From NCBI GenBank assembly GCA_964388035.1, contig CAYLZE010000008.1:22000-85999 (forward strand): a stretch of 64,000 nucleotides of DNA, written 5' to 3'. Numbering within the stretch: position 1 is the stretch's first letter; each line of letters starts with the position of its first letter. The notes under the pieces are model-generated. The model ran no database searches and was not told the DNA's origin. It saw only the letters and a list, made by a program, of their open reading frames with translations. This document shows, one piece after another, positions 1-64,000 of this stretch. The DNA comes from an uncultured archaeon. GTDB lineage: Archaea; Asgardarchaeota; Lokiarchaeia; Sigyniarchaeales; SOKP01. Position numbers and translations under genes: made by a program.

Positions 1-1
1 G

Positions 2-526
2 ATCTATGTAAAGATGAGGAAAATTAGTCAACCAATCATCACATTGGTTCACGGTGCCGCCGCTGGGGGAGGATTTGGTTTCGCCATGGCCTCTGATATG
101 CGTATTGCCAGCAGCGACGCTAAATTTATTAATGCTTCTATTAATATCGGACTCACTGGAGCGGATGTGGGAGGAAGTTATTTTCTTCCGCGCTTGATTG
201 GATTATCAAGAGCTGCAGAAATCTTATATACGGGAAAGCAAGTTAGTGGAGAAGAAGCAGAAAAAATTGGATTAGTTTTAAAAGTGGTAGAAAAGGAAAA
301 ATTAATTGAAGAGGGATTAAGCTTGGCGCAAGAACTTTTAAGTAAAAGTCCCTTGGGGTTGAGGATGACCAAAGAAGCTGTCAATCTCTCATTAGATTCT
401 CCTAGTTTAGAGAATATCGTTCAATTTGAGAACAGTTCTATTGTATTAACCTTTTGTTCAAAAGACGTGCAGGAAGCTTCGGCAGCATTTTTTGAAAAAA
501 GAACCCCCAAGTATGAGTTGAAATGA
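2..526 (+). CDS. Enoyl-CoA hydratase/isomerase (crotonase family), 5' end truncated by the window edge
   Basis: Crotonase motifs VHGAAAGGGFGFAMASDMRIA, AAEILYTG and EEAEKIGLV, with C-terminal AFFEKRTP; the frame is open back to position 2. Confidence 0.92.
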   Translation: MYVKMRKISQPIITLVHGAAAGGGFGFAMASDMRIASSDAKFINASINIGLTGADVGGSYFLPRLIGLSRAAEILYTGKQVSGEEAEKIGLVLKVVEKEKLIEEGLSLAQELLSKSPLGLRMTKEAVNLSLDSPSLENIVQFENSSIVLTFCSKDVQEASAAFFEKRTPKYELK

Positions 527-745
527 CCCTTGGGAATCTTTTAATCCTAACTAGAAAAATAGCAAATTTTAACAACGCCTTTTTTATTTTATTTCAAATA
601 AAAATTTATAATTTCAAGAGCTTAGAAATGTAAACAATTCTAATCTCATTTGATTTGGAAAAATGAAACAATTTTAACGTTAAAAGCGCTATTCAATATT
701 GAAATAAAAAAAAGATGGATTAATTTGTGTTAGAAAGTACAGTAT

Positions 746-1255
746 TCACTTTTTAATTTGAACTTTGGGCTTAATGGGAGAAGCTCCACCAAAATTGGTA
801 ATGACGGGGCAATGTGCAAAAACTTTATCCATTAATTCATTTATTTTTTCTTCGGAAGCATTTGCTTTAATCCTAATAACAGGCTCTAATTTATCATAAC
901 CTGCCATTTTTTTATCATCAATTCCAAAAATTGCACCAAGATTAATATGCCCACGAGAGAAAACTTGCATTTCCTCAATGGTAATACCCATTATTAGAGC
1001 CCAAAAACGAGTCACTGCTATAATACAAGCCCCTATTGAAGAAAGAATGACTAATAACGGGGATGGACCTATATTTGTTCCGTTCAATCCTCCCGGTGCA
1101 TCAATCAGCAATTTGAAAGGCTCTCCAGCAGGATTACCCATGGAGCATTCAATTTGCATGCCTTCTTTTTGCATGGTACATTCTACATTAAAATTCTTCT
1201 CTCCTGCATCCCAATTCGCTTTAATTGCATCATACGTCTCTTTAAATGATGGCAT
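746..1255 (-). CDS. OsmC/Ohr-like protein
   Basis: DAPGGLNGTNIGPSP...IGAC and HCPV carry the two conserved Cys of the OsmC family. Confidence 0.85.
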   Translation of the reverse strand: MPSFKETYDAIKANWDAGEKNFNVECTMQKEGMQIECSMGNPAGEPFKLLIDAPGGLNGTNIGPSPLLVILSSIGACIIAVTRFWALIMGITIEEMQVFSRGHINLGAIFGIDDKKMAGYDKLEPVIRIKANASEEKINELMDKVFAHCPVITNFGGASPIKPKVQIKK

Positions 1256-1870
1256 TTTTATTTTTCACTTTTTCTTTTTTGATTGTTTTTTTGAATATTT
1301 ATTCGATATTCTTTTTCTAGAATGCTCATTCCTATAAAAAGGTTATGTTTTACCCCAACAAGTTAAATTCGTGGCGGTGGTAGTCAAAAAAAGTGAGGAA
1401 AAACTCGCTGGCGGAGATGATATATTCGGGATTAATGCGGGTATAATCTTTTTTCGGATTGTAATAGATGGTGTCGTGAAAATCAAAAATGACTGTTTCT
1501 TTCCCTTTTAATGTAATTTGGTCGGGAGAAAAACGGAATTATTGCCATTTAAATCACGGCGGGTCGGGAATTTTCTGATTTAGGCGGGAATTCCGACAGT
1601 CCTAACCGTTAAAAAAGTGAGAAAAATGAATCTTAATATAGAAAAAAACGGTAAATATAAAGTTAACAAGTAAAGAATTGGAATATTGTGAGAAAGTGAA
1701 TAGTTTTTCTTACTATTCATGTGTTTTAATAAAATACTGAGCTTTCCATTTTTAAACTAGCAATTTTCTGGTGATTCAGATTTTGATTTATCCCTGTGTA
1801 AGGATATGCAAAGAACGACTAACTTTTTTGAAAAAAAAGTGATAAAATAAAGTGAATTTAGTGAAAAAGA

Positions 1871-2659
1871 TTAGAAGAAAACAGAGATTAATCCATATAG
1901 TAGTTTTGAAACGAATTCTTTTCCTTTTCCTACATGTTCTTGAATATAATAGGTTCTTTTTGGATCTGTCCATCCCTTTTTTTCCCAATAATTATAATCA
2001 ACAGGATTTGATAGTTCGGGATTAGCACGATGTTTTTGCTGTATTTTGAAAACCGCAAGCGATAAAATGGACGGGTTTAAAAAACTTTCCATTTTAATCC
2101 CAAAATATAATTTTCTTGCCAATTTAGAGATTGATTTGCTATATCGTTGCTTCAGACTTTCCAAGGAATCAAGAGAAGATTTAGTAGTAAATCCCTTTGA
2201 TCCTAACACTTTAAATCCCCAACTGAATGTAGCTGCGCCCATCGTATGGATGGTACGTTTTAAACTTGTTGCATTAGTCGTAGCGATGAGTAAGGCACAT
2301 TTCTGATAAAATTCTTGTCGATGACAAATATAAGCTAGTCTATCGATTAAAGCTTTCATGGAAGAGCTTATATCTCCTACATATACTGGACTCGCAAAAA
2401 TTATTCCATCGGCATCATGAATCTTGGACTTAATGAGAGGAACATCATCTTTCCAAGGACAAGCCTCCTCCCCAATTTCCATGCAAGCACGACATCCTTT
2501 GCAATGGTTAATTTCATAATCTCCCAAATATAACTTTTCAAATTCTAATGAATCATTATCTTTTATATTTAATTTCTCCATTTGCTTTTGTATGAGAGAA
2601 ACTATTTTAGATGTGTGCCCATTTTTCCTATAACTACTAATAATAGCTACTATTTTCAT
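1871..2659 (-). CDS. Flavodoxin-like / iron-sulfur flavoprotein (NADPH-dependent FMN reductase family)
   Basis: SSYRKNGHT, CKGCRAC-x7-C, ADGIIFASPVY and MKALIDR. Confidence 0.9.
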   Translation of the reverse strand: MKIVAIISSYRKNGHTSKIVSLIQKQMEKLNIKDNDSLEFEKLYLGDYEINHCKGCRACMEIGEEACPWKDDVPLIKSKIHDADGIIFASPVYVGDISSSMKALIDRLAYICHRQEFYQKCALLIATTNATSLKRTIHTMGAATFSWGFKVLGSKGFTTKSSLDSLESLKQRYSKSISKLARKLYFGIKMESFLNPSILSLAVFKIQQKHRANPELSNPVDYNYWEKKGWTDPKRTYYIQEHVGKGKEFVSKLLYGLISVFF

Positions 2660-3057
2660 TTTTAAAGGTTAGATGTGTAATTCAATTTTATTACTATGAT
2701 CAAATATAGTTAATAATCTACATATAAAAGGATGTTCCAGCATGTTTCAAAAAAAATGATACCTGACTCACGTAAATTTACTTTTTTCTCAACTTACTTG
2801 GAAAAGAAATGATCATTTTGCATGCTAAAATTTCTTCTTAAAGGTATCCAAATTAAAAATTATTATTTTAAACGATAAAAGTAAACTAATTATATTTTAT
2901 ACGAGATGAATTTTTATAGCTTTTTGGGGAAATATCGTCATAGAAAAAGTATTAGTGTGGATTAGATTGATAAAGCTTTTTCTTTTTTCATTTTAAAAAG
3001 TTATGATGTTTAATTTATTTGGATTTAATTTGATTAATTGTTATTTTTTTTGTATAT

Positions 3058-4775
3058 TTAAATAAGCATGGGCTCCTCTAAATACCATTCGATCCGTCCC
3101 GAAAATTGCGTGTTCAACCGCCCTAATATCCGATCCTTCTTAAGAAGATTATTTCCCGCACGAAAGGGCTTTTTAAACGCCGTATTGTAATGTTCCATGT
3201 TGGCATGCTGAGCATTCGTGAATCCCGGGTGGAGGGAGGCGTATGCGACAAAGCGAAGGAGGGAATCCCGGTGGTTTTTGAGGGTCCTAATGGCAGTATT
3301 GAGCTTCTTGGTGTATTTTTTGGAGGGCTGCAAGGAATCAATTTGATGTCCGTCAATCTCCGCAGGAGGCAAGCGGGAAAGCTCTCCTACCTGTAAGGTC
3401 ATTTCCCGATACTCTTTTAAACCGGGATGTCGGGCTAAAAATTCTTTCAAAAAAACTTGGCGCTGGAGCGTCATCTTTTCCGGCTGGAAAAAAAGAATGG
3501 AACACTCTTTGAAAAATTGAATGCTCTCCTCATCCAAAGGCTTCCGAAACTCCAAATAAAAGCTTTTCAACTTTTTGAGCAGCTCTGTTTTAATGTGGTT
3601 CATGCCCTTTTCCGTAAAGCGCTTTTTGGGTAAGTGGGAGGCAAGAGCTGCAAGGAAGGAAGGAAAGTACGAATCAGAACTTAGCTTGCTTAACAGGCGC
3701 TTTAAATTCCGGAAAAAGAGCTCGGGGGTTTGTACTTTAATCAGGGAGAAGACCTGTCCTGTGAGCCGGGCACAGGAGGAGCTCCGCTCGTGAGATGCTA
3801 CAAAGGAAGGAACTCGAGGTAGGAGTACTTTTCCTCCCTTATTTCCTCTAATGGCTTTCTCTCTCTTTTGAAGAGTGCTCACGATGGTTCTCAAAAGGCG
3901 TTATTCTCCCCGTTCTGCATCATAGTGGCGTTCCCGATAGCGTAATAAATCCGCCTTGATGGCTCGATTTAATTCCTGCATGACGTGAAAGAGGTCAATT
4001 TGAATGACCTCTTCTCCATAGACTTCGATGATGGCCGCCAGTAGAACGGGAGAGAAATCGCAGGTGATCAGATCGGGATGGACTCCTAGCTCTTTCAAGC
4101 GGTATAAAATGCGACGGGCGTTGTCTAGGGTTTCATCTCGGACAAGGTGAGTGAGAAGGTCCCGTTTTTTAGACTGGTCAATGACAATAAGACCACAGAG
4201 CTTTTTTTTCCGATGAGTTCCCTGCCGACCGAGGTAAACGTGCCATCCAAGGAAACCGTTTTAACCTCTTCGGGATGAGTAATGGGCTTTTCCTTCTGGA
4301 GCGAAGCCAGGAATTTCTCTCCATGGGCTTTAATCCAGGTAGTAATGGTATCCAAGGGGACCTCCACGTTGAGTTTTTGATTTAAATCCTTGCAAATAGA
4401 AGGAGCGGAGCAATTAAATCGGAAATAACTCTCCAGGGCATAGGTGATGACGGCGGGCGTATATTCTAATTTCGGGGGATAGTCCGGGTGTTTCGGACTA
4501 AAGTAATGCCCGCAAGAACATTCAAAATAGGTGACTTGGAGGCGGATGACCCGTCGTTCCCGGGGCGTACCTAAATCTGCAAGGGTTCGCCAATAACTCG
4601 AGCGCTTTTTCAATTGAGGACCCCCACATTTCTCACAGGGCCCCTTAAAATAGGCTTCTATGGGAATATCCCCCTGAGTGGTTTTAATCTCCGTTGGGAA
4701 CTCCATGAAGAAGTAGATAGTACACCGATAATATTTACGTGTGATATCCCGGTGATAAGGAGAATAGAAAAACAA
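3058..4775 (-). mobile_element. ISL3-like DDE transposase split into three ORFs (-1 frameshift at A8 run 4202-4209; in-frame TAA at 3901-3903); likely start ATG 4706
   Basis: GC-richer than the flanks. N-terminal Zn finger (CEKC...CSC), HTH and SLDG; then LIVID, ITCD and QIDLFHV; C-terminal NA...MEHYN..FK..FRAG. Terminal inverted repeats were not identified. Confidence 0.85.
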
Positions 4776-5089
4776 TTAAAAGTGGATTCGTTTTACAAAT
4801 AATATAACAATTAATCTTTAATTTTTAAATACTTATATTTTTTTTAAGAATAGAGTTTATGGAAGAAATACACTTAGAAGCTAGAAATGAATTTAACTTT
4901 AGTTAAAACCAAATTTAAAGGGTTTTATTCAACATTTTTAGAAATTTACACGAATTGCATCCCTCCTAATTTAAAAAAGAAATCATTAAGCAAGAGGAAA
5001 ATTAATAAAATTTTTCAACCAATAGATGAAATATGATTAGAGATTGAAAATTTAATCCAAATAATCGTATAGAAAAATTAAAGAATATC

Positions 5090-6472
5090 ATGGATAATCA
5101 AAAACGTTTAAAAGAGAGTTCATCTGAACAGACAACTACTCGGGAAATGAGATTTAAGCATGAGAGAGATACCTTATTAAATATTTTGAATCAAATGAAT
5201 CTTGTCTTGTGTTTAATTAATCGAAATCATGAAATTGTTTATTATAATCAAAGATTTCAAGATCTTTTTGGTATTCCAGATAACAGAAAATGTCATGAGA
5301 TTTTTAAAAATCTACAAAAAGATTGTGAATCTTGCAATCTTAATACGGATATCGATTATTTAACCAAAAAACTTGAGGAAATTGAAACAACATCACAAAA
5401 AATATATGAAGTTTCCGAAATTCCATATAAAAATTTAAAAGGTGATTTCTTTAAATTAAAAATATTGTATGATATAACTGAAATAAGACAGAAAGAAAAA
5501 AGCCTCAAAGAAACTAATATAGAACTTAATAATACTATTCAGAAAATTCAACAATTATCCGCAAAATTAGAATTTCAGTCAGTGTTAATCAATAATATAA
5601 ATGAAGCGGTAATTGCATCAAATGAAGAGCATGAAATCCAATTTTGGAATAAAGCCGCAGAGAATTTATATGGATGGAAAAAAAAGGAGGTTCTAGGAAA
5701 AAAAGTGCATGATCTTTTAAAAACTAAATATTTCAATGAAAGTCGAAGTAATATTATAGAAATTATTAAGAATGAAGGCCGTTGGACCGGCAATGTCATT
5801 CAAAAGCATAAAGACGGAGATAAAATCGATATTTTCTCTTCCGTGAGAAGGTTTAATAATCCCGTTAATCATGAAGTAATATATATAATCATTAATCGAG
5901 ATATTCGCGATATTATTAGCGCTAAAAATAAAATTAATGAAATGACACAATTTCCACTTGGAAATCCTAATCCCGTATTAGGGGTAGATAAGGAAAAAAT
6001 AGTTTATATCAATCCTTCAGCCATTAAACTCTTAAAAAGGAATAAAGGAGAACCAATTCCAATTATATTAAAAGAACTAATAGAAACAACATATGATAAA
6101 AAAGAGGTTATAACTGAAGAAATAGAAATTGGAAAAGAATTCTATGCCTTTGTTTCAATCTTAGTAGAGGAATTCAACTCGATCAATCTTTATGGAATGA
6201 ATATTACAAAAATGAAGCGAGCAGAAAAAGAATTGAAGCATTCAATTACTATAATTGGACATAAATTGCAAACACCATTGACTGTTTTTCAATTAGGGAT
6301 CCATAACTTGAAGAATATTGGTCATCAAATGACATCCGAACTAAGAACGGAATTATTTAGTGATTTACAAAATAACATAGATGAGTTGACAAATTTGATA
6401 AAGAAACTATTAGATAATGCTCGAAATAGCATTAATGGATTTTCTAATAATTACTTTAATCCAAATACTTAA
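5090..6472 (+). CDS. Multi-PAS sensor with HisKA-like dimerisation domain but no HATPase domain
   Basis: PAS motifs (WNKAAENLYGW, HKDG, RDI; NPNPV...YINPSA) and H-box-like IGHKLQTPLT; the protein ends about 60 aa later with no N/G boxes. Confidence 0.8.
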   Translation: MDNQKRLKESSSEQTTTREMRFKHERDTLLNILNQMNLVLCLINRNHEIVYYNQRFQDLFGIPDNRKCHEIFKNLQKDCESCNLNTDIDYLTKKLEEIETTSQKIYEVSEIPYKNLKGDFFKLKILYDITEIRQKEKSLKETNIELNNTIQKIQQLSAKLEFQSVLINNINEAVIASNEEHEIQFWNKAAENLYGWKKKEVLGKKVHDLLKTKYFNESRSNIIEIIKNEGRWTGNVIQKHKDGDKIDIFSSVRRFNNPVNHEVIYIIINRDIRDIISAKNKINEMTQFPLGNPNPVLGVDKEKIVYINPSAIKLLKRNKGEPIPIILKELIETTYDKKEVITEEIEIGKEFYAFVSILVEEFNSINLYGMNITKMKRAEKELKHSITIIGHKLQTPLTVFQLGIHNLKNIGHQMTSELRTELFSDLQNNIDELTNLIKKLLDNARNSINGFSNNYFNPNT

Positions 6473-6742
6473 TCTATCTATTTCAGAAAAATTGAAAATC
6501 TAAAATTTTCATCCTTAATCTAAAAAAAGAAGACTAATTGGCTTCTTATATTAACTTAACCATTCTCACCTTTTTAGAGGAATTAAACAAAAATTTATGC
6601 TTTTTTTTAGATTCATCTAATTAAGTCTTTAAGAGATCTTACGAACAAATACAAGAGTTCAAATCTTTCTTTAAAAATTAATGAAATTACAAAACATGTA
6701 TAGCTTAATTTTTTATTTTTTTTTCCTTTCTTTTAATATATA

Positions 6743-7654
6743 ATGGATGAAATGGATCTCAATATAATCCTCCTCCTCTTCAATAACTCACGATTAACGT
6801 ATCGTGAAATTTCGGACTTTTTAGGATTGTCAGTTAATGCTATCTATAAGCGAATACAAGCGCTTATTGAATTAAAAACCATTAATAGATTTACTGCTAG
6901 TTTAAAACCTTATGCCATTAATAGCTTGTATACGTTCATATTCGGCCAATGTAATTCACAAGACATGGAAAGGACGATTCAAGAATTGGGAAATCACGAA
7001 AATACTTGGCAAATTATTCTCTCAAGTAGAAATTATATGTATATCGGGGCAATGTTAGAAAATATCCATCAATTAGAGCCTTACACCGCTTTTATTGCAA
7101 AAACAGCCCTAATGCAAGCCCCGAAAGTAGGTTTGCTTTCTAACGTGCAATACAAAGCTCCAATTCCATACATTATTCCAAAATCAAGTTCAATGCAGTA
7201 TGATCAATTGGATCAAGAGATAATTCGTTCTTTACGTTATGATTCGAGAAAACCCATTGCAGAAATCGCGGAGGATATCAACAGAACATCAAATACTGTT
7301 CGACGTAGATTAAATCGGTTGATAAATGAAGGAATTATTGATCTTTCCATTCAATTCAATCCAGAGGCTTCGAAAGATATTTTTGCATTGTTCCAAATTA
7401 CCCTCCCTCCATATATAGAAAAAATAGAATTTGCCAAATATTTGAACGAGAAATATCATCCCCATCTATTTTATATTTGGTCCTTTAGCAACTTACCAAG
7501 TCTAATATTATGTTGGGTTTGGGTCAATAGCATGAAAGAATTTAATGACTTAATTGAAAATGTAAAAAGAGAAAAAATTGAGTCCTTGCTTTTTGATATA
7601 ATGTACAAAGTTTATTATTTTGAAACGTGGAAAGAAAAATTGGTTCAAGATTAA
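6743..7654 (+). CDS. Tandem Lrp/AsnC-family transcriptional regulator
   Basis: Two HTH units: MDEMDLNII..NSRLTYREIS and DQLDQEIIRSLRYDSRKPIAEIA..VRRRLNRL. Confidence 0.9.
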   Translation: MDEMDLNIILLLFNNSRLTYREISDFLGLSVNAIYKRIQALIELKTINRFTASLKPYAINSLYTFIFGQCNSQDMERTIQELGNHENTWQIILSSRNYMYIGAMLENIHQLEPYTAFIAKTALMQAPKVGLLSNVQYKAPIPYIIPKSSSMQYDQLDQEIIRSLRYDSRKPIAEIAEDINRTSNTVRRRLNRLINEGIIDLSIQFNPEASKDIFALFQITLPPYIEKIEFAKYLNEKYHPHLFYIWSFSNLPSLILCWVWVNSMKEFNDLIENVKREKIESLLFDIMYKVYYFETWKEKLVQD

Positions 7655-7813
7655 AGATTATTAAACTGATAAAGGCTAATGTTTTCAGATTTTTTTTAAA
7701 ATTCATAATTATTGACCCATTTCCTATTCTTAATACTTATTTTTTTTATATCCAAATCTTTTAAATATCGAATTTTACGATACTATAACAAAAAGTCATG
7801 GTAAAATATTAAT

Positions 7814-8335
7814 ATGGAAAAAAAAAGTGTATCGACCTCAAAAGTACAAATAGCTCAAATTATGATGCCCAATAATTCTAATCCTTCAGGAAATATTTTC
7901 GGAGGCGTGATCATGAGCATCATAGATAATGCCGCTGCAATCGCTGCATTGAGACACACGCATCATAATTGTGTGACCGCATCGGTTGATAGAATTGATT
8001 TTTTGTCCCCTGTATATGTGGGTAATCTGGTAATAGCAAAAGCATCCGTCAACTATGTATCACATACTTCCATGGAAATAGGGGTGAAAGTAGAAGCAGA
8101 ATGCCTTCTCAAAGGCACTAAATCCCATATTGCATCTGCTTATTTAACATTCGTAGCGCTCGATGAAAATGATAAACCAACTAGCGCACCTGAGCTAATA
8201 TTAGAGTCTGAGGAAGAGAAAAGAAGATTTGAAGAAGGCAAAATTAGAAGGGAATCAAGAATAAAGAAAAGAAAAAGGGTATCACCTAATGCACCCTGTA
8301 TAGATAGATCAAATAGGCGAGGACTTTCATTTTGA
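7814..8335 (+). CDS. Acyl-CoA thioesterase (hotdog fold, YciA-like)
   Basis: NPSGNIFGG, VTASVDRIDFLSPVYVG, TSMEIGV and TFVALDE. Confidence 0.93.
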   Translation: MEKKSVSTSKVQIAQIMMPNNSNPSGNIFGGVIMSIIDNAAAIAALRHTHHNCVTASVDRIDFLSPVYVGNLVIAKASVNYVSHTSMEIGVKVEAECLLKGTKSHIASAYLTFVALDENDKPTSAPELILESEEEKRRFEEGKIRRESRIKKRKRVSPNAPCIDRSNRRGLSF

Positions 8336-8428
8336 ACAATCAATAATAAAAAATGAAAGGAAAGAGTAATTCTGAAACAAAAAATCTAAAGAAAGTTAAT
8401 TGGGAAAAAAAGAGGGCATAATTTGGTT

Positions 8429-8722
8429 CTATTTAACATTATTATGTTCTTTAAGTTCCACGTTGGATAACTTTTCTTTTAGATCCTCCGAGGGATTAAA
8501 CACGTTTAGAAGACAAATGAGAGAGTCATGAATTGCATAAATATTATCAAATCCGGTATCATAAAAGATACTTTCTTTTTCAAAATTAATTTGAATGATC
8601 TCCGACAACCCTATTAGACCTTCTTTAATGATTTCATAATATTCCAATGCTTCATTAAAATCTTGTAGAGAATTTTTTTTTCCCGACATGTTATAATTCC
8701 TCGAAAATTTCAATTTACTCAT
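8429..8722 (-). CDS. Hypothetical protein
   Basis: 97-aa ATG ORF with coding-like composition; no family recognised. Confidence 0.6.
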   Translation of the reverse strand: MSKLKFSRNYNMSGKKNSLQDFNEALEYYEIIKEGLIGLSEIIQINFEKESIFYDTGFDNIYAIHDSLICLLNVFNPSEDLKEKLSNVELKEHNNVK

Positions 8723-8996
8723 ACATAGTTCACTTTAATTAAATTGTATCAAGCTGGACTATAAAATGATCTTTAGTCCAATTTTTAACGAGTTATACCC
8801 TAAATATATACCGATGATCTTCGTGAAATGTTGATTTCCCGTTGATTTTAATATTTGTAGATATCACATTTTAAATTATAAGAATAAATATAATCGACAA
8901 TTTCAAAATGTCTTTTGCATGAAAATTTTGATCACTTTCACTTGCGATTTCAGATAAATTTAATCATTTCTTCCTCTAATGGATTATTCTTTTAAA

Positions 8997-10127
8997 TCAA
9001 AGCAGAGCATCAAATAAATAATCCGTAATATATCTAGTCTTTTTATCGTTTTGGGTTTTATAAGCAACATATCTATAATTAAATACACACAAAGGACAAG
9101 AAGAGATAATTTCCTCTGATTTCGATTCTTTAAGTATCGTTGTTCCGATTTTGATACTTAGCCCAGAATCCACTCCTCTTATTCCCGATCCTGCCCCGCA
9201 ACACTTAGTATTTTCTTTATTTTTTGTCAATTCTTTAACTTTTGTGTTAGTCTTTTCAAGAAGTTCTCGTGGTTCTTCATAGACATCAAAACCTTTAATT
9301 TTTCGCCCCGTTCTACACGCATCATGATACGTAACGGAATTATTCGCTGGCTTAAATTGTATTTTCCCCTTCTCCTCCAATTCCCGGATTATTTGAACCA
9401 CGTGCTTGACATTAATATCGAAATTCTCAACATACTTGGGATAAATGTTATTAAAAGCATATAAACACCCTCCACAAGTAACAATCAAGGTTTTTATCCC
9501 GTGTTTTTTGAATAAAGCGAAATTCTCATTAAAGATTTGTTTCGATAATTCAAGATTACCTGCACTATAGATATATTCACCGCAACAGGGTTCATTTCTT
9601 AATATTTTAAAGTCATAACCTCCTCTTTTTAGGATTTCATACGACGCACTAGCACTTTCTTTTACTCTGAAAGAGGACATGCATCCTAAAAAAAGTAGCG
9701 TATCTGATTCTTTATCTTCAAAAAGTTCATTATTTTTATAGTTCTCTGGAAGCCAATCTAAGCGTTCTTCGGGATTTCCATTTACAGAATTTCCTTTTTC
9801 TAATATTCCTTTTATTATATTTTTATGAACGTCTAAGGGAGCCTGATCTAATTCCACCAATCTTGTTTTAGAAGCATGAATCATTTCGGAAATGGGAATA
9901 TCTTGAGGACAAACTAGATCACAAGAAGAGCATGAAGTACATGTATATATCGCGATTAATTCCTCATTAGTCAGAATATCGCCCGTGAACACTTTTTCAG
10001 CAATTTTTAATCTTCCATAAGGAGATTTTAAGGGATCCTGAGTTACTTCAAAAGTATCGCACTCATCATTACATACTTTACAATCTACACAGGATTGTAT
10101 CACGTCCAAAATTTTTGAATCATTCAT
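8997..10127 (-). CDS. Fe-S oxidoreductase, HdrD/GlpC-like (4Fe-4S dicluster plus two CCG domains)
   Basis: CVDCKVC, CTSCSSCDLVCP, EPCCG, TYHDAC, CCGAG and SCPLC. Confidence 0.9.
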   Translation of the reverse strand: MNDSKILDVIQSCVDCKVCNDECDTFEVTQDPLKSPYGRLKIAEKVFTGDILTNEELIAIYTCTSCSSCDLVCPQDIPISEMIHASKTRLVELDQAPLDVHKNIIKGILEKGNSVNGNPEERLDWLPENYKNNELFEDKESDTLLFLGCMSSFRVKESASASYEILKRGGYDFKILRNEPCCGEYIYSAGNLELSKQIFNENFALFKKHGIKTLIVTCGGCLYAFNNIYPKYVENFDINVKHVVQIIRELEEKGKIQFKPANNSVTYHDACRTGRKIKGFDVYEEPRELLEKTNTKVKELTKNKENTKCCGAGSGIRGVDSGLSIKIGTTILKESKSEEIISSCPLCVFNYRYVAYKTQNDKKTRYITDYLFDALL

Positions 10128-10169
10128 TATTATCTAATAATTTACTATATTCTTATGAATTTTTTTTAT

Positions 10170-10964
10170 TCATTTTTTTTTCCAAGGTTCTTTTTCTAAT
10201 TCTGAAATAATGAATTTCTTAAATTGAGAGCTTAAAATGAATGCATTCTTGGGATCATGGGTAAATAAATAGAAACGATAAGAATCCGAAATACGTGGGC
10301 TTACATTCCATTCATATCTTCCTCCCAAGGGATCATTGATAGTAAAAGTGTACTCTGAATTGATAGAATTGATAGCTACCCAGTGAAATCCTCTATTTAA
10401 GGTTAATGAGGGAATTTTATTATAATACTTCGCGTTTAAATGAGACCAAAGGATTTTAATTTTTTTTTCATATTTTCTGTTATCATTTTTAAAATCATTT
10501 TTAGTAAAATAAAGACTGCCCGTACCATCGGGATATTCTTGCTGTTGAGGAAAAAACGCTCCACCAAAAAGATAAAATAAAATTTTTAAATCGGCATCGG
10601 TTCGCATGGTCTGAGCAAAAATTTGTAACATTTTCGAGTTAATGCGGTTTTCCATTTGTAAGGTCGGCTCCTTAAATTCATGGATAATGATTGGCATGTA
10701 ATCATGTACAAGTGACTCATTTTGCTTCAAGATATAGGCATTCAAGATATTAGAGCCTATACATTTTAATAATATATAACTCAAGCTATAAGCCCATTTT
10801 AATTCCTCTTTTAATTGATTCTTATTTGTAGAAATATAATTACTTATTTCACCCAGAATGATTTTATAATTAACATTACTCTCGGGATTAATCATCATTA
10901 AAAATGTACTAAGCCCACACCCATTGGGTAATTGAGAATATAGGGGCAAATCATATTTCTTCAT
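10170..10964 (-). CDS. Putative papain-like (C39-like) cysteine peptidase
   Basis: YSQLPNGCG (oxyanion Gln, catalytic Cys), FHWVAI (His) and INDP (Asp) in C39 order. Confidence 0.6.
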   Translation of the reverse strand: MKKYDLPLYSQLPNGCGLSTFLMMINPESNVNYKIILGEISNYISTNKNQLKEELKWAYSLSYILLKCIGSNILNAYILKQNESLVHDYMPIIIHEFKEPTLQMENRINSKMLQIFAQTMRTDADLKILFYLFGGAFFPQQQEYPDGTGSLYFTKNDFKNDNRKYEKKIKILWSHLNAKYYNKIPSLTLNRGFHWVAINSINSEYTFTINDPLGGRYEWNVSPRISDSYRFYLFTHDPKNAFILSSQFKKFIISELEKEPWKKK

Positions 10965-11349
10965 TTGATAAATAATTCTAAAACTGAATATAATTAAAAT
11001 TAATGATTTTTATCTCGTCAGCTCGATTCAATATAAAATATTTTGGATGGAATCAAGAAAAAAGAAATAAGAATATGTTATCATTTAAGGCAAGATATTT
11101 TAAATCTGAAGCAAGGAAGCGTCTGCTAATTCTTTTAAAAGTTTATTTCGAATAGAACCTTCAATAACTGCCTCTTCCTTGGCTTCTCCAAAACTTTTTA
11201 TTAATTCTTTATCGACAAACATCGTGATTTTTATTTACTTCTTTATATATAAACTCAAAGAAAATGTATCAGATATAGGTAAATGAGTTTTTATAATAAT
11301 CCAATTGGATTTCTAATTTGCTTATTTTTAAAAAGAATAAAGAATGGAA

Positions 11350-12096
11350 TTAATAAAAAAGATTTTCTAGCTTGCAGTATCCAACTACATCATCCCGTAA
11401 AAATATTTGAAATGGGAAGGTTTTATCTTTATAGGGTTTAAGAATTTCTAAAAGCCGACCATGATAAGGGCTTTCAAACATTTCTTTATTTTCCATTCCT
11501 ACACCTTCAGAATATTGATATTGCTGCAGTACAAAATTACCCTCAAAATAATTACTTTCTAAGAATTTTAAGATTAGATCAATGTCCTCTGGAACATGAA
11601 GATTCTCAACATAAGTAGTACGTACTTCAAAATCAAGACTTTTTTCTTCATTAATAAGTTCAAAGGATCGAATAATTACTTCTGGTTTTATCTCGACTTT
11701 AGTTATCCGCTTCAATTGTTCTCGTTCAAGTGGGCCTTTGATATCCAAAGCAAATCGATTCACGTGAGGAATAAGGCTCTCGATTACTCGAGGATTGGAG
11801 CCATTTGTATCAATACTAATATATTTATTCAATTTTGAAGCACGAATGCAAAAATCTAGTAGATCTTTTTGTAAGGTGGGCTCCCCTCCTGTAATACTTA
11901 TTGCACTCACTAAATAATTGTTTTTAATCAAGGTAAGAAGTTCACTAATACTATATTCTTTTCCCACTTTAAGGTTTAATAAATATTTATTATGGCAAAA
12001 TTCACACTTAAAATTACATCCCACCGTGAAAAAAACCATGCTTGATTTCCCAGGAATATCTTTCGTGGAAATTTCTATTATCCCGCCCAGTTTAAT
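11350..12096 (-). CDS. nrdG: Radical SAM glycyl-radical activating enzyme (anaerobic RNR activase, NrdG-like); extended to an ATT start
   Basis: IKLGGIIEISTKDIPGKSS N-terminus, GCNFKCEFCHN, ITGGEPTLQ, DTNG, DIK and EVRTT. Confidence 0.85.
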   Translation of the reverse strand: MKLGGIIEISTKDIPGKSSMVFFTVGCNFKCEFCHNKYLLNLKVGKEYSISELLTLIKNNYLVSAISITGGEPTLQKDLLDFCIRASKLNKYISIDTNGSNPRVIESLIPHVNRFALDIKGPLEREQLKRITKVEIKPEVIIRSFELINEEKSLDFEVRTTYVENLHVPEDIDLILKFLESNYFEGNFVLQQYQYSEGVGMENKEMFESPYHGRLLEILKPYKDKTFPFQIFLRDDVVGYCKLENLFY

Positions 12097-12152
12097 TCAA
12101 CTTTCACCTTCTTTTTGAATTAAAGATTCTATAATTAAAATTAGTTATTGTA

Positions 12153-12878
12153 TTAAATATTGTTTACAATGATTGGAATGAGGATACCAAAAAATTTTCT
12201 CAATAGATTAACATTTAATCTAATCCTTCTAGAGAGTTCCAATTGAAATGCATTAATATTTTCCCTTTGGAAGTAGTGATAAAGAATATAGCCTCCTGAA
12301 TATGCGACGTTATAGTCATCTAATCCAAGGCCGTCATCCAGCGTGAATTTACGAGATAATTCTAATACCAATTCCGAAAAAACCCAATATTTAGGTTTTT
12401 CTGAGTCGGCTTTATTGGAGGAAGTCAATAGATATTTTAGAGAGTTTCCAAAAATATTGCCTAGTATGAAATCTGGATAATCTGATCGGGGTCGCGTGTA
12501 TCCATGAATATCAATTACTAAGCACTTCTTATACTTTTCAGTACATTCATTGGAATAGTGGGTCAAGATATCATGATAAAAATCATAAATCTCTTTTGCT
12601 TCAGAAGATCCTTTAAAATATGATGAAATTGAAAGAGGAGGTCTATTAAAATCAATCTTGCTTCTATGAATTTTACTAATAACATAATAAGGTCTAATAT
12701 CATGTTCATGTAAAAGCCTTACGATCTGTTTAGTTATCCAGAAGGTATTATCATCTGGTAATTTATCTCCTTTTAATTTGTCAGGGATTATAACAGGTTT
12801 TTTAAACCCTCCATGAGGACATGATAAGATAAGTGGCACATTCCCTTTCTCATGCTCGATGTATCTTTGAATCCACAC
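12153..12878 (-). CDS. N-formylglutamate amidohydrolase family protein
   Basis: PLILSCPHGG, RSKIDFNR, YH, IDIHG, YSGG and QLE. Confidence 0.85.
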   Translation of the reverse strand: MWIQRYIEHEKGNVPLILSCPHGGFKKPVIIPDKLKGDKLPDDNTFWITKQIVRLLHEHDIRPYYVISKIHRSKIDFNRPPLSISSYFKGSSEAKEIYDFYHDILTHYSNECTEKYKKCLVIDIHGYTRPRSDYPDFILGNIFGNSLKYLLTSSNKADSEKPKYWVFSELVLELSRKFTLDDGLGLDDYNVAYSGGYILYHYFQRENINAFQLELSRRIRLNVNLLRKFFGILIPIIVNNI

Positions 12879-13253
12879 TTCAAATAAAGAAATTATTTAA
12901 TTTATACTAGTAATAATCAATCACAGCAAAAAAAATAATGTAACTTGAAATGCATTCCTCATCTTTCTTTGTTTTTTTATAATCAGTTAATCATTTTGCT
13001 CTTTTTTTATGTACTTTCAATTAACTATAAACATATTATATTATAATTTTTTGAGAAACGTTCGAATATTTAAATTGTCGACTTATTCAATAAATACGAG
13101 CACAGATAACAACTATATATATGATATAACTTATAGAGGCAGACATCAAAACAAAAGTTTTATAAATTCTCCTATTTTATTTATATTAAACAATTTTGTA
13201 CATTTCCAGTCTTTTTAATATCAAATATAGGAATTAAATATGGGGATTTAATA

Positions 13254-13547
13254 ATGGAATTAGATGATGTAATTTCTTTTTTGAAAAAGAAAGGATTCAA
13301 GGACACTTTTTACGTTTTGACAAAGTTTAAAAACAATAAGACCGACAAACACACCTTTTATGATGAGTTAAATAAATTCAGCTATTATAACTCATTTTTT
13401 AGAGTAAAGGAAGATCTCCTTGACAAGGGCCTTATAGAGATTAAAAATCATAATAACATGAAAACTATAGGGTTGACGAAAAAAGGGGAGAATATTTACG
13501 CGAAATTAATGGAGATTAACCAGCTTATTAATACCAAAAATACTTAA
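13254..13547 (+). CDS. Small winged-helix DNA-binding-like protein
   Basis: LLDKGLIE...IGLTKKG wing motif typical of MarR/ArsR-like wHTH proteins. Confidence 0.6.
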   Translation: MELDDVISFLKKKGFKDTFYVLTKFKNNKTDKHTFYDELNKFSYYNSFFRVKEDLLDKGLIEIKNHNNMKTIGLTKKGENIYAKLMEINQLINTKNT

Positions 13548-13642
13548 AATTTAAGATTTAACGATTCTTATTATTCTTAATTTTTTATTTATCACCTTTA
13601 ATTCTTATCTATATTTCGATTAAGTGAGACTTTTATTTCCCC

Positions 13643-14275
13643 ATGATATTTAAAAAAGTAATTATTGGACCATTAACTACCAATTGCTATATTTTCGGCT
13701 CATCTCAGACAAGAGAGGTCATCGTAATAGATCCCGCATTTGAAATCGATCAAATTCAGCAAAATATCAATACTTTAGGAGCGCGTCCTATAGCGGTATT
13801 AATAACGCATTCGCATTTTGATCACGTCATGAAGGTTAAAAAATTCTTGCGTATTTATAATGTACCTTTAATGTACAGCAAGAGGGATTACAAAAATGGA
13901 ATGAGTCCTTTAGTAGAAGCAGATCGATGGTTAAATGAAGGGGATACTATAAAAGTGGGGGAATTGACAATACACGTATTAGAGACTCCCGGACATTCTC
14001 CAGGTTCTCTCAGCTATTATTGTAAAGATGTGAAAGAATTTGATGAAAAGAAAGTGGACGGCTTGATATTTACGGGAGATTTGCTATTTAGGAGAAGTAT
14101 TGGCAGATCAGACGTGCCAGGTGGAGACCAAAGAATTTTATTTGAAAGCATTAAAAATAAAATCATGTATAATGGAGAATTATCTGATGATTTTATTGTC
14201 TTACCCGGCCACATGGGATCTACCACCATCGGTGAAGAAAGAAAACAAAATATGTTTAGACAATATTTCTTGTAG
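13643..14275 (+). CDS. Metallo-beta-lactamase fold hydrolase (glyoxalase II-like)
   Basis: THSHFDH, TPGHSPG, FTGD and PGH. Confidence 0.93.
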   Translation: MIFKKVIIGPLTTNCYIFGSSQTREVIVIDPAFEIDQIQQNINTLGARPIAVLITHSHFDHVMKVKKFLRIYNVPLMYSKRDYKNGMSPLVEADRWLNEGDTIKVGELTIHVLETPGHSPGSLSYYCKDVKEFDEKKVDGLIFTGDLLFRRSIGRSDVPGGDQRILFESIKNKIMYNGELSDDFIVLPGHMGSTTIGEERKQNMFRQYFL

Positions 14276-14318
14276 AAATAGGATTATATAAAGGATTTTT
14301 TATCATATTGCGACGAGA

Positions 14319-14804
14319 ATGACAAGAAAAGTATTAGTATTTGAACCAAAAAAATGTATTGGGTGTAGACTTTGCGAACAAATCTGCTCCATGACTCATT
14401 TTAATATGACTAATCCAAAAAAAGCGTCGATTCGTATTATACGGGATACCGTGGCACAGCTTGATCTTGCAATTTATTGTCACCAATGTAAAAATCCTCC
14501 TTGTGTAAATGCGTGCAAGTTTGATGCACTTTCAATAGAACCCATGACTCATGCGATCCATGTAGAATCGGAAAAATGCATTTTATGCAGAAAATGTATC
14601 CAAGAATGTCCCCATGCTGCTCCATCCATCCATCCGACGGAGGAATATGTTTTAATTTGCGATTTGTGTAAAGGAAAACCTGCTTGTGTAGAAATTTGTC
14701 CCGAACACGCCATTCAATATCTTGAGGTTGCGAGGGCAGATAACATTTATAAATCAATTTACGTGAAAGAAATGGCGCAAAAGTTAATTCAGGAGGAAAA
14801 TTAA
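14319..14804 (+). CDS. 4x[4Fe-4S] electron-transfer subunit partnered with AOR
   Basis: CIGCRLCEQIC, CHQC..PPCVNAC, CILCRKCIQECP and CDLC..PACVEICP; ends 1 nt before aor. Confidence 0.9.
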   Translation: MTRKVLVFEPKKCIGCRLCEQICSMTHFNMTNPKKASIRIIRDTVAQLDLAIYCHQCKNPPCVNACKFDALSIEPMTHAIHVESEKCILCRKCIQECPHAAPSIHPTEEYVLICDLCKGKPACVEICPEHAIQYLEVARADNIYKSIYVKEMAQKLIQEEN

Positions 14805-14805
14805 G

Positions 14806-16632
14806 GTGGTTTTAGCAACAAGCATCTATGGAAAAGTTCTGAGAATAAACCTTACTGAGAAGAATTATAGAGTAGATACTTATGGTCGACAAGAAGTAGA
14901 ACTCTTTTTAGGCGGAAGAGGATTGGGAGCTTATTTTTTATTCAAAGAAGTTCCTCCCAGAATGGACCCATTAGAGCCAGAGAATAAATTGATTTTTATG
15001 AATGGCCCCTTGGCTGGGACATTAATTCCAGGAAATAATAAAGTATGCGTTACTTTTAAATCACCACTAACAAATAGTTATTCTTACTCTTTATGTGGAG
15101 GACATTGGGGTCCCGAGTTAAAATTTGCAGGGTATGATGGATTAATCATTGAAGGAAAGGCTGATCGCCCCGTATTCATATGGATTAATAATTCAGAAAT
15201 TAAGATTAAACCTGCTGAAAACATTTGGGGAAATACGATTCCAAAAACTGAAGAATTAATTCGAAATGAATTAGGTGATGATAATTCCATTCAAATTGCC
15301 GGGATTGGGCAAGCAGGGGAAAAATTGGTTAGTTATGCTTGTATTACTGCGGGATTATATAGAGAATTTGGTCGAGGCGGCTCGGGTGCGGTAATGGGTT
15401 CGAAGAATTTGAAAGGAATTGCAATAAGTGGGTCAAATGATGTTAAGGTGGTATGTCCAGAGGATGTAATAGCGTTAAGTAAGAAACTTATTCAAAATGT
15501 ACGAAATTCTAAAATAGGTCAAGTTCGAAGAATTTATGGGACGATGGAATTAGTTGAGCGCATTAATAATGCCGGATTTTGGGTGACACGTAATTTTTCT
15601 GAAGGCCATTTTAAGGATGGATACAAATTGGAAGGTACTCAAATGCGCGAAAAAATAATTTCCGGGGATAGTTCCTGTTTTGGATGCCCAATCGGATGCG
15701 GAAAATGGACTTTCATCCAAAATGAAGAAGACTTGTCAAAAATTCAAATGGAAGGTCCCGAATTTGAAACCGTAGGCATGTTGGGTTCCAATTGTGGCAT
15801 AAGTAGTTGGAAAACGCTTCTAAAGGCATCAAAGATTTGTGATACTTACGGACTCGATACCATTAATGCTGGAGCGTGCATTTCTATGGCGATGGAAGCT
15901 TTTGAAAAGGGAAGATTGACCCTAAAAAATACAGATAACATCGAGTTAAAATTCGGCAACGATGCTGCCCTCCTTGCAATGTTAGAAAAAATTGGTAATC
16001 GAGAGGGATTAGGGAATATTTTAGCAAAAGGCGTAGAACGAGCGGGAATTGAGTTAAAAATAGTTGACTTAGCAAATCATTCTAAAGGACAATCTTTTCC
16101 CGTATATGACCCTAGAGGTGCTAAAGCAATGGCTCTCACGTATGCAACATCCCCTAAAGGCGCTCATCACATGTATGCGACCACTTTTGGATTAGAACTC
16201 AGTCTTGGGAACCGATTTGAAGAAAAAGGAAAGGGTGTTATTGAAAGAAATCAACAATTTAGCATGGCCATTGTGGATTCGATTGCACTCTGTTCCTCAA
16301 TGCGGGGTGGAATACCTCTTGAGGATCAAGCCGAAGCATTTTCTCTTGTGACCGGAATTCCCATGAATGTTGAAAGGTTAACTTTAGCTGCTGAACGGAT
16401 AATAAATCTTGAGCGAATGTATAATGTAAGACTGGGCTTTAATAGGAGCAATGACACTCTTCCTGAAAGATTTACCAAAGAGACATTATCCGATGGTAAT
16501 AGCAAGGGGCAAATAGTAGATTTGAATTATTTATTAGATGATTATTACAGCATTATGGGGTGGAACTCTAACGGGGTTCCAAAAGAGAAGAAATTGAAAG
16601 AACTTGGATTACTCGAGTTAATTACTCCTTAA
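14806..16632 (+). CDS. aor: Tungsten-dependent aldehyde:ferredoxin oxidoreductase family enzyme
   Basis: LGGRGL, KSPLT, LKFAGYD, GRGGSGAVMGSKNLK, CFGCPIGC, EGPEFET, DTYGLDTI and YYSIMGW. Confidence 0.95.
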   Translation: MVLATSIYGKVLRINLTEKNYRVDTYGRQEVELFLGGRGLGAYFLFKEVPPRMDPLEPENKLIFMNGPLAGTLIPGNNKVCVTFKSPLTNSYSYSLCGGHWGPELKFAGYDGLIIEGKADRPVFIWINNSEIKIKPAENIWGNTIPKTEELIRNELGDDNSIQIAGIGQAGEKLVSYACITAGLYREFGRGGSGAVMGSKNLKGIAISGSNDVKVVCPEDVIALSKKLIQNVRNSKIGQVRRIYGTMELVERINNAGFWVTRNFSEGHFKDGYKLEGTQMREKIISGDSSCFGCPIGCGKWTFIQNEEDLSKIQMEGPEFETVGMLGSNCGISSWKTLLKASKICDTYGLDTINAGACISMAMEAFEKGRLTLKNTDNIELKFGNDAALLAMLEKIGNREGLGNILAKGVERAGIELKIVDLANHSKGQSFPVYDPRGAKAMALTYATSPKGAHHMYATTFGLELSLGNRFEEKGKGVIERNQQFSMAIVDSIALCSSMRGGIPLEDQAEAFSLVTGIPMNVERLTLAAERIINLERMYNVRLGFNRSNDTLPERFTKETLSDGNSKGQIVDLNYLLDDYYSIMGWNSNGVPKEKKLKELGLLELITP

Positions 16633-16734
16633 ATTACATTCTTGTTCCAACATTCATTCCTACCTTTTTACTTAAAACGTCTCAATTTTTTTAACTTTAG
16701 CATAGAATTATTTTGCTTCGCTTAATTAAAGAAA

Positions 16735-18027
16735 TTGAAAATGGTAAATTTACAAATACCTAATTTTAACATTAAAGATTATGAACTACCCAAAGTTCGC
16801 TGTGTTCAGCAAGCTATTCCTCTTCCATTAATTGAAAATATCGAATCCAAAATAAGAGAAGAGTTGAAAAAGATTGGCATAAATGAAAATATAAAAATGG
16901 GAGAGAAAATTGCCATTACTGCGAGTTCTCGAGGAATTCCAAATCAAGCACTCATTTTAAAAACCATAGCTACGTACTTTAAAGAGTTAAAGACAGAACC
17001 TTTTATTATTCCCGCCATGGGAAGTCATGGAGGAGCAACGGCTGAAGGGCAACTTTCTTTATTACGAGATTATGGAATTACTGAAAAAAAAGTAGGATGC
17101 CCCCTTAAATCCTCAATGGAAGTTGTTAAAATAGGAGAAACCAATACGGGTATACCTGTTTATTTGGATAAATATGCCGCCCTTGCGGATAAAATCTTCA
17201 TTTTTAATCGAATAAGGAGTCATTCTAAATTCATTGGAGAAGTAGAGAGCGGATTAAGCAAGATGTGTCTCATGGGATTAGGAAAACATGAGGGAACGAA
17301 ATTATACCATCAATTTATCGAACAACAATCGTGGCCTGAAGTGGTAGACGCTATACGAAATGTAGTTTTTAATAAAGCTAAAATCATCGGGGGCTTGGCA
17401 ATTATCCAAAATATTAATAATCAAATAGCAGAACTGCATGCTCTGCGTCCAGAAGAGTTTTCTACCAAAGAGCCTATTTTATTGCAGAGATATAAAGAAT
17501 TGACTGAGAAAATGCCTTTTCAATATATTGATTTATTAATTGTTGATGAAATGGGAAAGAATATCTTTGGAACGGGAATGGATACTAACATTACAGGAAG
17601 AAAATCAGTTTCAAAAATTAGGATAAAATGGTTATTCGTACGGGATTTAACTGAGGAAACCCATGGTAATGCGCAAGGAATTGGTTTGGCAGATTTTACC
17701 ACTAAGCGAGTGATAGAAAAGATAGATTTATCAAAAACCTATTTAAATGCATTAACTGCTTATCGAACAGATTCTCCTAAATTACCTATCATTCTCTCCA
17801 CTGATAAAGATGTCTTTAACATTATCTCATTCCTCCTAGGTCCAGATGAGATGAGCTCCTTGCAAATGGTATGGATCCAAAACACGTCAAAGTTGCTTAA
17901 AATGTTAGTCTCAGAAGCTCTATTTGAACAAGTTCAATCAAACGAACTTCTCAGATTTTGCGGTGAAGCAGAATCTATAAAATTTGATTCTGAAGGATTT
18001 TTGATAACCTCTAAAAAATATTGGTAA
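16735..18027 (+). CDS. Lactate racemase (LarA/DUF2088)-like domain protein
   Basis: IAITASSRGI, PAMGSHGGATAEGQ, ESGLSKM..GLGKH, MGKN..GTGMDTN and HGNAQGIG. Confidence 0.85.
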   Translation: MKMVNLQIPNFNIKDYELPKVRCVQQAIPLPLIENIESKIREELKKIGINENIKMGEKIAITASSRGIPNQALILKTIATYFKELKTEPFIIPAMGSHGGATAEGQLSLLRDYGITEKKVGCPLKSSMEVVKIGETNTGIPVYLDKYAALADKIFIFNRIRSHSKFIGEVESGLSKMCLMGLGKHEGTKLYHQFIEQQSWPEVVDAIRNVVFNKAKIIGGLAIIQNINNQIAELHALRPEEFSTKEPILLQRYKELTEKMPFQYIDLLIVDEMGKNIFGTGMDTNITGRKSVSKIRIKWLFVRDLTEETHGNAQGIGLADFTTKRVIEKIDLSKTYLNALTAYRTDSPKLPIILSTDKDVFNIISFLLGPDEMSSLQMVWIQNTSKLLKMLVSEALFEQVQSNELLRFCGEAESIKFDSEGFLITSKKYW

Positions 18028-18186
18028 TAGAACTCTTAAATTATTTATTCAACCATAACTTATTCCGTCTGTTTCTTGATCATGATCAAGCTACTCTTGA
18101 AAGTGATCTATTTCTTAGCTCACTTTCATGTTTTTAAATATTTGGACAATAATCTCAAGCTGGAATTCTTATTCTTTTAAGTATTT

Positions 18187-19281
18187 TTATTTTGAAAAAA
18201 ATAATCGAACATTTTTACTGTAATCAGCATCGCTCAATATGTTAGAATTATCGATAAATTGACTTATTGTTCCGATGGGATATTTAATTTTGTCAAATCT
18301 CACTTTCAATTTTTTATTAATTTCTCCAATAATGGGTTTGAAATTAACTATTCTTTGCGAACGGGTGAAGAAGTTCTGAGCTTTAAGCTCTACCTTAGGA
18401 ATGATCTTCAACGAGTTGATTTTTTGAACTAGTTCCAGATATGCATTGCATATTAATTTCTCCCTCAGTCTCCAATTCCTTTCAAAAACTGTTTCGGTTA
18501 AGATTGGCTTGAGAACTGGAGCAAGAGATAGCCCTTCAAAGGCTTTTCCAAACCATTTGGGATATGGGATATATTTCTTTTCGAGAATAAATGCCATTTC
18601 CATTATAAATTTTACCAATCGATTAGTTTCAATCAATGATCCCAAGTTATCACCCGTTTCTCCTGTCCTCCCTATGAATGCCATTTCTTGAGATATTCGG
18701 TCTAATTGTGCTACAATTTTAAATAGCCATATGGAGTGAGGATAATAGGCTAAAGCCTTCCGTGCTTGGGTTAAATCTCCATAGCTATCATAAAAGACCT
18801 TTCCTGAAGTAAATTCAAGCAAAATTTGTTCTGGGATAGAAACCCACTCCAGTTCGCTTAGTTCAGGTGAAGGTACTGATAAATTCTCTCTCAGATATGA
18901 CTTTACAGTGTAAATTTCAATTCGATGATTAATAGGAGATTTATCCTTTTCTTCAAGAAACTGATTCATTGAATCATTCGGATCGGGTTCCGACCAATGA
19001 GTGGAATATCCGAGAAATGACGTTGGCAAGGTTTGCCTCAAGAGTTCTTTAATTTTTAAATGATAAGCTTTAAAATCTTCGTCTTTTAGGAAGATATGGA
19101 ATCTTGGTCCCCAATGATGGTCTGTTGAGATGTTATCATCATACCCTAAAACTTCAGATCCTTGACCTATTAATCCGGCGGCATAATCTAAATTGGGGTA
19201 ATTATTTTCTATCTTCTCCTTTACTACCTCCTTATAAAAGCGTTCAGATAATATTAATCCAGATAAAAAAGATTTAGTCAA
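18187..19281 (-). CDS. DUF4037-type nucleotidyltransferase-fold protein
   Basis: GLIGQGSEVLGYDDNISTDHHWGP, TSGKVFYD and YIPYPKW; GAGGTG SD before a TTG start. Confidence 0.8.
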   Translation of the reverse strand: MTKSFLSGLILSERFYKEVVKEKIENNYPNLDYAAGLIGQGSEVLGYDDNISTDHHWGPRFHIFLKDEDFKAYHLKIKELLRQTLPTSFLGYSTHWSEPDPNDSMNQFLEEKDKSPINHRIEIYTVKSYLRENLSVPSPELSELEWVSIPEQILLEFTSGKVFYDSYGDLTQARKALAYYPHSIWLFKIVAQLDRISQEMAFIGRTGETGDNLGSLIETNRLVKFIMEMAFILEKKYIPYPKWFGKAFEGLSLAPVLKPILTETVFERNWRLREKLICNAYLELVQKINSLKIIPKVELKAQNFFTRSQRIVNFKPIIGEINKKLKVRFDKIKYPIGTISQFIDNSNILSDADYSKNVRLFFSK

Positions 19282-19625
19282 TTAATACACCTCAAGGATA
19301 TACACTTTTTATGAAAAGAAAGAAATTCATAGTAATCTTTTCGCATTATATCCAATGAGGATATATATCATTATTGCTTTTTAATTGTTCTTTATTTCTC
19401 ATGAATATGATTATGAAATTATTTCTCTTCTTTAGAGTATCTTTTACTCTGAATTAGATTAGGATTTAACCCAGAAAATAAGGAGAAGTATCACTTTTAA
19501 TTTCATAACGCTATATTTAGAAAAAGAAGACTTGATCATGTAATACATTAAATTTTCATAAAATATTTCGTATAGGTTTTAAGAAAAGTAACCAAATAAT
19601 AATTTTAGATTAATGCACTAAAAAA

Positions 19626-19910
19626 TTATTTTAATACAATTAATATCAATGAGCTTTCTAAGGCGATCATAATTTCTCCTTTTGACGTCTCTAGTCGGAT
19701 AAATCTCATGGTACCTTCTTGGAGAGCCTCAACAACTTGTTTGGATTTTCCGATTAAACTGGTAATATATGCAGATACAGATTCCGATAATTCCGTATCG
19801 AGATTTGATTTTATAGGAAGCCCGGATGAATCACAAATAATTACTCCCCGCACACCTTCCTTTTCTTCAAAGCGTCTGATGATTGCTTTTACCTCGTTAG
19901 TGTCAATCAT
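19626..19910 (-). CDS. Roadblock/LC7 protein, dynein light chain DYNLRB-like
   Basis: EVKAIIRRF..KEGVRGVII...GLPIKS...FIRLETSKGEIMIA...LILIV follows the eukaryotic DYNLRB pattern. Confidence 0.88.
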   Translation of the reverse strand: MIDTNEVKAIIRRFEEKEGVRGVIICDSSGLPIKSNLDTELSESVSAYITSLIGKSKQVVEALQEGTMRFIRLETSKGEIMIALESSLILIVLK

Positions 19911-20154
19911 TCTATTTTATCACTCTTTTAATAAAAATGAATTGAGATATTTCGATTTTATTATTAATATTATAGCGTTATTTACATAAAAATCTATTTA
20001 AATTCTATTTGAAAAAACCGCAAATTGAAGTGGAAGGATATAACTTGTTTAAACATTAAAGACATAGAATTTAAATCTTAATTTTTTTATTACTTATTTA
20101 AGCAATTTCATATTAATTATATTTATAATGAATTATTTATAGAGAAGAATTTGC

Positions 20155-20502
20155 ATGAGTAAAGAAGAGATTGAGCCGAAATTAGCTGAATTAATGGATA
20201 ATGTTCCCGAATGTGAAGGTTTAATCGCTGCGGATAAAAATGGAACGGTGATCGTAGGGCAAACTATCACGGATATGGATCATTCTAAAATAGCAAAGGC
20301 TTGTGCGAAAATCATTCAAGATTCAAATGAATTAGGGAAAGATATCGGAAAAGGATCCTTAAAAGCGACCACGATTGAATTGGACAATGGTTATGCAGTT
20401 TTAGTTGGTTCAGACGAGACAATATTAATATGTTTAACGGGTATTGATGGAAAAGCTTCTTTAGCCCTATTAAAACGTAATCTTATCTCAATTTTAAAAT
20501 AA
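20155..20502 (+). CDS. Roadblock/LC7 (MglB/LAMTOR-like) protein
   Basis: L.ELM.NVP..EGLIAADKNG.VI, followed by helix and LG..IG.G.L....IE...G topology. Confidence 0.8.
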   Translation: MSKEEIEPKLAELMDNVPECEGLIAADKNGTVIVGQTITDMDHSKIAKACAKIIQDSNELGKDIGKGSLKATTIELDNGYAVLVGSDETILICLTGIDGKASLALLKRNLISILK

Positions 20503-20616
20503 CTTCAATAATCCCCTATAAAAAAACTAAGTTATAAGAAGATTTTATTGCTTTTTCCTATTTTTTTTTAAATTTATCATTAAAAATAACTAATTTTGTT
20601 TAGAAGTTATAAGGTA

Positions 20617-23600
20617 TTATTCCTTATCAAGACCCTCTTTCTTTAATAAATCGTCTAACTTAACTTTAGCTTCTTTCTCTTCTTTTTTAGCTTCTTTCTC
20701 TACCGTTGGTTTTTCTTCAGAAGGTACTTTTTTTGTTTCATCAGTCTTTAATTCTGAAACCTTGACATATTTACCTTTTACTTTTTTCACTTTGGGTTTC
20801 GCTTTTTCCAGAGGGGTCTCAATCTTACGGATCAGTTTTCTTGCATACCAAATAGTAAAAAGCCAAATTCCTCCAATTCCTATTAAGATTGATACAGTCA
20901 TGACAACAGATGGGAAAGGAGGATCCAAGATATCTAAAGAAGTCTTACCTTCAGTTCTCACAATTTGTTTAGAAAGGACATTTTGTCCTTTAATAGTCAC
21001 CGTAATATTCAACAAGTCATAGGTTGTATCAGGTACAAAAAAGTCTATAGTAATTGATGTAGATTCACCTGGTTTCAATCGAGCTAATTCATAATTATTT
21101 ATGGCAACGATGGTAAAATTAATTCCCTTTTCCAATGCGATATTGGTCTCTAATATTGAAACTGTAGAATTCCCCGTATTTAATATAGCAAAAGTTAAAG
21201 TTCCATTTTCATTACGATACACGGCTTGATTCGGTAGAACATCAAAACCTAGAGAAAGTTCATTAAACTCGGAAGTAATATTGATAGGAATTTCATGACT
21301 TTTACTTAGAAAATTACTATCTCCTGGCCAATATAACCGAAATTTAAAATCTTCCATAATATATAGGGGCACAGTATCAATTTCAAATTCTAATATTCCC
21401 TCCGAATCAGATCTTACACCTGTAATGTTTATCCAAGACGTTCCATCAAAATACTCGCAGGAAACTATTTTACCCGCTAAGATTTCATTAAACTCTGTCT
21501 CCATGATGGAAGAAATAGTTACCGTATCTCCTTCAATGGGATTTTGGGGCGTATAAGTAATATTTACAAATTTGCTATTTATTTTAAAAATATTTGATAT
21601 ATTTGAACTTATTAAAATACTCATGTAATTTTCATCAAATAGGTTCACGATAAAATAGGTTTTCTTCGGAGAATACAGACATTCATCTCTTTCAAACACT
21701 TTTGTGATAGTATTACTTGAAGTATTGAATGAAGTCTTGGTTGAAATGATTTCTCCTTCGAAATCATGTTCATCTGCAAGCGTAATTAAAGAATATTGTG
21801 GACTATCAAAATAACCCACATTTTTTCCTTCAATATATATTAATACTCTTGTTTTTACTCCGCCTAACCTCATGGGACAATTAACACCTTTCCAGGATTT
21901 TGTTGCGGGATCATATTGAGGCATCATCATGCTTAAATTATACATGATGCTATCTTGATTGTTGCCAAAATATTTCAATAACACGGTATCGCTTGAATTT
22001 TCGGCGATAATCCATTGATCATTTGCCAAAGACAAGAGTTGTACTTTAATCCTGACATTGAGATCGGTTATGTCATCTCTGTTTTGAAGCAAAATTTTAA
22101 ATGTAATTTCCTCTCCTGGATTCAAAATGCTCTCGTTTTGTCTGAATGAATTTAAAGATACGTCAAAATCTAAACTTCCTAACTCGTAAGAAAATAATTG
22201 GTTGATAGAAAGATTACTAATGGTATAATAATCAGGTCTGTTTGTACCGGTTGTTTCATTAACAGTAGCCATTAGGATGGAATATTTATTAAGAATTCTC
22301 GTGATAAAATTTCCCTCAAGCACGTTACTTCCTACTTCGGGATAGAAAGTTGCTCCCGTTAAATCTACCTCATAATCATTTATTTGAATGAAAACCTTTT
22401 TACAGCCAATTGCAGTACCATTAGTCCAAAAAAAGCCAATTTGGTAGCGCCCCAAAATGGGGATGGAAGTAGTGATATTAATGATAGTATTGTTAGAAAA
22501 ATCATATTTCAAAAGGGAATCAATCAAAACACCATTATTAGAAAAGAGTTCTGCAGTGGGAACTCTCGTATTATTGGGATAAAAAAGAGTAGCATTCACA
22601 CTTCCTCCGTCTGGAGCAATCCCAAATTCATCTTGAATGTATACGCTCAAAGACACGTTATCTCCATACATGAATCCTTCTGTTTCCCATAAAATGCCTT
22701 CAAAATTAATGAAACTATGCATTTGATTAATGGAATTATAGCTTGTCAAATTTAGCACGTAAGAGCCGTTATATACGGGCATTGATACATTTATTAAGGC
22801 GGTGGTTAGAATTAATTTATTAAATAGAGGGTCGTCAGATAATTCTGAAGCACTCCCTATTTGATCGAGAACATCTCCATCAAGGGGGTTTGGTGTTGTT
22901 AGATTAAGGGGTGTCCAATAATTAGGAAATATAAACCAATATTCTGTAAAATTCCAGTTAGGATAATATTGATTTGGATCGAGCGTATCATTTAAAGTCC
23001 AGAGAGGAATATCGTTATAATATATCTTAAATAGGGCGGTGACATTTTCATATCTATAAATTTTAGCAAGGTAAGTCACGTTAAAAAGTAAACCTTTTGT
23101 AAGAGTGATATATCCTGTAAAATTAACAAAAAGTGTATTAAAGCGATCAGCTTCAATATAATCCGTAAGATCATGGAGCCATCGACCGCTTCCCCATTCC
23201 ATTATATTAACATTACTTTCATTATATGGATAAACATCAATTCTTTGGTCAACAAGTGTTAAATTCTGTATTCTTAACTCACCATTAAAATCGGAAGGCA
23301 TATATCCTCGTGTAACGTTTAATTCAAAAGAACTTGCGTCTAATTGTGTAGATGTATATGGAGTCGAAGTAGTTTCAATTAACTTTTTCGCATTAGTCCA
23401 CGTAACCCCATTATTGGTGGTTCTTTTTAATTGCTGTTCTAATTTTCCATCCCCAATTGATGCATCAGAAGGGATGGTAACTAAGCTATAGATTAAATCG
23501 CTCGAACTTGAGTTTATCACAATAAAATAATTTCCAATACCCAGGTTCACCGCATTAATTGAACTTAAATCAAAATAAGTAATTCCATCCCCTTTAAAAG

Positions 23601-24777
23601 AATCTATCAAAATCGAACCTAAATATTGAGAATAATCAGGAGATATCATAGTTTTTTGTAATCCATCGCTATCCCGCACGATAGAATTATTAGACCTGTA
23701 AAGACTAATATTTAATTTAACTCCAGAAGCCATCGTTCGATTTAACGTTCGTATCCAGGCATTAAATCCATTAATGGTCGTTCCTTCACCTCTCAAATCA
23801 AATTCTAATGCCACATAAGATTCACTAGTAATCGGAAGATCAAAAGCTAATGCTGCTTGCAAATCAAATTCGAATAATGAGACATTAAAAGTGGAAGAAT
23901 GATCCGTTCTGTTAAAATAGAACTGAATTAGAGAAATATCACTCGAATTAATGAAATCCAAATTGGTGTTTATGAATCTCTCATCTATTTGCTGGGTTAT
24001 GGGAAGACTACTATTTATTGGAATAATATCGGTTATATTAATCCATGCGCCTTGAGTGACGTTCCAAGCTTTAATGGTAAGATTTGCATCTAAAGTGATA
24101 TTGAATTTTATGGAGAGGAGAAATCCAAGAATTTCTGTACGATTAAACACGGTTTCCACGGTTCCACTTGGGGGGACATTATCAGTTGAGGTAGATTTGG
24201 AAAAATTCGCATTAATAGAAAAATTTAAAGCTCCATTTTGAGAAGTAAGGTTCCAATAAGTGATAAGATTAGAAATGGCTGTAAAATCTTCGTTTAATGG
24301 ATTTTGACCTTCAAGTAGATTCAGACCCGATGTTGGTTTATTATATGGATATAAAATCATCTTGCTAGGATCCAAACTGGTTAAAGCATTGTCATTTTCA
24401 ATGACATGTTCCGTGGTGTAATTATTATTGAACGTGAAATTAAAATCTCCATGACTGAGATTCATGTAATTATCGGGGACGGATATATTAAAAGATCCCA
24501 AATTATTATTGGAATAGGATTGATTTACAAAATAAGTCCTAATAGTTTGATTATCACCGTGTCCAGTAATACTTTCATTTGCTTTTAAATTAGAATTGGA
24601 ACTGGTAAGATCATTTTTATTATATTCTTTATCAGGAATAGAAGAATCATTATTAATCGATTCTTGATTTGGATTCAACATTCCAAAATTGTTAAATTGA
24701 CTAAGAGTTGTTAATAAGAAAATTGCTACGATAAAACTTACACTAAAGACCTTAAAAGCTTTTTTTTTCGATAGCAA
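20617..24777 (-). CDS. Large cell-surface glycoprotein (N-terminal signal/TM, beta-rich repeats, C-terminal TM, charged tail)
   Basis: Hydrophobic N-terminus, very many N-x-S/T sequons, CARDB/Ig-like segment (ILNTGNS...LKPGES), TM VVMTVSILIGIGGIWLFTIW and a K/E-rich tail. Confidence 0.8.
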   Translation of the reverse strand: MLSKKKAFKVFSVSFIVAIFLLTTLSQFNNFGMLNPNQESINNDSSIPDKEYNKNDLTSSNSNLKANESITGHGDNQTIRTYFVNQSYSNNNLGSFNISVPDNYMNLSHGDFNFTFNNNYTTEHVIENDNALTSLDPSKMILYPYNKPTSGLNLLEGQNPLNEDFTAISNLITYWNLTSQNGALNFSINANFSKSTSTDNVPPSGTVETVFNRTEILGFLLSIKFNITLDANLTIKAWNVTQGAWINITDIIPINSSLPITQQIDERFINTNLDFINSSDISLIQFYFNRTDHSSTFNVSLFEFDLQAALAFDLPITSESYVALEFDLRGEGTTINGFNAWIRTLNRTMASGVKLNISLYRSNNSIVRDSDGLQKTMISPDYSQYLGSILIDSFKGDGITYFDLSSINAVNLGIGNYFIVINSSSSDLIYSLVTIPSDASIGDGKLEQQLKRTTNNGVTWTNAKKLIETTSTPYTSTQLDASSFELNVTRGYMPSDFNGELRIQNLTLVDQRIDVYPYNESNVNIMEWGSGRWLHDLTDYIEADRFNTLFVNFTGYITLTKGLLFNVTYLAKIYRYENVTALFKIYYNDIPLWTLNDTLDPNQYYPNWNFTEYWFIFPNYWTPLNLTTPNPLDGDVLDQIGSASELSDDPLFNKLILTTALINVSMPVYNGSYVLNLTSYNSINQMHSFINFEGILWETEGFMYGDNVSLSVYIQDEFGIAPDGGSVNATLFYPNNTRVPTAELFSNNGVLIDSLLKYDFSNNTIINITTSIPILGRYQIGFFWTNGTAIGCKKVFIQINDYEVDLTGATFYPEVGSNVLEGNFITRILNKYSILMATVNETTGTNRPDYYTISNLSINQLFSYELGSLDFDVSLNSFRQNESILNPGEEITFKILLQNRDDITDLNVRIKVQLLSLANDQWIIAENSSDTVLLKYFGNNQDSIMYNLSMMMPQYDPATKSWKGVNCPMRLGGVKTRVLIYIEGKNVGYFDSPQYSLITLADEHDFEGEIISTKTSFNTSSNTITKVFERDECLYSPKKTYFIVNLFDENYMSILISSNISNIFKINSKFVNITYTPQNPIEGDTVTISSIMETEFNEILAGKIVSCEYFDGTSWINITGVRSDSEGILEFEIDTVPLYIMEDFKFRLYWPGDSNFLSKSHEIPINITSEFNELSLGFDVLPNQAVYRNENGTLTFAILNTGNSTVSILETNIALEKGINFTIVAINNYELARLKPGESTSITIDFFVPDTTYDLLNITVTIKGQNVLSKQIVRTEGKTSLDILDPPFPSVVMTVSILIGIGGIWLFTIWYARKLIRKIETPLEKAKPKVKKVKGKYVKVSELKTDETKKVPSEEKPTVEKEAKKEEKEAKVKLDDLLKKEGLDKE

Positions 24778-24945
24778 TCTTAAAATACCTAAAGTGTTTA
24801 GATTATTTTTTTATAAAATCCTTCATTTCATTAAAAATTTCCTAATACGAGTCTAAGCATGAGCGGGGAAATTTGTACAAAATTTTATTATCAATAATTT
24901 CATTTTTTAACCTAACTTAACTCTGTATGAAATATAGGATTTATA

Positions 24946-26298
24946 ATGAGCGAAGAAATTATAATTAAAGAAATTGAGGAAAATACGGAAGAGTATATTA
25001 CTTTTCTTCAAGAATTGATTCAAACTAATTCCTATAATCCACCCGGAAATGAAAATAGTGTTGCTGTAAAAATAAAGGAATATCTTGAAAAAGATGGAAT
25101 CAAATGCGATGTTTATCCTTTTGGAGATAATCGGGCTAACGCAATTGCTTATTTAAATGAAAATTTTGATTATAAAAATCTCTTATTCAATGCCCACATG
25201 GATGTCGTACCTCCCGGGGAAGAATCGGAATGGAAAAATCCCCCATTATCAGCTAATATTAAGCGAAAAAAGATGCTATTTGGTAGAGGCGCAACAGATA
25301 TGAAGGGCGGTCTTGCTGCAATGGTCATTGCCCTTAAAATCTTGAAGAAGTTAAACTTGTCTCTCAAGGGTAATTTAATACTTAATGCCGTGGCAGACGA
25401 AGAAATGGGGGGAATATTAGGTACAAAATGGTGCTTAGAGAATAAGCTAAATTCATTCAAGTTTGATTTTACTGTCGTGGGTGAGCCAACGGGAATTAAT
25501 CCTCTGCCTAAAGCTGTAGTCGTTGGAGAAAGGGGACACTTAATTCTAAAAGTAATCGCAAATGGGATTTCTGCCCATTCTTCCATGCCTTCTTTAGGAA
25601 AAAATGCGATATACATGATGAGTGAACTCATGCAAGCACTCGATAAAGTAAATAATTATATTCCTGATTTAAAGCCACCATTATCTCTAGAAAAATTAAA
25701 AAGTCTTATGAGTAAAGCCTTCCCGAGTAGAGAGATATTCGAAAATATTCTATCCGATCAAGAACTTTTACAAAATTTGCTCCAATCCTTAGTCACCTTC
25801 ACTAAGAGTGTCAATATGATTAAAGGGGGAATTAAAGAAAATGTAGTTCCCGATAAATGTGAAGTCCTGATTGATTTTCGGCTCTTACCGGGACAAAAAG
25901 TCGAAGATATTTTCCACGGAATGAGAACTCTAATCGAGAAAGATTTACACTATAAGGTAGTTGAACTTGAAGAAGTCAAGCCGAACGAGCCATCGTTTAC
26001 ATTAGAAAGCGCAGGTGAGTCGGAAGGTTCTTATTGGCGAGACTGGGAAAACTCTCCCATCTTAAAGGATTTCATGAAGATAACTGAAGAAATTTACATG
26101 AAAACCCCCTTCATCTTGCTGTATCCTGCCGCAGCGGACGCCCATTATCTTAGAAATGATGGATATTGCCCAAGCACGATCCTATTTGGTCCCGGAAGTG
26201 CGGGTACGGCTCATGCTATTGATGAATACATTGAAATAAAAGATTTTATTGATTCCATTAAGGTATATGCATTATTTGCATTTAAATTTCTTAAATAG
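24946..26298 (+). CDS. M20 metallopeptidase/deacylase (ArgE/DapE family)
   Basis: NAHMDVVP, GRGATDMKGG, ADEE, GEP, SAHSS, NVVPD and AHAIDE. Confidence 0.93.
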   Translation: MSEEIIIKEIEENTEEYITFLQELIQTNSYNPPGNENSVAVKIKEYLEKDGIKCDVYPFGDNRANAIAYLNENFDYKNLLFNAHMDVVPPGEESEWKNPPLSANIKRKKMLFGRGATDMKGGLAAMVIALKILKKLNLSLKGNLILNAVADEEMGGILGTKWCLENKLNSFKFDFTVVGEPTGINPLPKAVVVGERGHLILKVIANGISAHSSMPSLGKNAIYMMSELMQALDKVNNYIPDLKPPLSLEKLKSLMSKAFPSREIFENILSDQELLQNLLQSLVTFTKSVNMIKGGIKENVVPDKCEVLIDFRLLPGQKVEDIFHGMRTLIEKDLHYKVVELEEVKPNEPSFTLESAGESEGSYWRDWENSPILKDFMKITEEIYMKTPFILLYPAAADAHYLRNDGYCPSTILFGPGSAGTAHAIDEYIEIKDFIDSIKVYALFAFKFLK

Positions 26299-26383
26299 AA
26301 TTCATATTGAATTATTACATGTAAAAATTGATATACACGTAATTATATTTATTTTTTATATTAATTGTAAACTGAAGTAGAAT

Positions 26384-27562
26384 TTGCGAGACACTACCAA
26401 AGTAGAAGACTGTGTTGCCTTACTTGATGTTTCACGTTCAATGTTAAAAACAGACTTCAAACCGAATAGATTAAATAATGCAATTGAGACCTTAAAAAAT
26501 TTCATTCACTCCAAGTTATCCTTGGATCCAAGCGATAAAATTGCCCTTATCACGTTTGGTGGGAATGCGAAAAGATTAGTACCTTTTACAAATGAAGAAA
26601 CTATTTTGATAAATTCATTCCAAAAAATTCGCGTGAGTGGAAGGGGTAACATATCTCAAGGAATTTCTTTTTCTATCCAATTATTAATAAAGGAAATGCA
26701 AAAGCTAGGAGGAAAAATTTCAAGAATCTTCATTCTCACGGATAATAAAATAATTGAAGAAGATGGAAAATTAAACGAAATTGTTGAAGTAGCAAAGGGA
26801 TTGGGCGTTTATGTGGATGTGTGTCAAATAGGGAAAACAGAGGATTATCGTCAAAGCAAATTGAAACTCCTAACTCGGCAGACCGGAGGGGAATATGGAT
26901 ATTTCAATAATACTAAAGCGTTAGTCAATTCTGGAAAATCATTCGCTTCCAAAAAAGAATTAAAATTTTCACGCGATTATTTCGCTCGGGATAATAAAAG
27001 TGAAAACGCGCCCTTATTAAATGAGATCGCCCTACCATTAAAGCGACCCTCTGTTTTAGAATTAAAAGCCATGATAAATAGTCACGATACGGATTTAGAA
27101 AAATGTCAGATATGTCATTCCATGAAATCTCCGGTAACTAATGCCGATCTCTATTCCGAGGGGCGCATATGCCCTTCATGTGAGCATCCCATGCATTTAT
27201 CGTGTGCAGCCATGTGGGCAAAGGGGACAGAATATTCCGAAAGCGTGTTTCGATGCCCGTTCTGTTATTACCTATTAAAAATACCTACCTCCGCCCTCAA
27301 GATTGCTGAGATAAGGCAAGCCAATGCTCAAAACACTACTAAAGACACTTTGAAAGAACATAAACAAACAAGAATGAAATTAATCCCTAATGAAGAAGTT
27401 GAATCGATTTACGGTTCGTGTAGTTATTGTCGAAATATATTCATGGGAGAGCACGATGTATATCAATGCGAGCAGTGCGGGGCTTATTATCACGAACCTT
27501 GTCTCCAAAAAATGTTCAAAGAGCTAAAAAGTTGCCGTAATTGTGGTGCTCAAATAGTATAA
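26384..27562 (+). CDS. VWA-domain protein with two C4HC3 RING-variant fingers (Ssl1/p44-like architecture)
   Basis: MIDAS DVSRS with DFKPNRL; fingers CQIC..CPSC..H..C..W..CPFC and CSYC..CEQC..H..C..CRNC. Confidence 0.85.
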   Translation: MRDTTKVEDCVALLDVSRSMLKTDFKPNRLNNAIETLKNFIHSKLSLDPSDKIALITFGGNAKRLVPFTNEETILINSFQKIRVSGRGNISQGISFSIQLLIKEMQKLGGKISRIFILTDNKIIEEDGKLNEIVEVAKGLGVYVDVCQIGKTEDYRQSKLKLLTRQTGGEYGYFNNTKALVNSGKSFASKKELKFSRDYFARDNKSENAPLLNEIALPLKRPSVLELKAMINSHDTDLEKCQICHSMKSPVTNADLYSEGRICPSCEHPMHLSCAAMWAKGTEYSESVFRCPFCYYLLKIPTSALKIAEIRQANAQNTTKDTLKEHKQTRMKLIPNEEVESIYGSCSYCRNIFMGEHDVYQCEQCGAYYHEPCLQKMFKELKSCRNCGAQIV

Positions 27563-27695
27563 TGATTTTCGATATTTGACAATACTTGTTAAGATGCTTG
27601 AGAAAATATTAGATTGATAATTTTAATAGAAAAATCTTATTTTATTTAATTTATTACCTTTTTCATCTAAATCTAATTTTGTAGTTATTAAGAGG

Positions 27696-29759
27696 TTGAT
27701 TACGATGCCTAACGAGGATAAACGAAAATGGGTGGTGACTTCGGCTTGGCCTTATGTAAACGCTACACCGCATTTAGGCACGATGGTCGGAAGTGTCTTA
27801 TCTGCTGACGTTTTTGCCAGATTCCTACGATTATTGGGAGATGAAGTGGTGTTTGTTTCGGGATCCGATGTTCATGGAACTCCCGTGGCAGTAGAGGCAA
27901 AAAAGCAAGGGATTTCTGCTGAGGAATTAGCGGAAAGAAATCACGAAATAACCGCTTCATTATTCAAGCGTTGGAATATATCTTATGATAATTACACGCA
28001 AACCCATAATCCAACCCATATTGAATTTTGTCAAGATTTTTATCTTGAAGTGCAAAAAAATGGGTTCGTGGAAGAGAAGGAAATCGAATCGTTATATTGT
28101 GAAAAGGATGCCATGTATCTCCCAGATAGATTCGTAGAAGGGGAATGTCCTTATTGTGGAGCAGAAAATGCAAGAGGGGATCAATGTGATAAATGTCAAA
28201 AATTATTAACTCCTTTAGAATTAGTAAAACCTCGATGTGCGATTTGTGGTAATCCTCCTGTTATTCAGAAAACTAGACACTGGTATTTACTTTTTCCAAA
28301 ACTACAAGATCAATTGAAAGCGTTTATTGAACAAAATGAGATCATTCCACAAAATGCCAAGCAATTATGTCTCAATAGTATTGAAGAAGGATTGCCCGAA
28401 CGTGCTATCACCCGAGATCTGGAATGGGGCATTCCAGCAAAATTCAAGGGAGCTGAGGGTAAAACTATTTATGTTTGGTTTGAAGCAGTACTGGGATACA
28501 TTTCTGCAGTAAAGGAGTGGGCGGATAAGATACTTAAAGTGCCCGAAAAATTCGATTACTTCTGGAAGGATCCTAACACGAGAACGGTTTATTTTATTGG
28601 AAAGGATAATATCATTTTTCATTTGATTGTTTTTCCGGGACTTATAATGGCTTACAATAAAAATAAAAAGAAAGATGAAAGACTGGTGCTTCCCTATAAC
28701 GTTTCTTCAACGGAATTTCTCATGTATGAAAATGATAAGTTTTCTAAATCCAGAGGAGTAGGAATATGGATTGATGAAGCATTGGAATTAGCCCCTTTAG
28801 ACTATTGGCGGTTCAATTTGATTTATAACAGACCCGAAAAGAGCGATACGTCTTTTTTATGGTCTGAATTTGAAAATGATATTAAGATGCTAAATGATGT
28901 GATTGGAAACTTCATCCACCGCACGTTAACTTTTATCAATAAGCAATTCAAGAGCAAAATTCCCGAACAATTAAGCTTCGATGAAAAAGATAAGGCGTTC
29001 GCAGTAAAAATTAATTCTATCGCTAAAACTATTGGAAACTTGATGGAGCAATTTGAATTAAGAAATGCTCTCCGAGAGATCGTTAATTTTGCGCGAGACG
29101 GAAATGTCTATTTAAACGATAAAGCGCCATGGCATCTGATTAGCAAGGAGAAAACTTTAGCGGGACAAGTTTTTAACTTATGCGGACAGGCAGTTTATGC
29201 TCTTGCAGTTCTACTAGCACCATTTATACCGGATACATCGCAGAGGATCTTAGAATATTTGAATTATTCTAAGGGATTGGATCACATTGAGTGGAATAGC
29301 ATATCAGAAAAAGTATTGGAAAATGGGCATTCAATAAAGAAACCACAACCGTTATTTACAAAATTAGATATTGATGAATTGAAAGAAAAACTAAATGACA
29401 TTAGGAAGGATAAAAGTAAAATGGTAGAAAAACAGGAAGATATTTCATATAATGAATTTAAAAGATTGGATATCAGAATTGCTCAAATACTCGAAGTCGA
29501 ATCCGTTCCAAAAACAGAGCATTTATTAAAATTGACCATTGATATTGGTACAGAAAAAAGAACTCTAGTAGCAGGGTTGGCTCAACATTATAAACCAAAT
29601 GAATTAATTAACAAAAAAATTGTTGTTCTTACAAATTTAGAACCGAAAAAACTGAGAGGAATAACAAGTCAAGGGATGCTTTTAGCTGCAGTAGAAGGAG
29701 ATAAGGTAGCTATTTTAACACCTGATTCAGAAATTCCCCCGGGAGCCAAGATAGAATAG
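27696..29759 (+). CDS. metG: Methionine--tRNA ligase (probable start ATG 27705)
   Basis: TSAWPYVN..PHLG, GSDVHG, Zn knuckle, ITRDLEWG, YVWFEA, GKDNIIFH, KFSKS and a C-terminal tRNA-binding domain (SQGMLL). Confidence 0.98.
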   Translation: MITMPNEDKRKWVVTSAWPYVNATPHLGTMVGSVLSADVFARFLRLLGDEVVFVSGSDVHGTPVAVEAKKQGISAEELAERNHEITASLFKRWNISYDNYTQTHNPTHIEFCQDFYLEVQKNGFVEEKEIESLYCEKDAMYLPDRFVEGECPYCGAENARGDQCDKCQKLLTPLELVKPRCAICGNPPVIQKTRHWYLLFPKLQDQLKAFIEQNEIIPQNAKQLCLNSIEEGLPERAITRDLEWGIPAKFKGAEGKTIYVWFEAVLGYISAVKEWADKILKVPEKFDYFWKDPNTRTVYFIGKDNIIFHLIVFPGLIMAYNKNKKKDERLVLPYNVSSTEFLMYENDKFSKSRGVGIWIDEALELAPLDYWRFNLIYNRPEKSDTSFLWSEFENDIKMLNDVIGNFIHRTLTFINKQFKSKIPEQLSFDEKDKAFAVKINSIAKTIGNLMEQFELRNALREIVNFARDGNVYLNDKAPWHLISKEKTLAGQVFNLCGQAVYALAVLLAPFIPDTSQRILEYLNYSKGLDHIEWNSISEKVLENGHSIKKPQPLFTKLDIDELKEKLNDIRKDKSKMVEKQEDISYNEFKRLDIRIAQILEVESVPKTEHLLKLTIDIGTEKRTLVAGLAQHYKPNELINKKIVVLTNLEPKKLRGITSQGMLLAAVEGDKVAILTPDSEIPPGAKIE

Positions 29760-29760
29760 C

Positions 29761-30984
29761 TCATACTTTTAAAGAAAAAATCGGAGTTAATTTAGCTAGA
29801 ATTTCTCCTAATTCTAGATACATGGACTTTAAAACCACAGCTCTCCCACGATATTTGAACTCCAGGTCTGCAACATCGCGAATTATCTTTAACCTCTCTG
29901 CTTTTGATAAGGAACAGACAAAATATCTCTGATCTTTATATTCCATGACCTCAATTACATTTTTTATATCTGGTAATGCATATCCTCCTCCGTGTGGTAG
30001 GATATTGGCATTTACCAGTTGATCTGAAACTTCTAATTCTTTTGCTTGGAGATCAAAATTTAAACTTTTTATGATTGTTGACGAGAAATTCGGTTTACCT
30101 TTTAATAAATAACAGGAAATATTTGCCCTTAAAGCAACGGGGAAAATGCTCGATTGGACATAACCACTCATTAAATCCGTACAATTAGCTCCTAAATACA
30201 TATTATTAAAGTCATTTAAAAATTGATGGAATTGATTGCTGATTGCTTGATATTTACCAAAAATGTGTTCTGCTATTAATTCTCTTTTAACTTTTGAGAA
30301 TTTACTTACTTTTTGATTGAAGCGGTAATAGTCTTTTGCATTTGAATCTAAAAGCAGATGTTGGATTGTTCCAAATACCGTTGATTCTCTTATAGAAAGA
30401 TCCTTTAAAGTCTGTGATTTGTCCACGTAAAGGCCCATGCCATATGTATCATCCTTAAATTCGGGTACAGAACCGTGAATGAAGAATATATAGGGAGGTA
30501 ACTTAATATCAGAATAATTTTGTATTTTAAAGCAATTTATAAAGTGATTTGAAACATTAAAATCCCACGTGATTTTAATATCCCATCCATTTAATGAATA
30601 GTAAAGAGGGGAAGTTTTTATTTCGTCAATTTTTTTTATAATTTCTAACGCTTCTGGCTTTTCCTCCAAACCACCCACTAAAATTCCACAATAATTTGGT
30701 TTTGTATTAAGAAATATGGCATGTTCTTTTCCATTTCCCCAGTTCAGTTTTCCTCCATATCCAAATCCGGAATTCCAACGGAATGGATTCTTTGAGATGG
30801 TCTCATCGGGGGAGGAAATAAAGCAAGCTTTAGGGGTAAACCCGTATTTTTCTTGAATAAGGTGAATTTGAGCCAAGCCATAAGCCATGTTCTTTTTACA
30901 TAAAATAGAAGCACCATCATTAATTCCCGTAGAAAAAATGAATCTACTGGCTCTGTTCAATAATTCTGATTTAGATAATTTCAC
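29761..30984 (-). CDS. Divergent RtcB-fold protein (putative RNA 3'-phosphate/5'-OH ligase)
   Basis: Collinear RtcB-like motifs SPD..GFGYGG, NYCG, SNHF, IHGS, FHQ, YLLKG, PHGGG and AKLTPIFSLK. Confidence 0.75.
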   Translation of the reverse strand: MKLSKSELLNRASRFIFSTGINDGASILCKKNMAYGLAQIHLIQEKYGFTPKACFISSPDETISKNPFRWNSGFGYGGKLNWGNGKEHAIFLNTKPNYCGILVGGLEEKPEALEIIKKIDEIKTSPLYYSLNGWDIKITWDFNVSNHFINCFKIQNYSDIKLPPYIFFIHGSVPEFKDDTYGMGLYVDKSQTLKDLSIRESTVFGTIQHLLLDSNAKDYYRFNQKVSKFSKVKRELIAEHIFGKYQAISNQFHQFLNDFNNMYLGANCTDLMSGYVQSSIFPVALRANISCYLLKGKPNFSSTIIKSLNFDLQAKELEVSDQLVNANILPHGGGYALPDIKNVIEVMEYKDQRYFVCSLSKAERLKIIRDVADLEFKYRGRAVVLKSMYLELGEILAKLTPIFSLKV

Positions 30985-31078
30985 TAAGTTCTGTGTTGCG
31001 ATGGAAATGAAAGATCCACCTCCGTAGTTTTATTTATGTACAATTAAGTATTTATATATACGCATTATATATTTAAGA

Positions 31079-31729
31079 TTGACCGTGTTAAATTACAATA
31101 TGGACCAGAATATGGTTTTGTATGACGATTTCAAAGGTATCCTATCGAATGGATCTTTTACTGGTTGTTCAATCATAACGAAATGTCAGGATTCATCTAA
31201 TTCCATCATTTTTTCTGATAACATAACCATTTCGGAAGATCAGAAAATTGTGATTAAAGAGGGATTGAAAATTGGTTTTAGTTTAAATTTAAATAAGGAA
31301 ACCGCTTTTTCTGAAAAGAGAGATTTTACCTGGGAAGAAGATTTTACTTCTTTAGAATATTCCGTATTAATTCCCGAACGTGTCATGGAATTATACGATG
31401 AAGGGCGATTTTCTGAATCATATCCTTTCACTATTAATTTATTGCATACTGCGGGGCTTTTTTTTCGAACAGCAAATGGAGGAAATTTAAACCATCTGGA
31501 TTTTGTTATTGGAGAAATAATAAAAAATCCCATTTGTTTAATCGAAAATGGGATTATAGTAGCAGATAGAGTTGTTATTGATGATAGAGGAGATCCCGTT
31601 TTTTATGATTGCATTATAGTTGGGAGAGACCAAGAAGATAATCTTTCTGTTTCATATGAACCATTTGCAAACGTTTCAGAAGGACTGATTTACATAATCA
31701 TTTTAGGAAAAGAATCCTTAAGGGAATGA
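31079..31729 (+). CDS. Hypothetical protein, probably co-transcribed with the downstream ATPase
   Basis: 216-aa ORF ending 10 nt upstream of the next CDS. Confidence 0.7.
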   Translation: MTVLNYNMDQNMVLYDDFKGILSNGSFTGCSIITKCQDSSNSIIFSDNITISEDQKIVIKEGLKIGFSLNLNKETAFSEKRDFTWEEDFTSLEYSVLIPERVMELYDEGRFSESYPFTINLLHTAGLFFRTANGGNLNHLDFVIGEIIKNPICLIENGIIVADRVVIDDRGDPVFYDCIIVGRDQEDNLSVSYEPFANVSEGLIYIIILGKESLRE

Positions 31730-31739
31730 AAATATTTGA

Positions 31740-33002
31740 TTGAAAGGGTTAATAAGAATGCTATTATATGAAAATAAAAAGAAGAAATTTTTACGAATAC
31801 TCCAAATCGGGATAAATCCCTTTCAAAAATTTGTATCTACAGGAGAAATCAAGGAAACCCTTGGAATGGTTCCCTCAAGGAAAGATTTTATGGATGCAAT
31901 CATAGATCTTATCGAGAGTAATGAAAATTTCATTCTCCCAATCATTGGAGATACTGGAAGAGGAAAGACCCACTTGTTCTGGGCATTACGAAATGAATTA
32001 ACCTACAATTATATCGTCCATATTTCCCCAGAGAATCTTTATCGCAAGTTTTATTATAATATATATTCCGAATTCATAGAAACTTTAGGGATAAATGTGC
32101 TACGAAGTATAACAAATCAATTATGTAATCAATGGGGCGCCCTGGAGAGAAAATTTGGATTTTTTTATTTAGCCGATATAGAGAAAGTGCGAAAGATGGC
32201 TTTTAACACGTTAGAATCGCAATTTAAAAATAAGGAAGCCTTAAAGGATGTCATTCAAACCATAACTTCTCATCAATTAGATCCTTATAGAAGGTTGGAT
32301 GCGGAAAATTGGTTATTAGGGAATATCATGGATTTCAAAGAGCTTTCAATGTTAAACGTGCAAAATGATCTAAGTAAAAGTATCTATGCCTATACCATGT
32401 TAAAATTATTGATCGAAAATGCAAAACTTGAAAGTATTGTTTTCATTGACGATTTTGATCGAATTCTCTCTCTTTTAAAATTCGAAGAAGAAGTGGAAGA
32501 AGTTTTCGATCCAAGTTGGTTATATGGCAAAAATGAAGAACAATCTATTTCCAGAAGTAACACCATCATGAAAGTTATTGATAAGATTTCTGAATTAGTG
32601 CAGATACAGGGGTTAAAGTGCATTATAACTCTCCGGTCTCTGGATGCTCTTGAACAAATTAAGGAATTATTCAGCAAAACACATTTAGAAACCTTATCTC
32701 TCTTTAAACAACCCTTATTTTTGACAGATTTTAACAGAAATGATATTTTTTATTTTTATAGAGAGTATATAAAAATCTTTTTGGACGATATTGGGTTTCC
32801 AGAATTATTAGATTTGAATACAGATCCATACTATCCTCTTACTGAAAAAATCCTTCATGACTTTTTTTCAATTTCCCAAGGAAATCCAAGAAATGTAATT
32901 AAGACATTAATCAACATTTTTAACGAAATAATCATGAGTAATGAAAGTCTTGAAGATATTATCGCAAATTATGAAAAAATAGCTCATCCTAAATCGTTTT
33001 GA
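31740..33002 (+). CDS. AAA+-type P-loop ATPase (BrxD/Cdc6/ExeA-like)
   Basis: Walker A GDTGRGKT, Walker B VFIDD, YYPLT and sensor-2-like SQGNPR. Confidence 0.85.
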   Translation: MKGLIRMLLYENKKKKFLRILQIGINPFQKFVSTGEIKETLGMVPSRKDFMDAIIDLIESNENFILPIIGDTGRGKTHLFWALRNELTYNYIVHISPENLYRKFYYNIYSEFIETLGINVLRSITNQLCNQWGALERKFGFFYLADIEKVRKMAFNTLESQFKNKEALKDVIQTITSHQLDPYRRLDAENWLLGNIMDFKELSMLNVQNDLSKSIYAYTMLKLLIENAKLESIVFIDDFDRILSLLKFEEEVEEVFDPSWLYGKNEEQSISRSNTIMKVIDKISELVQIQGLKCIITLRSLDALEQIKELFSKTHLETLSLFKQPLFLTDFNRNDIFYFYREYIKIFLDDIGFPELLDLNTDPYYPLTEKILHDFFSISQGNPRNVIKTLINIFNEIIMSNESLEDIIANYEKIAHPKSF

Positions 33003-33732
33003 GGAATATCTTGATGTAAATGTCTATTTCATTCAAGATCATTTCTTTAACCTCCTTTTCCCATTTCGCATTCTCAACCAGCAACTTGAAGGAATTTAAT
33101 GATCCGAATTTTAATGGATTATCAAATATAATAACAAGAAGCTTACGTATCATTCTTTTATTTAATTTTTTACGAAATTCAGCTTCATTTAAAATATCGA
33201 ATAAGGCCTTTTCCTCCTTTACATGCTCATTAATTATCTTAGAAGTAAGCTCCCCAATTCTTGAATTATTATCTTCCAATAAAAGAATGATATCCTTTAA
33301 AAGTTCATTATTGATCTCTTTTAAATTACTTATAAAATTAAGAGCACTGATTCTGATTAAGTCATAATCCTCCTTCAAACTAACTTGGAATAATGACATG
33401 TTTTGATCTGAAATGGGATTCATATCCGAAATCTTATCTAATGCTTGAATTATCTCATTTCGAATCCATCTATCGGAGTTAAAATAAGAATCATTAAGAT
33501 AATCGATGTATTTTTTTGGAAGTTTTTCTTTTTGTCCAATATTCCCTAGTAGATAAATTATATTTATCTTTACTTTTTCAAGGAATGAAGAATTGAAAGA
33601 GCTTATTAAAAAATCTATTACTTGTAAGTGATCTGAGCTAGCATCTTGCCCTAAAGTGAGTAAGACATCATTAATCTTTTCAGGGTTTTTCTCTTTCTTA
33701 ATGCTTTTCAATATTTCATCTAGTGATTTCAA
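32989..33732 (-). CDS. HEAT-repeat protein
   Basis: Helical repeats IIYLLGNIG, DRWIRNEIIQALDKI, DYDLIRISAL and LEDNNSRI. Confidence 0.75.
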   Translation of the reverse strand: MKSLDEILKSIKKEKNPEKINDVLLTLGQDASSDHLQVIDFLISSFNSSFLEKVKINIIYLLGNIGQKEKLPKKYIDYLNDSYFNSDRWIRNEIIQALDKISDMNPISDQNMSLFQVSLKEDYDLIRISALNFISNLKEINNELLKDIILLLEDNNSRIGELTSKIINEHVKEEKALFDILNEAEFRKKLNKRMIRKLLVIIFDNPLKFGSLNSFKLLVENAKWEKEVKEMILNEIDIYIKIFLKTI

Positions 33733-33859
33733 GTTATCATTCCGAAATACGCATTGATCAATATTAATGCTTCATGCTTTATATTTCATTCATGTAGAAA
33801 TGGAGTACTGAAGAAAATGCAACGTAAATAAACCAAGATAATGGCGCTTGATGGCGGAA

Positions 33860-34108
33860 TCAACGCTTAATTTTCTTCCGAAAATCTAGTACATCTTCAT
33901 TTATATCTAAAACAATATAGTTCTTCACTCTTTGAGCAATGGCGTGTAAATAATCCCATTCTGCATCAATGAAGTTTCCACATGATGAACAATATGGACT
34001 TGCTGAACTACTGGGTTTGTAAATTTTTTGCATTAGAGGTTTAAAACAATATGGACATTTTTCTGGATAAGCATCGATTATTTTTTGAATTTTCGCAAGT
34101 TCATCCAT
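33860..34108 (-). CDS. Small zinc-ribbon protein
   Basis: CPYC...CSSCG; AGGTGA SD upstream. Confidence 0.75.
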   Translation of the reverse strand: MDELAKIQKIIDAYPEKCPYCFKPLMQKIYKPSSSASPYCSSCGNFIDAEWDYLHAIAQRVKNYIVLDINEDVLDFRKKIKR

Positions 34109-34205
34109 TTTTTGTCACCTTTTTAGGAACAATTCATTGAATGAATATTATTATTTATAAATTAAAAATGGATTTATTATTATTTAAAGAAATTTCTTAT
34201 TTTTT

Positions 34206-34949
34206 TCATTTAATTCTATTACCTACAACTCCGACGTATAATGCGATCTCTTCTTTTCCATCAATACCTAATATCGTATTTAATTCGTCATCATAAATTG
34301 CTCCTATCGTGCAAGCCCCCAGATTTAATGCTTCCGCAACTAAATAAAAGTTTTGTGCGATATGTCCGCAATCTAGATAAAGATAGCGATAGCATCTCTG
34401 TAAATATTTCCATTTAGAGCGTTCAATCATGGCGGTCCATATTACATTCACGGCAGATTTATATGCCATTTTTTGATCTAAACAAGCTTTTGCAACATCC
34501 AAGCTAAAATCCCCTATTTTAATCAGTTCAAGAGCATGATCTGAGATATTATAATGGTAAATCCCTTTTTTCAAGTCAACAACATTATTGCTTGTTATAT
34601 AAACCTCAATAGGATACAATCCTCCTGCAGAAGGGCTTACGCGAAAAGAGAATTGGGGATATACTCTTGTTATGCCCGTCATTCCAAATAATAAGAGACT
34701 TAATTGCATCAAAGTGAGAGGCTCACTGGAAAAATTTCTTGTTGAGTGCCGATTGATCAACACGGTCCAAAAATCTTTCTTATCATTGAATTCAGTGAAT
34801 TCAGGTCTTGGTAATTGAATAGTATCTAAAGCATCTTTATAAACTTTATATGGCGCAGGTTGATGCTCCCAATCTAACTGATGTCTTGGTAATCTGCCCC
34901 TATGATACTTGGACTTTTCTTGGAAATTATCCCCATAATTTTCATTCAT
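34206..34949 (-). CDS. SagB/ThcOx-family nitroreductase-like oxidoreductase
   Basis: RHSTRNF, RVSPSAGGLYP, GIYHY, WKY..R.YRY..LDCGHIAQN and IGAIYDD. Confidence 0.92.
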   Translation of the reverse strand: MNENYGDNFQEKSKYHRGRLPRHQLDWEHQPAPYKVYKDALDTIQLPRPEFTEFNDKKDFWTVLINRHSTRNFSSEPLTLMQLSLLLFGMTGITRVYPQFSFRVSPSAGGLYPIEVYITSNNVVDLKKGIYHYNISDHALELIKIGDFSLDVAKACLDQKMAYKSAVNVIWTAMIERSKWKYLQRCYRYLYLDCGHIAQNFYLVAEALNLGACTIGAIYDDELNTILGIDGKEEIALYVGVVGNRIK

Positions 34950-35189
34950 TGAGAATTATATTCCAAGAATACAATAAAAATTTTAATTTAATGAATTATA
35001 ATTTAGCTGATCTTCTCATGTCCTTAATCCGGAATATAAATAATGACAAATGAATGAGAAAAAATTATAAAAAAATTATTATATTGTAAGAATTTATCCT
35101 AAAATCACAAGCATTTTCATTCAATTTAAATTTCATTAACACAACAATGGGATTTAGAATTAATCGTTTTGAATTAAAGTAAAAAAAAA

Positions 35190-35843
35190 TCAAACAAACA
35201 GTATCTTATCATCTTTTATTTTTTGAATAAATTCTCCTAACCACTCCAGTCTTGCTAAAAGTTCTTTATATGGTCGTTCAAAAAGTGCTAAAAGATTATT
35301 TAGAACTGGTTTCAATTCTTCTGTTATTAAAAAATGCCCCGCTATATCACCTTTTTTTCCCCTCTTTAATCCATCGACGTATGATTTTAGAGAATCAATA
35401 CTCTTTTTTGTCATTAATGCGTAATTTTCTAAAGAATTAATTGCTTTTTGTTTACTTAATAATCCAATATACCCAATAGCTAAATCAAAGGGATTTTTTA
35501 AAATAATAGGTGTTGATAAGAAACGTTCCATATGATCCAGTAAGGCTCTTTCTCCATTTTCAGTAGAAAAATATTTTTTTATTCTTCTTTGATTTGCTAC
35601 ATCCTCTTCTGAAATTAAATAACCATATTCTTCCAAGCGATTCAAGCAATTATACACCGTGGAATACTGGATATCAACCCATGTTGGATATTTTGCTTCC
35701 CTCATTTCAGAAATTATTTCTTTACCTGTTATCCCATCAAACCTATCCATGGATTTCCGAGAAATAATAATACCTAAAATAGCTACATCACTAATAGGGA
35801 GTTCATCGGGAGGGGTTTTGATTGATTTATGCTTATCATTCAA
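35190..35843 (-). CDS. PadR-family transcriptional regulator
   Basis: W.DI..STVYNCLNRLEEYGYL, KKYFSTENG and a Vir_act-like helical C-terminus. Confidence 0.85.
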   Translation of the reverse strand: MNDKHKSIKTPPDELPISDVAILGIIISRKSMDRFDGITGKEIISEMREAKYPTWVDIQYSTVYNCLNRLEEYGYLISEEDVANQRRIKKYFSTENGERALLDHMERFLSTPIILKNPFDLAIGYIGLLSKQKAINSLENYALMTKKSIDSLKSYVDGLKRGKKGDIAGHFLITEELKPVLNNLLALFERPYKELLARLEWLGEFIQKIKDDKILFV

Positions 35844-35909
35844 GAATATAATTCACAGTTTTATTTATAATTGAAAATAATTTTACTTTTTAATTAAAAA
35901 AAAACCTGT

Positions 35910-36398
35910 TTATTCTAATAATAAGTTAATTTCTGTTTGCCACTTATTCTGATCCGGTTCCTTATGAGGATCAGTTAAATAAACTTCCCACCAAATATTT
36001 GTATATTTATAGCCTTCTTTCTGAATCCACTCTTTCATGATATCATATATTTTAGAAATCTTTCGAAGCTTACCGGTATATATATAATAAGCCGTCTTCC
36101 CACTGGGAAGATTACTCGATTCAATCTCTCCTTCTGGTGTTATGGGTTCTGAAATGGGCATTCCTACCTCTATTTCTCCTTTACCTTTTTCAAAACCATA
36201 ATAAATAGCAAGTGGGGCTCCAATGGGTTGAATCCTCTTTTCCTCTAAGAAAGAAAATAATTTCATCATTAATTTAGGAAATACTTTTGGTATTTGCCAT
36301 GCTTTTATCTTCTTTTTAATAGACGCAATAGGTTGAGATTCTAATTCTCTCAGTTCTACCTTATCGTTCATTTTTCCACCTTTCAAATTTTTTTTCAT
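35910..36398 (-). CDS. GyrI-like small-molecule-binding protein
   Basis: LPSGKTA..IYTG...I..IY..M.EWI and WEVYLTDP...WQTEI. Confidence 0.9.
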   Translation of the reverse strand: MKKNLKGGKMNDKVELRELESQPIASIKKKIKAWQIPKVFPKLMMKLFSFLEEKRIQPIGAPLAIYYGFEKGKGEIEVGMPISEPITPEGEIESSNLPSGKTAYYIYTGKLRKISKIYDIMKEWIQKEGYKYTNIWWEVYLTDPHKEPDQNKWQTEINLLLE

Positions 36399-36458
36399 TA
36401 CACTTCTAATTTATAAAAAAATCAAATTCCTTATTTTTTAATGCTGGATCCATCATTG

Positions 36459-36474
36459 GATCTATATTTAGATC
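36459..36474. promoter_or_regulatory. Short inverted repeat GATCTA-N4-TAGATC upstream of the gyrI-padR pair (possible operator)
   Basis: Perfect 6-bp arms about 60 nt upstream of the GyrI-like ORF; function inferred. Confidence 0.3.
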
Positions 36475-36613
36475 GAAATAATCTTCCTATTTAAATTTGA
36501 TTAATCTAACTTTTCCCTATACTCCTCAGTTAAAAATAGGTTTTTGAATAACTCATATCCCTTTAATAAAAATTTAATAAAAAGTATTAAAATGATTTTA
36601 GTTTTTTTTTCTC

Positions 36614-36979
36614 ATGAATGAAAAGATGAGTTTAAAAGATTTATTCATATCATGGGAATCTTTTAATTCAAACATTTCAGAATCATTTAATTCATTAGAT
36701 TTTTCCAGCGTGAGGGACGTGCGAAATAAACAAAGAGAAATTGAGGATATAATTTACGCTTCCCTATTGGAAAATGCTCCTGAAGATTTAAAGCAAATTC
36801 TTCCGGAAGATTGCGGAGAAATGGAAATTGGGTATGATATAGGCAATGAGAAATTTTACTTTTTAATGGAGGATCCTTTTTCCGATCCTGAAGAAGAGGA
36901 ATTAAAAATTTTAGCAATCACTATAGATACTGACAGTAAAGTGGAGACAATAAAGGATTTTCACGTTGATGAAGATTAA
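36614..36979 (+). CDS. Acidic hypothetical protein
   Basis: 121-aa ATG ORF with coding-like composition. Confidence 0.7.
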   Translation: MNEKMSLKDLFISWESFNSNISESFNSLDFSSVRDVRNKQREIEDIIYASLLENAPEDLKQILPEDCGEMEIGYDIGNEKFYFLMEDPFSDPEEEELKILAITIDTDSKVETIKDFHVDED

Positions 36980-37230
36980 TTCCTTAATCTCTCTCATAAT
37001 TATAAGTATAAAAGAAAATAATACCCTAGAACGCACTCATTCCTATAGAATTGTAAATTCAAGGATTAATTTTAAAATCTTACTTATTTTACTTATTCCC
37101 TTGAAATTATTTTATTATAATATTGAATCCATGAGGAATTCAAAGCAATTAAACAAAAAACTTGTCGAGTCCTCACACTTAAATTAATAACTAATTTTTT
37201 TTTAATTCAAAGGATAAAATCTAGATTTAA

Positions 37231-37437
37231 TTAAAAAAGGAGGAGCATGAAACGAGAAAATGTAAATATTACTCTGCTTGCATGTATCATGATTCCGAGA
37301 GTATTACCTGCAGAAAATTAAGCGGTGAAGGGTGCGGTAAAAAAAAAGAATTTGATGATTATTCATACTCAAAACATGGAAAAGAAATCTCGATTAATAG
37401 AGAAAAACAATCAATATCACTTTTATTCGATATTTAA
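37231..37437 (+). CDS. Small Cys-rich protein missed by the ORF track (no canonical start before the first Cys)
   Basis: Open frame LKKEEHETRKCKYYSACMYHDSESITCRKLSGEGCGKKKEF...LFDI* between TAA 37228 and TAA 37435. Confidence 0.5.
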   Translation, partial: LKKEEHETRKCKYYSACMYHDSESITCRKLSGEGCGKKKEFDDYSYSKHGKEISINREKQSISLLFDI

Positions 37438-37715
37438 TTATTTTTCAAAAATTTTCTCTTTTCTTTCGCATCCCAATTCATTGAATAAATCACTTTATTT
37501 TTCTTAATTTTTAATATAATAGCAATACTTTATAGGATTCATGAGCATGAACGATTAAGAAATGATTCCACTAACCATGTTTTCCAATTTAATTATTTAT
37601 TATTAAAAATAGCAGGTAAATTATTTAATGGATAGAAGGGGAAAAAAAAATTTTAATAGTTATTTTATTAAACAATGCTTCTACTCAAAATGAGAGAGAT
37701 TTCATTATCAAACGG

Positions 37716-39245
37716 TCAAAATTTATCGGAATCCTCATACCAGTCAGGAAACCACTGATAATACTCCTTGGGAAAAGCTTCTTGCAATCCTTTATAAGAA
37801 GCTTTAACTAGATCGATTTTTCCTTGTCGATCTTTATGGGTCACTACTTTCATACTTTCCTCTAAGTTTTCCACAACCTTTCTTACTGCAGACCTGCTTC
37901 CACCTATATCTTCTCTAATATCGTCCAATGTCATGTATAAGCCGGGATTTACTTTATAATCATGCGCAATTACTTTTAAAATATTTTCCTCGTTAACTTC
38001 TAAACCATTAAATTTAGAAGGCTTGCTTGATACAAGAGGAGCATTAACTTCATCATTCCATCGCAAACGGATAGGCTTTGTAAAGAAAGGTAACATTGAG
38101 GAAAACCTGTAAATAATCATCTTTTGGACTTCCGTAGTACCCGCAACGATTTCTCCGATCTTTCCCTCTCTGACGATACGTTCCGCGGGATAAAACTTGG
38201 TTAATCCATCTCCCCCCATTACCTGAACCGCCTTGAGACCTGCATCCCTCACATATTCACTAATCATCCATTTTGCAATGGAAGCATCAATCATGGGTTC
38301 TAGTCCATCGTCAAGTTGTTTTGCACAATTATATGAAAAAAGCCTGCCCATCCGATATTTTGCAACAATTTCAGCAATTTCATTTTGGATTCCTGGGAAT
38401 TGGCTCGTGGCGCGATTAAATTGTATTCTCCTTTTGGTATAATGAAAGAGTAATTGAATTATATCTTTCATCACACCTACATAGACCGCTCCCGCGATTA
38501 ATCGCTCGAAATTAAGACCGGACATCATGACACTCCATCCTTTACCAATGGGTCCTATTCGGTTCTCATCGGGAATACGCACGTTTTCAAAACTTAAATA
38601 TGCGTTAGGAACGTTATCAAATCCGACTAATGGATTAATTCGTTCTAAAGAAAATCCGGGGGTTCCTTTTTCTACAATGAAGGACGTGATATGACCATAT
38701 TCCTTTCGCGTAGCAGGATCTTCGCTCGTTTTTGCATAAATGAAGTATCTATCAGACACTCCCCCCCCAGTAATATACCGTTTTTTACCATTTATCACCC
38801 ACTCATCTCCTTCTTTTACGGCTGTTGTCATGACATTAGCCGCATCTGAACCCGCAAAAGGTTCTGTAATGCATACTGCGCCCAATTTCTTGCCACTAGC
38901 TAATTGTGGTAACCATTTTGCTTTTTGTTCCTCTGTAGCATACCTTAATAATTGTTCTAAACCTGCTAACATGCTGACTACAAACACGTGCCCGACGGAA
39001 TACAATCTTCCCAGTTGTTCTGCTACGATACAAGCTCCAGTTGCTCCTAATTCCAAGCCCCCATATTTTTTGGGAATTCCAGCTCCAAAATATCCTTTAT
39101 CAGCCACCTCACGAACAATGTCCCAAGGAAATTTCCGTTTCCAGAAGTATTTTTCAGCGTCTTCAAATTTCGCCTCTACGAATTGTTCTACTTCTTTCGC
39201 AATCGCTTTTTGATCTTCATTCCACCAGAAAAAAGCTTCGCTCAT
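37716..39245 (-). CDS. Acyl-CoA dehydrogenase with C-terminal winged-helix-like extension
   Basis: CITEPFAGSD, INGKKRYIT, LNFERL, RIQF, QVMGGDG and GTTEVQ, followed by about 125 extra residues. Confidence 0.93.
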   Translation of the reverse strand: MSEAFFWWNEDQKAIAKEVEQFVEAKFEDAEKYFWKRKFPWDIVREVADKGYFGAGIPKKYGGLELGATGACIVAEQLGRLYSVGHVFVVSMLAGLEQLLRYATEEQKAKWLPQLASGKKLGAVCITEPFAGSDAANVMTTAVKEGDEWVINGKKRYITGGGVSDRYFIYAKTSEDPATRKEYGHITSFIVEKGTPGFSLERINPLVGFDNVPNAYLSFENVRIPDENRIGPIGKGWSVMMSGLNFERLIAGAVYVGVMKDIIQLLFHYTKRRIQFNRATSQFPGIQNEIAEIVAKYRMGRLFSYNCAKQLDDGLEPMIDASIAKWMISEYVRDAGLKAVQVMGGDGLTKFYPAERIVREGKIGEIVAGTTEVQKMIIYRFSSMLPFFTKPIRLRWNDEVNAPLVSSKPSKFNGLEVNEENILKVIAHDYKVNPGLYMTLDDIREDIGGSRSAVRKVVENLEESMKVVTHKDRQGKIDLVKASYKGLQEAFPKEYYQWFPDWYEDSDKF

Positions 39246-39455
39246 GCGAAAAAAAATATTGTAACTTTAATATACATTATTAAATTGCATTGAACTTAAT
39301 TTATTTCCCTTATCATTGACAATTAAATATGAGCTAACATGCCCGTATCCTAATGAAAAAGACTCTTAATTTGAGAATAGGTATACATCATTGAACAAGT
39401 TTTATTGACATGTAAATCGATATTAATATCTGAAAATACATTAATAATGTAGATA

Positions 39456-39701
39456 ATGTCAATCTAAGTTGAATGTGATCTAGAAATTCTTGGAGGAAAA
39501 CCTGTAATTAAGGGAACGAGAGTTCCTGTTTCGTTAATATATGAATTAATTGGTTCTAACTACACAATAGAAGAAATATTTAAAGATTATACACGCTTTA
39601 ATCGAGATGTGATTTTGAAACTACTTAAACTTGGAAAGGATGCAGTTAAAAATCTCTCTAACGTGGATATTAATAAGATAATTGCTCACGAGGTACAATA
39701 A
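39456..39701 (+). pseudogene. DUF433 antitoxin-like gene with premature TAA (39465-39467)
   Basis: MSI*VECDLEILGGKPVIKGTRVPVSLIYELI...TIEEIFKDY matches the DUF433 signature. Confidence 0.8.
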
Positions 39702-39704
39702 TAC

Positions 39705-39794
39705 GTGAAGTTTTTGCTCGATGAACGCGTACCTTATTCAATGAAAGAAGTTAATCAACAACTTTTGAAAATAAAACTCTTTTTTATGTATTGA
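39705..39794 (+). pseudogene. Truncated DUF5615/PIN-like toxin remnant
   Basis: GTG-KFLLDERVP begins 3 nt after the DUF433 stop; GAGGT SD upstream; stops after 29 codons. Confidence 0.6.
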
Positions 39795-39977
39795 ACAAGA
39801 TTCTTCAGCAAATAAAAATTAAAGATTTCAAATGATAAGATTTATTATATCCATTTTTTTTACTTCTTATAATTAGTTAAGAAATCAAATTTAATTGGAA
39901 GTGAGTCAACGATTTCTATTCCCTCTTCATTACGATTAGGAATAAGAACTACTAACACCCTTGTTAAGAAGCGATAT

Positions 39978-41528
39978 TTGATTGTCTATTTTTTATTATT
40001 AGTATTCAGTGCTCAACCGGCAATCGTTTATTTCTGGTTTTTTTGGCAATTGTTTCCTACTAACCTCAATCTTACCTTCTTTATCCTATTTCCATTCATA
40101 TTCGTCTTAGGTATCATGATATTTATTTTAAGTTCCATTATCGTAGCAAAAATATTTTTATTAATTGTTAATGTAATACATAAACCAAAAGAAGGCGTTT
40201 ATGAAAGGACAAATCAAGATAAGGATTATTGTTATTGGAGTTTGAGAAATCTTATTAAAAAATGGCCTGCTTGGATCTGCAGGCAACTTAATCTTCCTTT
40301 ATTTGAAATTATAGCATTAAAAATTTTTGGGGTTAAAACTTCTTTTTCTAATGCCCTTCATGAGGCATGGATTGATTCAGAATTTATTCAAATGGGGAAA
40401 AATGTAAAAGTAGGCCAAGGGAGCCTTGTAACCTCAACATTATTGGCTAAAAATAAGTTAATTCTTAAAAGAGTCATTATTGGAGATAATGTAATAACGG
40501 GAATTCACTCTACAATCTTGCCCGGAACAATAATAGACTCTAACACGATTTTAGACACGAATTCTATGACCGCAGTAAATCAGCATTTGGAAGGAAAATC
40601 CGTGTATAGAGGTATACCCGCTGAGAAAATTTCACTCCCATCCAATCACCAACTATATCCAAGTTTAGAGCAACTTATTTTTAAAAAATCAGAAGAAGAA
40701 ATAAATTTTAATCAATTACTTAGCGCAGAGGGCAAAGAAATAAAAATACCTTTCATGTTTTACGTTTTAAGTGGGATGATAATAATTGGAGGATCTTTCA
40801 TTCTACCGGGATTTTTATTCGTACTCTTTTTCTTTGGGTTTCTAATTCCTGGATTCTTAACCACCACCTTTTCTTTCAGCTCTTTTTTAGAGATTAAAAC
40901 TATTTTAATATTATTTTCGACTCCATTAATTTTTGTTGGACTTTATCTTTTGCATCTCTTTTTTATTGCCTTGATTACCAGCTGGTTTTATATTTATGCA
41001 GATAAGTATGGTGCCGTGCAAGGAGTATTTGATAGGAATTTAGATGAAACATCGCGCGAAATAGACTATTATCACGTGCGTTCATTTCTTTTTAAATATC
41101 CTATTTTTTCCATAACTCGTTCACCTTTTCCCTGGTTATTGAATTGGGTATTAGCTCTTTGTAGATCTAATCAAATAGGGAAAGGAACCGTATTAGAAGA
41201 AACCTTCATCCATAGTCATGTTGATTTCGAGGAAAATTGCTATTTGGGAACCATGGCCCATATGACAAACCATTTAGTAGACGGTGTATATGGGGAAGAG
41301 AACCTGACGTTTTTTGGAATTAAAGTAGGTAAAAATTCTGTACTTAATGCCCTCACGGGAGGATTACCAGGAACCGAAATTGGCCCTAATTCTACGTTAT
41401 TACCGATGGCAACTACCGTGAAATACGATAAATTAGAAGGAAATGGCATTTATTCGGATTTTCCTATTAGACGAATGGATGATGAAAAAATAAAGATGCT
41501 TTTAGGAGGAATATTAGATGACAAGTGA
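39978..41528 (+). CDS. Membrane protein with two (TM hairpin + left-handed beta-helix acyltransferase) repeats
   Basis: Hexapeptide repeats (MGKNVKVGQGS, IIGDNVITG, VGKNSVL, IGPNSTL) alternate with hydrophobic hairpins. Confidence 0.8.
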   Translation: MIVYFLLLVFSAQPAIVYFWFFWQLFPTNLNLTFFILFPFIFVLGIMIFILSSIIVAKIFLLIVNVIHKPKEGVYERTNQDKDYCYWSLRNLIKKWPAWICRQLNLPLFEIIALKIFGVKTSFSNALHEAWIDSEFIQMGKNVKVGQGSLVTSTLLAKNKLILKRVIIGDNVITGIHSTILPGTIIDSNTILDTNSMTAVNQHLEGKSVYRGIPAEKISLPSNHQLYPSLEQLIFKKSEEEINFNQLLSAEGKEIKIPFMFYVLSGMIIIGGSFILPGFLFVLFFFGFLIPGFLTTTFSFSSFLEIKTILILFSTPLIFVGLYLLHLFFIALITSWFYIYADKYGAVQGVFDRNLDETSREIDYYHVRSFLFKYPIFSITRSPFPWLLNWVLALCRSNQIGKGTVLEETFIHSHVDFEENCYLGTMAHMTNHLVDGVYGEENLTFFGIKVGKNSVLNALTGGLPGTEIGPNSTLLPMATTVKYDKLEGNGIYSDFPIRRMDDEKIKMLLGGILDDK

Positions 41529-42405
41529 AAAAGAGAGTGCTTCTAAACCAGAACAAGATGTATTGGATTTAACTCAACTTCCAATTACAACGGGAACCTT
41601 TTACTGGACACCCACATCGACGATATTATATATCTTACTTCAATGTTTATCATTAATGATTCCCTTATCCTTGATATTGACATTTTTTACCGATGCATTA
41701 TATAGTAACTTTTTCCATTGGAGGATTTTTTTTATCGTATTTGATATTCTGGCTTGGTGGGGATCGTATCTCCTTGCCAGTATCACGATCGGGAAACTAT
41801 TATTGTTTTTATTAAAATTAATTCACACCCCAAAAGAAGGAATGTTCGATATGAAAGGGAAGGACAGGGATTATCAATTTTATTGCTTACGCGTCACGGT
41901 TAAAAAGTTTATTTTCTGGATTTGGAATAATTTTTGTTTTCCATGGGTGGCGAACATGGCGTTCAAAGCATGCGATATGAGAGCAGACTTCAAATCAACC
42001 ATGTTTGATGGATGGACAGACGTGGAATTTATTGAATTTGGAAATAATATGATGATAGGACAAGGAGCAGTAGTTCTTTCAAGCATGATTCTGGGAGATA
42101 AATTATTATTGAAAAAAACAATTATTGGGGACCACGTCGTATTAGGAGGAAATTGCGTTGTAGCGCCTGGGACAATCATTGGAAAAGGAACAACCTTGGG
42201 TATCTGGGCAGTTACCCATATTAACCAAATACTAGAGCCAGATTGGATATATATTGGAAGACCCGCTCGTAAATTCGTACCTACTAATACAATGATTGAA
42301 GAAAGCAAGAAGAAGTTTATAAGGAGGATTGTTGATACGGGAGAACGAATTCCGTTTGACGTTAACAAATACAAGCGAGAATTGCGCAAAAAGAGAAAAA
42401 TCTAG
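41518..42405 (+). CDS. Membrane protein with one TM hairpin + left-handed beta-helix repeat
   Basis: Paralogous to the upstream repeats (IHTPKEG, FIEFG, IIGDHVVLG, IYIGRPA); overlaps the upstream gene by 11 nt. Confidence 0.8.
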   Translation: MTSEKESASKPEQDVLDLTQLPITTGTFYWTPTSTILYILLQCLSLMIPLSLILTFFTDALYSNFFHWRIFFIVFDILAWWGSYLLASITIGKLLLFLLKLIHTPKEGMFDMKGKDRDYQFYCLRVTVKKFIFWIWNNFCFPWVANMAFKACDMRADFKSTMFDGWTDVEFIEFGNNMMIGQGAVVLSSMILGDKLLLKKTIIGDHVVLGGNCVVAPGTIIGKGTTLGIWAVTHINQILEPDWIYIGRPARKFVPTNTMIEESKKKFIRRIVDTGERIPFDVNKYKRELRKKRKI

Positions 42406-42557
42406 TCTTCTAAAAAGTAATAATCTAAATACAAGATAAAAATCAAAGCGATGATCTTCACATCTCTTACCTATACTTCTCATTCTATTAATATATTAAT
42501 AAAGAAAAAGTGTTATATTAGAAGTAAAAAATAAAAAAATTAAAAAAATTAAAAAAA

Positions 42558-43958
42558 TTAAAGACCCCTTTCTATAAGGTTAATCTTATTATTCTCCGCA
42601 TCTTCTTTAGAGATCTTGTACATGAAACCGAAGATGAGTATAGCAATTAAGATGATAATCATTGGTATTATTGACATTTGAAATTTTAATCCAAATTTAG
42701 CCAAATCGCTATTAGCAGTTCCTAAGGCGGGATCATAACCTGTAAAGCCGGATATGATACTAAAGATAAGCGTTTGAAAGAAGTATGAAAAAGCAGTAAA
42801 TACTCTCAAGATTCCATTATAACTACCTTCTTCTCGCCTTCCCGTCTTTAAAGCAGCATTATCGATGCCTTCCGCATAGAGGAGTTTATATACCACGGTA
42901 AATGTTCCACTATATGCTACGCCTATAAATGCAAATACTAATATTGTTCCCAGAAGATCAGTGAAAAATATGAAAGCACCCGCACAGGCTGCTATGATGA
43001 TCAAACCTATTAAATAAGCTTTTTTTACTCCCGTCCTTTTAGCAATCCATGCCCAGATAGGGGCGAAACAGAGACTTACTATGCCTGTTACAGCGATTGG
43101 AAAAGCAGTTGCACCAATTGATAAACCTAAATTATGTACGACAAAAAAATTTAATCCATAGGAGATGCACACTCCACCAACGGAGTATAAGAAAGATGTG
43201 AGTGTAATCGCCATCCAGTTTCTATCTCTAAAAATGCGGGATAATAAATTTTTAACAGAAGAGGAACCCTTTTTCTCACTATCTAATTCCGTTCGAAAAG
43301 TTTTCATATCAGCGGGCTCTCGGATCCCAAAACTATAAGGAACTATGAAGATAAAGACAATTATTATAATAATAAATACAGCAGTTAAATAAGCAGTGGA
43401 GCTAAGACCACCAAAGGAAGAGATGAGTGTTGGAACTATAAGAGCCGTTGCAATTGCAACAATACCAGTTATAACCCCAAGAAGTCCAGTAAGTTTTCTT
43501 CGATCTGAAAGTTCTCTAAATAAATCAGGAAATAATAAATCATGATTAACTTCATAGAGGGTCAAGGCGCTTTCATAAATGATCATCATGATTGCTAACC
43601 AAATAGCCGCTAATGTCATGTTATTTGTAATGGGAATAAAGCATATAATCAAAAGAATTGGGCAACTAATCACTCCAATCATTATATAGGGAAAACGCTT
43701 GCCAAATTTAGATGTGTACCTTGTTGAACGATCTGTTAAATAACCTATTATGGGATCATTCAAACCATCTACGATGGAATAAACAAGGTAAATCACGGTA
43801 ATCATTGCCTGCGGAATTAATAATACCGCGGCGGCATAAAATTGAATTTGTCACTATGTAGAGAAAATAAATCCACTAATGACTGCTTGAAATGAAAAAA
43901 ATAGTATTCTTTTATTGGTAATTTTTTCAGAATATTTAGTTTTTGATTCTGTCATCAT
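42558..43958 (-). pseudogene. GPH/MFS_2 sugar transporter interrupted by in-frame TAG-TGA at 43851-43856
   Basis: ATG 43958 ...FIFST**QIQFYAA... continues in frame into DGLNDPIIGYLTDR..GKRFPY and TGRREEGSY. Confidence 0.8.
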
Positions 43959-43996
43959 TTCTCATTCAATTTTTTTAGTTTTATAATGAAAAGTTT

Positions 43997-44038
43997 TAAA
44001 TGATAATATATCATTTATTAAATGATAATATTCATTTA
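43997..44038. promoter_or_regulatory. Tandem inverted repeats TAAATGA-N7-TCATTTA and TAAATGA-N6-TCATTTA (putative TetR operators)
   Basis: Two adjacent palindromes (43997-44017 and 44019-44038) between the divergent MFS and TetR genes. Confidence 0.6.
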
Positions 44039-44137
44039 TATTCTATCGTATTTAAGTTTTTTTTTCTCATTCGTTTAAAATTTTTTATAACTTCAATCAT
44101 TAAAGAAAAATTAAAGCACTCGGTAGGTAAATGATTT

Positions 44138-44803
44138 TTGATGAATCCGAAAAAAGCAACTAGAGCCCGATCACCCGAAAAAAAGTTAGCTAATTTCAAG
44201 AAGATTATTGAAATCGGTAAAAGACAACTTGCAAAACACGGAACGAGGGGATTAAGCTTGCGCTCTATAGCGAAGCAGATGAATATGGGGCAAACCAACA
44301 TTTATAATTATGTACAGAGCAAAAGAGAACTGTGGATCCTTATAAGATCCAGTTATTATAATGAATTTCTCGTTCCCTTTGATGAGATTATCAAAAATCA
44401 TGTAGGAGATTATTTAAGTCTATACATGAAACTTGCAGAATTCTTTCTTGATTTTGCTGGCAAGGATTATAACAGATTCGAAATAATGTTTTTAATTTCA
44501 GCACCTCCATCTAAAAAGAAAGGACCTTATGAACGAGCTTATGAACCCTTTCAAATAACGAAGAGATTGCTTATCCTTTTGGAAAAGGCAATCGAAGCAG
44601 GAGATGTTAGAAAAGAAGAAGAACTGATCAAATTAAATTATCAAATATTCAGCATGCTGATAGGTGCGGCAAGAATGGAGGCAGATCTAAAAGATCATTT
44701 TCAGATCATTGAACCCTTTGATATAAAATCCCTTTTAAAATCTCCCGAAGATTTTCGAAATTATGTGTTAAAAGTCTTAGAAACTATATTAAAAGTAATG
44801 TAA
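44138..44803 (+). CDS. TetR/AcrR-family transcriptional regulator
   Basis: G..GLSLRSIAKQMNMGQTNIYNYVQSKREL HTH. Confidence 0.92.
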   Translation: MMNPKKATRARSPEKKLANFKKIIEIGKRQLAKHGTRGLSLRSIAKQMNMGQTNIYNYVQSKRELWILIRSSYYNEFLVPFDEIIKNHVGDYLSLYMKLAEFFLDFAGKDYNRFEIMFLISAPPSKKKGPYERAYEPFQITKRLLILLEKAIEAGDVRKEEELIKLNYQIFSMLIGAARMEADLKDHFQIIEPFDIKSLLKSPEDFRNYVLKVLETILKVM

Positions 44804-45068
44804 AAACACAGTGTTCCTCAATTTTTTAACACATGTGTGAACCCTTAAATAGAGTTTATATAAAATAAATATTCTTACTCTTCGATTTTTTCTATAGGCA
44901 TTACGTTATTAACTTTATTAACAATATAAAATCCTATTTCTGCGTAGATTAGCATCTTGTAAAAGGATTTAAAGTTAAGAAAATGAAATTAAAAAATGAA
45001 GTCAATTAACTTTTTCCGTAAAATTAATTAAAAAAAATTAAAAAGAAAAAATGAATTATGAAAAAATT

Positions 45069-45711
45069 TTATTGTTCTATGACTTGCGGTATTAGCATTT
45101 GAGCAACTTTCTTAGGCATAAGCCAACCGATATAGCTAAACACATTTCCAACAACGTAGAGCGATCTTGTTAGTATAATGGTAAAGGGCGTATCTGAAAT
45201 GACAATACTTATGATTGCAGAAAAAACTCCAATCATTATTCCTAAAAAGATGAATTTACCTTTCAATCGAACTCTCGCATCTTTTGAACGAAGAAATTGC
45301 CTTAAAAAAAGTGATGTTGTTATAATAACAGATATCAATGAAAATAATAAGAAAGTGTTTATATAAAGAAAAGTTTCATTAAGGGTTGCTCCCGAACGTT
45401 GACCCAGGATTGTAGGATTGATTACAAGGAAAATTCCAAGGCCGACATCATAGATAGTACAAATGCTTAAAAAGACCGCCATTATTTTTTTCAAAGATTT
45501 AGGATAAATAAGAAGAGAAATAGAGTATATCCAAAGAATTAATCCCAAGGGAACGATTAAGTGGAATGTCAGGTGAAATACTAAATTGGGTTCGCTTAAA
45601 TTCGCGGTATTTGTATGCTATGCGAAGTCCAATGATAAATGATATGATAACATTTATCGTAGTGAAAATTCCGTGAAAAATCTCGATTTCTGGTAAACTT
45701 CCTAGTGCCAA
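45069..45711 (-). pseudogene. Multi-pass membrane protein, frameshifted (ORFs 45499-45711 and 45069-45548)
   Basis: A hydrophobic N-terminal ORF is followed by TM-rich sequence in another frame from about 45585; consistent with an internal deletion or frameshift. Confidence 0.65.
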
Positions 45712-46261
45712 TAATATCCCCTTAAAACGTTAAACTTGTTTTATTAAATTCCCAAAAAACGATATAATTAAACTATACTCACTCGACAAAATATTGCTTG
45801 GATACTATAGTGTTCCGATTTAAGATCCTTTCATTTGTGTAAAAAGCGTAAAATTTTTTTTGTTTTTCGTCGGCAATTGAAAAATTATCATTCTTGTCAA
45901 AATGGGAGAAAATTCATATGAACTCACTCGTCACTTTCGTAAATTCTTACCTCATCGGGTCTATATGGTTTCGTTAGGTGAGTACGGTTTGATTTCATTG
46001 CAAAGAAAAAGAGTTATATTTAAGTTTTTACTTTTTCCATGAATTACATATTATCATAAAAACGTGAAATCTTTAAGAGTATTATTTTATAATTGGTAAA
46101 ATAACAACAAATACACACAAAGAATTACAAAAAAGCTAATGAATGGAGAGAAATAATTCTATAATTTTAATAAATTAAAAGGATTAAAAAAGAAAATAAT
46201 GGTTTTATTAGCACTATATTTAAGTAATTCAAGAAATAAAATAAAAAGGAAAATTAAGAAG

Positions 46262-47095
46262 TTATATAATTTTGGGTTTTTCGGAAGGATTCCCTAGCAT
46301 TTCGCTCATCAACATCTGAAAATTATCAAAATGCCCTGGAAGTGTTTTTTGAACAAAAAAACATTCTGCAACCTCTAAATCTACTTTTTTTCCAATCGCA
46401 ATTGCCATAGAACGGAGCAACCTTTCAGCATATTTTTCTAATTTTTTAAGCTCTTCTGGACTTACATTGGCAGGATCTATATTTGGGGTAAAAATTTCCG
46501 CTAATAAGGTAAAAGTCGATTCAAATTTTAGAAAAGAATCTACTTTTTTTCTCATGGTTGAAGAAATGTTTACATAATAATTGGGGGGATGCCCCAAAAT
46601 TCCCATGAACCATACTTCAGAGCACTCATATGGCTTTATATCACCTTTAATTTGTTCGGGATATAAGAGAGGAAATGCCGCAAATGCCCCTGCTTCCGCT
46701 GCTATTCTTCCTGTTGCAATATGATCGGGGTGTATTTCATATGTTTGCCATGGATCGAAGGTTATTATACGATCTGCCTTTAACTTTCTAACGTGATAAA
46801 TTAAATCTTTTCTTAATTTTGATCCATCTATGAAACCCGCATCTGGATATCCTAACATTATAGTCTCCTTTACTCCCAAGATTTCATTTGCGGCTCTTAA
46901 TTCTTTTTCTCTCATTTCTGCCACATCTTCTAAGGTTAAATCCGTTCTAAAAGTGCCTACATTGCCACTCGTGCAGCAAATGGCATATATGTCATGCCCC
47001 TCTTCTGCCCATCGGGCAACTGTACCTGCACAAGAAAGTGCCATGTCATCCGGATGGGCAAAAATAACAACTATATTTAATTTATTATCATTCAA
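46262..47095 (-). CDS. PIG-L/LmbE family N-deacetylase
   Basis: AHPDD, T.GN.G, REKE...A..ILGV and HPDH. Confidence 0.92.
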   Translation of the reverse strand: MNDNKLNIVVIFAHPDDMALSCAGTVARWAEEGHDIYAICCTSGNVGTFRTDLTLEDVAEMREKELRAANEILGVKETIMLGYPDAGFIDGSKLRKDLIYHVRKLKADRIITFDPWQTYEIHPDHIATGRIAAEAGAFAAFPLLYPEQIKGDIKPYECSEVWFMGILGHPPNYYVNISSTMRKKVDSFLKFESTFTLLAEIFTPNIDPANVSPEELKKLEKYAERLLRSMAIAIGKKVDLEVAECFFVQKTLPGHFDNFQMLMSEMLGNPSEKPKII

Positions 47096-47258
47096 ATTAA
47101 CTCGCCTCGATTTAATATTGATACCTCTTAATTAAAAGGATTATATTGAAATAGAATTTTTTATCTATTTTATACAAATTTGAAGATAACATTTGATTTA
47201 ATATTTGAATTAAATAAGCAGAGCTTTAAATTATATAAAAGTAAATTTAAATTTAATA

Positions 47259-48062
47259 ATGTACCAAAACAATTCCCATAAAGTCAAACTATTAATAATT
47301 AATCCACATCCTGACGATGCAGAATTCGCTTGCGCATCCACTTGTAAACAAGCGATTGAACTGGGATGGGAGGTTTATGAAATTTTAATGACCTCTGATG
47401 AATATGGAACTACAAGAAAAGAGTTTAAAGGAGAAAGGATTAAAAGAATCAGAAAACATGAGATGAGAGAAGCAGTAAAAGTCTATGGAGTAAATCCCGA
47501 TGGAACTCCTAAAATCAATTTAATTTGGTTTGGCGAAATTGATGGATATCTCCCCTTTAATAGAAAGGTCTTCCTAAAACTCAAAAGAATTATCTTGAGA
47601 ATTAATCCCGATATCGTAATCGGGCCGGATAGCTTTTTTTCAATGGATTTGCATCCTGATCATGAACATGCAGGATGGCTCGTTTATTTAGCAATCAAGT
47701 CAATCAAACCCTCATTGAGACCTACTTTACTTTTATATCTCTCGTTTAATCCTAATCTTTACATTCCGATTAAGGATCTATCGATTCAATTAGAAGCGTG
47801 GTCAAAACACGTTTCTCAAACTAGTCCATTAGGTCTGAAGATTCTCAAACCTTTAAGGTTGATTTATTATTTATTAAGGATGCGCAAAATTGGACCTGTT
47901 TTTGCAGAAGGGTTTAGGAAAGTAAATTTTACTGAGAATGAGAATAAAATTAGAACATTCAAACATGAATTTCTTTACACTTTTATCGTAAAAAGAATGA
48001 GCGGTCCTCCTAAAGAAAGATATCTCCCGACACCCACAGAATTAGGATTAAATATAAAATAA
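47259..48062 (+). CDS. PIG-L/LmbE family N-deacetylase
   Basis: PHPDDAE, R..E, HPDH, H.SQ and AEGF. Confidence 0.9.
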   Translation: MYQNNSHKVKLLIINPHPDDAEFACASTCKQAIELGWEVYEILMTSDEYGTTRKEFKGERIKRIRKHEMREAVKVYGVNPDGTPKINLIWFGEIDGYLPFNRKVFLKLKRIILRINPDIVIGPDSFFSMDLHPDHEHAGWLVYLAIKSIKPSLRPTLLLYLSFNPNLYIPIKDLSIQLEAWSKHVSQTSPLGLKILKPLRLIYYLLRMRKIGPVFAEGFRKVNFTENENKIRTFKHEFLYTFIVKRMSGPPKERYLPTPTELGLNIK

Positions 48063-48177
48063 ATATTTTCAAAGATATAGTCTCCCTTCAATAAAAACCG
48101 AATATTTATAAGATGAAGAATCAAAATAAATACTTAACATTCTAAAATAATTCAAACAAAAAATAGAGAAAAAAAAA

Positions 48178-49596
48178 ATGGAAAACGAAAATCTACAATC
48201 AACAGGACCACGAAAATTCAGTATCAAAGAGCGATTATATTGGGGATCAGCTTCTTTCGGTGGGGCAATTATAAGTGGAATTTATGCGAGTCTCTTACCC
48301 ATATTTTTTACGGACTATCTTGGACTAGTGGAATCCGCATGGATAATTTACGTTGTGAGCTTTATCTATGCAATCTGGAATGCGATTAATGATCCCATAT
48401 TTGGTATCATAAGCGATAGAACCAAGTCAAAAAAAGGAAGAAGAATCCCTTTCATGCGTTATACTGCCCCGTTCTTGGCATTGTTTTTCATATTTATTTG
48501 GTTTGCAGATCCAAGCTTCTCAGAATTCGCTCTTTTTTGGTGGATGCTGATTACGATGCTTCTTTATGATACCGCTTATACAATCATCTTTTTAGTGTTT
48601 TCAGCATTATTACCAGAAATTACCGAATCAGAGCCAGAGCGAAATGGACTACAAGTATTTAGTTCTTTTTTTAGCTTGATTGGTCAAATTCTTGGATTCG
48701 TTATTCCTGACATATTTAGACACCAAGCAAGTTTTCTTCCTCTTAGAATGTCGATGATTGCTGTAGGAATAATTGGCGCAGGATTCATCATGCTGACAAC
48801 CTATAAGTTCAAAGAACGCCCCGAATTCACGACAGTCGATCAACCATTAGGATTGTGGGACATGGTAAAGTTCACTTTTAAAAGTAAGGCGTTCATTGTT
48901 GCCGTGATTGCAAATTTCATGAGCATTCTCCTCCAGTCATTAATACTAGGTTCGCTTTTTTATTTAGCAGATTATGTTACACAAACTTCCACGATAATTC
49001 TAATAATCTTCGTCTTTGTTCCCTTGCTTATAGGAATTTGGATCACGCCCCAGTTGATTAAGAAATGGGGAGTCGTTAAATCGGATCAACTATTACTTGT
49101 CATCGGTGGTATAGGATTGATTCTTTTAACATTCATGCCAACGAATATAACTATTTATATCTCATTGGTGATTGCTTCATTTGGATTTGTCGGGCCGCTA
49201 GTCTACACGAACCTGCTATTTGCCCAAGTGTGTGATGAAGATGAAATACGCACGGGTGTGAGAAGAGAAGCGATGTTTTTTGGTGTAAATGCCTTGATTA
49301 CTAAGCCCGCTCAGAGCGTTGCTTTAGTGATCCCAGTAGCACTTTTAGCCGCCACGGGGTTCATTCCTCGAACATTAACTGGTGGAATAGCGGACCCCAG
49401 TATTCAACCTGCAGCAGCTCTATTTGCCATAAGACTCTTTATTGGATTAATTCCTGGTATTGCATTGATTTTAGAAGCCCTAATTTTATTGGCTTATCCT
49501 TTAAAGGGAGAATATTGGACAAAGATCCAAAAAGAGATTTTAATTCTTCATGATGAGAAGCATAAGAAATTACAGGAAATGATGAAAAAACAATAA
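48178..49596 (+). CDS. GPH/MFS_2 glycoside transporter
   Basis: WNAINDPIFG..SDRT..K.GRRIPF, DE..TGVRREA and about 12 TM segments. Confidence 0.92.
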   Translation: MENENLQSTGPRKFSIKERLYWGSASFGGAIISGIYASLLPIFFTDYLGLVESAWIIYVVSFIYAIWNAINDPIFGIISDRTKSKKGRRIPFMRYTAPFLALFFIFIWFADPSFSEFALFWWMLITMLLYDTAYTIIFLVFSALLPEITESEPERNGLQVFSSFFSLIGQILGFVIPDIFRHQASFLPLRMSMIAVGIIGAGFIMLTTYKFKERPEFTTVDQPLGLWDMVKFTFKSKAFIVAVIANFMSILLQSLILGSLFYLADYVTQTSTIILIIFVFVPLLIGIWITPQLIKKWGVVKSDQLLLVIGGIGLILLTFMPTNITIYISLVIASFGFVGPLVYTNLLFAQVCDEDEIRTGVRREAMFFGVNALITKPAQSVALVIPVALLAATGFIPRTLTGGIADPSIQPAAALFAIRLFIGLIPGIALILEALILLAYPLKGEYWTKIQKEILILHDEKHKKLQEMMKKQ

Positions 49597-49766
49597 AATT
49601 ACATATTTTTTTCTTTTCATTTACTTCTTTTAATTTATTTAATCAAATTAAATCGCGTTATCTGTAGTTTCATTTTTTCTGAGCAATTTAATCAACTTTA
49701 AATCGGAATGATTAAATAAAAAAATAGAAGAAATTGGAACGATTTAAACTTTTTTTGAGATTTTCT

Positions 49767-51794
49767 TCATAAATATTCGAATTTAGCTTCTTGGAGCATA
49801 TTTCTGGAAGAATTCCCAATTAAAATTTTAAAAATTCCTTTTTCAGATTTCCATACATTATCCTGTTCATCAAAAAAACGTAAATCTTGTTCTTTTATTG
49901 TAAATTTAACCGTGGTTTTTTCTTTTGGGTTCAATATCACTTTCCTAAATCCTATTAATTCCTTTAAAGGTCTTTTTATACTACTTTCTACATCTTGCAA
50001 ATATAACTGTACGATTTCAGCACCTTTCTTGTCACCTATATTAATGATATCAATTGATACTATGAGGTCCTGCTCTTTATTCATTTTTGGGCTGCTTAAA
50101 TTTATATTCTCGAAAGCAAAGTTTGTATAGGAAAGACCGAATCCAAAAGGAAATTGCGGTTCGATTTGCTTGGTATCATGATGTCGATACCCAATAAAAA
50201 TATCTTCCGCATAAAGCACGTCTTTATCACCAGGATATGTTTCTTTCGAGCCGTGTGCAGGAGAATCGGTTAATTCTTTAGGAAAGGTGATTGGTAATTT
50301 TCCAGAAGGATTCACTTCTCCGAAAAGCACATTCGCAAGAGCATTTCCGCCTTCTAAGCCAGCATACCATGGAATAACTACCGCGGGAACTTCTTCAATC
50401 CATTCTTTCATGCTAACGGGGCTTCCAATTATTAATACAACAATAATATTTGGGTTTTTTAAGGCTGTCTCTTGTATCTTTCTTACTTGGTCCTCGGGAA
50501 GATGAAAGGAACTTTTATCTTGACCTTCCGCATCCATGTTAGCTTCATGATTCAACCCCCCAAAAAATATAACTACATCAGCTTCAGAAGGAGAGGCATT
50601 GAGGTCAATCTTTCCATTACATATACTTTTTAAGCCTTGAAGAGGAGTAATTTCATATGGAGGGCGAATTTCCGAGCTTCCTCCATCCTCGGCCATTCTC
50701 TTATCAGCATTGGGACCTAATATGGCTATCTTCTTTACTTTATTTGTATCCAACGGCAACAAATTGTTTTCATTCTTTAAAAGGACAATTCCCTCTTCAG
50801 CAATTCTCCTTGCTATCTGTTGATGCTCGGGAGTATTTCTGCTGCCTTTAGGAAGGGTACTCTCATCATCAAATAGACCTACTAGGAACATGACTCTCAA
50901 GAGTCTTCTTATATTCTCATCAAGTGCTTCTTGCGAGAATTTACTTGCATCATATGCTTTCTGCATCCTTTTTACCTTATATTGTATGGGACGTGGCATT
51001 TCCAAGCTGAGTCCAGCGTTAATACAGTTTTCAATACTAGTACAATGAGCAGTTGCTCCCCAATCAGTAACTACAAATCCACGGAATCCCCACTCTTGCA
51101 TTAGTCTCTTTTTTAATAGATCCTCACTTTCACTTCCGTATATGCCATTCACTTTATTATAACAACTCATGAAAGACCACGCATCTGCTTCCGTCACGGT
51201 TGCTTTAAAGGCAGGCAAGTATATTTCTTGGAGGGCTCTTTCACTCACTTTAGCATTATAAATAAAGCGATTCGTTTCTTGATTATTACAGGCGTAATGT
51301 TTTACACATGCTGCTATCTTTTGACTCTGAATGCCTTTCACTGTTGCGACAGCGAGTTTTTTATTAAGATAGGGATCTTCAGTTTGATATTCAAAAGTCC
51401 TCCCGCCCATTGGAGTACGATCAATATTGATGCCTGGACCTAAGATCATGTGATATCCGATTTCTCTGACCTCTTCCCCCACGGAAATTCCGAATTTCTC
51501 TGAAAGTTCTGGATTCCAAGTTGCCGCCCTGCATATTGCGGTAGGGAAATATGTGCATTCTTTTTCTCCAGAACTATGTGGAGCAATTCCATGAGGTCCA
51601 TCAGTCATTTTGAAAGATGTTACTCCCAATCTCTTGATTGGTTTGGTATACCACATTTGCTTGCCCGAACAGAGTTTAAATTTTTCTTTTAATGTCAATC
51701 TGTTCAGTAGGTCTTCAACCCTTTCTTCGAGAGCGAGGTTCATGTTCATGAAAGGAAGCTTTGAAAGCTCATCTTCAGAAATTTTCTCATTCAT
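49767..51794 (-). CDS. Glycoside hydrolase family 3 (beta-glucosidase-like) with C-terminal FN3-like domain
   Basis: TDGPHG, GPGINIDR, EDP, KHY, MSCYN, VVTDWG nucleophile, VLLKN and FPFGFGLSY. Confidence 0.95.
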   Translation of the reverse strand: MNEKISEDELSKLPFMNMNLALEERVEDLLNRLTLKEKFKLCSGKQMWYTKPIKRLGVTSFKMTDGPHGIAPHSSGEKECTYFPTAICRAATWNPELSEKFGISVGEEVREIGYHMILGPGINIDRTPMGGRTFEYQTEDPYLNKKLAVATVKGIQSQKIAACVKHYACNNQETNRFIYNAKVSERALQEIYLPAFKATVTEADAWSFMSCYNKVNGIYGSESEDLLKKRLMQEWGFRGFVVTDWGATAHCTSIENCINAGLSLEMPRPIQYKVKRMQKAYDASKFSQEALDENIRRLLRVMFLVGLFDDESTLPKGSRNTPEHQQIARRIAEEGIVLLKNENNLLPLDTNKVKKIAILGPNADKRMAEDGGSSEIRPPYEITPLQGLKSICNGKIDLNASPSEADVVIFFGGLNHEANMDAEGQDKSSFHLPEDQVRKIQETALKNPNIIVVLIIGSPVSMKEWIEEVPAVVIPWYAGLEGGNALANVLFGEVNPSGKLPITFPKELTDSPAHGSKETYPGDKDVLYAEDIFIGYRHHDTKQIEPQFPFGFGLSYTNFAFENINLSSPKMNKEQDLIVSIDIINIGDKKGAEIVQLYLQDVESSIKRPLKELIGFRKVILNPKEKTTVKFTIKEQDLRFFDEQDNVWKSEKGIFKILIGNSSRNMLQEAKFEYL

Positions 51795-51926
51795 TTCAAG
51801 TCATTGAATTTAATTTGATAAGTAATAATATAATATAGAAAAGGATTTTCTTAAACCTTATTTATTCAAGTTCTTTTTTCTTGTCATATTGAGAATCATC
51901 AATTCTATTAAGATAAAGAGAATATT

Positions 51927-52616
51927 TTATTCCACGTTCTCTTTTTTAAGCTTCTCCATGGCTTTACGTTCTAAAGTTTTTGAATAGGTCTCCCATTTAT
52001 CTGCTTCTCCAGCATTTTTTCTTTGAATTATAAATTTACACGTTTTGGCTCCTGATGGGATGGTAGAAGTAAATTCTACTTGAAATTCAGAAGAGAAAAC
52101 ATGATCTCTAAAATAGTCTAATATTCCTTGAACCAAATAGCGTTGAACCCTACAATCAAATGCAGAATATACATCTTGTAAAGGACACCATAGTATATCA
52201 AAAGAGCACCTATCCTCACTTTCAATCACGGGATCTTCGATAGAAGTCCAAGCTTGCGTGTTAATGATAGTTGCCAAATAACTCATTAATTCAACATCCG
52301 TTATATCTTCGGGAATTTTACTGGGATCAATCATTTGCCTCCCCACTTCATATCCTGTTTTAATTAAAGCTTTAGACACGATTTCCTGTCCTCTTGTTCC
52401 GAATTCTTTCTCAACATCCTTTAGAATGTTAATAACTCCCATTGACATGAAAAGGGCAAATTGCAGTAAAGAAGTTGGATCAAGATCTTTCCTCCCCATT
52501 ACCTTCTTTCTAAAGCGGTCTAATGCTTCTTTAAAAGGTTCCCCCAAAATATTCTTAACTTTCTTCCAGCTTTCTTCCTTCCTATTCGCCCCTTTTAGAA
52601 TTCCTTTATCAATCAT
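51927..52616 (-). CDS. V4R/ATC-hydrolase-like ligand-binding protein
   Basis: GYEVG, WCP..D....DC and TIPSGAKTCKF. Confidence 0.65.
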   Translation of the reverse strand: MIDKGILKGANRKEESWKKVKNILGEPFKEALDRFRKKVMGRKDLDPTSLLQFALFMSMGVINILKDVEKEFGTRGQEIVSKALIKTGYEVGRQMIDPSKIPEDITDVELMSYLATIINTQAWTSIEDPVIESEDRCSFDILWCPLQDVYSAFDCRVQRYLVQGILDYFRDHVFSSEFQVEFTSTIPSGAKTCKFIIQRKNAGEADKWETYSKTLERKAMEKLKKENVE

Positions 52617-52801
52617 TTTTAGTTTAAAATTTCTTTTTGATTTAATTATATTTTTATGTTAAAACAAATAAAACCATTAATTCATAGAATCTGATCCACT
52701 AAGAATTTTTCTTTATTGATTGCTCAAAATAATAAAAATTTAAATTATTATTTAAAAAGATTAAAAATTAGTAAGATAATAATCTAAAATTCTTTCTTGA
52801 A

Positions 52802-53222
52802 TTACTTTACATAAGTTTTTCCTACTTCGTATGCTTTTGCTAATACCTCACCCACTTAGCTATAATTATTATCATAAAAATACAAGAAAGGATCAATTTT
52901 ACTCAATTCTTATTTAGATCCTTGGAAGCTCAAAAACTTCAGATTTATTAACTTTTTTACTTGATACTATCCCGCAATAATCTGTTTCTTTAACAATTTC
53001 AATGGAGGGCACGTTAACACTGAAATACTGATTTTGTAATATACCAATATTGGTATGATGTGCCTTTCAACTACTTATAATAAAATGAGGGACCTAATAT
53101 CTTGAAGATGTTATATCTGCTACTGTGAAAAAGTTAGGAATTTCATCTACAAGAGCGCCAACTATAACCAAGGATTTGATTAGATAAGGATGATTTCTAA
53201 CTTTCTTTTTATTCCTGTTCAT
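52802..53222 (-). pseudogene. Flavoredoxin / flavin reductase family pseudogene
   Basis: GAGGTG SD and ATG 53222; VIVGALVD..PNF, H.TN.GI..N..FSVNVPS...V.ETDYCGIVS; stops at 53094 (TAG) and 53067 (TGA), internal deletion, then C-terminal IDPFLY...VGEVLAKAYEVGK. Confidence 0.8.
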
Positions 53223-53267
53223 ACACCTCTTTAAATAACATTAGATAATATAACTTTATAATCTTTC

Positions 53268-54071
53268 ATGCTTTATTTGAAGATTATGGATTCTTCTTTT
53301 ATCGATGATCCAAGTATTTCGAACATAATTTTTTATCCAAGAAAAGCTCCCAAACCTAATAACTTACGGCCACATATTAAACCGTTAACATTTGCGATTA
53401 ATGAGAACATAAAAATTGGAGGATATTTCTACTTAAATGAAGAGACATGCCCCACTATTCTCTTCTTTCATGGAAATGGAGAAATTGCTCTTGAATATCA
53501 GTATTTTTATAATGAATTCTTTAAAATAGGCGTGAATTTAGCCGTCATGGATTTTCGAGGATATGGACATAGTTCAGGTCACCCAACCTACACCAGCTTG
53601 TTAACGGACCCGATGCCAATTTATTATCATTTTATAAAATGGCTAGAGGAAAATAAAGTAACTGGTTCTCTTTTTGTTCAAGGGAGATCACTGGGTAGCA
53701 CGTGCGCTGCCGAGATTGGTTTTCATGATCCGAAAGAACTAAAAGGATTAATATTTGAAAGTAGTTTTGCCAGCGCATATAACATGATGACCCGTCTCTT
53801 TAGAATTAACAGTCCTAAAATCACCCCCGAATCATTAAAAGACTATTCTAATGATACCAGAATGAGAAAAATTCAGAAGCCGGTATTAATTCTTCACGGT
53901 AGCGGGGATTGGATCATCCCAAATAGTGAAGCCAAATTGATTTATGACGCATTACCCGGAAATATTGACAAGAAGTTAATTTTAATAGAAGGAGCGGGAC
54001 ATAATGATATTTTATCCCATGAAAAAGAATATTTCACACCATTAAAAGAGTTTATTCTGAAATATTCTTAA
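53268..54071 (+). CDS. Alpha/beta hydrolase (ABHD13/17, BEM46-like)
   Basis: FFHGNGE, DFRGYGHSSG, GRSLG, LHGSGD and GAGHND. Confidence 0.92.
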   Translation: MLYLKIMDSSFIDDPSISNIIFYPRKAPKPNNLRPHIKPLTFAINENIKIGGYFYLNEETCPTILFFHGNGEIALEYQYFYNEFFKIGVNLAVMDFRGYGHSSGHPTYTSLLTDPMPIYYHFIKWLEENKVTGSLFVQGRSLGSTCAAEIGFHDPKELKGLIFESSFASAYNMMTRLFRINSPKITPESLKDYSNDTRMRKIQKPVLILHGSGDWIIPNSEAKLIYDALPGNIDKKLILIEGAGHNDILSHEKEYFTPLKEFILKYS

Positions 54072-54290
54072 TTCTTTTTATTCTATTATTACTTGATGTT
54101 AAATTCCTTGCGAGAAATTTAAACAGGGGATTATATTATACTTAAAAATCGATTGAAAAAACTTCATATTTTCCTTGGATCAATTTTTTTTCATTTCTCC
54201 TGGGAATAAAAGTTGGTCTATTAATATTTTTAATAGAAATATTGCTTTTCTAGACTTAATAATGAAATATAACATGAGAGAAGGATAGAA

Positions 54291-54602
54291 ATGATAAATT
54301 ATTGTTCAAAATGTGGGTGCAAAATAAGAAACTATATTCCAGAGAAAACTAATTACTGTTCTCATTGTGGCGCTAAATTGTTGCACCCAATGGATTCAAT
54401 CCCTTCTATTTTTAAAACCTGTTCAATTTGTCACAAACGAGTGAATGTTAATTCCAGTCGTATTGTTGAATGTTCTTATTGTAATGCCATTTTTCATGTC
54501 TCTTGTATCACGCCTTGGCTTGTCCAGCATAATACGTGTCCATTATGTCAAAATGTCTATTTATTACCAAAATTCCACGAATCTATTATTATTCGGGAGT
54601 AA
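54291..54602 (+). CDS. Zinc ribbon plus RING-variant finger protein (putative E3 ligase-like)
   Basis: CSKCG..CSHCG, then CSIC..CSYC...FH.SC..PWL....TCPLC. Confidence 0.85.
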   Translation: MINYCSKCGCKIRNYIPEKTNYCSHCGAKLLHPMDSIPSIFKTCSICHKRVNVNSSRIVECSYCNAIFHVSCITPWLVQHNTCPLCQNVYLLPKFHESIIIRE

Positions 54603-54753
54603 GGTTATTATAAGTGTTCAGTTGTTCGGTTTTTGTTCAACTTTCTTATTTTCATATCAATCAAAAAAAAGTAAAAGCAATAGGATTTTTTAACTGGGTA
54701 CAAATCTTAAGGCTTAATTTATTAAAAATTAATAAGATTATTTTTTTCCTTCC

Positions 54754-55330
54754 TCATGGTTTTTCTCCCATTAAATAACCCCCAAATACCATTAACCATA
54801 ATATGAGGGGATAAACGATCATTCATTAACTTCCACCATGTCTGATCGCGTCAAAAATCGCCGTGAATCCTGCGTCTTCAATCACCATTCTAATTACCTA
54901 AACGAGACCTAGAATTCCTAAAAATATAGAAATATACTTAATTGATCCAGATAATTTCCAACAAGTTATGATCGGCATTAAATTGGCAAAGAGAAACGTG
55001 ATTAGAGCGGATATTGAAAGGATTTCTCCCGTTTTTAAATGAAAAATTCCCTCACCTAATGTTCTAATGCCCGCAATCATAAAAATAATAAATATCTTCA
55101 TTTCACGGTGGTATTTATAAAATAAATAGCTTCCGATCATTATCAGAATTCCCGCGATTATTAGAGATGTGTTAAAGAGGTAGGATGTTTCTGGGATAAC
55201 GCCCAAATCGCTAATGGCAGAATGGTTAAAGATATAGAATGGGGCTATTGCAGCAGACTGCATCATTATTATCATTAATTCAGCGGCGGTGACAAAAAAA
55301 ATGCATCCCGCATATATTTTATACTTAAGA
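54754..55330 (-). pseudogene. DUF998-type membrane protein with in-frame stops (TAG 54898; TAA-TGA 54823-54828)
   Basis: AISDLG, LFNTSLII.G and C-terminal HGGS**MIVYP..LW...FGGYLM, where the family consensus is GG.ERMIVYP. The 5' end is approximate. Confidence 0.75.
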
Positions 55331-55379
55331 GTTAAGCTTATTTTCTCTAATTTAATATAGAAGGAGTATCGTGGTTGAA

Positions 55380-55937
55380 TTATATCGTTAGATCATTTCT
55401 TGAATTCCATTCTGTATCGCACTTATCGCAATGGAACTTTGTGCCGTACAACCGTGGATAGGTCATAATTATGTTGGTTTTATCCAATTCTTCATGAATT
55501 TCATTGAAATCCTCATTTCCACATTTAGGACATTTATGAACATTATTAAAGTTTGAATCAATACTTTGTGGTTCTTTTTTTCCGGAAGAAGGAGAATCGA
55601 TGCTTACCGCGTCATCAATTTCCATTACATCTAATATTAATTTATTCTTCTGTTTATTACTCCTATTTTCTTCACATTCCTCTAAATCTTTTAAGAGATC
55701 TGCTTCAATTACATGGGAACTGTTCTGATGGAAAACTGCTTCAGAAGAGAGATTGGAAATAATAGAAACAGTGCTTTCAATCTTATTCCCTTTTAGATTG
55801 TTATGGATCTTATTTCTATGATGGTGACACATTCCAGAAGGGTCCCACGTTAGATTTTTACATTGAGACCCGTCCAAATTTGTTCCCAAACATCTGGGTG
55901 CCTTTTCATTTAGACTTTCTTTGACTCTTGTTATGAT
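55380..55937 (-). CDS. Protein with N-terminal CCCH finger and C-terminal zinc ribbon; extended to a non-canonical ATC/ATA start
   Basis: RCLGTNLDGSQC...MCHHH, whose first Cys lies upstream of the TTG, and CPKCGN...IHEELDKT.II..YPRLYG.KFHCDKCDTEW. Confidence 0.7.
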   Translation of the reverse strand: MITRVKESLNEKAPRCLGTNLDGSQCKNLTWDPSGMCHHHRNKIHNNLKGNKIESTVSIISNLSSEAVFHQNSSHVIEADLLKDLEECEENRSNKQKNKLILDVMEIDDAVSIDSPSSGKKEPQSIDSNFNNVHKCPKCGNEDFNEIHEELDKTNIIMTYPRLYGTKFHCDKCDTEWNSRNDLTI

Positions 55938-56071
55938 TGTATCCCCTTTTTTAAATTTGAAAAAAAATTAATTATTGATTCCTTTTATTCAAATTTCATC
56001 AAAACTCTATTATAAATTTCACCCTAACTTAAATAAAAAGGTTTCTCCTTTTTACTAATAAGATAAATTAA

Positions 56072-57925
56072 ATGATAAATTACCATAAATTAATGGGAAA
56101 TGTTACAAATCACTTGGGATTCATCTCGGGCATTAATGGATCGATAATTAAAGTAAAGGGATTGGAAAAACAAGTAAGGCTTCATGATTTATTAAAAATT
56201 GTAGATAAAAACATTATTACAGAAGTCATTCAAATACACTCGACTTACGTTGTGGCACAGAGTTTTGAAAATACCATTAATTTAAAATTGAAGGATAAAG
56301 TCATGAGTCTAGGGATTCCTTTATCGATGGAGCTGGGTCCAGGCCTTTTAAGTAATGTTTTTGATGGTATCCAACGACCCTTAGGGCCCATTTTTGAACT
56401 TAATAAGAGCGGTCATTTAGAATGTGGGATTGAATTCCAATCATTATCAAGACAAGAAAAATGGCAATTTATTCCTTTAAAATCTGCCAATGATATCGTG
56501 AACGGAGGAGATGTCATAGGAGCAGTAAAGGAAACAGAGTCTATATTGCACAAAATAATGGTCCCTAATGATATCACGGGAACATTAACCTTTATAGCAA
56601 AAGAAGGAAAATATACCATCGAAGAGGAAATTTATCGCGTGAAAACCGAAGGGCAAGAAAAAAATTTTACCATGATGCAGAAGTGGGGAATAACTAATAT
56701 TAGACCCTTTTTAAAAAGACTTCGCCCTTCGAAGCCCTTGATTACGGGAACCCGATTTATAGATCTATTATTTCCTATTGCCCAGGGAGGTACTGTAGCC
56801 GTGCCCGGGGGATTTGGAACGGGAAAATCAATAATTCTTCAAACAATAGCAAAATATTGTAACGCAGATATAATCGTGTATGTATGCTGTGGAGAGCCTG
56901 GGAATGAAATTGCAAATATATTAAAACAATTCAGCGAGACAAAGGATCCAAAAACAAATAGGGCAATATCCGAGCATATCATTGTTATTGCGAATACATC
57001 GAACATGCCGGTCTCCGCAAGAGAAGCAAGTTTGTTCTCAGGCGTTACCATCGCTGAATATTATCGAGATATGGGTTATGATGTTGCGCTTTTCGCCGAT
57101 AGCACCACGAGATGGGCTGAAGCTCTTAGAGAGATTTCAAGCAGGCTTGAAGAAATGCCTGCAGAGGAAGGTTATCCTGCCTATCTTTTTTCAAAATTAT
57201 CTAGTTTTTATGAACGAGCAGGATTAGTAGAATGCTTAAAAAGTATCGAAGATCAAGAGCAGAGAACTGGCTCAATTACCATAATAACATCATTATCTCC
57301 GCCAGCGGGTGATTTTAATGAGCCAGTTACTGCTTCAACCAAGAGAGTAATACAAGAATTGCTGGTATTAGATCGAGAGCTTTCTTATTTGAAGAATTTT
57401 CCAGCAATTAATTGGTTGCATTCTTATTCTATTTATCCGGAATATGTGGAGAAATGGTGGAAGGAAAATGATCTTCTTTGGGAAGATGTACCTTATGATT
57501 GGATGGAATGTCGAAACTTTGTAAATAATATTTTATCTAAGGAACATAATCTTCAAGATGTGAAGCAAATATTAGGAATGGAAGGCATTACAGAGGATAT
57601 GAAATTAGATCTTTTTATGGCTAAACTAATAAGGAATGCTCTTCTAAATCAGAATGCGTTCGATGAAATCGATTGCTTTTCAAGTGCTATAAAGTTATTA
57701 AGTCTGGTTAAACTTATCCCTCTTTTTTATGATAAAGCAATGAGGTATCTTTCTAACCCGGATACTGAAGGTTTTATTGACAACAGGGTGTATGATGTAG
57801 TTTTTAAACAACTCACGCATTTAGCTAAATCCGTGTCGAATGAGGATTTTGCTGAAATGGAAGCTATAAAACAAAGGATACATAATATTTTTGAGGGTGA
57901 CGTGGAAGAATGGATAACGAAATAA
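56072..57925 (+). CDS. atpA: A/V-type ATPase subunit A, divergent orphan paralogue
   Basis: ELGPGLL..FDGIQRPL, PLITG.R.ID..FP, GGFGTGKS, NTSNMPVSAREAS, EYYRDMG, EEMPAEEGYPAYL and FYERAG. Confidence 0.93.
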   Translation: MINYHKLMGNVTNHLGFISGINGSIIKVKGLEKQVRLHDLLKIVDKNIITEVIQIHSTYVVAQSFENTINLKLKDKVMSLGIPLSMELGPGLLSNVFDGIQRPLGPIFELNKSGHLECGIEFQSLSRQEKWQFIPLKSANDIVNGGDVIGAVKETESILHKIMVPNDITGTLTFIAKEGKYTIEEEIYRVKTEGQEKNFTMMQKWGITNIRPFLKRLRPSKPLITGTRFIDLLFPIAQGGTVAVPGGFGTGKSIILQTIAKYCNADIIVYVCCGEPGNEIANILKQFSETKDPKTNRAISEHIIVIANTSNMPVSAREASLFSGVTIAEYYRDMGYDVALFADSTTRWAEALREISSRLEEMPAEEGYPAYLFSKLSSFYERAGLVECLKSIEDQEQRTGSITIITSLSPPAGDFNEPVTASTKRVIQELLVLDRELSYLKNFPAINWLHSYSIYPEYVEKWWKENDLLWEDVPYDWMECRNFVNNILSKEHNLQDVKQILGMEGITEDMKLDLFMAKLIRNALLNQNAFDEIDCFSSAIKLLSLVKLIPLFYDKAMRYLSNPDTEGFIDNRVYDVVFKQLTHLAKSVSNEDFAEMEAIKQRIHNIFEGDVEEWITK

Positions 57926-59588
57926 TTATTTGGGATAAAAATTGCTTACGCGGTTAAAATTCGATTTCATCTCATTTGAAAGATTATTATTAAGTAAAAA
58001 TCATGATAGCATTCGTTTGGATAAAATAATGGAATTCATTAAATGAAGGAATTTTTTAAAAAATAGGAATAAAGAATATTATTTTATGAGGGCTAATTCC
58101 ACGCCTTTAGTCTCCTTCAAGAAATAATACGTTATGGGAATGATCAAAAGATATCCAAAAATAAAGATAACAAAAGTGATTCCCAAGCCCAAGAATAATA
58201 TAATTAAACTACTAAGAACTAATCCCAAAGTTCCTCCTAAAGCCCCAATTAGATTTCGAAAACCCACACCCGTCCCCCTTCTATCTGTTGGGAGTAATTC
58301 TATATTAGCAATCCTAATCATTCCCAACGACCCCCAAAAGGTAATGTGGCTAATTGAATATCCAATAAACACTAAAGTGAATGCATATTTTGAGCTTTGA
58401 GCACCAAAGACCCATAAAATAACAGAAATAGGAGCAAGAATACTCCATACGTATAATAAGGGCTTTCTTCCAATTTTATCTGCCAGGAATCCATTAACAG
58501 CATAAGCAATTAAGACAGTAAAAACGGTCATAAAAAAGATGAGAGTCACTTGAGATTGGGGAATGGTCCCCGTATCGGCAATATACTTTTCAAATAATCC
58601 AATATAGATGGAGGATGCTCCCCGGATAAAAGCAATTGCCAAAAGAGCAATGTAAGAACCTCGTTCTTCGGTTTGAAAAATGGATCGTAAATCTTCTTTA
58701 AAGGATCTCTTTATTGCTTTCGAAGGATCAGATGTTAGCATTTGATATTTCGATGACTCTTTTAGAGTAAAAAGAATTACGAAAAACAAGGGAAATCCAA
58801 AGAGGATTGGAAAGATGGTCATGCCTCTCCAATTAGATTCCGTGTTAGTAATGAAAATTGCCCGTGAAATGACCATGATAATGGGGCCAAAAAGCCCAGC
58901 CATTAATGCAATATTGGAATAGAAAGCTCTTTTATTTGGCTGAGAATCTTCAGTAATGTAAATCATCCAAATATCAGAAGAGAAAAAAAAATTTAACAGA
59001 AAGACGAAGAATATGTACATTATGAAGCTCGAAGAGAGAAACATTCCCAAGCAGGCACCGGTCATTCCTATCACGGTAAATGCTAACATTTTCTTCCGTC
59101 CAATCTTATCGGCAAAATATTGATTAAAAAATAAAAAATACATGCCAATCATTACTAATCCATTGGCTAATGCCATTATAGAATTTTGCATGGTGGTGTC
59201 ATAGCCCCCTAAAAATTCTGAAGCAATAAGAGATGGAATGGCACCAGGAAAAACGGTACAAAATGCATCTAATACTTGAACAAGACACATTACAAGCAAT
59301 AAATATTTAAAATTAGTAGCAATGATTGATTTTGCACTTTTTTCTGATTGTAAAATATCTTTTTCAACCATGATTCTCAATATAATTATATTTTTTGCAA
59401 TTTTAGATAGAATTTATTTTGGAAAAACGGACATTTTATAATTTAGTCATAATAGTATAAAAAAATTTCGAAAAAAAATAAAATCTGAGACCAAGCCATT
59501 TGAGAGCAAGACTAATTTACCAAATTATTGATGCTTCTTGAAAGAAAAAGGAACTTACATAAATGTGGAAGAATGGATAATGAAATAA
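57902..59588 (+). repeat. 24-bp direct repeat GTGGAAGAATGGATAAYGAAATAA (57902-57925 and 59565-59588) bracketing an MFS gene
   Basis: The two copies are identical at 23 of 24 positions, read directly from the sequence. Confidence 0.75.
58079..59380 (-). CDS. MFS transporter
   Basis: ADKIGRK occurs twice, with ELLPTDRRGTG and about 12 TM segments. Confidence 0.92.
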   Translation of the reverse strand: MRIMVEKDILQSEKSAKSIIATNFKYLLLVMCLVQVLDAFCTVFPGAIPSLIASEFLGGYDTTMQNSIMALANGLVMIGMYFLFFNQYFADKIGRKKMLAFTVIGMTGACLGMFLSSSFIMYIFFVFLLNFFFSSDIWMIYITEDSQPNKRAFYSNIALMAGLFGPIIMVISRAIFITNTESNWRGMTIFPILFGFPLFFVILFTLKESSKYQMLTSDPSKAIKRSFKEDLRSIFQTEERGSYIALLAIAFIRGASSIYIGLFEKYIADTGTIPQSQVTLIFFMTVFTVLIAYAVNGFLADKIGRKPLLYVWSILAPISVILWVFGAQSSKYAFTLVFIGYSISHITFWGSLGMIRIANIELLPTDRRGTGVGFRNLIGALGGTLGLVLSSLIILFLGLGITFVIFIFGYLLIIPITYYFLKETKGVELALIK

Positions 59589-59678
59589 ACGATTAGTATT
59601 TAGTTCTTTTACTAACTTACCATGGGATTTATTGGTTTTTTGGTCAGGTACTAACTCAAATAACTATTTTTGAGTGGT

Positions 59679-60128
59679 TCATTCGGAGATCTTAGTAATA
59701 ATATCGTTTGTTAGAATCAAATTTAGTCCTAATTCTTTAATCTTTTTATTATGAGTAAACATGATTCTTTTAATTGCCTTATCATCAACCTCGAAATGTT
59801 CTGCCAGATCATGAACGGAAATGACTTCTGCATTGGCGAAAACATTAGGTAAATCATTAATTATTTTTTCCTCAAAAGGTTTTAAGGATTTATCTAACGA
59901 AATTTCATAACTTTCTCTCAATAATTCTTCCGTCACTTCTTTTAAGTCAATACCATAATTTTTTTTCAAAAGATCAGGATTAAATTCAATCCATTGATGA
60001 ACAATGGTACGGATTACTTCAGATAGATGCAACCTTCGATTATTTGCCATTTTGGAGACTACAGCATGGTCAAATTCATCTAGTCCTACTGTAATGCGCT
60101 TTTTCTTAGTCTCCTCATCGTCCGCCAT
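59679..60128 (-). CDS. Ribbon-helix-helix plus HTH-like DNA-binding protein
   Basis: KKRITVGLDE...V.KMA......SEVIRTIV (RHH) and ISVHDLAEHFEV (HTH). Confidence 0.65.
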   Translation of the reverse strand: MADDEETKKKRITVGLDEFDHAVVSKMANNRRLHLSEVIRTIVHQWIEFNPDLLKKNYGIDLKEVTEELLRESYEISLDKSLKPFEEKIINDLPNVFANAEVISVHDLAEHFEVDDKAIKRIMFTHNKKIKELGLNLILTNDIITKISE

Positions 60129-60341
60129 TTTTAAGAAAAAATCCCGACAATTTTGTATTATTGATCTTAATTAGACCTTGTTTGTATTTAAATTTTTGCA
60201 CTATTGATCTAAAAGTGATGCATTTTTACATCACATTTAAATAAAATGGATGTTATTCTAATAATATCGAAGTAATATTCGTGGACTTCAAATACTTATA
60301 ATTAAAACAAAAAATCTTTTCGATAAGGTCGTGTAGGAAGA

Positions 60342-60992
60342 ATGTTGGAATTAATTCATGAAAGTGAAGAATTTCTTAATACCAAAGAGCGAATTACTGT
60401 TGATTTGATGAAAGATGGTCGCGATTTCCTCGAAAATTTTGAGAAGAACCATGCAATTTTAAAGGAAACCACGGCCATAATTTATAGATTTTTCAAGAGA
60501 TGCGATAAACTACCTCAAAATACGTTTAAATTATTCATTGCTGCTTATTTTATCGTTTCGAGACATCCAAAAGCCTTTCCAATGCATGATTCGAAAGAAA
60601 ATTTTTGCCAGAAATTCGGTATTAAACTTAGCGCATTAGAATATAGCGTGCGAAGAATTGAAGAAGTTTTAAAGTTGAAAAAAATTTTGGACGATAAAAA
60701 TTATCCCTATTATTTTGATCCTCAGCGAGATTTATATTTTCAACTAGTTAAAAAAATAGCTGAATCGAAGGTAGAAGCTGCCATGATGAATTTTTTAATT
60801 AATCATCAACCCATTAATTCCCAAATTATTGCTGAAGAATTGATAAGTGAGGTCATCTTTGAAAAAAAGTGGTATCCGGAAGAGCTATTCCGTCAGTTTT
60901 TTGAAATTCTTCACGTGATAATTGAAGATTTTCTATTCAATTATGAAGAGTACCAAGAATACATTCAATTGCAGCATATGTATCTTATATAA
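60342..60992 (+). CDS. Hypothetical protein with a TFB/cyclin-like helical repeat
   Basis: T.AIIYRF.......FIAAYFIVSR.P.....ENFC..FGIK.SALEY.VRRI...L resembles a TFIIB cyclin repeat. Confidence 0.5.
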   Translation: MLELIHESEEFLNTKERITVDLMKDGRDFLENFEKNHAILKETTAIIYRFFKRCDKLPQNTFKLFIAAYFIVSRHPKAFPMHDSKENFCQKFGIKLSALEYSVRRIEEVLKLKKILDDKNYPYYFDPQRDLYFQLVKKIAESKVEAAMMNFLINHQPINSQIIAEELISEVIFEKKWYPEELFRQFFEILHVIIEDFLFNYEEYQEYIQLQHMYLI

Positions 60993-61109
60993 GATAATAA
61001 TCACCTTATATATTCGTGGATCTTAACAAGATTATTTATCCTCGATTTATTTGTGAACGAAAAAACCTTAACAAAGAATTATTAAAAAAATTCAATATTT
61101 AGATGGCAC

Positions 61110-61481
61110 ATGGCATCTCAAATATTACTTATTTTTTACGCAATACTACTAATTTTTCAATCATTGCACATTTTTAAAGAAATAGGGATGGATGCGTACA
61201 AATTTGCTCCAGTAGGATCGCGAAAAAAATACCTCCGCATTGCCTCAATTATAATGACTATTTATATTCTATCCTATTCATTCATAATATTAGATTTCAA
61301 TTTTTTGCCATGGCTGGGAATTGCATGTTCTTTAATTGCTACGGGAAATTTAATCGTATATTCCATAGGGTTAATCAAAGAAGAAAAATATATTGGTAAT
61401 CTTGCATCGGGTGTATTCTCCAGCATCCCATTAGGACTCTTTAGTATAATTATTCTCATTATCCTCATTCACACCGTTTAG
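61110..61481 (+). CDS. Small four-TM membrane protein, HXXEE-like
   Basis: Four hydrophobic segments; QSLHIFKE is a variant of HxxEE; G..S.IPL near the C-terminus. Confidence 0.6.
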   Translation: MASQILLIFYAILLIFQSLHIFKEIGMDAYKFAPVGSRKKYLRIASIIMTIYILSYSFIILDFNFLPWLGIACSLIATGNLIVYSIGLIKEEKYIGNLASGVFSSIPLGLFSIIILIILIHTV

Positions 61482-61605
61482 AACATCAAGAATGCATTCA
61501 AAAAAAATAAGCTAAAAATTGAGTTCGAAATTGTTCATATATATTTTTTTCTTATAGATGATTTTTACTTTACAAGAAATAATTTAATCTCAATGTGTTT
61601 TTATT

Positions 61606-62616
61606 ATGTCGATTTTTAGTTTGTTTTACTCAAAAACTCCTGAAATAAAAGACGTAAAGAATAAAGTTCCCCTAAATAGTATTGCTTCTTTAGAAAGAAT
61701 AACTATTGGAGGAATTGACCAACAGATTTTAATCCGCAGTCATAATATAGAAAATCCCATATTATTATTCCTTCATGGTGGTCCTGGTGTCCCTGAAATG
61801 CCTTTAGCATACATTTGCCAAAGGAATTTAGAGCGAGATTTTCTTATTGTAAATTGGGATCAAAGAGGAGCAGGCAAGTCGTATTCCAAGGATATCCCTG
61901 AAGAATCTTTCACTATTGAACAATTTATATCGGATGCCCATGAATTGATAATCCATCTTCTTGAAAAATTTGATAAAAAAAAGCTTTTCCTTCTTGGTCA
62001 TTCGTGGGGAAGTGTCTTGGGGATATTGATTGCTCAGAGATATCCTGAATTGATCCATGCTTATGTAGGAATGGGACAAGTTGTTGATGCTTCGAGGGGT
62101 GAAGATATTTCGTATAAGTATGCTCTTGATGCTGCAAAAAAAGCAGGAAATAGAAAGGTTGCTGATAAGTTATTAAACATTAAGCCTCCCTATCAAAATA
62201 ATGTTAAAGATTTATTATTTCAGCGTAAATGGTTGACGAAATACGGAGGAGCCATATATGGAGAGAAATCTCAATGGTGGATTTACAAGAAATTTTTTAG
62301 CTCACCAGAGTATTCATTCATTGATATCATTAAGCTAATTAAAGGTGCACTACATTCGGTTAAAGCGATGTGGGAAGAGATCTGTGAAATTAATTTCTTA
62401 GAGCAAATCCCAGAGCTTAAAGTCCCCGTATACTTTTTCGAAGGTAAAAATGACTTTCAAGTACCCTGTGAACTTGCGGAAGAATATTATCTGAAAATAA
62501 AAGCCCCGAAAAAAGAATTAGTTTGGTTTAATAATTCCGGGCATTCGCCAAATATAGAAGAGCCGAGCAAATTTGAAACAGAAATGATTTCTGAGGTATT
62601 ATCCGAAGCATATTAA
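61606..62616 (+). CDS. Alpha/beta hydrolase (proline iminopeptidase-like)
   Basis: LHGGPG, WDQRGAGKS, GHSWG, G.ND and SGH.P. Confidence 0.92.
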   Translation: MSIFSLFYSKTPEIKDVKNKVPLNSIASLERITIGGIDQQILIRSHNIENPILLFLHGGPGVPEMPLAYICQRNLERDFLIVNWDQRGAGKSYSKDIPEESFTIEQFISDAHELIIHLLEKFDKKKLFLLGHSWGSVLGILIAQRYPELIHAYVGMGQVVDASRGEDISYKYALDAAKKAGNRKVADKLLNIKPPYQNNVKDLLFQRKWLTKYGGAIYGEKSQWWIYKKFFSSPEYSFIDIIKLIKGALHSVKAMWEEICEINFLEQIPELKVPVYFFEGKNDFQVPCELAEEYYLKIKAPKKELVWFNNSGHSPNIEEPSKFETEMISEVLSEAY

Positions 62617-62665
62617 TGAATTTCTTTCTTATAGTTTGGCACATTACAAATTAATTTCTAATATT

Positions 62666-63508
62666 TTATTCATATAAATCTAGCTCTTTAACGATACTTT
62701 CTAGTTTTGAGAATAACCCCGTGATTAAGCTTAACTCTTTCTTCGAGATAAAAGCTCGTTCAATAAGATTTTTAAAGGCAAAGAAAACATTTTGCTTTTT
62801 ATATGTTCTAATTTTCAGTTGATCAATTAAGGTTTTAAGAATGTGGAATAAATTTTGGCGATCTTCTCGATCGGCAATTAATACTGGTTTTGTTCCTCTT
62901 CCTATCTCCAATACGTGATTTTTTTTAAAAATTTCATATAAGATTATTGCACAGGCATGAGAAAGGTTCAAAGCAGAATAAGAGTCATCCGTAGGTATTC
63001 TTAATATTATATCTGCTAATTCAATTTCATCATTCGTTAGACCTCGAGATTCTTTACCAAATAATATTGCAACATTTAAAGGTTTTTTGGATATTGGAAA
63101 TTGGATATCGCTGGGAAAAATAGCAAGCCGCCTTAAATTAGTAAATGATCTCCCTTTTGCCGTAGTCGCGAGAATTAAATCAAATTGATTTAAAAAGTTC
63201 TTTAATTTTAGAAGATGATTTTCGCTTTCCTCAACATTTATTATTTTGGCAGATAACAAAATATCTTTTCCATGCATGGCATACCCTTGAGCTTCATGAC
63301 CTTGAATATCTTCCATCTTTTCCTTGGGATTGAAAAGGATTAATGTTTGAAAATCAAAATTTTTCATGACTCTCGCAATAGCTCCAATATTGCCAAATGT
63401 TTCAGGTTGAATTAGCACCACGGTGAAAGTCCAATTCTTATATATTTCTTGTATTCTCGTGGGCTGAAATGAATTTATATCTCGAAATAATTTTTTTTTA
63501 TTTTTCAA
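62666..63508 (-). CDS. trmJ: tRNA (C32/U32) 2'-O-methyltransferase, SPOUT TrmJ family
   Basis: PETFGNIGAIARVMKNF, AMHG, LFGKESRGLTN.E and IPT...Y.ALNLSHA..IILYE. Confidence 0.9.
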   Translation of the reverse strand: MKNKKKLFRDINSFQPTRIQEIYKNWTFTVVLIQPETFGNIGAIARVMKNFDFQTLILFNPKEKMEDIQGHEAQGYAMHGKDILLSAKIINVEESENHLLKLKNFLNQFDLILATTAKGRSFTNLRRLAIFPSDIQFPISKKPLNVAILFGKESRGLTNDEIELADIILRIPTDDSYSALNLSHACAIILYEIFKKNHVLEIGRGTKPVLIADREDRQNLFHILKTLIDQLKIRTYKKQNVFFAFKNLIERAFISKKELSLITGLFSKLESIVKELDLYE

Positions 63509-63634
63509 TTTTTGGAATCAACTCTTTAAATTTATTATATTATATAGCCCTGAAAAAAGTTTTTAGACCCATTATTGACTGAAAGCATTAAAAAATCGTA
63601 AAGTAAGATAAAAAAAAATGTATTTGCTATTATT

Positions 63635-64000
63635 TTAACTGAGTTTTTTTTTTACATGAAGATTATCAACTGCATTTTTTATTTGATCATAGATTTTTTT
63701 AGAGATCGGGAATTGACTGATTGCAATAAATCCGATTGTTAAAGCGATTGCCGGAAAAATGAACATGAGGCTCCTGAGACCAAAAATTGTTTCTGCTGTG
63801 GTTCCAATGGGATTAAATACAGCCCATCCGACACTATTGAATACGAAATTTATTGTTAGGATTACCAAAATTGTGGATAATTTCGTAATGAGAGCATTTA
63901 TTCCATAATATCCTCCCTCTCTTCGTATTCCTGTCTCGAGTTCATCTTGATCAATTACAGCCCCAAGAAGAATATCTCCAAACATCAGTGCCCCAGAAAG
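63635..64000 (-). CDS. GPH/MFS_2 transporter, 5' end truncated by the window edge
   Basis: DELETGIRREGGYYG and TM segments. Confidence 0.85.
   Translation of the reverse strand, partial: LSGALMFGDILLGAVIDQDELETGIRREGGYYGINALITKLSTILVILTINFVFNSVGWAVFNPIGTTAETIFGLRSLMFIFPAIALTIGFIAISQFPISKKIYDQIKNAVDNLHVKKKLS

Follow-up and report, generated by a model that had tools for sequence, protein, structure and literature searches.

In the eukaryotic TFIIH complex, p44 and p34 have been described as the structural backbone. Archaeal homologues of XPB and XPD have long been known, and our search of the open-access literature found no archaeal counterpart of p44 or p34. Plant RGLG proteins, which pair a VWA domain with a RING finger, provide the precedent for a working E3 ubiquitin ligase of this composition (PMC12647413). 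Here, we describe an Asgard gene whose product combines a VWA domain with two RING-like fingers, and for whose family the same literature search retrieved no description. In the window (the whole 64,000-nucleotide stretch of DNA that was analysed), the gene occupies 26384..27562 on the + strand as a 392-aa open frame that encodes a VWA domain at the N-terminus followed by two C4HC3 cross-brace zinc fingers, as the earlier note had read it from the sequence. The strings quoted there are all found in the frame, namely LLDVSRSMLKTDFKPNRL (residues 13–30), DPSDKIALITF and the terminal finger CSYCRNIFMGEHDVYQCEQCGAYYHEPC..CRNC, and the TTG start is consistent with the N-termini of orthologues (M-x-D-x-K-[IV]-ED; >100 orthologues aligned). 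The features discussed below are:

26384..27562, + strand: whole gene, encoding the 392-aa VWA-RING-RING protein of clade A (TTG start; 114 orthologues with 68% mean column identity; AF2 model of the whole protein with a mean pLDDT of 86).

26405..26953, + strand: VWA domain of Ssl1/Rpn10 type, residues about 8–190 (Pfam VWA_2, VWA and Ssl1; family profile against the PDB; VIA Z scores).

26426..26440, + strand: MIDAS-type motif D15-x-S17-x-S19, accompanied by D120 at 26741..26743 (D15, S17, S19 and D120 invariant in the 114 orthologues).

26453..26470, + strand: motif D24-F-K-P27-N-R29, common to p44, Rpn10 and BatB (D24, P27 and R29 invariant).

26942..27088, + strand: conserved linker, residues about 187–235, with FASKK and PL..EIA.PL.RP motifs (invariant residues; AF2 model).

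27104..27265, + strand: finger 1, residues 241–294, a C4HC3 RING of FANCL/Ltn1/NSE1 type (ligands, I243, W278 and P292 invariant; VIA; weak Pfam FANCL_C and PHD matches).

27419..27544, + strand: finger 2, residues 346–387, a C4HC3 RING that resembles the terminal RING of p44 as well as RING-H2 fingers (VIA, profile and zf-RING_2 matches).

27696..29759, + strand: metG, encoding a MetRS with a tRNA_bind domain, the conserved downstream neighbour (Pfam).

Pfam scores on residues 9–172 were 60 bits for VWA_2, 41 for VWA and 36 for Ssl1 (cut-off 27), and both fingers gave weak RING, PHD, C1, Prok-RING_1 and FANCL_C matches; since the VWA_2 match has E = 3e-16 and there are >300 homologues, chance is excluded. 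These homologues, about 390 aa long, are all from Asgard archaea and are named at most 'VWA domain-containing protein'. A scan of 1.8 billion representatives yielded 842 relatives, with the top ones all Asgard and bacterial BatA-like proteins appearing at E = 1e-10 to 1e-8. Of 201 Asgard genomes sampled across the phylum, those of two GTDB families belonging to one Lokiarchaeia-type order all carried the fused protein (40/40 and 3/3), with 2–9 paralogues per genome; it was not found in the 24 other Asgard families sampled. Five weak matches in other Asgard families were rejected as members: some were isolated RING fingers, the others generic VWA proteins with FHA or zinc-ribbon genes as neighbours. 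A quick ML tree resolved clade A (SH-aLRT 100), which holds the protein under study, and clade B (SH-aLRT 98), which holds a 397-aa paralogue encoded on contig C120, besides smaller clades and, on contig C16, a tandem pair that has diverged. Because clades A and B each contain members of both GTDB families, the duplication that produced them predates the split of the order.

Members of the first GTDB family share the gene order surface protein, M20 peptidase, VWA-RING-RING gene, metG, RtcB-like gene. In nine of ten clade-A loci examined, metG follows the clade-A gene immediately or is no more than about 1.7 kb away, and this adjacency is retained in the second GTDB family, where protein identity is down to about 27%. 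Three observations mark the gene as native and under selection: this conserved synteny, a GC content of the gene region (0.36) similar to that of its surroundings, and its presence in 43 of the 43 genomes sampled from the order. The 133 bp that separate it from metG contain T-runs and a ribosome-binding site before metG, so that co-transcription of the two genes is not evident; a functional link behind the adjacency is only putative, and the adjacency offers no obvious clue to a substrate. No TFIIH or repair genes occur in the conserved neighbourhood.

The VWA domain had been likened in the earlier note to those of p44/Ssl1 and Rpn10, and this resemblance proved both real and specific. A single-sequence phmmer search of the PDB did not separate the candidates (Rpn10, 31.5 bits; BatB, 30.2; p44, 25.9). 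The family profile, searched against the same database, matched Rpn10 with 70 bits (E = 1.4e-18) and p44 with 62 bits (E = 3.8e-16), and lower down 4rck (49 bits), BatB (40), 4jdu (38) and the ArnAB VWA (37), which leaves the BatA/B-type VWAs, at 38–49 bits, between 13 and 32 bits below Rpn10 and p44. Also among the family-profile matches was the VWA of BABAM1, a protein of a deubiquitinase complex. When the VWA of the model was compared alone by Foldseek, TM scores were 0.85–0.87 for p44/Ssl1, 0.77–0.83 for Rpn10 and 0.68 for BatB; VIA gave Z scores of 25.7 for Ssl1, 25.1 for p44, 24.7 for Rpn10 (rmsd 1.9 Å), 22.9 for 4jdu and 22.1 for BatB, a consistent ranking with p44/Ssl1 on top and with small margins (2–3 Z units).

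The comparison of the Ssl1 model (PF04056) with generic VWA models, which had been proposed as a check, placed the protein above the Ssl1 cut-off of 27 both in the scan given above and in a second run (37.5 bits), with VWA_2 scoring higher. In the 201 Asgard genomes, this model exceeded its cut-off in 43, all of the one order, in frames of VWA-RING size that scored 27–49 bits, and outside the order it produced a single 20.8-bit match. The BatA-like proteins that best match our protein, taken as a control, scored 16–31 bits on Ssl1 and 70–92 bits on the generic VWA model, on which the protein itself reaches only 41. Profile and fold scores thus both rank the VWA closer to Ssl1/Rpn10 than to the generic BatA/ViaA domains, with which, according to the earlier note, it would group if that reading were wrong, a result that is a ranking and not a tree.

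These scores bear on the reading that the protein is a BatA-like VWA fused to RING/PHD fingers, or else a eukaryotic p44 transferred to the ancestor of the order. We consider such an origin unlikely, and we are similarly doubtful of its consequence, namely that the protein would be uninformative on the origin of TFIIH and might function outside the ubiquitin system, for example in PHD-like binding of chromatin or proteins. The restriction of the family to a single order, when 27 Asgard families were sampled, and the finding of VWA and RING domains elsewhere only as separate units speak for such a fusion or transfer, and the BatA-like proteins not only reach 16–31 bits on Ssl1 but also carry a D..P.RL motif, while the VWA Z scores differ by just 2–3 units and the C4HC3 spacing of the fingers is equally that of PHD fingers. 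Against this, the family profile favours Rpn10/p44 over the BatA/B type by 13–32 bits, the GC content is native, and the colinearity with p44 described below extends to both finger positions; moreover, with an A/B duplication older than the split of the order and with deep synteny, any transfer would have to be old.

Not diagnostic on its own is the motif D.S..M...D..P.RL, for which the earlier note had cited the form D.S..M...D.KPNR in p44 and a related D..P.R in Rpn10. The p44 form was cited correctly, as human p44 has DGSRTMEDQDLKPNRL at the start of its VWA, in position-by-position register with our protein, but the motif is not specific to p44 and Rpn10, since BatB has DISNSMLAQDVQPSRL; the segment D24-F-K-P27-N-R29 aligns with DLKPNR in p44, DFLPTR in Rpn10 and DVQPSR in BatB. 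The MIDAS-type motif is degenerate in several of the other subfamilies, and the position of the usual MIDAS Thr is a Gly in clade A, in an alignment judged by eye. The VWA begins at residue 8 and Pfam detects no BatA domain in the protein; a p44-style N-terminal extension is likewise absent, with residue 4 of the model aligning to residue 55 of p44. In the linker that follows, A188, K190, K191, P210, L211, A216, L219 and R221 are invariant in the 114 orthologues, and the AF2 model shows residues 210–235 as confidently predicted short helices and residues 195–201 with low pLDDT. We rejected a UIM-like reading of the linker segment L..EIA..L, whose spacing departs from the UIM consensus and which has no match in Pfam, and a Pfam scan at E <= 10 found no UIM or other known ubiquitin-binding family in the protein.

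Both fingers have a complete set of ligands, C241-x2-C244-x18-C263-x2-C266-x4-H271-x2-C274-x16-C291-x2-C294 in finger 1 and C346-x2-C349-x12-C362-x2-C365-x4-H370-x2-C373-x10-C384-x2-C387 in finger 2. All 16 are invariant in the 114 clade-A orthologues; the wider family (32 sequences) has 15 of them without exception, and at least 90% of its sequences retain C373. Three further residues of finger 1, I243 (the Ile in C-x-I-C), W278 (the Trp four positions past ligand 6) and P292 (the Pro in C-P-x-C), show no variation in the 114 orthologues and reach at least 90% conservation in the wider family; their positions are assigned as E2 contacts on the basis of established RING–E2 structures. The linchpin Arg after the last Cys is absent from both fingers. 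Their C4HC3 spacing is found in PHD fingers as well, and those are not E3s.

For fold comparison, the C-terminal half was modelled separately (pLDDT 82) and searched against 48,161 chains without Foldseek, in a VIA wide search. The best match of finger 1 was FANCL in an E2–E3 complex (4ccg_Y; Z 6.6, rmsd 1.7, 62 aligned), followed by 7kzp_L (Z 5.9), Ltn1 (5.5), NSE1 (5.2) and SLX1 (4.8), with weak Pfam FANCL_C and SLX1_C scores alongside; the FANCL/Ltn1 likeness suggested in the earlier note was thus borne out. Finger 2 was matched best by residues 327–386 of p44 (8ebs_E; Z 7.7, rmsd 2.3, 60 aligned; 5nus_B, also Z 7.7), although ordinary RING E3s, among them ZNRF1 (6.8), RNF12 (6.7) and RNF165, follow within about 1 Z, which amounts to a tie. 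Single-finger matches are modest throughout, at Z 5–8, a range in which common small folds also score. They include the RING–E2 complexes 4ccg_Y, 6w9a_B and 5ywr_B. Profile matches of finger 2 were to Arkadia/RNF165 (E = 1e-7; Arkadia, 34 bits), RLIM and RNF38, all of which its fold also matches, and zf-RING_2 matches 22/22 family members.

Among prokaryotic proteins, this one resembles TFIIH p44/Ssl1 most closely over its full length. In a Foldseek search with the AF2 model of the whole protein, the top 20 matches were full-length p44/Ssl1 chains (E = 2.5e-18 over about 390 columns). HMMER aligned the protein colinearly with human p44 in three segments, of which only the first, the VWA domain (55.8 bits), is significant alone. 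The second places GR(Y/F)CPxC of finger 1 opposite YFCPQC of p44 with a negative score (-2.1 bits). The third aligns finger 2 with p44 residues 339–389, the eight ligands being in register with one gap and the fifth being His in finger 2 and Cys in p44. The p44 terminal-RING motif cited in the earlier note was correct, as human p44 has HVYVCAVCQNVFCVDC...SCPGC in position-by-position register with our protein. The accompanying statement that the extra finger is missing from p44 holds in part: finger 1 is a full FANCL-type RING, but the p44 eZnF sits at the same place and it is with its YFCPQC that HMMER pairs the CPxC of finger 1. In the ESM Atlas, the nearest non-self clusters were eukaryotic p44 (0.91, 0.90 and 0.87) and then TFB4 (0.81), matches that belong to the 54%-identical orthologue P0061 used as query and serve as a lead only.

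We interpret the colinearity with p44 as a sharing of building blocks, probably with a shared ancestry of the VWA domain, and not as proof of a function in TFIIH. It may be that p44 descended from this family. The more specific proposal, that the family is the archaeal sister or ancestor of p44 (perhaps also of p34) and that the TFIIH backbone began as an Asgard VWA-RING E3, appears to us rather improbable; the same holds for the course of events that it would entail, with the middle finger losing E2 binding and shrinking to the eZnF and the C-terminal RING being retained to bind a VWA, which we likewise doubt.

More directly, the protein could already be a scaffold of a proto-TFIIH, with its VWA binding and stimulating the archaeal XPD and its fingers forming a p44/p34-like pair with paralogue B. 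This we hold to be distinctly unlikely. The genome does have two XPD genes, on other contigs (C40 and C129), and two universal paralogues, A and B, of which only B matches the Tfb4 (p34) model in this genome, with 25.7 bits; full-length p44/Ssl1 chains as the best fold matches, finger 2 fitting best the p44 RING at the same position in the chain, the colinear alignment, and the ESM neighbours p44 and then TFB4 would all suit such a role. However, the Tfb4 score lies below the cut-off of 27 and some clade-A members elsewhere also match this model, and we therefore rejected an assignment of A to p44 and B to p34, the two scoring about 35–37 bits each on Ssl1 and Tfb4 matches occurring in both clades. 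Nor did models for Tfb2 (p52), Tfb5 (p8) or PH_TFIIH (p62) find a match in this genome, which is 96.7% complete, although eukaryotic models may miss distant forms. The sequence model C1_4 (PF07975) has no match on the protein and none in the genome at E <= 1, and the 25 best-scoring families for the 22 members tested do not include it, although in structure the p44 RING is the best match of finger 2. The p44 N-terminal extension is absent, as noted, and finger 1 keeps E2-contact residues for which p44 has no need. The VWA-RING-RING gene is not linked in the genome to either XPD gene, its neighbours being those for the M20 peptidase and metG, and XPD is widespread in archaea without the family. 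The suggestion in the earlier note of a TFIIH antecedent or XPD partner thus did not gain support, because C1_4 is unmatched, p34, p52, p62 and p8 are undetected, a link to XPD is absent and the family is confined to one order.

The same genome encodes eukaryote-like ubiquitin machinery, with three UQ_con (E2) loci, on contigs C42, C38 and C13, and an operon on contig C42 for ubiquitin, E1 (ThiF), E2 (UQ_con), a JAB/MPN protein and a 387-aa RING protein. The VWA-RING-RING gene is not within this operon, which has its own RING protein. An E3-ligase function, which the earlier note had raised, fits the invariant E2-contact positions and the Ub/E1/E2 operon, the activity itself being a prediction. 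With about even confidence, on the basis of sequence and models, we read the protein as a cytosolic RING-type E3 ubiquitin ligase or adaptor whose VWA would select the partner. The N-terminal Ssl1/Rpn10-type VWA, in which the metal-site residues D-x-S-x-S and D120 are preserved, would dock a substrate or partner protein. Finger 1 would then recruit a ubiquitin-charged E2 of the eukaryote-like Ub/E1/E2 system through Ile243, Trp278 and Pro292. Finger 2, a C4HC3 RING, would act as a second protein- or E2-binding module, and may bind a paralogue's VWA in the way that the RING of p44 binds that of p34. Points against an E3 are that the clade-A MIDAS is without its usual Thr, that the motif is degenerate in other subfamilies, that neither finger has the linchpin Arg, that the spacing is PHD-like, that the gene lies outside the ubiquitin operon and that single-finger matches are modest.

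A place in the ubiquitin system could also be that of an Rpn10-like receptor or docking subunit and not a ligase, the VWA anchoring the protein to the proteasome, PAN, Cdc48 or JAB/MPN and the fingers binding ubiquitin or substrates. The Rpn10 VWA is indeed the best profile match (70 bits, E = 1.4e-18), that of BABAM1 matches too, and a JAB/MPN gene lies in the ubiquitin operon, and yet we judge this very improbable, given that the protein has no UIM or known ubiquitin-binding motif, that Rpn10 has no zinc fingers, that fold scores for p44 equal or exceed those for Rpn10 and that the invariant Ile/Trp/Pro trio suggests E2 binding.

The significance of a colinear p44-like Asgard protein with the marks of an E2-binding RING is that the TFIIH scaffold and the Rpn10 VWA may both stem from an archaeal ubiquitin system. 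Even if the link to p44 were wrong, the E3 reading would point to an undescribed and probably major E3 class in the Asgard ubiquitin system, universal in the order and present in up to nine copies per genome. The family can be set beside several described systems. BatA and BatB, the best bacterial sequence matches, resemble the protein in VWA fold (BatB, 40 bits and Z 22.1) and have the motif D.S.SM...D..P.RL in common with it, but differ in having N-terminal membrane helices, a BatA domain and no zinc fingers, and their VWAs score 13–32 bits below those of Rpn10/p44. With plant RGLG the protein shares the logic of a protein-binding VWA and an E2-recruiting RING (PMC12647413), whereas RGLG has a single RING and no RGLG structure is among the matches listed, so that these searches showed no particular relationship between the two. 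The RINGs of FANCL, Ltn1, NSE1 and SLX1 resemble finger 1 in ligand pattern, fold, the Trp that comes four positions past ligand 6 and CPxC; there is no similarity in other domains, the likeness is to a small common fold, and any family membership would be putative. Rpn10 (PSMD4) has the same D.S..M...DF.P.RL start and a loop without the MIDAS Thr. In contrast to our protein, with two zinc fingers in its C-terminal half and with D-x-S-x-S and D120 kept, it has UIMs and no zinc fingers, and the aligned Rpn10 lacks the second Ser and an Asp at the D120 position. Finally, p44 (GTF2H2/Ssl1) has the same order of VWA, middle zinc module and C-terminal RING-like finger at nearly equal length. It differs in its N-terminal extension, in a middle module that is an eZnF where the Asgard protein has a FANCL-type C4HC3 RING, complete and with E2-contact residues, and in a C4C4 terminal RING where finger 2 is C4HC3; the genomes with the Asgard protein, for their part, carry 2–9 paralogues each.

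The clade A gene, which encodes the VWA-RING-RING protein, is followed immediately 3' by metG in each of the order's two GTDB families, and this adjacency holds even between clade A proteins that share only about 27% identity. It is listed here with two further genes of the window:

27696..29759, plus strand, metG, encoding a MetRS that ends in a tRNA_bind domain
54291..54602, plus strand, small zinc-ribbon/RING protein of 103 aa with a zf-RING_2 match
20155..20502, plus strand, Roadblock/LC7-domain protein (43 bits), adjoining the gene for a 1386-aa surface protein with many N-x-S/T sequons

The 103-aa protein combines an N-terminal zinc ribbon with a RING finger, in which C-x-I-C, Trp and CPxC are present and for which the zf-RING_2 score (37 bits) exceeds the cut-off; it looks like a small stand-alone putative E3.

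Two homologues of the clade A protein, P0008 and P0029, carry the NCBI labels 'Hodarchaeota' and 'Thorarchaeota', yet both fall inside clade A. Another genome, G065, has a copy (locus L016, G065:C4) identical to P0008, and GTDB places G065 in the source genome's own family, so these NCBI labels conflict with the GTDB placement.

Elsewhere in the source genome, G000, lie further loci of interest:

Contig C120, L036:8729-9922, minus strand, paralogue B
Contig C120, L036:10252-11484, plus strand, GTPase
Contig C16, L037:8305-9684 and 10265-11542, plus strand, two tandem, strongly diverged VWA-RING family members
Contig C42, about 10771-16014 (L038:7772-13015), minus strand, eukaryote-type ubiquitin operon

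Paralogue B (397 aa) has the same VWA-RING-RING layout as the clade A protein, to which it is 31% identical, and its divergently oriented neighbour encodes a Gtr1/RagA-Arf-like GTPase of 410 aa, a pairing retained at 10 of 11 clade B loci drawn from both GTDB families. The tandem pair on C16, which forms a long branch in the VWA-RING family tree, lacks finger 2, the proteins running from VWA through finger 1 to a C-terminal zinc ribbon. The eukaryote-type ubiquitin operon on C42 encodes a Ub-like protein (114 aa), an E1 ThiF (407 aa), an E2 UQ_con (177 aa) and a JAB/MPN protein (266 aa), together with a fifth protein of 387 aa, which has no Pfam match and whose C-terminus is matched by the finger 2 profile.

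Follow-up and report, generated by a model that had tools for sequence, protein, structure and literature searches.

An RtcB-like gene outside the curated families

The window, that is, the whole analysed stretch of 64,000 nucleotides from a Lokiarchaeia genome, carries on its reverse strand (29761..30984) an open reading frame of 407 amino acids with a GTG start and a TGA stop. Its product, P0001, is predicted to adopt the RtcB fold, and the gene is called RtcB-like below. At E <= 1e-3 the protein has 670 homologs, and every named member of the family is labelled "hypothetical protein". In the literature searched there is no account of a characterised member, nor any paper that pairs 'RtcB-like' with 'Asgard'; the RNA-repair survey of Burroughs and Aravind lay outside the scope of that search and may hold a prior mention. 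With a pI of 8.9 and a net charge of +9, P0001 itself is a basic protein. The family as a whole has a mean pI of 6.8, as compared to 8.5 for Asgard RtcB; so near-neutral a value is unusual for an enzyme that acts on nucleic acids.

The curated libraries did not recognise the protein. Searches of NCBIfam and PADLOC with P0001 gave no match, and the Pfam search gave only a sub-threshold match to TPK. The RtcB model PF01139 (gathering threshold 27 bits) did not match P0001 even at E <= 10, and among ten distant family members the best match, found for a single protein, had an E-value of 0.3 at 10.7 bits, below that threshold. Simple comparisons were equally silent: phmmer with P0001 against the PDB returned chance TIM and antibody matches only, a shallow profile of 30 sequences retrieved no RtcB from the PDB sequences, and hhalign of that profile with a single RtcB sequence was insignificant.

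Evidence for an RtcB fold

A reading made from the sequence alone had proposed a highly divergent RtcB fold on the basis of ten collinear motifs, and all ten were recovered in that order in the re-translated ORF. The profile of the family, when compared with the PDB sequences, had RtcB as each of its top four matches (E 0.011-0.021), and its alignment by hhalign with a profile of Asgard RtcB covered 288 columns at E 1.8e-4. In six-frame genome searches the same family profile retrieved the canonical RtcB genes, with E-values from 1.4e-5 to 6.8e-4.

The structure model is in line with these results. An earlier AlphaFold model, built from 30 close sequences, had a pLDDT of 68.8 and a marginal Foldseek match (E 0.02); it was replaced by a model based on an alignment of 60 sequences, with a pLDDT of 97 and a pTM of 0.94. 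The comparison with RtcB by AlphaFold and Foldseek that the initial proposal had suggested as a check now gave E 1.9e-7 at a probability of 1.00, and residues 6-407 of the model superpose on RtcB 16-481, from end to end. Judged by the profiles and the predicted structure, the likeness of P0001 to RtcB is far above chance. The superposition and the sequence register are also consistent with a convergence of the Cys and His residues on one active site. Together they support the fold and the predicted retention of the active site; the term 'RNA ligase' is a putative label.

Active-site residues

Conservation was counted over 60 family sequences, with identities down to 24% (range 24-68%). All features described here lie on the reverse strand. 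Seven residues (D60, H147, F148, H170, H253, H331 and G334) are present in 60/60, and four more are nearly invariant: C99 (56/60), N146 (58/60), G332 (59/60) and R379 (59/60). Across this range of identities the alignment indicates that the catalytic residues, as predicted from RtcB, are under strong purifying selection.

In RtcB, Cys98 bridges both metals and is, together with His234 and His329, a ligand of M1, and Asp95 is a ligand of M2 (PMC9745838). His203 is the other M2 ligand considered here, and the neighbouring Asn202 contacts phosphate and the 5'-OH (PMC9745838, PMC8051266). In the sequence alignment the three M1 ligands are matched by C99, H170 and H253, and His203 of the GNHF motif by H147. 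The metal-binding residues thus appear to be retained, as had been expected from the motifs, with the His residues present in 60/60 and the Cys lost in a small subclade (P0126, P0145, P0150, P0160). C99 is part of the segment K95-P-N97-Y-C99-G100 (KPNYCG95-100; 30685..30702), in which N97 likely replaces the M2 ligand Asp95. Where RtcB has D-x-x-C, the family has no acidic residue three positions before the Cys, and its motif is [KR]-P-N-x-C. The change from Asp to Asn before CG that had been noticed in the single sequence is indeed a family trait, N97 being N in 53/60, D in 3, S in 3 and T in 1. We propose C99, H170 and H253 as putative M1 ligands and C99, H147 and N97, the latter in place of Asp, as putative M2 ligands; with Asn at this position the two-metal chemistry may be altered.

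The other ligands are found in N146-H147-F148 (30541..30549), which aligns in register with Asn202-His203-Phe204, in H170-G-S-V-P174-E175 (HGS170-172; 30460..30477), whose E175 occurs in 52/60, and in H253-Q254 (30223..30228), which hhalign places on His329 and Asn330 and in which Q is found in 45/60. The nucleophile His404 in the H-G-A-G loop of RtcB, which is guanylylated, aligns with H331 in the PHGGG sequence of P330-H331-G-G-G-Y335 (29980..29997). The Arg of HGAGR is replaced by Tyr (Y335, 50/60), and the claims made for both of these positions are borne out by the alignment. YLGA263-266 and CYLLKG291-296 lie between these two segments; for the strand with HRK in RtcB and MYL in P0001, hhalign differs by six residues from the pairing given in the sequence-only reading. 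Towards the C-terminus follow Y378-R379 (29848..29853; Y 53/60), the counterpart of RtcB 'AYK', and K406 (29767..29769; K 41/60, R 7/60), the counterpart of Lys480.

Near the N-terminus, P59-D60 (30805..30810) corresponds to the 'PD' of RtcB, D60 aligning with Asp65. Between this motif and GFGYGG73-78 the family has a loop, T62-W70 (30775..30801; consensus TITRNxxRW), that was recognised by its conservation and spacing and that RtcB lacks. Its conserved residues are R65 (R51/K4 of 60), N66 and R69 (R52/K5).

In RtcB, Asn330 contacts the gamma-phosphate, and guanine is contacted by Glu206 (N1/N2) and Lys480 (O6) (PMC9745838); at the Glu206 position the family has N23/E12/D11 of 60, with N in P0001. 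Arg238, Arg190 and Gln194 contact the 5'-OH strand (PMC8051266), and their counterparts are not conserved in the family alignment. Arg238 aligns with P174, at a position that reads P21/S12/R6 of 60, and the segment of Arg190 and Gln194 aligns with a non-conserved stretch beside a 57-residue deletion.

Distribution and paralog status

The genome of the window also encodes a full-length canonical RtcB (PF01139, E 9e-166) with an adjoining archease, and a six-frame search of the genome with PF01139 found the canonical gene on one contig (C23) only. The RtcB-like gene is therefore an extra paralog. Canonical RtcB was found in 59/61 genomes of the phylum. The RtcB-like gene has a patchy distribution among Asgard genomes (84/201), and is near-universal in the Asgard family of the window (38/40 genomes); in several other Asgard families it is common. 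Practically all of these genomes keep canonical RtcB, and so nothing points to its replacement. In the Loki-type clade the RtcB-like proteins are 60-68% identical. Beyond the Asgard archaea the family occurs in the Bathyarchaeia, in methanogen lineages, in the Methanonatronarchaeia and in MAGs of several bacterial phyla. The ortholog in the named strain Methanonatronarchaeum sp. AMET6-2 has the accession WP_247139482.1. The sequencing runs that carry the DNA of the window are salt-marsh and sediment metagenomes, with no RNA run among those listed.

Gene neighbourhood and fusions

Across the Loki-type clade the RtcB-like gene is convergent with metG at a gap of 1 nt. Within 6 kb of the gene, the loci of the window's clade (~60) contain no HD, Metallophos or GDPD partner, so that any functional argument from gene context is borrowed from other clades. 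There, a partner-type HD gene is found on the same strand at a distance of up to 600 nt in 10/18 non-Loki loci, with the order swapped in some, and Metallophos genes flank the RtcB-like gene. In one further Asgard family (f6) the RtcB-like gene is present in 7/43 genomes, exactly the same 7 that have the partner-type HD gene. Neither the HD nor the Metallophos partners matched a curated equivalog; the flanking Metallophos proteins are closest to 2',3'- and 3',5'-cyclic-nucleotide phosphodiesterases, below the curated cut-offs.

Other neighbours are of a different kind. In 5 divergent Asgard loci the next gene downstream encodes a GDPD glycerophosphodiesterase, and one more locus has such a gene nearby; a sugar-transfer-type ATP-grasp gene is found near the RtcB-like gene in Planctomycetota and Helarchaeota. 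In a Bathyarchaeia genome the RtcB-like gene is located between archease and canonical RtcB, all within 6 kb. A complex prediction for the RtcB-like protein and the archease of its genome gave a score of 0.00 (mark 0.32), which has no bearing on binding either way. Finally, the RtcB-like domain is fused to a domain of the APH/choline-kinase type in two different proteins, of 743 and 748 aa. Their kinase part has its HxDxxxxN and IDxD motifs intact, and no catalytic residue is lost from the RtcB-like part. A search for longer fused forms gave none above 714 aa, a weak result, since the same search missed the known fusion of 743 aa.

Several candidate partners were discarded. An HD protein encoded on contig C80 (E 3e-35) was rejected as an unlinked partner because matches in this range of scores are generic and often found in lineages without the RtcB-like gene, true partner orthologs having E <= 1e-74. 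The 216-aa ORF that adjoins the RtcB-like gene in the window is not a cryptic HD protein. In the bacterial operons, the downstream gene of 412 aa is a member of TIGR00375 rather than another RtcB-like gene. The set formed by the RtcB-like gene, the 216-aa ORF, a P-loop gene (420 aa) and a HEAT gene was rejected as a functional module, because its gene order is conserved only among near relatives of the window's clade, and L069 and L072 lack both of the middle genes.

Proposed function and alternatives

Our preferred reading, in which we place about even confidence, is that P0001 is a predicted active enzyme from a separate clade of compact proteins (~400 aa) within the RtcB superfamily, unrecognised by the curated libraries, and that it acts in non-canonical repair or capping of nucleic-acid ends. 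The residue pattern suggests that it probably performs RtcB-type chemistry on a substrate other than that of RtcB. In the presence of Mn2+, H331 would attack the alpha-phosphate of a purine NTP (probably GTP), giving a covalent His-NMP adduct of the enzyme, from which the NMP would be transferred to a terminal phosphomonoester of the substrate. Attack by a hydroxyl would then yield a phosphodiester with release of NMP (ligation), or the reaction may halt at the capped intermediate. Since the clamp residues Arg238, Arg190 and Gln194 are missing and the loop 62-70 supplies new conserved Arg, Asn and Trp residues, the acceptor would be bound unlike the exon ends of canonical tRNA; the loss of the known contacts to the 5'-OH strand fits the change in substrate or chemistry that had been suggested earlier. 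The enzyme would act beside, and not instead of, the canonical RtcB-archease pair of the genome, and in other lineages it may cooperate with the HD and Metallophos phosphoesterases in the processing of phosphate ends.

The GDPD and sugar-transfer-type ATP-grasp neighbours and the APH-type fusion count against an RNA substrate and point to small-molecule chemistry. The family could be a phosphodiester ligase for small molecules or lipid head groups, in which the His-NMP chemistry activates a metabolite phosphomonoester, such as a glycerophospho or sugar-phospho compound that an APH-type kinase may produce, and joins it to a hydroxyl with release of NMP. GTP-activated phosphodiester formation in the biosynthesis of the cobalamin nucleotide loop and of F420 follows the same chemical logic in a different fold. 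We consider this explanation unlikely, and judge in the same way its wider form, in which the family has moved RtcB chemistry out of RNA biology into phosphodiester-linked small molecules or lipid head groups of anaerobic sediment archaea and bacteria, with APH-type kinases making the phosphomonoester and GDPD, HD and Metallophos enzymes recycling it. The loss of the RNA-strand contacts, the near-neutral pI of the family and the intact key residues in both halves of the fusions would suit it. However, only a single fusion architecture was found, the neighbours it invokes are absent from the window's clade, the HD and Metallophos partners would suit the healing of RNA ends equally well, and in the Bathyarchaeia the neighbours are archease and RtcB. 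Moreover, all characterised RtcB proteins act on polynucleotide ends (PMC9745838, PMC8051266).

That P0001 is an ordinary 3'-P/5'-OH RNA ligase, redundant with canonical RtcB as a second ligase for tRNA splicing or repair and merely drifted in sequence, appears quite improbable. The full catalytic core, the constant position next to metG and the adjoining archease in the Bathyarchaeia would agree with such an isozyme, but simple drift conflicts with the 60-68% identity within the Loki-type clade and with the invariant family-specific residues, the 5'-OH clamp and ~57 residues between the Cys and NHF are missing, and the patchy occurrence is at odds with the near-universal presence of RtcB. A catalytically dead RtcB-fold scaffold, sensor or regulator, as the Asn at the M2 position and the subclade without the Cys might suggest, is very improbable. 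Even in very distant members the four His, NHF and the PHGGG loop are invariant and the Cys is nearly so, which speaks for catalysis having been kept, and 3 of the 7 exceptions at N97 are D, as expected of a metal ligand.

The family represents a compact second branch of the RtcB superfamily, widespread, tightly conserved and invisible to Pfam and NCBIfam, and it comprises several hundred genes that lack annotation and whose chemistry can be tested. If the substrate is RNA, the family may constitute a new pathway of RNA repair or capping in the archaea most closely related to eukaryotes; if it is not a nucleic acid, the family may be the first instance of RtcB chemistry on another kind of substrate. 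The family is also a natural experiment on how the Asp-to-Asn change at M2 and the removal of 57 residues affect RtcB catalysis.

Comparison with known RtcB systems

P0001 shares with canonical RtcB (PF01139; P. horikoshii 4DWQ/1UC2; human RTCB) the counterparts of Cys98, His203, His234, His329 and His404, as well as those of Asn202, the AYK tyrosine and the C-terminal Lys480, and from H253 to the C-terminus its spacing differs by no more than 3 residues from that of RtcB. Identity to canonical RtcB is nevertheless only 12-14%, and the protein is ~80 residues shorter, mainly by the ~57-residue deletion between the Cys and NHF. The family furthermore replaces Asp95 by Asn, the Arg of HGAGR by Tyr, Asn330 by Gln and Arg238 by Pro or Ser, with a conserved Glu adjoining; it is variable (N/E/D) at Glu206 and has the additional TITRNxxRW loop. 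It coexists with canonical RtcB, to our knowledge the only enzyme class that seals 3'-phosphate ends via a His-GMP intermediate, and does not replace it.

In healing-and-sealing systems, RNA ligases are accompanied by HD-domain and calcineurin-like phosphoesterase modules. The pairing of the RtcB-like gene with an HD phosphohydrolase and/or Metallophos gene in other clades resembles these systems; unlike them, the RtcB-like loci have no P-loop-type polynucleotide kinase, and in the window's clade these partners are missing.

Specialised paralogs are known in bacteria as well. RtcB3 of Myxococcus xanthus, for one, caps 5'-phosphates. A further specialised paralog is E. coli RtcB2, with PrfH (PMC9304027); near the RtcB-like loci inspected, no PrfH, RtcA or RtcR-type neighbours were seen. 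RtcB2 and RtcB3 are PF01139 members of normal length, whereas the RtcB-like family lies outside the Pfam model and lacks the known strand-binding residues. What it shares with them is the precedent of extra RtcB paralogs that have specialised substrates or stop at capping.

A compact RtcB-like gene convergent with metG

The window's RtcB-like protein (P0001, 407 aa) is encoded by a single ORF on the minus strand (29761-30984) that runs from a GTG start codon to a TGA stop codon. The motifs from which a divergent RtcB-fold RNA ligase had been proposed in the sequence-only reading were all recovered, in the same order, when each was re-translated from its coordinates. This gene converges on metG (27696-29759, plus strand), whose methionyl-tRNA synthetase product carries a tRNA_bind (Trbp111/EMAP-like) domain at its C-terminus; a single base separates the two stop codons. 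On the other side it is divergent from an adjoining 216-aa ORF without known family (31079-31729, plus strand). Next to this ORF lies one of 420 aa (31740-33002, plus strand), whose GDTGRGKT motif resembles Walker A. Both lack a Pfam or PADLOC match, and together they make up a two-gene cassette flanked by the RtcB-like gene and, on its other side, a HEAT-like gene (32989-33732, minus strand).

Elsewhere in the window, a 1386-aa ORF (20617-24777, minus strand) matches no Pfam family at E <= 1e-3 and has syntenic counterparts in close relatives (cluster c6, loci L054 and L060). A 392-aa protein (26384-27562, plus strand) combines an N-terminal vWA domain with C-terminal RING/C1-like zinc fingers, a layout that recalls the eukaryotic TFIIH p44/Ssl1 subunit; it also scores above the Pfam cut-off for Ssl1-like proteins (36 bits versus 27).

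P0001 itself gave a sub-threshold, irrelevant match in Pfam, none in NCBIfam or PADLOC, and chance matches only among the PDB sequences (phmmer); no curated family model covers the compact RtcB-like family. Judged by its homologs, the gene is nevertheless clearly real and conserved despite its absence from the sequence libraries. There are 670 homologous proteins at E <= 1e-3, of which the best 120 share 59-68% identity with P0001 and, where named, are all called 'hypothetical protein', in MAGs of Promethearchaeota, Loki-, Hod-, Hermod- or Thorarchaeota. Among 1.8 billion cluster representatives searched, 230 matched at E <= 1e-3, 72 of them at E <= 1e-30. No description of the family was found in the searchable literature, whose coverage here was incomplete.

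RtcB fold and sequence homology

A structure model was built from an alignment of 60 family members (A2, identity down to 24%) and reached a pLDDT of 97.0 and a pTM of 0.94. As modelled, P0001 has the RtcB fold that had been claimed for it: Foldseek matched RtcB chains at E 1.9e-7 to 8.8e-6 (probability 1.00) and, beyond these, nothing under E 0.05.

Homology to RtcB is also visible at the sequence level when a profile as diverse as A2 is used. Its four best matches among the PDB sequences are RtcB (E 0.011-0.021), aligned in register at NHF, the H-G-S histidine, HGxG, Y[RK] and the C-terminal Lys. Alignment with a profile of 25 Asgard RtcBs (hhalign, E 1.8e-4, 288 columns) agrees motif for motif from NHF through the last residue. 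Six-frame searches of Asgard genomes with A2 gave weak matches (E 1.4e-5 to 6.8e-4) within ORFs of ~500 aa, and on re-searching (genomes G089, G094, G135, G186 and G195) six out of six lay inside canonical PF01139 RtcB genes. In a protein-language-model atlas, 26 of the 30 nearest clusters belong to the PF01139 set.

Coexistence with canonical RtcB and distribution

The check for a canonical RtcB in the window's genome found a full one (490 aa, E 9e-166) on contig C23, with a convergent archease gene (144 aa) ~30 nt off (14016-15763; loci L001 and L062). Of 61 genomes taken from across the phylum, 59 have canonical RtcB; archease is present in 41 of 41. The RtcB-like protein is thus an additional paralog that coexists with both. 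Several Asgard genomes (G003, G026, G035, G044 and G053) show a split PF01139 match (positions 1-50 and ~45-426, 1.4-2.5 kb apart) within one stop-free frame of 973-1015 aa, which looks like an intein-containing RtcB.

The RtcB-like family is patchier than canonical RtcB and was found in 84 of 201 Asgard genomes. It is present in 38/40 genomes of the window's own Asgard family (f1), in 4/4 of f2, 6/7 of f13, 10/21 of f4, 7/43 of f6 and 0/19 of f11; all ten f22 genomes have it, mostly in two copies. Exact-cluster look-ups added Methanonatronarchaeum sp. AMET6-2 (WP_247139482.1, 377 aa) and a Methanofastidiosia MAG. Scanning species-representative genomes yielded 200 loci, with archaeal hosts among the Loki-, Hod-, Hermod-, Thor-, Odin- and Helarchaeota and the Bathyarchaeia, and bacterial hosts (43-49% identity) among the Aerophobetes, Anaerolineae, Clostridia, Planctomycetota, Deltaproteobacteria and Deferrimicrobium. 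The bacterial carriers are MAGs and one SAG; several are on contigs of 30-84 kb. For MAGs in general, the taxon labels are those deposited.

Gene neighbourhoods

The ORFs of 98 loci were clustered and then searched with HMMs of recurrent neighbours. In the window's clade (~60 loci, 57-63% identity) HD, Metallophos, GDPD, archease and ATP-grasp partners are absent within 6 kb, and nothing recurs except the convergent metG and, in close relatives, the HEAT-like gene and the two-gene cassette; the cassette is present in L060, L063, L088 and L103 and missing from L069 and L072. We read this synteny as inherited, not as a demonstrated module.

In other clades the family is associated with phosphoesterases. 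At 10 of 18 loci an HD-domain protein (~200 aa, PF01966) is encoded on the same strand within 600 nt, frequently overlapping the RtcB-like gene or within 4 nt of it, upstream in Aerophobetes, Clostridia and Helarchaeota and downstream in Anaerolineae and Deltaproteobacteria; this is the pattern of a functional pair. Of 201 Asgard genomes, 15 have partner-type HD orthologs (E <= 1e-74), and 14 of these 15 also carry the RtcB-like gene; in f6 the same seven of 43 genomes are positive for both. Since related genomes are not independent, this co-occurrence is suggestive rather than statistical. A 530-aa Metallophos enzyme, closest to cyclic-nucleotide phosphodiesterases although under the curated cut-offs, lies upstream in seven loci, with a GDPD phosphodiesterase downstream in five of them and nearby in a sixth. 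In two related Bathyarchaeia genomes the RtcB-like gene is convergent with archease, and on one contig archease (25683-26099) and canonical RtcB (30358-31671) lie on either side of it.

Planctomycetota and Helarchaeota have sugar-transfer-type ATP-grasp genes close by. In two proteins, of 743 and 748 aa, a wholly intact RtcB-like domain is fused to an APH-type kinase whose catalytic motifs are intact; a longer-form search, which itself missed the 743-aa protein, found no further fusions. Operons in Aerophobetes and Clostridia (L133:7196-8431, L135 and L137) have, directly after the RtcB-like gene, a gene for a 412-aa TIGR00375-family protein (E 1.4e-62, under the curated cut-off), with nusA and infB next in order.

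Retained active site and proposed chemistry

In P. horikoshii RtcB, M1 is bound by Cys98, His234 and His329 and M2 by Asp95, Cys98 and His203, and the guanylylated residue is His404 (PMC9745838, PMC8051266). The binuclear-site and nucleophile residues are retained under strong constraint, as anticipated for the Cys and His residues. The counterparts of the PD aspartate (D60), His234 (H170), His329 (H253) and His404 (H331) are invariant (60/60 in A2), Cys98 corresponds to C99 (56/60), and Asn202-His203-Phe204 to N146-H147-F148 (58, 60 and 60 of 60). The AYK tyrosine is kept as Y378 (53/60) and Lys480 as K406 (K in 41, R in 7 of 60). Full-length superposition of the model and the sequence register suggest that these residues converge spatially. 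The signature is present across a tree of 88 full-length representatives, except in one small subclade (P0126, P0145, P0150 and P0160), where the bridging Cys and the preceding PN are replaced by Ser or Gly; its members keep all four His and may be inactive or mechanistically altered.

We infer that the protein would form a His331-NMP intermediate, probably with GTP in view of the retained Lys480 and AYK counterparts, and would pass the NMP to a phosphomonoester. As substrate we favour, at about even odds, nucleic-acid ends handled non-canonically, in repair or capping. The grounds are that every RtcB characterised so far works on ends of this kind, that HD and Metallophos enzymes typically accompany end healing, that the Bathyarchaeia locus ties the gene to archease and RtcB, and that P0001 is basic (computed pI 8.9). 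A small-molecule or lipid phosphodiester ligase is an unlikely yet serious rival. In its favour are the fusion to an APH-type kinase, the GDPD and ATP-grasp genes nearby, the loss of RNA contacts and a family pI close to neutral (6.8 versus 8.5 for RtcB). A plain redundant tRNA ligase is less likely, indeed improbable, and a dead scaffold very improbable.

Comparison with characterised RtcBs

From H253 to the C-terminus the landmarks are spaced within three residues of RtcB. The Cys-to-NHF distance is 47 residues in P0001 versus 104 in the same genome's own RtcB. In P. horikoshii RtcB the 5'-OH strand is held by Arg190, Gln194 and Arg238, phosphate is contacted by Asn202 and Asn330, and guanine is read by Glu206 and Lys480 (PMC9745838, PMC8051266). 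The known 5'-OH strand contacts are lost in the RtcB-like family: the counterpart of the Arg190/Gln194 stretch, which borders a deletion of ~57 residues, is not conserved, and neither is P174, which replaces Arg238 next to a family-conserved E175 (52/60). Asn330 has become Q254 (45/60) and the Glu206 position is N, E or D. Two of the substitutions noted earlier are general to the family, with Tyr for the HGAGR Arg (Y335, 50/60) and Asn for the Asp before CG (N97; N53, D3, S3, T1). Asp95 has no acidic counterpart in the resulting [KR]PNxC motif; the D in three of the seven exceptions is what a metal-ligand position would be expected to show. The family is also set apart by nine conserved residues inserted after PD (TITRNxxRW), both arginines of which are conserved. 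It is best classed within the known RtcB superfamily, as a new branch of it.
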